Positions 1-22,576 of a stretch of DNA of 22,576 nt are shown here, one piece after another (the first letter of the stretch is position 1; the number at the start of each line of letters is the position of its first letter). This DNA is from Promethearchaeota archaeon (lineage in GTDB: Archaea; Asgardarchaeota; Lokiarchaeia; Sigyniarchaeales; SOKP01). The position numbers and the translations under genes are program-made. Below the pieces are notes generated by a model. The model made no database searches. It was not told the DNA's origin and saw only the letters and a list, made by a program, of their open reading frames with translations. Location: contig JBHLME010000071.1 of the NCBI GenBank assembly GCA_048938445.1, forward strand, positions 1 to 22,576. The letters are read 5' to 3'.

Positions 1-2
1 TC

Positions 3-731
3 GCTACTGGAATTGGAGCATTGCTTTTTACCATTTGGTATATTGCCACTTGGTTCAAACAAAGAAGTGATATAACATTTTATGATATGGGTGTCTCCTA
101 TGCAACTAAAGCTGATAAAGAAGGTCTATCGTTTGGAAAACGATTAGTAAAGTCGGCTAATCCAAAGATTCTTGGTAAAACCATTTTAGTAGCACTGATT
201 CTTTTCGCTTGGATGTATCTATGGGTTTTTATTGCAGATATACTCTTTAAAGTATCTTTTAGAGGTATATGGTCGTTATTACCATCATTTACTATTTCAA
301 GATTCATTAGGTTCTGGGCTTATTTAATACCTACATTATTATTTTTCTTAGTTGTCGGCGGAATATTCATGTTTGGTGAAATGAGAATGAAGGAAAAAGA
401 TTCAGGGATAAAAACTCAAACAGTATGGTGGTTTAAAATAACTATCGCTATGTTGGGTGGATTGGTAGTCATTATTTTGATGCAATATGTCCCAATGTGG
501 TTTGGAGGTGCTCCTTTTTTTAATATAACAGGTGTACCGGGTCTTGAAAATTTTGCTCAACATTACCCATTAATGGAACTTTTATTAATGGGATTTATTC
601 CACTCTTTGCGGTTCTAATTTTTGTCATGATCTTTTTCTATCGTAAGACAGGTAAAATCTATTTAGGCGCTATAATTTGTTCTTTCATCGCAGTATGGGT
701 AAGTGTGACATCATCTTGTATGTATATCTAA
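3..731 (+). CDS. Polytopic membrane protein, C-terminal part (5' end runs off the window)
   Basis: Frame 3 is open from base 3 (ATGIGALLFTIWY...), and the track's M at 21 is a TTG. There are several ~20-aa hydrophobic segments (ILVALILFAWMYLWVFIADILF, YLIPTLLFFLVVGGIFMF, ITIAMLGGLVVIILMQYV, LLLMGFIPLFAVLIFVMIFF). The TAA stop is followed by a T15 tract. No family recognised. Confidence 0.6.
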   Translation, partial: ATGIGALLFTIWYIATWFKQRSDITFYDMGVSYATKADKEGLSFGKRLVKSANPKILGKTILVALILFAWMYLWVFIADILFKVSFRGIWSLLPSFTISRFIRFWAYLIPTLLFFLVVGGIFMFGEMRMKEKDSGIKTQTVWWFKITIAMLGGLVVIILMQYVPMWFGGAPFFNITGVPGLENFAQHYPLMELLLMGFIPLFAVLIFVMIFFYRKTGKIYLGAIICSFIAVWVSVTSSCMYI

Positions 732-742
732 ATAAATAAATC

Positions 743-757
743 TTTTTTTTTTTTTTT
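743..757 (+). terminator. Oligo-T (T15) archaeal-type terminator after the membrane protein gene
   Basis: An uninterrupted run of 15 T starts 12 nt after the TAA stop. Archaeal RNA polymerase terminates at oligo-T tracts. Confidence 0.45.
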
Positions 758-894
758 ATTTAGTAAATATCTAAAAATCAATAAATATAGACTATTGGTA
801 TTATTACAAATTTAGACAATAAAGTAAAAGTTTAAATAGCAGTTAATAAAAATAAAATTTAGTTCCAATCCCAATTATACCAACATACAAAAAA

Positions 895-1242
895 ATGGAG
901 GTAAAGAAAATGGTATTAATAATGACAACGTCTTGGGTACCTCAAGGGAAAGAAACTCAAGCGGGAGAAAAATATATTGAAGTCATGCGGGAATTTCCTG
1001 CCGAATCATTTGAAAAGGCGGTATTACCTTTAGGAGTCATGGCAACTAAAGAAGGAACGAAAGTGATTTCAATAGTTAAAGTAAAAAAAGGGAACTATGA
1101 GTCCGCCGTAACCTTAATAACAAAACGATTGTTAAACTTGTCAAAAATTGAAGGATTTCGTTATCAAGTTGAAACCCTACTTTCAGGTAATGAAGCACTG
1201 TCATTGATTGGCCTTGGTATTCCAAAACAAGTCCCGATGTGA
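895..1242 (+). CDS. Small soluble hypothetical protein (about 110 aa)
   Basis: The ORF has mixed-charge, non-repetitive composition. GGAGGT at 897-902 lies 7 nt upstream of the ATG at 910, so the real start is probably 910 (MVLIMTTSWVPQGKE...). TGA stop. No family recognised. Confidence 0.6.
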   Translation: MEVKKMVLIMTTSWVPQGKETQAGEKYIEVMREFPAESFEKAVLPLGVMATKEGTKVISIVKVKKGNYESAVTLITKRLLNLSKIEGFRYQVETLLSGNEALSLIGLGIPKQVPM

Positions 1243-1247
1243 ATTTG

Positions 1248-1255
1248 AAAAAAAA
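1248..1255 (-). terminator. Oligo-T (T8 on minus strand) after the aldehyde dehydrogenase gene
   Basis: An A8 run on the plus strand, equal to T8 on the minus strand, lies about 23 nt downstream of the minus-strand TAA stop at 1278-1280. It sits in a convergent intergenic gap. Confidence 0.35.
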
Positions 1256-1277
1256 GTAAAATTTAAACAAAACGATT

Positions 1278-2774
1278 TTATGTAAATAATCGTTTTTCAT
1301 TTTCTGATGAACCATCATGCACAAATTTCGACTGAACCATTTGGGCAGGATAATATTTAATACCTGGTGGCCAAGAACTGTCTTTCCAACCACCTATAGG
1401 GAAACTTATATTAGCTTGCATTGGTTTTGCGTTAACATAGATACTTCCAGCTTTCAATTCGGAGATAAATTTCTGAACATTTTTTGGTAAAGTATAAACT
1501 ACTGCTCTCATTCCATAATTACTATGGTTCGCTAAAAATATTGCATCTTCCTCACTCTTTGCTTTTGTTATACTTCTTACTGGTCCGAATGCTTCCTCTC
1601 GCCATAAAAAAGGTGCTTTATCAAAATCAAGAATTTCTTCACGAGGGATTTCAACTAAAGTTGGTTTATAAAAAAGTCCATGGCCCTTACCAGTATCAAT
1701 TTTTTCTCCACCCGTTAAAATCTTCACGTTTTTATAATTTTTGGCATCATTAACCATCACGTCCATCATCATTAGAATTCTTCGAGATCCGAGAGGCCCG
1801 ATATCTGTTGCCATATCCCTAGGATCACCCACCTTTAATTTATCCATTTCTTTAATGACTTTTTCAACATATTCCTCGTAGATATCTTGATGAACTATTA
1901 TTCTTTTCATCGAAAAACATTGTTGACCAGAATTAGTATAGGAAGCAATAACATTCCATTTAGCTACTAAATCCAAGTCAACACCAGGCATTACAATGCC
2001 CGCATCATTACCGGCACATTCAAAAACAAAATTTTTAAAGGGCTGGTGTATCATGTTTACACCTAAAAATTTTTGAGCAGATTCTCGCAATGTATCAGCA
2101 TATACCATTAAGATATCCTTAGCAGTATGTGATGCTGCAACACAAACAATATTTTTAACTAATCGTGACTCTATAAATATTTTAGTAGCAAAATCACCTG
2201 GACTTATCACGAGATCATATGCCTCATTAAATGGAAAATCATTATTATTTATTGTATCAATGCAATATTTCATTGTAAGGGGACAAGCGGTGCTAGGTTT
2301 AATTATAGAGGGATTTCCCGTAAGGAAACTACTACCCCAAAAATACATCGGGAGTGACATTGGTGTGTTTCGAGGACTAATTCCAATCGTTAGTCCCATT
2401 GGTTGGAATTTTAATATAGATGTCTTATCGCTACCAATATCATACAATTCCTTATCTTGGATTAAATCTCTAAACCAGTCTACATAAGCATATCCCTTTT
2501 CAATCATCTGGAATTCCCATTCTGAGTATTTAATAGGAAGTCCGCCTTCAGCTACAATTAAATCTTTTAACTTGTTTTTTTCTTTCAATAAAACTTCTGC
2601 AATCCCTTTAATGACATCAATTCGTTCATTTAAAGATGTATTCAATAACTTGGTTTCCCAACTTGAAGTCCTTTGTATCTTTTGTATTATAGTATCTCTT
2701 GAATCTGGAACAAGAGAATCAATAACTTCTCCTGTATATTTATTTAAGATTTCTAAACTCACTGGAGTGAGCAC
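1278..2774 (-). CDS. Aldehyde dehydrogenase family protein (NAD(P)+-dependent)
   Basis: ALDH landmarks appear in the correct order. 'GISPRNTPMSL...LTGNPSIIKPS' corresponds to PWNFP...GN..V.KPS. 'FECAGNDAGIVMP' corresponds to the ELGGK general-base Glu motif. 'SGQQCFSMKRIIVHQ' carries the catalytic Cys in the GQ.C....R..VH context. 'EEAFGPV' corresponds to EE.FGPV. The likely true start is the GTG at 2762, which forms a GTGA overlap with the upstream stop and has AGGTG 9 nt upstream. Confidence 0.9.
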   Translation of the reverse strand: MLTPVSLEILNKYTGEVIDSLVPDSRDTIIQKIQRTSSWETKLLNTSLNERIDVIKGIAEVLLKEKNKLKDLIVAEGGLPIKYSEWEFQMIEKGYAYVDWFRDLIQDKELYDIGSDKTSILKFQPMGLTIGISPRNTPMSLPMYFWGSSFLTGNPSIIKPSTACPLTMKYCIDTINNNDFPFNEAYDLVISPGDFATKIFIESRLVKNIVCVAASHTAKDILMVYADTLRESAQKFLGVNMIHQPFKNFVFECAGNDAGIVMPGVDLDLVAKWNVIASYTNSGQQCFSMKRIIVHQDIYEEYVEKVIKEMDKLKVGDPRDMATDIGPLGSRRILMMMDVMVNDAKNYKNVKILTGGEKIDTGKGHGLFYKPTLVEIPREEILDFDKAPFLWREEAFGPVRSITKAKSEEDAIFLANHSNYGMRAVVYTLPKNVQKFISELKAGSIYVNAKPMQANISFPIGGWKDSSWPPGIKYYPAQMVQSKFVHDGSSENEKRLFT

Positions 2775-3793
2775 CTAATTCCTATTTTTTTCTTCTTTTT
2801 ACCATTTTTCTCTATGAAATCTTGGTACCACTTAACTGTCGTTTCTAGAGCTTCTCTAATTGGCGTTATTTTATAACCTATTTTTTCATTTGCTTTTTTA
2901 GAAGAAAAAGCCCAATTATATTTCATACCGACAATCATTGCTGGAGTGATATAAGGAATTCTTTTTGAACTTAGTCTTGCTTTTAATTTACAAGCTCGAG
3001 CGAATAATACGCCCCCCCACATAGGAAAATGACGAGGTTTTTTTGTTCTAGCTATTTCTGAAGCGAGGTTTAAATAGTCGTTAATAGTAATATTTTCTCC
3101 CCCAAGAAAGAAACCTTCTCCAATTAGATCATCACGATCTATCACGCTTATCATACCATTAATGACATCATCAATGTAAGCCATACAAAAGAGAGATTCT
3201 CCTTTACCAGGTAGTCCTAAGAATTGTCCTGCAACAATATCAAACATCATTTCTCCATAAATATTGAAATCTCCAGGTCCAAAGATAAATCCCGGATAAA
3301 AAATTATCGCTTTCAATCCTTGATTCATGTAATCCTTCACAACTTCCCTTCCAAGGAATTTAGTTCTTTCATAATCATTTTGGAAAAAATTTACATGTTG
3401 GTACGTTTCATCGCATACTTGCCCATCAGGATTAGGTCCAAGAGCTCCAAAAGAACTTGCATAGAAAAATAAAATGTCTTTATCGAGAGCTACTTTTGCA
3501 GCGTTTTCTGTTCCATCAACATTGACCATGTCGTATTTTTTTTTGTCTTTAGCCCAAATTTTTACATATCCCGCAAGATGATATATGATATCAACATTTT
3601 CTGCTGCCTCGTAAATGCTGTCGATATCAGTAATATCTCCAGTTATATATTTAATATTTTTAAGATCTTCAAATGGAGAAATATCACTAGATTCTCTTAC
3701 CAAAAGTTTCAAATTATGACCTAAAGAAGATAACTTCTTGACTAAAGGTATGCCTAAAAATCCAGTGCTTCCTGTAACTAAAATATTCTTCAT
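2759..3793 (-). CDS. Extended short-chain dehydrogenase/reductase (NAD-dependent epimerase/dehydratase family, DFR/HpnA-like)
   Basis: The N-terminus 'ILVTGSTGFLG' is a Rossmann TGxxGxxG motif. There is a catalytic 'YERTK' (YxxxK) with an upstream 'YASS' serine. 'PGFIFGPGD' and 'FLGGENITINDY' are typical of extended SDRs. An AGGTGGA RBS lies 5 nt upstream of the ATG. Confidence 0.9.
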   Translation of the reverse strand: MKNILVTGSTGFLGIPLVKKLSSLGHNLKLLVRESSDISPFEDLKNIKYITGDITDIDSIYEAAENVDIIYHLAGYVKIWAKDKKKYDMVNVDGTENAAKVALDKDILFFYASSFGALGPNPDGQVCDETYQHVNFFQNDYERTKFLGREVVKDYMNQGLKAIIFYPGFIFGPGDFNIYGEMMFDIVAGQFLGLPGKGESLFCMAYIDDVINGMISVIDRDDLIGEGFFLGGENITINDYLNLASEIARTKKPRHFPMWGGVLFARACKLKARLSSKRIPYITPAMIVGMKYNWAFSSKKANEKIGYKITPIREALETTVKWYQDFIEKNGKKKKKIGIRCSLQ

Positions 3794-3978
3794 GTTTCCA
3801 CCTATTTTTTTGGATAAAAAGGTAAATCATATTGATAATTATACAATAATTATTAATTACACTTAAATACACTTAAATGCATGATTTTTTATTTGAATTT
3901 TTTGCTTGATGGACGTAAGATAATTATAATAAATTGACTTTTAATATGATAATAATTAATTTATACCCTTAAACTGAA

Positions 3979-4542
3979 ATGAATGATTTCAATTATAACA
4001 AATTTCATTCTCAATTAGCTCTACCATATTTAGAGACAAAACATAAATGTATTGAAGAAATTTTTCAATTACTTGAACTCGAATTTGGATTAAAAAAGAA
4101 ATCAACCCAAAAATTTATAGATTTGGGTTCTGGTGATGGTAGAATTGTGATTTATTCTGCAATAAATTATGGTATTAAATCAATTGGGATAGAAATTAAC
4201 AATAATTTAATAAGAGAAGCAAAAGAGCATGTGAAAATTTTAAAAAAGAATAAATCTTTTAAGAGGAGGTTTTTAAATAAAATAAAATTCATAGAAGCAG
4301 ATTTTTTCATATTTGACTTGAAGGAATATGATTATATTTATATTTATTCCTTACCATCAATGCATTCTTATCTTAGACACGTTTTTAAAACCATAAAACC
4401 AAAAGTGATAATAATTTCTCATAAATATGAATTAGCTCAATTGAAATCCCTCATAAAATTTGAATCAAAATTGATTCATAAAAGAGGGAATGAGGAGTTA
4501 TCTACTTATTTTTACTCAAGAAATGATTCAGAGTCAATGTAA
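3979..4542 (+). CDS. Class I (seven-beta-strand) SAM-dependent methyltransferase, small stand-alone
   Basis: Motif I is 'FIDLGSGDGRIVIYSA'. The post-I acidic residue is in 'IGIEIN'. 'FIEADFF' and 'YIYIYSLPSM' fit motifs II and III. 187 aa, TAA stop. Confidence 0.85.
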   Translation: MNDFNYNKFHSQLALPYLETKHKCIEEIFQLLELEFGLKKKSTQKFIDLGSGDGRIVIYSAINYGIKSIGIEINNNLIREAKEHVKILKKNKSFKRRFLNKIKFIEADFFIFDLKEYDYIYIYSLPSMHSYLRHVFKTIKPKVIIISHKYELAQLKSLIKFESKLIHKRGNEELSTYFYSRNDSESM

Positions 4543-4657
4543 TATTATATTTTTATATAATTTCAATATAATAATAAATATTAATTTGATTCGAATTTTT
4601 TAAAGAATTATAAGTCTTTCCAACTAATAATAGTATAAGAATATAACAGTTTTAATC

Positions 4658-5077
4658 GTGAAAATAATGAACTGGAAAATAGATGAAGATAAACTTTGGT
4701 TCAAAAAATGGTGGCCTAAAGATTGTCCAAAAAACCTTCAATTTAATGAAATCACTTGTGGTGATTTTTTTGAAGAACAAAGATCTAAATATCATGACGA
4801 GATTTTTATGGTGTTTCTCGAAACAGAGATGACTTATGATGAGGCAGGAGATTATATTGACTCTTTAGCAACCGCACTTCATCGTTTAGGATTAAGAAAA
4901 GGAGATGTGTTAGCTCTTCTCATACCAAATTGTTTCCAATATGTTATCACCTTCTATGCTTGCATGAAAATTGGAGTAATTGTAGTTCCAATCAATCCAA
5001 ACTTTAAGAAAATCCAGATTCTAAGAATTCTTAAATTAACGCAACCTACAACTATTGTTACGGTGAATTATCTATAG
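4658..5077 (+). CDS. AMP-dependent acyl-CoA synthetase/ligase, N-terminal fragment ending at an in-frame TAG
   Basis: 'MTYDEAGDYIDSLATALHRLGLRKGDVLALLIPNCFQYVITFYACMKIGVIVVPINPNF' is the canonical N-terminal region of ANL-superfamily ligases. The fragment stops at TAG 5075-5077, in the same frame as the next ORF. The probable start is the ATG at 4667; 4658 is a GTG. Confidence 0.8.
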   Translation: MKIMNWKIDEDKLWFKKWWPKDCPKNLQFNEITCGDFFEEQRSKYHDEIFMVFLETEMTYDEAGDYIDSLATALHRLGLRKGDVLALLIPNCFQYVITFYACMKIGVIVVPINPNFKKIQILRILKLTQPTTIVTVNYL

Positions 5078-5122
5078 AAGGATATATTAAGAACTATCAC
5101 ACCACAAATAAAAGTAGATTTT

Positions 5123-6436
5123 GTGTTGCATACTCATATTTTAGATTTTGTAAAAAATAAGAGGGCAATACAACGAGAATATGGGAAAGTTCCTTATTCA
5201 AGAGTAGATTTTCCGAATGCTATTAGATTATTAGATCTTTGCAATTCATCCATAAAAGTACCAAACATAAATATTTCACCAACACAAGATATAGCGGTTT
5301 ATATCACTACTGCAGGTTCAACGGGAGAGCCAAAAATATGTGAATTGACACATTTTAATTTAATTGCTAATGCGAAACAATGTAGGTCTTGGTTAGGAGG
5401 TGAAGACCCCAGAATTGGTAATCTTGGTATTATTCCTCTATTTCATCCATTTGGCATGACTTGTATAATGAATACAACAATTGCATTGGGTGGTTTGATG
5501 TTGCTTTTTCCCACACAACCATCGAATGAACAATTAATCATAGAAATCCACAATGCCTATGCTCCAAAAGGTTTCTTGTTTTTTGGTCCCGAAATATTAT
5601 TCAAAAAGATAAATAAAGCCATCTCTTCAAATGATTACATTGATATATGGGAAAAAATTAAATATGGAATTGCAACCGCATCCCCTCTTCACACATCCGT
5701 TCAAAAAGAGTTTTTGAATAAATTGGGAGGAAAACTCGTTGAAAGTTATGGTTTAACTGAAGCAAGTCCAGTTATTAGTATTGGAAATTTAATTAATGAA
5801 ACTCGTGAAAATTGCTTAGGTCTACCTCTTCCAGGAACAGAATGGGGTATTTATGATCCGATTAATTTTGATATTGGACCCATAGATAAATATGGAAAAG
5901 ATAATATAGGAGAAATCTGTGTGAGTGGGCCACAAGTAATGATTGGATATTTAGAAAGCCTTAAAGCGACTCAAGATGCTCTTAAGAAATTTAACAATAA
6001 AATTTGGCTGCGAACGGGTGATCTTGGATATATGAATGAAGATGGCACGATCATTTTAACTGAACGTAAACAAGAAGAGAAGAAAAAAGTCAAAATAGGA
6101 GCTAGTTATCTTGTAGATGTGGAAAAATTTGTTTTACAGCATAAAAATGTAATTGATACTGCTGTTTTAGGAATACCTCCTGTAAATGATGAACCAGGAA
6201 AAATTACTAAAATATGGGTTAGTCTAAAGTCTGAGCAAATAAGTAATACAGCCGCTAAGAAATTTCATAATTGGTTAGAAAAAAATATGCCGGAATATAA
6301 ATTAGATACAGATATTGAATTTATTAAACCCCCATCCATATCAAAAGTTAAACCTGAAACTAAATCCGTTCTTGGTAAAATTCAAAAAGGTTCAGCAAAA
6401 GTGGGAAAACTTCCAGAGGCTAAAATACAAAAATAA
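5123..6436 (+). CDS. AMP-dependent acyl-CoA synthetase/ligase, C-terminal fragment (same frame as 4658..5077)
   Basis: 'TTAGSTGEPKI' is the A3 P-loop, 'ESYGLTEASP' is A5, 'LRTGDLGYMNEDG' is A7, and 'SVLGKIQK' is the A10 Lys. Both 4658 and 5123 are in frame 2, and the 45 nt between TAG and 5123 are open and read KDILRTITPQIKVDF. Confidence 0.85.
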   Translation: MLHTHILDFVKNKRAIQREYGKVPYSRVDFPNAIRLLDLCNSSIKVPNINISPTQDIAVYITTAGSTGEPKICELTHFNLIANAKQCRSWLGGEDPRIGNLGIIPLFHPFGMTCIMNTTIALGGLMLLFPTQPSNEQLIIEIHNAYAPKGFLFFGPEILFKKINKAISSNDYIDIWEKIKYGIATASPLHTSVQKEFLNKLGGKLVESYGLTEASPVISIGNLINETRENCLGLPLPGTEWGIYDPINFDIGPIDKYGKDNIGEICVSGPQVMIGYLESLKATQDALKKFNNKIWLRTGDLGYMNEDGTIILTERKQEEKKKVKIGASYLVDVEKFVLQHKNVIDTAVLGIPPVNDEPGKITKIWVSLKSEQISNTAAKKFHNWLEKNMPEYKLDTDIEFIKPPSISKVKPETKSVLGKIQKGSAKVGKLPEAKIQK

Positions 6437-6482
6437 TTCTATACTTCTCAATTACTTACCTTTATTTTCATATTATAACAGC

Positions 6483-6953
6483 TCATGTTCTAATATTTAC
6501 TCTCTCATTAATATTTTTAATGTATAATCTCATTAGTAATCGTTCAATATTACAATAATCTAATTTTTGTTTATTTGTCAAATCTGATAACTCTTTAAGG
6601 ATATAAGGTATTTTTTCAAGCATTTCAAAATATTTATTAACTGAACATCCATAATCCATTTTTAAAATGCCATCAAACTCATATAATATTTCATTAAAAA
6701 GTCTTTGATTGTTTTCCATTAACATATTAGAAGATATTTTAATTTGAGGTACTGACAGAATTAAAATTATTAACTTTGATATATTATTGAATGGTTCGTT
6801 TAATTCTTCATGATTTAATAGGATAGAATATAATTTTGAAGCTAGAGTTAAATTTTGTTTTTGTTTTTTATAATCTCCTTCATTCAAACTGGAAATTTGT
6901 TCAAGATTTAGATTTTGATCAATTAAAGTATCATAAAAGTTATATTCAGTCAT
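6483..6953 (-). CDS. Hypothetical protein (156 aa, predicted all-helical, N/K/L-rich)
   Basis: This is the only long ORF in the interval and it does not overlap its neighbours. No recognisable motif. The low-complexity AT-driven composition lowers confidence. Confidence 0.45.
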   Translation of the reverse strand: MTEYNFYDTLIDQNLNLEQISSLNEGDYKKQKQNLTLASKLYSILLNHEELNEPFNNISKLIILILSVPQIKISSNMLMENNQRLFNEILYEFDGILKMDYGCSVNKYFEMLEKIPYILKELSDLTNKQKLDYCNIERLLMRLYIKNINERVNIRT

Positions 6954-7200
6954 TCCGTTTGAAATGAAACATCATCTCAAGCTACATGTTAATTTAACTA
7001 TAGTGTATATAAGATGATATTTAAAAAAGAGGAGGCGTAAGGATTTTTAAAATACTCAAGAACTTATGAATATTTTAATAAATAATAATGGATTTCGATT
7101 ATAGGTCTACATCATCATGATTAAAAATTAAAATGAGATAAATATCTTAATTCTAACGTTTCTTAGAAAAAATATCATTTAAAATTCATCTAATGTTATG

Positions 7201-8304
7201 CTACTTTATTGATGGAAAAAGACTCTCTATTTTTTTTGCTAATTCTGTACTTATAACACTTATTAATACTTTTAAAGAGACAAATCTTCCTAATTTTTTA
7301 TAGACATATCTTAAAAGCAATGCAACAAAAGTTATTGTTCCAAAGATAAAAAAGAAAATAATTGAAGCACTCAACTCTTTTAAGAAGATAAAAAATAATA
7401 AATTATGAGCTATGAAAATAGTTAATGAATAATAAGAAAAATAAAACAGGAATTTATAACTTTTTTGAACTTTCTTAAATTTTAATTCTTCTAGGCTTAT
7501 TAAAACTGAAAGAAAAATAAGTTGTATTCCCAAGGAATACCATGTCCAAGGAAAGGTTCTTGAGGATAAAAACAAGGGAAATTGATATAAAATCCCGAAT
7601 GTTATAAAAAATGTGCCAACAATTAATGAGGGAAACAAATATTGGTTTTTTAGGGCCTTTTTCCTATAGCTTTCCTGTTCATGACGATAAATATCAAAAA
7701 TTCCATCACCTATGGCAGTTCCAATTAAAAAGAATGGAAAAAATAATATGATTGGATCCAACGCGGGAAATCCATTATATAATATGTGAAATAATATACC
7801 TAAAGTATTATTTTTATTTTCATAAGGAATGAGAATTCCTATTAAAATTTGGTTTAAAATTATAATACTTACAGCTATAAACATTCGATAAAACTTGTTA
7901 ATTTTTAATAATGGCCAGGAGAGCAAAACAGAAACACCAATCGTTAATAGAATATACCATATCCATAAATTAAATGGATTTTGAGTATAAATTGCTACTG
8001 GTAAGTTGTATAGTAAAGCAACTAGGAAAATAAACAATCCACGGAATAAAAATTGATTCCGTGTCATTCTCTTATTGTACATCCCGGATTTTACTTCCTT
8101 TATTTGCCGATTCCTGTAGGCAATTGTTGTACTAACACCAGAAATGAATAAAAAAGCACCTGCCCCCATTACATCACAAATAGCCCACATTAAATCATAC
8201 AACCATGCATCTTCAGTTATTAACCACCAGTTGAGAAGATGAGCTACAAACATCCAAAGCATGCTCAAACCTCTAAAAGTATCTATGCTCTTTATTCGAT
8301 CCAT
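7201..8304 (-). CDS. Polytopic membrane acyltransferase-like protein (HGSNAT catalytic / DUF1624-like)
   Basis: The N-terminus 'RIKSIDTFRGLSMLWMFVAHLL' matches my recollection of the R..S.D..RG.....M...H signature that opens DUF1624/heparan-alpha-glucosaminide N-acetyltransferase-type proteins. About 9-10 hydrophobic helices follow. TAG stop. Confidence 0.65.
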   Translation of the reverse strand: MDRIKSIDTFRGLSMLWMFVAHLLNWWLITEDAWLYDLMWAICDVMGAGAFLFISGVSTTIAYRNRQIKEVKSGMYNKRMTRNQFLFRGLFIFLVALLYNLPVAIYTQNPFNLWIWYILLTIGVSVLLSWPLLKINKFYRMFIAVSIIILNQILIGILIPYENKNNTLGILFHILYNGFPALDPIILFFPFFLIGTAIGDGIFDIYRHEQESYRKKALKNQYLFPSLIVGTFFITFGILYQFPLFLSSRTFPWTWYSLGIQLIFLSVLISLEELKFKKVQKSYKFLFYFSYYSLTIFIAHNLLFFIFLKELSASIIFFFIFGTITFVALLLRYVYKKLGRFVSLKVLISVISTELAKKIESLFPSIK

Positions 8305-8392
8305 GAATAAACAATTCCTTGAAAATAAACTTATCCCTAAAATGTAATGCTTATAACAAATATATAAAAAAAAGTATTGAAAAATTTATGTA

Positions 8393-8647
8393 TTATACTC
8401 CTCGAAGTTTAACTCCTAAGAAAAAGATAAACCATGCTAAACCTGTAAAAGTGACTCCGATAATTGTTATCAAGACGCTCCAGGTTATTCCAAATACTAC
8501 AGGTACTCCTACAACTGTTTCCAAAAAAGGAACAACCATTTCAAAAACACCAATGCAAGCCATAATAATCCCAAGAATTTCAAGAGCTAATGAAACAATC
8601 ATAGTCATCTTTTTAGGTGGACTATATTCATAAGGCATTTTATTCAC
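8393..8647 (-). CDS. Small membrane protein (2-3 TM helices)
   Basis: 'MTMIVSLALEILGIIMACIGVF' and 'GVPVVFGITWSVLITIIGVTFTGLAWFIFFLG' are clean TM segments. The overlapping plus-strand ORF 8319..8633 is low-complexity and is judged spurious. The likely start is the ATG at 8638; 8647 is a GTG. Confidence 0.5.
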   Translation of the reverse strand: MNKMPYEYSPPKKMTMIVSLALEILGIIMACIGVFEMVVPFLETVVGVPVVFGITWSVLITIIGVTFTGLAWFIFFLGVKLRGV

Positions 8648-8723
8648 TTACTATATATTAGTTTATTAAAATCTATAACTTCTTGATTATATATAAAAAT
8701 TTGGAAATTTAATTAAGAAATTC

Positions 8724-8733
8724 AAAAAAAAAA
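8724..8733 (-). terminator. Oligo-T (T10 on minus strand) after the nucleotidyltransferase gene
   Basis: An A10 run on the plus strand lies 11 nt downstream of the minus-strand TGA stop at 8744-8746. Confidence 0.4.
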
Positions 8734-8743
8734 GAAACATTTA

Positions 8744-9487
8744 TCATACATCTAATTTATCAAGCCATTTAGAATTAGATTTTAGTTCTTCATATATTTT
8801 TTTATCTCCGAAATCCCCTCGGAAAATATCTTTATCTAATTTAGCAACAAATATTTTCCAGCTTTTTTCTCTTATTCCCTTATTAATTGCTGAAGGAATT
8901 TCAATTTCACCCCTTTTAGATGGTTCTAATAGTTTTAAAACTTCAAATATTTCCCTCGAGAGAATAAAAATACCACAATTGTTAAGATTTGATGTTCCTT
9001 TTGTTTTTGGTTCTTTTTCAACAATTTCTAAGCAATAATCTCCATCACAATAAATTGCACCACCTCGTGATAAATCTTCCTTATAATTGGAAACTAAGAT
9101 GAAATCGTGTTGTTCTTTTTTAAAGATATCATAAACCATCTTGTAAGTCTTGTAAGGAACCAAAATGTCGCCCCAAACGAGAAAAAAATGATTATTTTTG
9201 ATTAATTTTTCACATAATAATACTGCTCCACCCGTTCCATTTAATTCTTTTTGCTCAATATACTCGATATTGGCATTCCACTGTTTTCCATCCTTGAAAT
9301 AATTTATTACTTGCTCCTTACGATATCCTACAACTAAAATCAAGTCCCTCAAGTTTGCATAAATTAATCCCGTAATAATATATTCCAATAGAGGTTTTCC
9401 GTGAATGGGAAGCATTCCTTTTTGGTATGTAGACGAATATGGTTGCATTCTCTTACCATATCCCGCACATAATATGATGGTTTTCAA
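8744..9487 (-). CDS. Sugar-phosphate nucleotidyltransferase (RmlA/GlmU N-terminal-type NTP transferase)
   Basis: The N-terminus 'KTIILCAGYGKRMQP' matches the LAGGxGxRLxP pyrophosphorylase signature. 'LNGTGGAVL' and 'FLVWGDIL' are further family landmarks. 247 aa with a TTG start. A TATA-like 'ttatataa' lies about 30 nt upstream on the minus strand. Confidence 0.85.
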   Translation of the reverse strand: MKTIILCAGYGKRMQPYSSTYQKGMLPIHGKPLLEYIITGLIYANLRDLILVVGYRKEQVINYFKDGKQWNANIEYIEQKELNGTGGAVLLCEKLIKNNHFFLVWGDILVPYKTYKMVYDIFKKEQHDFILVSNYKEDLSRGGAIYCDGDYCLEIVEKEPKTKGTSNLNNCGIFILSREIFEVLKLLEPSKRGEIEIPSAINKGIREKSWKIFVAKLDKDIFRGDFGDKKIYEELKSNSKWLDKLDV

Positions 9488-9539
9488 TAAGATTCAATAC
9501 CAAAATAATCAATATTATATAATTCTCTGTAGTAAATTA

Positions 9540-9720
9540 ATAGCAAGGATATGATTTAAATTGGTATGATGTGCATGATACATCGTTTTTGTCATCACTT
9601 TGTCATCACAAGGTCATGTCATTCAGATGATTTCGTTCTTTTCCATATAATGTCTTGATAAATAAAAATTCTAATTGAAATAATTTAATCAAAACCATTT
9701 CAAACAACGTGGATGCATCA
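9540..9720 (-). ncRNA. Candidate omega-RNA (reRNA) scaffold / transposon right end of the TnpB element; boundaries not determined
   Basis: The position is the expected one. In IS200/IS605 TnpB systems the guide RNA scaffold overlaps the 3' end of tnpB and the downstream right end. The 201-nt non-coding stretch after the stop contains a tandem 11-nt repeat (GTGATGACAAA x2 on the tnpB strand, 9588-9609) and a small hairpin (9568-9584). No fold or covariance model could be computed. Confidence 0.25.
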
Positions 9721-11188
9721 CGGCATCCTCTATCCCATTTTCCGAAATGGCTTCTGGGAGTGCTTTTTTCATTATATTATAAGCAGCATTCACATCAGCA
9801 TTAATTACATGTCCCTTGGCAGTATAAAATAATCCTTTTACTCTTTTACCCTTGTATGTTGAATGCCAACAGATCTCTTCTCCATCTAAAAAACTACATT
9901 GGGATGTATAATTTTCTTCCTCAAGAATCACCTTTATACCGATGAGCTCTGCTTTATATTTCACTTTATTTATTAAACTCAAAAATGGAATAGACACAAA
10001 ATTTTGATTATTTCGCTTTCCCATATTTGAATTTTGCTTCCAACCAATATTATATCCAATAACAATCGTGCCAATATTATTGTGAATACAATGCTGAATG
10101 ACATTTTTGGATAATATATGAAATATATTATTTAATTTATTGTAGCGAATCAAGGATAACTTCATTAGTCGTCTTGTCCAATGTTTATATTTCTGCTTGT
10201 CTTTAGCGGATACTAATTTGCTCCGTCTTTTATTAAAATATTGGTTTATTGACTTCACAACACCACCCTTGATTATGATCGGTCTTGAACCGATATTATC
10301 TACCATGGTTATGATGTTTCGAACGCCCAAATCCATACTTTTAACTCTATCAGGATCTAATTCAAAATATTCTTTCTCCTTTTTATATACTATTCCTATG
10401 ATATATACTCCTCCTTGAGGTACTATTTCCACGAGGCTAAATTTTCCTCTGAAACGTGTTTTTATTGGTGGCAACCATCTCGGAGATCTTGGATTACGTG
10501 TATGACCTGGAAAAACCAAATAGCCATCACTTATTTTTGCTTGTTGATTGGTAAAATAAGCTGTAATCTCGCCATTTTTCTTTTTATAACTAGGAATACT
10601 TGGTTTATTAGAGTACTTCTTCTTGAATTCTTTAGGAGGCAATTGTTTTTTACTTTCATAATATTCTATTGTACTCTTACAATAACTCTCCCAATTAGTC
10701 ACTAATTTCATTAATACTTGTTGAGCTGATTGGGCAGGCATTTCCATATATTCTGGAGATAATTTCATCAATTTTTCCAATCTAGTATATGAAATGCGTA
10801 ACTTAGAATTAAAAAACCAACTCCAATCACTTTTTTCAGGTTTTTTTTCAAGCCTTTTATCTATTTTTTTGAGATACTTCTCTGAAATTCGGCAAACTTT
10901 ATCAAACTCCCGTGGGGATGAAATTAGATAATTTGTAACTTTTTTTAACCATTCTTCTACTAGTGCATGAGACTCACGAATCAAAAAGAAATAATGTCGT
11001 AGAACATAGTTTGCTTTATTATACAAGTTTTTCGATTTATAGCATATTTTTGAAAAATCTGGCGATGTTTTTACTTGTATTCGCTCTACTAAATGCATTA
11101 TTTCTATAGTATCCTGAACATCGTTTGAATGTATGGAACTTATAATCGTCATATCTTTCGTCTTATTAAATTTTAAATATTTAAACAA
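9689..11188 (-). CDS. tnpB: TnpB / IS200-IS605 OrfB-family RNA-guided endonuclease (RuvC-like), zinc-finger-less variant
   Basis: RuvC-I is 'SMDLGVRNIITM' (Asp codon 10331-10333). 'KYKAELIGIKVILEEENYTSQCSF' is the ..YKAE..G..V....YTSQ.C block. RuvC-III is 'INADVNAAYNIMKKA' (Asp codon 9794-9796). The track start at 11188 is a TTG. The ATG at 11152 (MTIISSIH...) sits about 29 nt downstream of a minus-strand TTTAAATA box and is the more likely start. Confidence 0.9.
   Translation of the reverse strand: MFKYLKFNKTKDMTIISSIHSNDVQDTIEIMHLVERIQVKTSPDFSKICYKSKNLYNKANYVLRHYFFLIRESHALVEEWLKKVTNYLISSPREFDKVCRISEKYLKKIDKRLEKKPEKSDWSWFFNSKLRISYTRLEKLMKLSPEYMEMPAQSAQQVLMKLVTNWESYCKSTIEYYESKKQLPPKEFKKKYSNKPSIPSYKKKNGEITAYFTNQQAKISDGYLVFPGHTRNPRSPRWLPPIKTRFRGKFSLVEIVPQGGVYIIGIVYKKEKEYFELDPDRVKSMDLGVRNIITMVDNIGSRPIIIKGGVVKSINQYFNKRRSKLVSAKDKQKYKHWTRRLMKLSLIRYNKLNNIFHILSKNVIQHCIHNNIGTIVIGYNIGWKQNSNMGKRNNQNFVSIPFLSLINKVKYKAELIGIKVILEEENYTSQCSFLDGEEICWHSTYKGKRVKGLFYTAKGHVINADVNAAYNIMKKALPEAISENGIEDAVMHPRCLKWF
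11178..11185 (-). promoter_or_regulatory. TATA-box-like element upstream of tnpB
   Basis: The minus strand reads TTTAAATA, matching the archaeal TATA consensus TTTAWATA. It is centred about 29 nt upstream of the ATG at 11152, which fits a leaderless mRNA. AT-rich background makes chance matches common. Confidence 0.3.
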
Positions 11189-11318
11189 AAATCTTTTTTA
11201 AAAAAAGAGAGAGGCTATAAAATTATTTGATATTTAAAGATGAAAAAAGATCTCATAGGTAGCGAGAAATATTGATAGACAGATTCTCAAACCTAGTAGA
11301 ATATTATAATTAAGAATA

Positions 11319-11564
11319 TTGATGATAACTTCAGGTGCCAAGACCATTGACGATTTCATCAATACTTATCAAGCACTAGCTGATGAAATGCGTGAATGGA
11401 AAAGGTTAGGAATTCAACTCGATCCTTGTAGCGGAATCGATGATGATTATGCAGAATTTTACACTATCAACAAGGAAGCTGCCATAAAAGCAGGGTTTAT
11501 TTACTGCAACTCTAAAGGAGATAAATTATTACTAACAAGATCAGGAAAAGAAGTATCATTGTAA
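11319..11564 (+). CDS. Small acidic hypothetical protein (80 aa)
   Basis: The composition is non-repetitive and coding-like (MITSGAKTIDDFINTYQALADEMREWKRLGIQLDPCSGIDDDYAEFY...). The real start is probably the ATG at 11322. The stop codon is embedded in a 10-bp hairpin. No family recognised. Confidence 0.5.
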   Translation: MMITSGAKTIDDFINTYQALADEMREWKRLGIQLDPCSGIDDDYAEFYTINKEAAIKAGFIYCNSKGDKLLLTRSGKEVSL

Positions 11565-11589
11565 GTGACAAAGGTTAAGTGTTACTTAC
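11561..11589. repeat. Inverted repeat / hairpin (10-bp stem, 9-nt loop)
   Basis: gtaagtgaca (11561-11570) pairs with tgttacttac (11580-11589) with one G-T wobble. The loop is aaggttaag. Confidence 0.6.
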
Positions 11590-11688
11590 ATATTACATTC
11601 CTCTAAAATAATATTTAGATATTATATTAATAACATAAAAAGAACTAGCTTGATCATAATAAACCATGGATAATAATACTGAGGTATT

Positions 11689-12474
11689 ATGATAAGGGAC
11701 ATTATTATTATAAAAGATGGTTTACCATTATATTCCACGCATTTTAAGAACACAGATAATACCATCTCCCAAGTTTTTACTCAAAAAAATGATATAATAA
11801 TGATGACAGGCTTTTTATCTGCGTTAAATTCATTTTCAGAAGAGTTTAACAATTTTGGTCCAATAAAGGAGTTACGATTATTGAATAACGATTTAAAACT
11901 ATCATTCGTGAAAGATAATACCATTCCTAACTTAATTTATCTTGCAACTTATGATGACAGTTCAAAAGGTGTAAATGTACAAAGAACCTTGAGAAAAATT
12001 TCACGAGATTTTGTAGACATATATGGCGTCGATCAAATTGAGAATTGGAGCGGAAAAACCGATTATTTTAATGGTATGAATGATGTAGTAGATAGATATG
12101 TTAATGAAGAAATGAGAGAAAACGAGAGAGGTTTTAAAGAGAAAGTGGTTGATTTATTTAAGAATGTTGAAGAAAAACTCAATGAGAACCTTAAAGATAA
12201 TAAAAATGAGATTAAAATAAGTTCAAAAGAAGAAAACATTGAAAATCAGAAATATTTAGATTATTATGCTTTTGTTCCATTTTTTAAAACTAGTCGAAAG
12301 ATAAATCCAAGATTTTATATAACAGGAGAAATGTCCCATAAAATTTTTAGACAAATTAATGGAGAAAAATCAATAGATCAAATCGCAAGAGAATTAGAAT
12401 TAAAACAAGAACAAGTCTATAATGTATGTAAGAATTTAGTAAAAATTGGGTTTATTTCTTTGAATATGAATTAA
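11689..12474 (+). CDS. Longin/roadblock-like N-terminal domain protein with central coiled coil and C-terminal winged-helix (HTH) domain
   Basis: A TGAGGT RBS lies 4 nt before the ATG. The N-terminus 'MIRDIIIIKDGLPLYSTHF...IIMMTGFLSALNSFSEEF...IKELRLLNNDLKLSFVKDNTIPNLIYLATYDD...VQRTLRKISRDFVDIYG' has the beta-beta-alpha-beta-beta-beta-alpha pattern of longin/SNARE-like folds. The middle is E/K-rich. The C-terminus 'SIDQIARELELKQEQVYNVCKNLVKIGFISL' is HTH-like. Confidence 0.7.
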   Translation: MIRDIIIIKDGLPLYSTHFKNTDNTISQVFTQKNDIIMMTGFLSALNSFSEEFNNFGPIKELRLLNNDLKLSFVKDNTIPNLIYLATYDDSSKGVNVQRTLRKISRDFVDIYGVDQIENWSGKTDYFNGMNDVVDRYVNEEMRENERGFKEKVVDLFKNVEEKLNENLKDNKNEIKISSKEENIENQKYLDYYAFVPFFKTSRKINPRFYITGEMSHKIFRQINGEKSIDQIARELELKQEQVYNVCKNLVKIGFISLNMN

Positions 12475-12528
12475 TTATTATTATAATAAAGCATAATTTC
12501 TTGAAAATTAAAAAGAAGAAATCAATTT

Positions 12529-12843
12529 TTATTGTTTTTTCTTTTTTTTTTGCTTTTGCTTTTTTTTGTGTTTAACTAATTCGAGAATTTCTTCTTCTAA
12601 ATCCTTTAAAATTTTTTCACTTCCCTTTTTCCCCTGAAACTGGAATTCTCCAAATAATTTACTTTCTTCTCTTTCCCCTGATTTAGAGATTTTTTCAAAG
12701 GAAATTTCAACGGATTTTCCTTTTCTTAGAACAAATTTAACAAAATTAATAAATCCAAGATTTTTTGAAGGTGCAATATTGAATTTAATGCTAATATCTT
12801 TATTATTTTTAGTTTTTGTTGTTAAAATCAATCGTAATTTCAT
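12529..12843 (-). CDS. Small basic protein, paralogue A (104 aa; conserved 73-aa core plus helical/poly-Lys tail)
   Basis: The core is about 64% identical to the next ORF (47/73 by hand alignment). The extra C-terminus is 'GSEKILKDLEEEILELVKHKKKQKQKKKKKQ'. Confidence 0.65.
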   Translation of the reverse strand: MKLRLILTTKTKNNKDISIKFNIAPSKNLGFINFVKFVLRKGKSVEISFEKISKSGEREESKLFGEFQFQGKKGSEKILKDLEEEILELVKHKKKQKQKKKKKQ

Positions 12844-12891
12844 ACGCTCTTCACAATATCTTCCGTTTTTAAAATAATGAAAATTATGTGG

Positions 12892-13113
12892 TTATTTCTT
12901 CTCCTGAAATTTAAATGAGCCAGTAACAATATTTTCTTCTCGTTCTCCAGATTTAGATACTTTTTCAAGAGAAATGGTAATAGATTCACCATGATTTAAA
13001 GCATAATTAACAAAATTTATGAATCCCAAGTGTTTTGAAGGCGCCATATTAAATTTGATACACATTTCTTTTTCATTTTTTATCTTTGTTTTCAATGTCA
13101 GTCTTAATTTCAT
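12892..13113 (-). CDS. Small basic protein, paralogue B (73 aa)
   Basis: 'MKLRLTLKTKIKNEKEMCIKFNMAPSKHLGFINFVNYALNHGESITISLEKVSKSGEREENIVTGSFKFQEKK' aligns without gaps to paralogue A. Conservation between the two copies supports that both are real genes. Confidence 0.65.
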   Translation of the reverse strand: MKLRLTLKTKIKNEKEMCIKFNMAPSKHLGFINFVNYALNHGESITISLEKVSKSGEREENIVTGSFKFQEKK

Positions 13114-13399
13114 TAAATTTTCACATTTTTAATTTTTAATACAATAATGAATTAAAATAACCAAGATAAAAAAAAAAATTTGTGATTTTCATCTGAAAAT
13201 AAAATTTAAATTATAATTGAAAATCATTAAAAAATGGACTCCCATTAATTTAAATATAACTATATAATTTCAAACCACAATTCTATTTTAAAATAAAATT
13301 CTTAAAATGGAATTATTATAGTGAAATCTAATAAAAAATCAAAATTTCTTAAGTATTTTATAAAGAAATAAAGACAAAAACAATAAAAGGAATTAAAAA

Positions 13400-16300
13400 A
13401 TGAAATTAAATAAGGTTAAAAATGGAAAATTTTTAAGATTTTCAGCTCTAGGATTTATACTGCTCTTTGGTATGTTAAGTGTCATTGCTGCAGTAAATAT
13501 TATGCCAGGATCTGAAAAGAGCGATGATTTAGTAAATCTAGGAAATGCGGATGCTAGTGGAGGCGGATATACGATGGATACAGAAGCAGTTTATTCCTGG
13601 ATTGATATTAGCACGACAGGTACACCAATATTAATAATGTCGACTGAAACAATCTCATTTTCAGAAGGGGGATGGACTTTTGCCTTCTATGAGACTGAAT
13701 ATGACACTATTTATGTCAATACTAATGGATATATGAATTTTCGTTCTCCAGGATGGACTACTACTTATCTTCCAATTCCTTCTCTTTCTGAAATGAATGA
13801 AGACCTAGTTTGTTTATTGTGTGGTACATTGATGTCTTCAGGTAATATTTACTATGAATTCTTATCAGCACCTAACAGGCTGGTAATTGAATATCAGGAC
13901 ATGATTAGTACCACATATGATCAATATGGGTATCCAAGTGAACAAGTTATTGGAACTTATGAAGTCATATTCTATGAAACAGGGAGTATAAAATTTCAAT
14001 ACCAAGAAGTAAATTTAACAGGAATGTATTATAGAACTATTGGCTTAGACCATGGAGATCTAGAGAATTACAATTTGTATGAGCCACCAGAATTGATGAA
14101 TTTAAAAGCCATAGAATTTATTCCAGGAGAAATGGTTCCCATAAATTTCAGCCCAGGGGTAGAAGTAGATGATGAATTCACGTGGTTAGTCACCGATGTA
14201 AATGATGAAAAAATGGAAACATATTTAGGATCAAATTGGGAAGAATTACTTGGACTATATCCTGATCCACTTGAAAATCAGAAGACTAAAATAAAAATCT
14301 ATGTTGCTTATGGAGATCCAACAATAATGTCAATAAATTATTCGACATGGGATTGGATAAACCGGGATGAGAGCTTTTCTTCTACTCCTGAAGGAATATA
14401 TGGCTTTTCTTATAGCACTGATCCCGAAGGTCAAACTTTAGATCCATTATTTCCATTCATTCTTCCAACACCCACTGCTTTATATCTATATAGGGCACGA
14501 TTAGAAAGTCCATATTCCTTCTCTCTAGTTCCATATACAAATCAAATCAGTTTGAATTATATGGTTTCTAGTAACGATCCTTATATATTAATACAATTTC
14601 AAGGAGTCTATAATACTCATGGAATTCTTGAGAACATTTATTTTTCGATTTATAACATTTCTACTCAGATTTCCCAACCAGAGGTGATATTCAATCTCAT
14701 CCGATTTCATGAAGGTCCAAAACCTTCATATGTTAGCATAAGTGAGGGAGATGTTTATGAATATGGAGTTTTCTATAATCCTTCAATGCCAACTGATCCT
14801 TATAATCCGACTTTTCAGTATGATCGAATGAAACTTGGAGTTGAATTTATATCTGGTGAAGATCCTATATATGAAAGAGTATTGGTTATTTTTAACGTGA
14901 GCTATAGATATCCAAATGGTACTTGGGAAGAATTTCCATTATATCCATTAAATATTAATACTTATATCTATAAAGATTACTCAAACATAGATACATATAA
15001 TTTCCAACCAATATTCATGAGCAATAATGTTGATTGGGATGAGCTTGTTGATGCTTTAATAGGAAATTATCCCCCATATCCACCAGTTTATGAAATAGAG
15101 ATAGTAGCACTTGAGAATGGATTTGCAATAGAACAAGAATCTTACTATCCATATGCAGGAAATATGCGTGTAGAGTACATGTTCACCCCAGAAGGCATCA
15201 TAAATATTTCCAATCAATATATCAATGATACCTTAATGGCAACAGTTAGATTAAACGATTTTGATTTTTACTTCTTAGGGGTTGAAATAGGGGATGAATA
15301 TGAATGGATCATTGGTAATGTCAATGAAGTGTTGATGGATGATTATCTTGGAGAAAATTGGGAAGTATTTTTTGGAATACCCGAAAATCCTTCCGAATTG
15401 GACAAGATGAAGATAAGAATTGAGTCCATTGAAGTAGATTCCACCCAAAACACAGCGACTTATGCTCAATGGGATTGGATTAACATGGAATCTGCTTTTA
15501 ATCCTACAGCTGATGGTCAAGATTCATTGACATATCTCGATGATCCTCTTGGTTATACTGAGGTACATAATTTGACGAACATGATTCCGTTATTTCTCCC
15601 TACACCTCCCCAAACGTATTTAAATGAGTCTAATTTGGATCCGGGATTTTACACTCTAATGTATTCGAGTGTATATGATGAGGAAACCACGCAGTTATCA
15701 TTTTCTAAGATAGTTGAAATGTATAATATATTAACTGGTACAGCGATATATGACCAAAATGGAGTCCTAATTTCATTCCTAATTCGGGTGATGATTATAG
15801 ATCCATACACGTATATCTATGAAACGGAAATTATATTCTCAATGTGGAGAAATACTGAAGGAGATAAACCATCATATGTAGGAATTAATGAAGGTGAAAT
15901 TTATGAATATGGAGTGTTCACAAATCCTGCTGTAAATTATCCTGTAAGTAATCCATTTTCAGATATCGAACGAATGATGTTTGAGATTGACTATATTGGA
16001 GGTGAAGATCCAGGGATCCAAGGAGCACTTGTTCTTATGAACATGTCGACAATGGATGAAAATGGCATTTGGTCTGAAGCTGATGGCACACACTTGAGTC
16101 CTTTTGGAACAAATGGTTATATTGTCGAGAATCCTGCTGAACAATTTCACCTTTTCACTACATTTTCATACTTCGTAAGAACAGATGCCAATTGGGATGA
16201 AATAGCTATTGCGTTGCAGGAATATTACGATAATACACTTGGTCAATTTCCTGGGTATGAATATATTACAGATGTTACAGCTCTCAGCAACGGGATTGAG

Positions 16301-17281
16301 GTTTATATAGAACAACCTGATGGAAGTATCATAGAAAGTTTTACCACTTATACTGAAACAGGTGCCTTAAATATAGCCACATCGAAAATAAACGGAACGG
16401 AATACCTTAGCTTCAGATTGAATGATTTTGATTATGAGTTTCCAGGAGAAGACACGGAACCACCAGTTGTTATTGTTGAATATATAGGCGGTTATACTGA
16501 TGGTGACCCTGGTTATATTTCAGTCACGGCAACTGATAATGTAGGATTAAGTGAAGACCCAACTGGTGAATATCCCGTAGATCCAACTGTTATTGATACC
16601 CCACGAGTGTTTTCTTATACTGCGACTGATACAAGTGGTCTTACGACGACGGAATCTATTGAAATAACTTTAACTGATGATGATACTGAAGCACCGATTA
16701 TAAACATTGTATATACAGGAGATTATACCTTAGCAAATCCTGGAGAATTGATCGTGACTGTTTCAGACGATTCTGGTTTGAGTATCGATCCTTCAGGAAC
16801 TTATTCCGTTCCTGCAATAGCTGGAACTCATGAATGGGAATTTATCGCTACGGATGATGATGATGATGGTTGGGTAGGTGATAGTTTATCTACCACAATT
16901 GAGTATAACGTCATCATAGAAAACTTGATTCCAACCGCAAATTTTACTGTTGATTCAAGATTTGTTCAAACAAATGAAGAAGTATCGTTTACATTCACAG
17001 GTAAGGAAGGTGATGCTCCTGCATCATTTTTATGGGATTTTGGAGATGGTGAAACTTCTACAGAGGAAAATCCAACGCATGTATATAGTTCAATGGGTCT
17101 TTATACCGTTACGTTAACGGTTACAGATGCAAATGGGGATGTTGATATTATGATAATGGAAAAACATATTTGGGTCTTATATGCATTTCCAGCAACTCCA
17201 GGACTCATTATTATGATGATCTTGGGATTCGTAGGTGTCAGTATCATTCTTGGTAAAATTATCAAAAGGAAAACTAGTTAA
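13400..17281 (+). CDS. Giant secreted/cell-surface protein with signal peptide, N-terminal module, two ~380-aa repeats, two Ig-like repeats, a PKD domain and a C-terminal tripartite anchor/sorting signal
   Basis: The signal-like N-terminus is 'KFLRFSALGFILLFGMLSVIAAV'. The PKD signature is 'FLWDFGDGETSTEENPTHVYSSMGLYTVTLTVTDANGD' (domain about 16931-17176). There are at least 13 N-x-S/T sequons. The C-terminus is 'PATPGLIIMMILGFVGVSIILGKIIKRKTS'. Confidence 0.95.
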   Translation: MKLNKVKNGKFLRFSALGFILLFGMLSVIAAVNIMPGSEKSDDLVNLGNADASGGGYTMDTEAVYSWIDISTTGTPILIMSTETISFSEGGWTFAFYETEYDTIYVNTNGYMNFRSPGWTTTYLPIPSLSEMNEDLVCLLCGTLMSSGNIYYEFLSAPNRLVIEYQDMISTTYDQYGYPSEQVIGTYEVIFYETGSIKFQYQEVNLTGMYYRTIGLDHGDLENYNLYEPPELMNLKAIEFIPGEMVPINFSPGVEVDDEFTWLVTDVNDEKMETYLGSNWEELLGLYPDPLENQKTKIKIYVAYGDPTIMSINYSTWDWINRDESFSSTPEGIYGFSYSTDPEGQTLDPLFPFILPTPTALYLYRARLESPYSFSLVPYTNQISLNYMVSSNDPYILIQFQGVYNTHGILENIYFSIYNISTQISQPEVIFNLIRFHEGPKPSYVSISEGDVYEYGVFYNPSMPTDPYNPTFQYDRMKLGVEFISGEDPIYERVLVIFNVSYRYPNGTWEEFPLYPLNINTYIYKDYSNIDTYNFQPIFMSNNVDWDELVDALIGNYPPYPPVYEIEIVALENGFAIEQESYYPYAGNMRVEYMFTPEGIINISNQYINDTLMATVRLNDFDFYFLGVEIGDEYEWIIGNVNEVLMDDYLGENWEVFFGIPENPSELDKMKIRIESIEVDSTQNTATYAQWDWINMESAFNPTADGQDSLTYLDDPLGYTEVHNLTNMIPLFLPTPPQTYLNESNLDPGFYTLMYSSVYDEETTQLSFSKIVEMYNILTGTAIYDQNGVLISFLIRVMIIDPYTYIYETEIIFSMWRNTEGDKPSYVGINEGEIYEYGVFTNPAVNYPVSNPFSDIERMMFEIDYIGGEDPGIQGALVLMNMSTMDENGIWSEADGTHLSPFGTNGYIVENPAEQFHLFTTFSYFVRTDANWDEIAIALQEYYDNTLGQFPGYEYITDVTALSNGIEVYIEQPDGSIIESFTTYTETGALNIATSKINGTEYLSFRLNDFDYEFPGEDTEPPVVIVEYIGGYTDGDPGYISVTATDNVGLSEDPTGEYPVDPTVIDTPRVFSYTATDTSGLTTTESIEITLTDDDTEAPIINIVYTGDYTLANPGELIVTVSDDSGLSIDPSGTYSVPAIAGTHEWEFIATDDDDDGWVGDSLSTTIEYNVIIENLIPTANFTVDSRFVQTNEEVSFTFTGKEGDAPASFLWDFGDGETSTEENPTHVYSSMGLYTVTLTVTDANGDVDIMIMEKHIWVLYAFPATPGLIIMMILGFVGVSIILGKIIKRKTS
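14159..15280 (+). repeat. Large intragenic protein repeat, copy 1 (374 aa)
   Basis: This copy starts 'VEVDDEFTWLVTDVNDEKMETYLGSNWEELLGLYPDP' and ends 'VRLNDFDFYF'. It is collinear with copy 2, sharing blocks such as 'W.W.N.....F', 'LPTP', 'EG.KPSYV.I.EG..YEYGVF.NP' and 'F(I/D)(S/Y)(G/I)GEDP'. Confidence 0.8.
15281..16441 (+). repeat. Large intragenic protein repeat, copy 2 (387 aa)
   Basis: This copy starts 'VEIGDEYEWIIGNVNEVLMDDYLGENWEVFFGIPENP' and ends 'FRLNDFDYEF'. It is diverged from copy 1, at roughly one third identity by eye. Confidence 0.8.
16451..16924 (+). repeat. Two tandem ~77-81-aa Ig-like repeats inside the surface protein
   Basis: 'DTEPPVVIVEYIGGYTDGDPGYISVTATDNVGLSEDPTGEYPV' (from 16451) aligns with 'DTEAPIINIVYTGDYTLANPGELIVTVSDDSGLSIDPSGTYSV' (from 16682). 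The D-x-x-x-P-x-I lead-in is typical of bacterial/archaeal Ig-like (HYR/DUF5011-type) domains. Confidence 0.7.
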
Positions 17282-17307
17282 ATAAACCATTATTAATTAA
17301 ATTCTAA

Positions 17308-17320
17308 TTTTTTTTTTTTA
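17308..17320 (+). terminator. Oligo-T (T13) tract between the surface-protein gene and the archaeosortase-like gene
   Basis: A run of 13 T starts 27 nt after the TAA stop and ends 27 nt before the next ATG. Confidence 0.45.
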
Positions 17321-17346
17321 AACTTCAAATAATATGAATAAAAATC

Positions 17347-18102
17347 ATGATAATGACGGATGTTGAATATAAAGGAAAGAGGTATAATTTTTCATGGTAT
17401 GCAATTACTTTTTTTTTTATATCGTGTCCACTCATTGCTTTTTTTATAATCGAAATCTTAGAATTATTATGGATCTATTCTTATCCCATTGTAATTTATC
17501 CTGTAAATGAAATATTAAAATTCATCACGGGTGATTCATTTTCATATTATCCAGAGTTAGTAGCTTCTACTTACATCCTTGAAATTCCAGGCAAACCTGG
17601 TGGTATATTTTTCGTATCTGAATGCATTGGAATTCAAGGATATGCCATATATGCAGGGATCAGTTTCATGACCCCTCATAATAGACATTCCAAACAAAAC
17701 AGGAATATATATTTGAGAAAAGTGAGCACATTCCTTCTTACAAGTATTCTGCTTTATTTAGCAAATGTTTTAAGATCAGTAATTACTTTGCTTCTTTATT
17801 ACAATGGGACATTTGAGTTTAGTCCAATGCATGAAATTATCGGATATATAACGACTTTCTTTGCCGTATTTGTATTTTATTTTGTGAGTTATTTCTGGCT
17901 TCCAGAATTTTCTTTATTCGTTATATGGATGAAAGATGACATAAAAATGAGAATTTTAGGTAGGTTAAAGAATAAATATAAAGAGAAAGTCAAGATTGCT
18001 GATCAAGAGACCAAAGAATTAAAAAGAAGATATCTATTATTGTTCTGGATAATTTTTGCTATTATATTTTCCGTAATAATGATATATATTATCTTTTTTT
18101 AG
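17347..18102 (+). CDS. Archaeosortase/exosortase-family-like polytopic membrane protein (putative transpeptidase)
   Basis: Three residues occur in the family order inside or next to TM helices. Cys93 is in 'IFFVSECIGIQGYAIYAGISF' (17623-17625). Arg143 is in 'LLYLANVLRSVITLLLYY' (17773-17775). His162 is in 'SPMHEIIGYITTFFAVFVFYF' (17830-17832). This resembles the V..aCSGi / N..Ri / H...G pattern of exosortase/archaeosortase proteins. Confidence 0.6.
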   Translation: MIMTDVEYKGKRYNFSWYAITFFFISCPLIAFFIIEILELLWIYSYPIVIYPVNEILKFITGDSFSYYPELVASTYILEIPGKPGGIFFVSECIGIQGYAIYAGISFMTPHNRHSKQNRNIYLRKVSTFLLTSILLYLANVLRSVITLLLYYNGTFEFSPMHEIIGYITTFFAVFVFYFVSYFWLPEFSLFVIWMKDDIKMRILGRLKNKYKEKVKIADQETKELKRRYLLLFWIIFAIIFSVIMIYIIFF

Positions 18103-18203
18103 GAAATATATTTTAGAATTTAAAAAACACGATTATGTAATTCTTTAAAGTAATCAAAAATATTATTTTATAATAAATAATATTAGAATATTTCAACAAC
18201 TAT

Positions 18204-18998
18204 ATGTCTTCATCCAAATTATTTCCTTATAAAATGAAAAAAGGACAATGGACTAAAACAGATTCTTTAACTGATAGTGATATTTCGGTTATAATTGATA
18301 TAAATTCAGAAATATTCTGGTTTTGGGAGGGACCACAAAGTACTGCAAGAGACAGATACAATGCAAGGCAGATATTAGGGCAATTGAGAGAAAAATATAT
18401 CTCTTATAAATTTAAAAGAATAAATAAAGAAGCCTCTGAATATGTCAGAGATGAATTAGAAGCACTGCAAATATATGCCTTAGCGAAAAAAAAGTCTGAT
18501 AAGAGAAATCAATTAAAAAATCTAGCAAATATAATTCATTTTATTAGTTTAATGAACAGTTTTTTCAATATTATTATTATAATTCTGTTAATTGGAGTAC
18601 TCGTCCAATCTCAGTCAATTTTTCCTTATATTTTTTTCAATCAAATCAATTTTAATTTCACTCTTGAAATATGTTCTCTAATTTTAATATTATCATTAAT
18701 AATCTTAATTCTATCTGCGATTTATATGGGGATATCAAGAAATAGATTTTTATTGGTAATTTCTATTATTGGATGTTGTTTTAATTTCATTTCCTTATTC
18801 ATGTTAAGAATTTGGGATGAATTGCTAATTGTTATATCAAGTGGTCAACATTATTTAATTCAAATTGATGCAATATTTTTTTTCATATTTAGCATTGATA
18901 TTTTTCTAATCCTAAGTATTTCTTGTTGTCTTATTGTAGGGATTATGGGTTTTATGAATGTAAAATATTTTATTAAAAGATTTGAAAAAGAAATATAA
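18204..18998 (+). CDS. Membrane protein with N-terminal cytoplasmic gelsolin-like domain and 4-5 C-terminal TM helices
   Basis: Residues 25-63, 'SDISVIIDINSEIFWFWEGPQSTARDRYNARQILGQLRE', follow the gelsolin-repeat core pattern. The basic linker 'KKKSDKRNQLK' leads into hydrophobic helices (IIIIILLIGVLV, ICSLILILSLIILILSAIYMGI, FLLVISIIGCCFNFISLFML, IFFFIFSIDIFLILSISCCLIVGIMGF). Confidence 0.75.
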   Translation: MSSSKLFPYKMKKGQWTKTDSLTDSDISVIIDINSEIFWFWEGPQSTARDRYNARQILGQLREKYISYKFKRINKEASEYVRDELEALQIYALAKKKSDKRNQLKNLANIIHFISLMNSFFNIIIIILLIGVLVQSQSIFPYIFFNQINFNFTLEICSLILILSLIILILSAIYMGISRNRFLLVISIIGCCFNFISLFMLRIWDELLIVISSGQHYLIQIDAIFFFIFSIDIFLILSISCCLIVGIMGFMNVKYFIKRFEKEI

Positions 18999-19626
18999 AG
19001 GGATAATTATGCCCTCAAAACTTCGAGTTCGATATATTTTCCGACCTCTTGTTAAGGTAATTGCTCATAGTTTAAGTAAGGTAGGCGTAACTCCAAATAT
19101 TGCTACAAGTATAATGCTTTTATTTTCAATTTTTAGTTTATTTTCATTAGTATTTCTCTCAAATTTCTTACTTTTTTCCATTTTAGTATTTACAACGGGT
19201 ATTTTTGATGGAGTTGATGGCGAAATAGCACGTTTAACCAATAAATCCACAAAAAGAGGAGCATTTTTTGATTCAACAATGGATAGAATATCAGAATTTA
19301 TAATTTTTATGGCATTACTTCTATTTTTTTGGAATGAATTTCTATGGATAATTGATATGAAATTAATTATTTTCATTTCTTTTTTAGCATCAATCATGAT
19401 TAGTTATACAAGAGCAAGAGCAGAAAATTTTTGTAAAGATGATTTTGATATTGGTTTGATGGCACGATCAGAGAGACTTTTTTACTTAGTTGTTATTAGT
19501 TTTATATCATTTTTTTATAATTACTTTAAATTATTCCTTTTCATTTTCATGTGGTTAGTAACGTTAACAGCATTGTTTAGATTTATCAAGTTTAAGAAAT
19601 ATATAAAAAAAAAGGAGATATTATAA
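18982..19626 (+). CDS. CDP-alcohol phosphatidyltransferase family protein (archaeal phospholipid head-group synthase, PssA/AIP-synthase-like)
   Basis: There is an exact D-G-x2-A-R-x8-G-x3-D-x3-D motif, 'DGEIARLTNKSTKRGAFFDSTMD', at 19216-19284. The protein is multi-TM. The probable start is the ATG at 19009 (MPSKLRVRY...), 10 nt after the upstream stop. The track start at 18982 is a TTG. Confidence 0.9.
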   Translation: MKKKYKGIIMPSKLRVRYIFRPLVKVIAHSLSKVGVTPNIATSIMLLFSIFSLFSLVFLSNFLLFSILVFTTGIFDGVDGEIARLTNKSTKRGAFFDSTMDRISEFIIFMALLLFFWNEFLWIIDMKLIIFISFLASIMISYTRARAENFCKDDFDIGLMARSERLFYLVVISFISFFYNYFKLFLFIFMWLVTLTALFRFIKFKKYIKKKEIL

Positions 19627-19744
19627 AAATCTGTGCTATTTTCCTGTGATGTACATTTTTAATAAAGATTTATCTATTGTACTTATTATTTATTGTTATA
19701 TGAAAACTATTGACAATAATCTAATACTTTATGTCTTAGATAAT

Positions 19745-21211
19745 TTATCTTGTCTTAGCTCGAAGTCTTATTGTTCTCACTAATGAAATAACTATAACAA
19801 AAATACCCGCAATAATAAGAATTATGGGTAAGTACTTTAAACCTTGCAAATTATTTATTAAAGCAAGCAGATCTTCAAATGGATTGCCTGGAGAATCATC
19901 TGGAGGAGTATCTGGAGGGATATCTGATGGTTCTCCGAAGGTATGTATTATTTCTTTAATAGTTACTCCAGATGATCCGTTAATTTTTACATTAATATAA
20001 TATAAATTTCCGTCATTTAAGCTATAATTCCAATCTCCTTGCCATAATGGACTATCCCCATCCACTTTTAACATTGGTTTCCAATTAGTAACTAGAATAC
20101 GGGAAGCGTCATATGCGCACCATTCTACAGAATTGAGTCCAAGTGGATCCCATACAAGTGCTCTTATTTTAGTATCATTAAGATTTAATCCATCACTATA
20201 GAATGCAGTTGTCGGTGGAGATGTGATAACTCCCTGAGGCCATGTATTTAAGTATTCAACTGAAGTTGAAAAAGAATTATTGTCCATAGCAATAATTCTG
20301 TAGGCATGTTTAATGTCGAAATCTTCTGTTTCAATTTCAAAAAAATTATTCCCAAGTCGATGTTGAATAATATTTACCCGAGTATGTCCAGAGATATAAC
20401 ACGTAACATTATAATCGTTGTTTAATGTCACAAAATCTCGTCCACTAGTAGTGGTTTCAGAAATGATAGCATAATTATAAGGAGCATTTTCTCTTAAATT
20501 TACATGATGTCCGAAAGTAAAAATTCCATCATAATCTTTATACTCTTCCAATTTGGCTTCATACCAATCTAATTGATCTCTATATAAATGACCATAATAA
20601 TTAATTTCATAATTTATTAAATCAAATTGAATATAAGGTTCATTTTTTGTAGTATCTAAACATATAAATGCGTAATCTCCGAAAGAAAACGATTTTATGA
20701 ATGAATAATTTGTATCTCCAATTTCACTACCTAACATTGAATAGTCCAAATAATAAGTTTTATTTGGAATATTTGATACATCGTGTTCACCAATGAGATC
20801 AATATATACTGATGAGTTCAAGTTATTTGAAGCAAGCACGTTGCTATAATTCAACCAATGTTCAGTATCATGGCTAAAATCAGGATAAACACCACCGTGT
20901 ACTAAATCTCCAGTACTTATTACAAAAAGAGGATCGATTTCTTTATATGTTTCATTGAAAAAGGTATTTAAATTGATTCCTGATTGAGGATTATTGTAGA
21001 GTAAATCTGTTAATTGGATGAACCAGAAAATTTCTTGATCAGATTCATTAATATATCCCTGATATGATGGTTTTAATTTTGGGATTTCTGACATAACTTG
21101 TTGTTTTTCTATTGGAATGAAATCTATTATTGTAAAAAGAGGAATATATAAACTTAAGAGAATGGAAATTAGCATAACAAAAGAAAATAGATGTAACTTC
21201 AGTTTCATCAA
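19745..21211 (-). CDS. Extracellular, C-terminally anchored calcineurin-like metallophosphoesterase-fold protein with substituted metal ligands
   Basis: An N-terminal TM/signal is followed by the MPE motif series 'FWFIQLTDLLY', 'ISTGDLVHGG', 'IGEHDV', 'FGHHVN' and 'ISGHTRVN'. There are many N-x-S/T sequons. The Pro-rich stalk 'PPDTPPDDSPGNP' leads into the TM 'LPIILIIAGIFVIVISLV' followed by 'RTIRLRAKTR'. The probable start is the ATG at 21208, with GAGGT 8 nt upstream. Confidence 0.7.
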   Translation of the reverse strand: MMKLKLHLFSFVMLISILLSLYIPLFTIIDFIPIEKQQVMSEIPKLKPSYQGYINESDQEIFWFIQLTDLLYNNPQSGINLNTFFNETYKEIDPLFVISTGDLVHGGVYPDFSHDTEHWLNYSNVLASNNLNSSVYIDLIGEHDVSNIPNKTYYLDYSMLGSEIGDTNYSFIKSFSFGDYAFICLDTTKNEPYIQFDLINYEINYYGHLYRDQLDWYEAKLEEYKDYDGIFTFGHHVNLRENAPYNYAIISETTTSGRDFVTLNNDYNVTCYISGHTRVNIIQHRLGNNFFEIETEDFDIKHAYRIIAMDNNSFSTSVEYLNTWPQGVITSPPTTAFYSDGLNLNDTKIRALVWDPLGLNSVEWCAYDASRILVTNWKPMLKVDGDSPLWQGDWNYSLNDGNLYYINVKINGSSGVTIKEIIHTFGEPSDIPPDTPPDDSPGNPFEDLLALINNLQGLKYLPIILIIAGIFVIVISLVRTIRLRAKTR

Positions 21212-21214
21212 AAA

Positions 21215-22576
21215 TTACCTCGAAAAATCATTATTCACATCATCTCGAAGGTGCTTGATCAATTGATGAGCTACTTGCTTTTTTGGAATGGTACTCTTCA
21301 AATTTTTATTTCTACTACGTTTCCTATAATTACCATAAATCACTGAAGATCCTAATATTATCCACGATACACCAAATAACATCAATCCACCTGTCAAACT
21401 ATTAATCCACGTTGTCAGATCCGTATCCCATCCTAGAAGGGCTCCACCCGCAATAGGTATGATCGAACTCGTTAATCTTACTCGCCAAGTTATTAAACAA
21501 TCCATGGCATGAGGCGTTAATCCAAATTCATCTAGTAAAAATAATCTTTTTTCTTCATTATTTACTGCGTTTCGCCACAATTTATTACCTTCATTATTTA
21601 CAAGAGAATATGGATTATTTATATCCCATAAAGCCCTCATAGCTGATTCTGACATGTTTGTAGGAACGGGATACCCCGCTTCCAATCCTTTTATCCCAGA
21701 GGGAAATCCAGGAACTATATTGAATTGAGCAATGTCAATTCCATCGGGGAATATAATGCAATTTGCCCATTGATTGAGGAAAAAATATACTGCCATTTCA
21801 GTGTTATTCATACCAGCAGCTCCCGGAAAAAATGAAGAGAGTAAAGGGTGGTTTAGATTTTGAGGGACCACTTCTTTAACATAATACTCTCTATAATACC
21901 TAACAAGGATATCAAGTTTGTACCATGTAGTACCATATCCATCAGCAAGTTCTTGCTCTTTTTCTGGAATGCCTTTAGCCTCATCGTATAAAGTGAGTAG
22001 TGCCCACCATCCTTCTGGACTATAGGCACCCATTTCATCATAAACTACGCTACAAATTCCGGGTAACTCTTCAGTACCCCCAATTAAGGCATATTTTGCT
22101 TCTCCAAACAGTAAATCTTCTCCTGCCCATTGAGAAATACCCCAAATTTCGTAAGGAATATATGGTGGAAAGGAACTGGTATAAGTCAATAGAGCATCAT
22201 GAAAATTAGGTAATAATAGATGTGGATAATTAATATAATCAAAATATGCTGCAAGCAATGCATCTGGTCCCAGTCCTATTGTAGGTAAAAAAGTTGTTAT
22301 TAAATTAAATAAAACTTCTAAAATAGATCCTGTTCCGCTTAACAACGAACCAAAGGGAGCAGGATTGTACATTAATCCCACGGTTTCTACAAAATTTGTC
22401 ATATCAATTACATCTTCAATCACGGGTAGAGCTAGTTCTTGAGCAATTATTAAGATTTCATCTACACTATCTTCAATAAAATTGTCGATCATATTATTTG
22501 CTAACGGACCAGCAATCATTGTTGAAGATCCAAATATTAAACATATAACTGAAGCAAGTGCTACTTTTTTTGACAA
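21215..22576 (-). CDS. Hypothetical membrane-anchored protein (N-terminal hydrophobic segment, large extracytoplasmic domain, C-terminal TM plus basic tail); 5' end at or just beyond the window edge
   Basis: The ORF is open to the window edge and the 'M' is a TTG at 22576. The N-terminus is 'KKVALASVICLIFGSSTMIAG'. The C-terminal TM 'LTGGLMLFGVSWIILGSSVIYG' is followed by 'NYRKRSRNKNLK'. Its stop is 3 nt from the next gene. No family recognised. Confidence 0.7.
   Translation of the reverse strand: MSKKVALASVICLIFGSSTMIAGPLANNMIDNFIEDSVDEILIIAQELALPVIEDVIDMTNFVETVGLMYNPAPFGSLLSGTGSILEVLFNLITTFLPTIGLGPDALLAAYFDYINYPHLLLPNFHDALLTYTSSFPPYIPYEIWGISQWAGEDLLFGEAKYALIGGTEELPGICSVVYDEMGAYSPEGWWALLTLYDEAKGIPEKEQELADGYGTTWYKLDILVRYYREYYVKEVVPQNLNHPLLSSFFPGAAGMNNTEMAVYFFLNQWANCIIFPDGIDIAQFNIVPGFPSGIKGLEAGYPVPTNMSESAMRALWDINNPYSLVNNEGNKLWRNAVNNEEKRLFLLDEFGLTPHAMDCLITWRVRLTSSIIPIAGGALLGWDTDLTTWINSLTGGLMLFGVSWIILGSSVIYGNYRKRSRNKNLKSTIPKKQVAHQLIKHLRDDVNNDFSR

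Follow-up and report, generated by a model that had tools for sequence, protein, structure and literature searches.

A relocated-glutamate TnpB in a candidate integrative element bounded by xerA-box-like sites in a Lokiarchaeon

How does a solo tnpB gene move when no transposase gene accompanies it, and what does its rearranged active site say about its history? These questions are raised by a gene in a 22,576-nucleotide stretch of archaeal DNA, hereafter the window. An earlier note on this DNA described an intact TnpB with a relocated catalytic glutamate in a putative Asgard host, assumed IS200/IS605-type mobility, and suggested a bearing on the origin of the eukaryotic Fanzor nucleases. The host is indeed a Lokiarchaeon (the XerA of a congener is annotated Candidatus Lokiarchaeota). 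We conclude, with a probability of roughly two in three, that the gene belongs to a non-autonomous 2.0-kb integrative element that carries tnpB and a cargo ORF, has ends of the tyrosine-recombinase-site type, and follows the origin and homing cycle proposed below. The features of the protein were already known, and the novelty would lie in the element, for which the evidence is comparative and drawn from sequence (Table 1).

Table 1. Features of the element, of its TnpB and of the chromosomal xerA site. Coordinates refer to the window unless a contig is named.
Feature	Coordinates	Strand	Basis or remark
tnpB, 487 aa, relocated-glutamate (RIIr-5/Ealt) type, long-insertion subclade	9689..11152	-	
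RuvC-I Asp274, within DLG rather than DPG	10331..10333	-	unchanged in 119 relatives
Gly366 at the canonical RuvC-II Glu position	10055..10057	-	AsCas12f and relatives alignments
Alternative catalytic Glu413, six residues ahead of leftover Cys419	9914..9916	-	relatives alignment; Ealt spacing per PMC10711439
Invariant Arg437, aligned with the TNB Arg of AsCas12f	9842..9844	-	AsCas12f and relatives alignments
RuvC-III Asp453 (NADxN)	9794..9796	-	relatives alignment
Subclade-specific 58-aa insertion in REC, helical by prediction	10805..10978	-	
TATA-like box, 26 nt above ATG 11152	11178..11185	-	common to several long-subclade loci
Cargo ORF, 80 aa, inside the element, divergent from tnpB	11322..11564	+	missing from empty sites; homologues elsewhere
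Left junction (attL-like): host arm, 6-bp spacer 11590-11585, element arm	11577..11598	-	
Right junction (attR-like): element arm, 6-bp spacer 9575-9570, host arm	9562..9583	-	
Accessory motif, 14 nt inside the left spacer	11563..11570	-	equal spacing at both ends and in L030 and L149
Accessory motif, 14 nt inside the right spacer, tandemly duplicated (11-bp period)	9588..9609	-	
Two covarying hairpins inside the tnpB 3' end, predicted 5' part of the omega RNA	9711..9759	-	
Predicted guide, formed by the target spacer and host flank (start to within about 1 nt)	9556..9575	-	inferred
Two tandem dyads upstream of chromosomal xerA	G000:C161:10163-10227 (L152)		

The minus-strand ORF 11188-9689 matches the profiles PF01385 and PF07282 and scores 151 bits against the guided_TnpB model NF040570, above the cut-off of 100. 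Every motif that had been quoted lies where it was placed: SMDLG at 10339-10325, IGTIVIGYN starting at 10075, EEE at 9922-9914 and NADVN at 9802-9788. Translation likely starts at ATG 11152, which gives a protein of 487 aa, and residues are numbered from this codon. In an alignment with AsCas12f, the glycine of the window TnpB falls exactly on the canonical RuvC-II glutamate, and the proposal of an intact, relocated-glutamate type is borne out by conservation: D274, G366, E413, C419, R437 and D453 are essentially invariant among the 119 relatives listed. Of the glutamate triplet, only the third member is conserved. This residue, E413, sits 47 aa past G366 and is kept in 11 of 12 long and 106 of 107 short relatives (the remainder are gaps), whereas the first two glutamates vary. 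The triad and the TNB arginine are invariant among long relatives at 52-63% identity; this arginine, R437, appears to be the equivalent of Un1Cas12f R490, and the TNB arginine with which it aligns is essential in Cas12f. The D-E(alt)-D set is complete, and we consider the protein to be probably catalytically intact. The structure model has an overall pLDDT of 83.7; it is weak in the finger remnant, and values in the TNB region are 55-65.

The zinc finger is missing as described, apart from a single cysteine (9898-9896), but its loss is not unusual, as a CxxC..CxxC finger is found in 0 of the 120 proteins listed (this TnpB and its 119 relatives). Similarly, no proline of a DPG motif occurs in RuvC-I of any of these 120 proteins. 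Proteins of this kind have been published as RIIr-5, TnpB2 or Ealt (PMC10691335, PMC10530073, PMC10711439). RIIr-5 is the largest rearranged TnpB group and is defined by the RuvC-II glycine and a compensating glutamate, and finger loss is reported for large TnpB branches (PMC10691335). DNA cutting has been demonstrated for an archaeal member, TvTnpB from Thermoplasma volcanium (PMC10530073). The window TnpB is, by its motifs, a new member of this relocated-glutamate group. Because the glycine and the finger loss are already published, and the protein has DLG, its active site is an ordinary feature that says nothing special about Fanzor.

The protein is longer than most, but the 90-100 aa N-terminal extension that the note had proposed does not hold in an alignment: the N-terminus accounts for about 18 aa, and the rest lies in three internal insertions, of 58 aa (residues 59-116), 9 aa (168-176) and 7 aa (220-226). 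The extra length is common to about 13 clusters in a search of 5.8 billion proteins. In a quick IQ-TREE search with a midpoint root and trimmed inserts, the long proteins form one branch (SH-aLRT 97) nested among ordinary 395-aa relatives. This subclade is rare: the window genome alone matches out of 161 genomes of the class, and no other species was found to carry it in the remaining 160 or among the best viral matches. Homologues from phages and gut metagenomes have the same layout, and the group covers bacteria, phages and archaea. A fixed partner gene upstream of long tnpB genes was considered and rejected, given that the small ORFs there are unrelated. A conserved tnpB-ftsZ linkage (L031, L032) was likewise rejected, because FtsZ is only 37% alike between the two and so does not mark one conserved locus.

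tnpB is a single-copy gene in the window genome (G000). A second, different TnpB is encoded there at L001:2908-4095 (G000:C11); this 395-aa protein is 35% identical, has a shifted glutamate and an intact CxxC finger, and its gene has different ends and no adjacent tnpA. In other genomes, multi-copy frames of 650-880 aa with a C-terminal part like the TnpB group are present (G007:C25, G011:C2 and G019:C378; L015, L018, L019, L146 and L147), and are possibly fusions or very long TnpB derivatives. Elsewhere in the window, at 4658-6436, an AMP-binding (acyl-CoA ligase) gene is split into ORFs of 139 and 437 aa, and the split is present in an independent Logan assembly as well.

The limits of the mobile unit are given by comparison of the window with three congeners that retain an empty site, in which a nucleotidyltransferase gene adjoins a gene for a 261-aa protein. 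The insertion spans 9576-11584 and includes tnpB and the 80-aa ORF. The same dyad form, two arms flanking a 6-bp spacer, is seen at the empty site and at each junction. At the right junction the spacer is that of the target. The left spacer differs from it at three of six positions, sharing the first two bases, yet about 20 flanking bases match the congener. Two other loci, L149 and L030, have the same 6-bp spacer at either end, and the spacer is thus duplicated. The 80-aa cargo protein has no family assignment and no credible fold match. A paralogue, 70% identical, is encoded at L002:2076-3750 (G000:C195), directly upstream of a DUF4379 protein with zinc-finger repeats and a nuclease-like C-terminus, and a third homologue is found in G015.

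Similar ends accompany the entire long subclade where this can be judged. A right-end dyad lies 38-113 nt past the tnpB stop codon in all nine testable long-subclade loci, and the best site score after tnpB has a median of 9.2 in these, versus 0.5 in 73 short relatives (Mann-Whitney p 2e-6, for kin that are not independent). The short relatives have a different end type, without a matching site just after tnpB. Seven of them (L040, L046, L129, L131, L134, L135 and L138) carry terminal inverted repeats of about 18 bp that end in GG/CC, which is unusual compared with IS605- and IS607-type elements, and another is preceded by a frameshifted remnant that resembles an IS607 TnpA by eye (L128:600-1003, G022:C54). 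For the long loci, a left end was not found in the 3.7-5 kb searched in L026, L029 and L031, and the contigs of L148 and L151 are short. The flanking genes of L026 and L030 are adjacent in the window genome, as expected of empty sites, although the DNA between them has diverged too far to be read. No other convincing cassette with the same ends was found in the window genome.

What, then, is the target dyad? Among 18 genomes from other genera, 17 carry a dyad of the element-junction form, 24-38 nt ahead of xerA. A site matrix was trained solely on such xerA-upstream sites of other genera, from three xerA-site seeds, with an 8-6-8 register that was picked after the TnpB ends had been seen. Among 9.24 million positions, this matrix ranks the left junction 3rd and the window genome's own xerA site 13th, and the empty sites of the congeners would fall within the top 9-15. 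Intergenic sites scoring above 14 number 25, versus about 11 in shuffles. The motif is AT-rich, and there are perhaps 10-15 excess intergenic copies per genome, unlike a single dif. The arms of the window sites also differ from those of characterised archaeal dif. The gene on contig C161 (10227-11147) is the single-copy chromosomal XerA (NF040815, 234 versus 220; 34 genomes have one strong match). Another member of the element family, L149, is inserted at the xerA dyad itself, directly upstream of a recombinase gene whose product is 72% identical to that of the C161 gene, and in G024 the same site is empty, with the same spacer and a neighbour that is 86% identical. By both the matrix and this L149/G024 comparison, the host Xer-linked site resembles the target of the element, and the dyad upstream of xerA is a candidate for a Lokiarchaeial dif or for an operator of XerA. 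Another dyad with a high score (15.2) is located at window positions 11606-11627, 29 nt outside the left junction; it is host DNA that is present in the empty site too.

As the note had said, the window contains no tnpA, and a search of the genome (assembly 96.5% complete) found none either, with no match to NF033518 or PF00239. Its inference that mobility must come in trans likewise stands, as the assembly contains neither a Y1 or IS607 transposase nor an intact recombinase of the element type. However, the ends have the form of tyrosine-recombinase sites, and the assumed IS200/IS605-type mobility can be set aside given the 6-bp duplications in L149 and L030 and the conservation of the host arm beyond the right end. 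Nor does the element show the GG crossover, the lack of duplication and the serine TnpA that characterise IS607.

A recombinase accompanies TnpB in cis at one locus. L032 combines a gene for an RHH/winged-helix protein, a 317-aa tyrosine recombinase that keeps its catalytic motifs, and a long TnpB, with ends of the same kind, although its left junction is cut off by the start of the contig. The window copy lacks a recombinase, and in L149 a broken stub of the RHH gene remains. The RHH-recombinase module also exists without TnpB in 10 of 161 genomes, often with a dyad just upstream. At L189:7392-14500 it resides within a primase-bearing element inserted beside xerA, and at L289:8734-18950 a 10.2-kb element is flanked by a pair of such sites with a single-base difference between their spacers. 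More generally, Lokiarchaeial integrative elements with RHH/winged-helix and tyrosine-recombinase genes and xerA-box-like bounds are seen at L189, L289, L186, L187, L274 and L275, and one of them carries a D5-type primase. In the window genome, L188:4046-4594 (G000:C208) encodes part of a tyrosine recombinase (182 aa, 31% like the one of the element) whose HxxR is altered; this is either a relic or a domesticated gene. XerA resembles the element recombinase at only about 27%, which does not account for a site shared by both.

The right end of the element also bears on how TnpB might be guided. Covariation in the predicted hairpins comes from nine loci, in a region that is itself coding, and an Rfam search of the omega RNA region returned nothing relevant. 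If the omega RNA extends to the right junction, then its guide would be the target's own spacer and flank (9575-9556), and the TAM would be the end of the host arm (AATA/ATTA). The element arm has C where the host arms, which end in TA, have T in nine of nine loci, so that the right junction would escape self-cutting. The idea that the guide serves to regulate another locus in the genome was rejected: the next-best match shows 4 mismatches over 20 positions, and the predicted TAM is missing there.

These observations can be assembled into a possible history and cycle. A relocated-glutamate TnpB from IS607-like elements would have been captured once by the Lokiarchaeial family of elements with RHH and tyrosine-recombinase genes, and deletion derivatives such as the window copy would subsequently have lost the recombinase. 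Integration and excision would proceed through a circular form, with 6-bp staggered exchange at xerA-box/dif-like sites. Since the window spacers differ at three of six positions, the exchange must tolerate heterology in this model. The catalyst would be either the host XerA, as in IMEX, which is the only intact recombinase candidate in the assembly, or a family recombinase in trans. By cutting an empty site, TnpB would favour restoration of the element, as has been proposed for IS605 and IS607, and thus the captured, catalytically intact TnpB may home into empty att sites. The fuller claim, that Asgard archaea combine an active RNA-guided nuclease with tyrosine-recombinase integration at XerA/dif-like sites, with the arm serving as TAM and the spacer as the beginning of the guide, is tentative, and we give it slightly less than even odds.

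Might the element be as described, but its TnpB be an inactive or immobile relic, or a protein that only binds DNA? The gene is present once, the assembly offers just the 182-aa fragment as a recombinase of the element type, and tyrosine-recombinase-linked TnpBs, which a published census records on at least three occasions, were all completely inactivated (PMC10691335). Moreover, an arginine before GLF, kept in 108 of 112 scored proteins, has been lost by a one-residue deletion. Together with the single copy and the 11-bp duplication in the right accessory motif, this loss indicates that the window copy may be decaying. However, the same deletion recurs in two other intact long relatives, and the window gene retains an open frame, D274, E413, R437 and D453, its promoter box and the RNA hairpins. 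We regard this explanation as unlikely. A different objection concerns the site. If the dyad were a transcription-factor operator preferred by an IS607-like or DDE-type insertion, then the 6-bp repeats would be target duplications. The motif does occur in several promoter regions, more distant members of the TnpB group adjoin IS607 TnpA, and an inverted accessory motif is common to both ends. Yet the ends of the element are themselves half-sites of that dyad, the same site delimits recombinase elements without TnpB, and a tyrosine recombinase gene is the sole mobility gene found in cis. Target duplication would also predict otherwise than a left spacer that departs from the target beside flanks that match it, and IS607 makes no duplication (PMC13565253). 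This account is quite improbable in our estimation.

Least probable is the original proposal that an IS200/IS605-type solo TnpB informs the prokaryote-to-eukaryote origin of Fanzor. The Ealt layout is common to TnpBs and Fanzors, the host is an Asgard archaeon, and Fanzor2 is among the fold matches of the model (Z 16.6, rmsd 4.1, 351 aligned). Nevertheless, ISDra2 TnpB is the top match (Z 21.3, rmsd 3.8, 312 aligned), the subclade sits inside ordinary prokaryotic relatives in the tree, and conservation between loci extends into the host DNA past the right end, a pattern not predicted by Y1 insertion. The published fingerprint of pro-Fanzors, which are cyanobacterial IS607 proteins, requires both DPG and Ealt (PMC10711439). 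The window protein, with DLG, no CxxC, no IS607 TnpA and a non-cyanobacterial host, fails this fingerprint, and the Fanzor link was rejected.

If the tyrosine-recombinase element is indeed coupled to an active TnpB, active prokaryotic TnpBs would work with a third mobilisation chemistry besides those of Y1 and serine transposases, and the element might be an archaeal IMEX capable of homing. Under the homing model, TnpB is expected to persist in every element with scarless excision, a property that tyrosine-recombinase elements have. The long subclade is a candidate counter-example to the census in which only dead tyrosine-recombinase-linked TnpBs appear. The element offers a predicted TAM, guide and target, and the analysis yields a candidate XerA binding site and an integrative element family for Lokiarchaeia that could serve as an Asgard integration tool.

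How does this arrangement compare with known systems? Like RIIr-5/TnpB2/Ealt proteins, the window TnpB has the RuvC-II glycine, an alternative glutamate about 45 aa on and six residues before a cysteine, NADxN, and a predicted omega RNA that overlaps the tnpB 3' end; it differs in its internal insertions and in the recombinase-type dyads that replace IS605 or IS607 ends. Pro-Fanzors and Fanzor2 share the alternative glutamate, but the window protein lacks their DPG and zinc finger, and resides in a Lokiarchaeal host without an IS607 TnpA. A Crypton-borne Fanzor is another case in which a tyrosine-recombinase element carries such a nuclease (PMC10711439, PMC13565253), but the link described here is an independent prokaryotic association with no sign of Fanzor ancestry. 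IS607-TnpB elements would resemble the present one in forming a double-stranded DNA circle with scarless excision that is compatible with homing (PMC10711439), and differ in their GG core, where this element has a 6-bp spacer and conserved target arms.

Closer parallels are found among tyrosine-recombinase systems. In the TnpBs associated with these enzymes (PMC10691335), a recombinase is sometimes upstream and att sites are present even without it, as here. Those proteins are inactivated, whereas here the triad is invariant and the predicted omega RNA would end at the att site. In the papers searched, no description was found of a tyrosine-recombinase-linked TnpB with an intact triad or at a Xer-like site, and no IMEX with an RNA-guided nuclease turned up there either. 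In IMEX (CTX, TLC and GGI), xerS/difSL and archaeal xerA/dif, as in the present system, an arm/6-bp/arm site is tied to a single chromosomal Xer, and in IMEX an element without a recombinase resides inside the Xer-linked site (PMC5357621, PMC8371274). The Lokiarchaeial elements depart from IMEX in having several secondary sites and in including autonomous members that bring their own recombinase.

Follow-up and report, generated by a model that had tools for sequence, protein, structure and literature searches.

A predicted membrane-anchored gelsolin-type protein of Asgard archaea encoded beside an inositol-phospholipid synthase-like gene

A gene on contig JBHLME010000071.1 of a Promethearchaeota archaeon was found to encode a protein in which a single gelsolin-homology domain is followed by four predicted transmembrane helices. 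On the basis of sequence comparison and modelling, this membrane-anchored gelsolin-type protein of Asgard archaea appears to be of a kind so far undescribed, and no transmembrane or membrane-anchored Asgard gelsolin was found in the searchable open-access literature. As to function, the balance tips modestly towards a gelsolin surface that is held at the membrane and gives an actin–membrane link associated with lipids. The whole stretch of DNA that was analysed, 22,576 nucleotides in length, is referred to below as the window.

Gene and features of the window

The features considered here are collected in Table 1. The strand opposite the gelsolin-TM gene carries no overlapping ORF of at least 60 aa. 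In the NCBI annotation this gene starts at M11 (P0001, 254 aa). However, residues 1–10 are kept in the homologues according to the homologue alignment (F7, Y9, and K10) and form the first beta-strand of the AF2 model, and the start at 18204 is therefore the better one. The genome is AT-rich (30% GC).

Table 1. Positions in the window of the gelsolin-TM gene, its parts and its neighbours.
Feature	Position	Strand	Basis
Small conserved Asgard protein, 104 aa, basic C-terminal helix	12529..12843	-	At least 177 homologues, AF2
Tandem paralogue of the small conserved protein, 73 aa	12892..13113	-	ORF; without basic tail
PKD-domain surface protein	13400..17281	+	PKD domains
ArtH-like archaeosortase	17347..18102	+	TIGR04178, NF041736
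Gene for membrane-anchored gelsolin-like protein, 264 aa (stop codon included in coordinates)	18204..18998	+	ORF, full-length homologues, architecture shared among representatives
Gelsolin-homology domain, residues 1–78	18204..18437	+	AF2, Foldseek, family profile against PDB
Charged linker helix, residues 79–106, continuous with TM1	18438..18521	+	AF2 model
Four-helix membrane domain, TM1–TM4	18522..18965	+	AF2 model, hydropathy, Lys+Arg counts
Short basic C-terminal tail, residues 255–264, predicted cytoplasmic	18966..18995	+	Lys/Arg counts
Archaetidylinositol-phosphate-synthase-like CDP-alcohol phosphatidyltransferase	19009..19626	+	PF01066, NF040950, motif

The gelsolin-homology domain

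Family profile and predicted fold identify a gelsolin-homology domain in the N-terminal ~78 residues, as had been proposed in the first-pass annotation from the letters of the sequence. The likeness became significant only with family profiles and a predicted structure, a single sequence being insufficient. When searched alone, the window protein matched no Pfam or NCBIfam family; Pfam Gelsolin (PF00626, gathering cutoff 21 bits) was hit neither by the full-length sequence (E ≤ 1) nor by the N-domain (E ≤ 10), and the best phmmer match in the PDB, Thorarchaeota 2DGel3, was non-significant (E = 1.9). Such results are what would be expected if the likeness were due to chance or composition and the N-terminal region were an unrelated small alpha/beta domain, a reading which is scarcely credible in view of the profiles. 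A profile of eight sequences already reached villin (9.9e-5) and ProGel (5e-3) in the PDB, and one built from the N-domains of 50 membrane-bearing relatives matched villin (1.3e-17), Thorarchaeota ProGel (6.3e-9), gelsolin (3e-8), and Lokiarchaeal 2DGel (3.6e-5), together with adseverin and CapG. Every solved structure that this profile matched at E < 0.01 belongs to the gelsolin superfamily. All six repeats of villin were matched, the first of them marginally, and the ProGel match was one stretch (profile positions 16–74 against residues 22–80 of 94). Pfam Gelsolin was itself matched at E ≤ 0.1 by 12 of the 50 TM-bearing relatives (best 3.1e-5), and among 1.84 billion proteins the profile retrieved (1.4e-6) an L. 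ossiferum protein which is named “Gelsolin-like domain-containing protein” in UniRef.

Independent structure prediction, a check which had been suggested at the outset, agrees with the profiles. The AF2 model, for which the input alignment was shallow (8 sequences), has a pLDDT of 84.3 overall and of 85–90 in residues 1–78. Its elements (strands 6–12, 15–18, 27–32, and 37–42, a long helix 48–64, a strand 69–72, and a helix from 79 onwards) follow the order of a gelsolin domain, namely four strands, long helix, strand, and helix. With this model the top 50 Foldseek matches in the PDB were all gelsolin domains with a probability of 1.00, many of them taken from actin complexes; the first was Thorarchaeota ProGel bound to actin (7c2f_B, E = 1.8e-4, TM-score 0.68 on target).

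Residues conserved across the family are Y9, W16, D26, D32, E42, G43, A54, L58, and Y65. The DWG/WxG signature, as used for gelsolins in PMC7444086 and PMC9433394, is present, with D32 in 41, W41 in 33 (otherwise Y or F), and G43 in 49 of the 50 members. In domains of the cofilin type DWG is replaced by WP, and additional helices occur (PMC7444086); in this case the WxG is present, no cofilin or ADF-H domain occurred among the top 50 Foldseek matches, and no ADF-H family of Pfam was matched. Residues 25–63 (18276–18392) read SDISVIIDINSEIFWFWEGPQSTARDRYNARQILGQLRE, exactly as quoted previously, when they had been aligned position for position with the second domain (G2) of human gelsolin. An HMM alignment to gelsolin domain 2 does pair W41, G43, S46, and A54 with W, G, S, and A of G2, but a stretch of 39 residues and one of 36 residues do not allow a strict position-for-position match.

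Residues of the actin and calcium sites

Equivalences to Asp66, Glu97, and Ile103 of human gelsolin G1 were assigned with the G1 numbering in an ungapped register from G43. On this numbering D26, the equivalent of Asp66 in the type-II calcium site, is conserved in 48 of 50 members. Position 50, the presumed Glu97 equivalent, is D in the window protein and N, D, I, T, K, or A across the family, so that in the family alignment an acidic residue is not kept at this helix position of the presumed type-II site. Position 56, taken as the equivalent of Ile103, is polar (E, N, Q, or K) in the family, and in ProGel the residue aligned there by the profile is Arg. A second gelsolin repeat is absent from the window protein.

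Actin binding by the N-domain is proposed by analogy. Regulation of actin by Asgard gelsolins has been observed in vitro (PMC7444086, PMC9433394), and ProGel has been reported to bind rabbit actin weakly with a Kd of ~337 uM (PMC7444086).

Membrane domain and topology

The first-pass annotation had described a polytopic membrane domain of four to five helices fused to the gelsolin domain; the fusion stands, and the AF2 model and hydropathy give the number of helices as four (TM1 107–134, TM2 147–177, TM3 181–207, and TM4 221–254). A single helix (79–134) spans the linker and TM1 in the model. Residues 255–264 have a pLDDT below 50.

The N-domain and the C-terminal tail are predicted to be cytoplasmic, the side that had been assigned to the gelsolin domain earlier from its basic linker. 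Over 50 members the linker and the C-tail are rich in Lys and Arg (means of 5.7 and 6.8, respectively), as is the inner loop (1.6 in 5 residues), whereas the two outer loops average 0.5 and 0.6. The window protein has four Lys/Arg in residues 253–264 and possesses no N-terminal hydrophobic segment. The juxtamembrane part of its linker, ALAKKKSDKRNQLKN, is polybasic (net charge +5 in residues 90–106). This character is limited to the close subgroup of the window protein, and a polybasic PIP-binding linker was consequently rejected as a feature of the family.

None of the TM positions reaches 70% conservation across the family, and the membrane part is thus most likely an anchor, lacking conserved polar or catalytic residues, rather than an enzyme or channel; a role as an enzyme or transporter was rejected for the same reason. 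Weak Pfam matches to DUF2207_C, NrfD, Orbi_NS3, and SUR7 were far under their cutoffs and look compositional. A transmembrane role in sensing or adhesion is also conceivable, in which the hairpin loops would receive an external or envelope signal and the gelsolin domain would be the output, as is some other membrane function. Both outer loops (135–146 and 208–220) are indeed modelled as ordered beta-hairpins with a pLDDT of ~80–87, and the motif LRIWD is kept at the outer end of TM3 in the close subgroup. However, these loops comprise only ~12–15 residues and are not conserved across the family, and no known sensor domain was present according to Pfam and NCBIfam, making such a role quite improbable.

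Family and comparison with known proteins

Eight homologues were found to align over the full length (33–100% identity). A wider search of 1.84 billion proteins gave 59 representatives at E ≤ 1e-3, of which 43 have the same combination of N-domain and TM helices, corresponding to at least 43 clusters at 50% identity; the fusion thus recurs in other Asgard genomes, a point on which the first-pass annotation had called for a survey. All named members are from Promethearchaeota or Lokiarchaeota and are labelled as hypothetical proteins. None of the eukaryote-like multi-repeat matches in the representative search had TM segments. A further homologue search with the 50-member N-domain profile returned only three short proteins, and a scan of genome contigs with narrow peptide patterns found three loci. 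The family was divided into four subfamilies, A (that of the window protein) to D. A profile of the TM domain of subfamily A finds members of B and C above all 714 decoys, indicating from sequence comparison that the fusion of gelsolin and TM domains is old.

The Asgard gelsolins described so far, ProGel, 1DGelX, and 2DGel, are soluble (PMC7444086, PMC9433394), which bears out the first-pass annotation, and GelX and 2DGel have been described in L. ossiferum (bioRxiv 10.1101/2025.11.30.690169). The window protein departs from this soluble architecture in having four TM helices after its single domain. The closest likeness is to ProGel of Thorarchaeota (7c2f), the best Foldseek match and also the best single-domain profile match (6.3e-9), with which it shares a single gelsolin-homology domain of ~80–90 residues and the D/W/G signature. 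A further likeness to Asgard gelsolins of one domain is that conservation of a complete calcium site appears to be lacking. However, the 94 residues of ProGel form a free soluble protein, while here a helix leads into a four-helix membrane domain, and the sequence identity of the two domains is ~14%.

1DGelX and 2DGel, from the same phylum, likewise carry gelsolin-homology domains with C-terminal extensions which change the role of the domain. What follows the domain in these proteins, which are all soluble and free of membrane helices, is a coiled-coil “X” domain, another gelsolin domain, or a linker with a zinc-binding domain; 2DGel differs further in its calcium sites and WH2-like motif, for which the present architecture leaves no room. 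1DGelX, which became concentrated at ER-like regions in human cells, was considered as the same thing and rejected, since its X domain is predicted to be a soluble coiled coil and 1DGelX was purified in soluble form.

The repeats of eukaryotic gelsolin, villin, adseverin, and CapG (PF00626) are homologous to the domain, the profile matching at all six repeats of both villin and gelsolin, the first marginally. These proteins differ in possessing three to six repeats and, to our knowledge, are soluble or peripheral and never integral to the membrane. Other membrane proteins, such as RodZ with MreB and FtsA, SepF, and ZipA, tie bacterial or archaeal filaments to the membrane. The parallel with anchors of the RodZ–MreB or FtsA type is that a cytoplasmic domain would bind a filament of the actin or tubulin family and fix it at the inner membrane face. 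There is no homology, however; the bacterial and archaeal anchors rely on HTH, amphipathic-helix, or other domains, and their partner is MreB or FtsZ instead of a eukaryote-like actin.

The neighbouring inositol-lipid synthase

The ATG of the archaetidylinositol-phosphate synthase-like (AIPS-like) gene (19009) lies 10 nt downstream of the gelsolin-TM gene, the distance given in the first-pass annotation, and with so short a gap the two genes are probably co-transcribed. The product scored 52.3 bits with PF01066 (cutoff 22), and its best family was NF040950 (E = 2e-40, 138.7 bits, which is below the cutoff of 180). It contains the motif DGxDGxxAR-x8-G-x3-D-x3-D, which begins with DGVDGEIAR in the window.

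The link to a phospholipid synthase was found to be conserved well beyond the genome of the window. In each of the 10 loci from subfamilies A and B, the gelsolin-TM gene has an AIPS-like gene beside it, placed in one of three ways: on the same strand and downstream, on the same strand and upstream, or upstream but on the other strand. The remaining flanking genes differ. In subfamilies C and D none of the six informative loci has an AIPS-like gene next to the gelsolin-TM gene. Adjacency in two of the four subfamilies suggests, by analogy, that inositol phospholipids and the protein probably work together.

The same neighbourhood could be read differently, with the gelsolin-fold domain recruited for a non-actin job. 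The protein would then be an accessory, regulatory, or localising partner in the inositol-phospholipid pathway, such as a subunit of the archaetidylinositol-phosphate synthase or a scaffold for it, alongside the small protein with the basic tail discussed below. The strongest signal of the gene context, retained despite rearrangements, is after all lipid-related, the 10-nt gap points the same way, and the family does not appear to conserve the residues that high-affinity binding of actin and calcium would be expected to require. Roles unrelated to actin are also known for gelsolin-like folds, an example being the gelsolin-like domain of Sec23/Sec24. Such a recruitment is nevertheless considered unlikely: the architecture is retained in subfamilies C and D, where no synthase gene lies alongside, the profile is specific for actin-binding gelsolin repeats and the Foldseek top 50 holds gelsolin domains only, and the TM domain lacks conserved polar residues of the sort that might point to a specific partner or a catalytic site.

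The small conserved protein

A small conserved protein of ~100 aa adjoins the gelsolin-TM gene in three subfamilies (loci L002, L003, L004, L006, L008, L011, L012, L013, and L016). It is divergently transcribed and is the direct neighbour of the gelsolin-TM gene in most relatives. At least 177 homologues, ~60% identical across Asgard classes, were found. It had no sequence match in Pfam, NCBIfam, or the PDB, and Foldseek returned no match for its AF2 model (best E = 0.28), which has a pLDDT of 89 and the order bb-a-bb followed by a long helix. The 73-aa paralogue beside it in the window is 64% identical to the 104-aa copy.

Proposed function

A cytoplasmic gelsolin domain fixed in the membrane, together with the AIPS-like neighbour, makes the protein a candidate for a direct link between actin and the membrane. 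In the mechanism proposed here, the single domain would lie in the cytoplasm with its charged helix running straight into the first of the four TM helices, and this four-helix anchor would keep an actin-binding surface of the gelsolin type on the cytoplasmic side of the membrane. The gelsolin-TM protein might there tether, cap, or nucleate monomers of Lokiactin or the ends of its filaments, and would itself form the link. Inositol phospholipids may regulate the protein or mark its place of action, a possible parallel to eukaryotic gelsolin, which is regulated by phosphoinositides at the membrane. A response of Asgard profilin to PIP lipids has been reported, as has the expression of PIP-headgroup enzymes in L. 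ossiferum (bioRxiv 10.1101/2025.11.30.690169).

More tentatively, the membrane gelsolin, the inositol-phospholipid synthase, and the small basic-tailed protein may constitute an old dedicated module which fixes monomers or filament ends of actin to the membrane where inositol lipids are synthesised, a possible but doubtful extension of the proposed actin–membrane link. If true, the module would be a prokaryotic forerunner of phosphoinositide-controlled coupling of actin to the membrane, and a molecular handle on how Lokiactin shapes protrusions.

Attachment of Lokiactin to the membrane is needed for protrusions, shape change, and crawling, and the gelsolin-TM family is a concrete and testable candidate for this attachment. 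Actin regulators reported to date are soluble proteins. Crawling was reported in 2025, and the authors of the L. ossiferum co-IP experiments state that these under-sample membrane proteins (bioRxiv 10.1101/2025.11.30.690169). Should the pairing with the lipid synthase be functional, lipid-regulated coupling of actin to the membrane would predate the eukaryotes. Even if the domain did not bind actin, it would still be the first known gelsolin fold to serve a polytopic membrane protein as its cytoplasmic head.

The PKD and archaeosortase cassette

Upstream of the gelsolin-TM gene (101 nt) the window contains the archaeosortase-like gene noted in the first-pass annotation. Its product scored 33 bits with TIGR04178 (cutoff 23) and 119.5 bits with NF041736 (ArtH), below the cutoff of 200. 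Since the gene follows both this ArtH-like gene and one for a PKD protein whose C-terminus resembles a sorting signal (…PATPGL, a TM segment, and KRK), the protein could be thought to couple archaeosortase-mediated surface anchoring to the cytoskeleton, as had been suggested for cell-surface assembly. This coupling did not survive the comparison of loci and is very unlikely. The ArtH-like gene neighbours the gelsolin-TM gene in the window only, and no ArtH homologue was found in the related loci L001–L016. Only in the genome of the window does the cassette (13400..18102) separate the gelsolin-TM gene from that of the small protein; it looks like an insertion and is outside the conserved module. 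In L014 (62% identical) a PKD protein is directly upstream with a gap of ~200 nt and no sortase between, and in L002, L003, and L012 the small conserved protein occupies the upstream position instead of the cassette.

Gene and Start Codon

The gelsolin-TM gene encodes an N-terminal gelsolin-like domain followed by membrane helices (see table), and the opposite strand of the same interval has no ORF reaching 60 aa. Its G+C content is 25%, the whole window being AT-rich as well (30% G+C). NCBI lists the gene, from a Promethearchaeota (Asgard) MAG, as 'hypothetical protein ACFFBP_01680', and the public annotation (P0001, 254 aa) begins at Met11 (18234). Seven further homologues (33–65% identity, full-length) were identified. 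The start at 18204 is better than Met11, as residues 1–10 (F7, Y9 and K10 among them) are kept in all homologues and form the first beta-strand in the AlphaFold2 (AF2) model.

Features of the gelsolin-TM protein and of its gene neighbourhood in the window
Feature	Position	Strand	Remarks
AMP-binding (acyl-CoA-synthetase-like) gene	4658..6436	+	one in-frame TAG
TnpB-family gene	9689..11188	-	RNA-guided endonuclease
HTH protein	11689	+	first in listed gene order
Small protein	12529..12843	-	ORF, 104 aa
Small protein, tandem copy	12892..13113	-	ORF, 73-aa paralogue
PKD surface protein	13400..17281	+	1293 aa, PKD domains
ArtH-like archaeosortase	17347..18102	+	directly before gelsolin-TM gene
Gelsolin-TM gene	18204..18998	+	ORF, 264 aa
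TM2	residues 147-177		AF2 model
TM3	residues 181-207		AF2 model
TM4	residues 221-254		AF2 model
AIPS-like CDP-alcohol phosphatidyltransferase	19009..19626	+	10 nt past gelsolin-TM gene
Metallophosphoesterase	19745..21211	-	just downstream of AIPS-like gene

Gelsolin Homology of the N-Terminal Domain

Taken alone, the window protein matched no Pfam or NCBIfam family, its domain failed the gathering threshold of Pfam Gelsolin, and phmmer against PDB sequences gave as best match the Asgard gelsolin 2DGel3 of Thorarchaeota at an unconvincing E-value of 1.9. A profile built from the first 106 residues of 8 homologues matched villin (9.9e-5) and Thor ProGel (5e-3) in the PDB, and 59 proteins at E ≤ 1e-3 among 1.84 billion representative proteins. 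When a second profile was built from the N-domains of 50 proteins (the window protein and 49 membrane-bearing relatives), villin was matched at 1.3e-17 in all six repeats (the first one marginally), ProGel at 6.3e-9 in a single stretch (profile positions 16–74, residues 22–80 of 94), gelsolin at 3e-8 and Loki 2DGel at 3.6e-5; adseverin, CapG and severin were likewise matched, and every PDB match at E < 0.01 came from the gelsolin superfamily. Pfam Gelsolin was weakly matched by 12 of the 50 N-domains (best 3.1e-5).

The full-length AF2 model (8 input sequences, mean pLDDT 84.3) places strands at residues 6–12, 15–18, 27–32 and 37–42, a long helix at 48–64, a strand at 69–72 and then a helix. 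Gelsolin domains made up all of the top 50 Foldseek matches of this model in the PDB, led by 7c2f, the Thor ProGel/actin complex (E = 1.8e-4, TM-score 0.68 on the target, 3.1 Å rmsd, 81 columns). Y9, W16, D26, D32, E42, G43, A54, L58 and Y65 are conserved across the family, with W, Y or F at position 41; D32, W41 and G43 of the window protein correspond to the DWG/WxG signature by which Akıl and co-workers recognize gelsolin domains (PMC7444086, PMC9433394).

On the basis of (i) profile homology, (ii) predicted fold and (iii) signature motif, the N-domain is assigned to the gelsolin-homology superfamily, in which it is divergent. The gelsolin-like N-terminus proposed in the first-pass annotation, whose quoted stretch (residues 25–63, nt 18276–18392) was identical on re-reading, is thereby borne out by the family profiles, AF2 fold, Foldseek and signature residues, the single sequence being unconvincing. 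A chance resemblance was ranked below the lipid-pathway alternative considered under Possible Role.

Family and Architecture

The 59 proteins, one per 50%-identity cluster, comprise 43 with the N-domain followed by TM segments (206–395 aa), 4 apparent fragments of such proteins, 8 short soluble ProGel-like proteins (one of them from L. ossiferum, with the UniRef name 'Gelsolin-like domain-containing protein') and 4 other or multi-repeat proteins. Named members are all 'hypothetical protein', from MAGs labeled Promethearchaeota, Lokiarchaeota or 'archaeon'. Four subfamilies can be told apart by N-terminal sequence, namely A (the window type; MSSxLFPYK…), B (MExxxYKFxDxKWxET…), C (MFxYVFxxxKWIETEKLYPHD…) and D (MxxxxFVFxxGKW…).

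All described Asgard gelsolins are soluble: ProGel, 1DGelX, which carries a coiled-coil X domain, and 2DGel, which may or may not have a Zn extension. The gelsolin-TM protein fits none of these architectures, nor is it a cofilin. A full-text literature search of incomplete coverage turned up no account of an Asgard gelsolin with transmembrane helices, although supplementary tables of large surveys may mention one. It is the architecture which is new, the kind of domain being already known. Integral membrane proteins are not known among the eukaryotic members of the gelsolin family.

Membrane Region and Topology

In the AF2 model a helix (79–134) runs unbroken from the charged linker into TM1, and loops 135–146 and 208–220 form short hairpins. 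No hydrophobic signal is present at the N-terminus of the window protein. Averaged over the 50 members, Lys+Arg counts are 5.7 in the linker, 0.5 in loop 1, 1.6 in loop 2 (5 residues), 0.6 in loop 3 and 6.8 in the C-tail. This is the positive-inside pattern of an N-in, C-in protein, from which the N-domain is predicted to be cytoplasmic, as initially proposed. No TM residue is conserved in ≥70% of the family (50 members), which is more in keeping with an anchor than with an enzyme or channel.

A TM-domain profile of the window's subfamily picks up members of two other subfamilies at 14–30 bits, above all 714 shuffled or reversed decoys (best 10.5 bits), and the fusion is therefore old and was not repeatedly reinvented; the fourth subfamily was not linked to the others by this profile.

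Gene Neighborhood

Neighborhoods were compared for the window and 15 further loci (16 ids, L008 and L009 having the same protein and neighbors). A gene for an archaetidylinositol-phosphate-synthase-like (AIPS-like) enzyme adjoins the gelsolin-TM gene in all loci of subfamily A (the window, L001, L002, L003, L012, L014) and B (L004, L006, L011, L016). Three arrangements occur: the AIPS-like gene either follows directly on the same strand or lies upstream, on the same or on the opposite strand. Genes beyond this pair vary from locus to locus. No AIPS-like gene was found within the available sequence of subfamilies C (L005, L007, L010, L015) and D (L008/L009, L013).

In subfamilies A, B and D a small protein of ~100 aa is the direct, divergently transcribed neighbor. 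Its family (~101 aa) has at least 177 homologues at ~60% identity across Asgard classes (Loki, Thor, Hod and Hermod MAG names). The small protein matched nothing in Pfam, NCBIfam or the PDB, and its confident AF2 model (pLDDT 89; ββ-α-ββ with a long basic C-terminal helix) gave no Foldseek match. The TnpB-family gene (NF040570, E = 4.7e-44), a mobile-element remnant, lies ~2.3 kb upstream of the small-protein genes.

The C-terminus of the PKD protein resembles a sorting signal, …PATPGL being followed by a hydrophobic helix and KRK; with the archaeosortase gene immediately following, the two look like an enzyme-substrate pair. In the window this cassette has evidently come to separate the small protein from the gelsolin-TM gene. 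In L002, L003 and L012 the small protein stands upstream in its place, and compared with these loci the pair appears to have been inserted; in L014 (protein 62% identical to the window's) a PKD protein is directly upstream without a sortase gene. No ArtH homologue was found across L001–L016, and coupling to the sortase is essentially excluded. The 'sortase/lipid cluster' of the first-pass annotation therefore splits in two, its lipid link being conserved but its sortase link not; overall, the observation was confirmed and the interpretation supported in part.

Possible Role

The best-supported reading is that a four-helix anchor holds a gelsolin-type binding module on the cytoplasmic side of the membrane. 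By homology the likeliest ligand of the N-domain would be Asgard actin, and membrane attachment of the core domain would localize an actin-regulating activity or plainly tether monomers or filament ends. Soluble Asgard gelsolins bind actin at the gelsolin/cofilin site and, according to the additions that the core domain carries, sequester, cap, nucleate, sever or bundle (PMC7444086, PMC9433394). Mechanistically the protein would be comparable to those that anchor prokaryotic cytoskeletal filaments in the membrane, e.g., RodZ for MreB, while being unrelated to them in descent. That the gene is repeatedly paired with one for an inositol-lipid synthase suggests regulation or localization of the protein by inositol lipids, and this is made plausible by the release of eukaryotic gelsolin from actin by PIP2 together with PIP findings in Asgard archaea. 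Asgard profilin was reported to respond to PIP lipids, and PIP-headgroup enzymes are expressed in L. ossiferum (bioRxiv 10.1101/2025.11.30.690169).

Both actin binding and the role of inositol lipids are inferred. The polybasic juxtamembrane stretch (net +5) is limited to close relatives of the window protein, which counts against the mechanism. In an ungapped register from G43, and with what we take to be human gelsolin G1 numbering, the Ile103-equivalent position is polar in the family, counting against actin binding, and Glu97 of the type-II calcium site has no conserved equivalent, counting against the mechanism; D26, which would stand for Asp66 of the same site, is kept in 48 of 50 members. 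ProGel, moreover, binds rabbit actin very weakly (PMC7444086), a further point against actin binding. The main rival, in which the gelsolin fold works for the lipid pathway and does not bind actin, is considered unlikely, and the lack of a synthase neighbor in subfamilies C and D counts against a lipid link; a sensor role was ranked lower still. As an anchored gelsolin-type module, the protein is a specific, testable candidate for an Asgard actin-membrane link, in which actin binding is presumed, and its genomic tie to inositol-lipid synthesis is conserved and unexpected.

Other Features of the Loci

The window metallophosphoesterase has a hydrophobic segment at its N-terminus and a TM segment with a basic tail at its C-terminus. 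In L011, of subfamily B, another metallophosphoesterase gene (3171..4976) is found two genes past the gelsolin-TM gene; tblastn found no similarity between the two, their Pfam family being the sole shared feature. The in-frame TAG of the AMP-binding gene (5075–5077) separates halves in the same frame which match consecutive parts of PF00501; pseudogenization, misassembly or recoding of the stop, e.g., as pyrrolysine, could account for it. Two loci from different subfamilies have a gene for an Arf/Rag-family small GTPase no more than a few kb from the gelsolin-TM gene (L011, 6408..7022; L013, 1..640), which is consistent with an Asgard origin.
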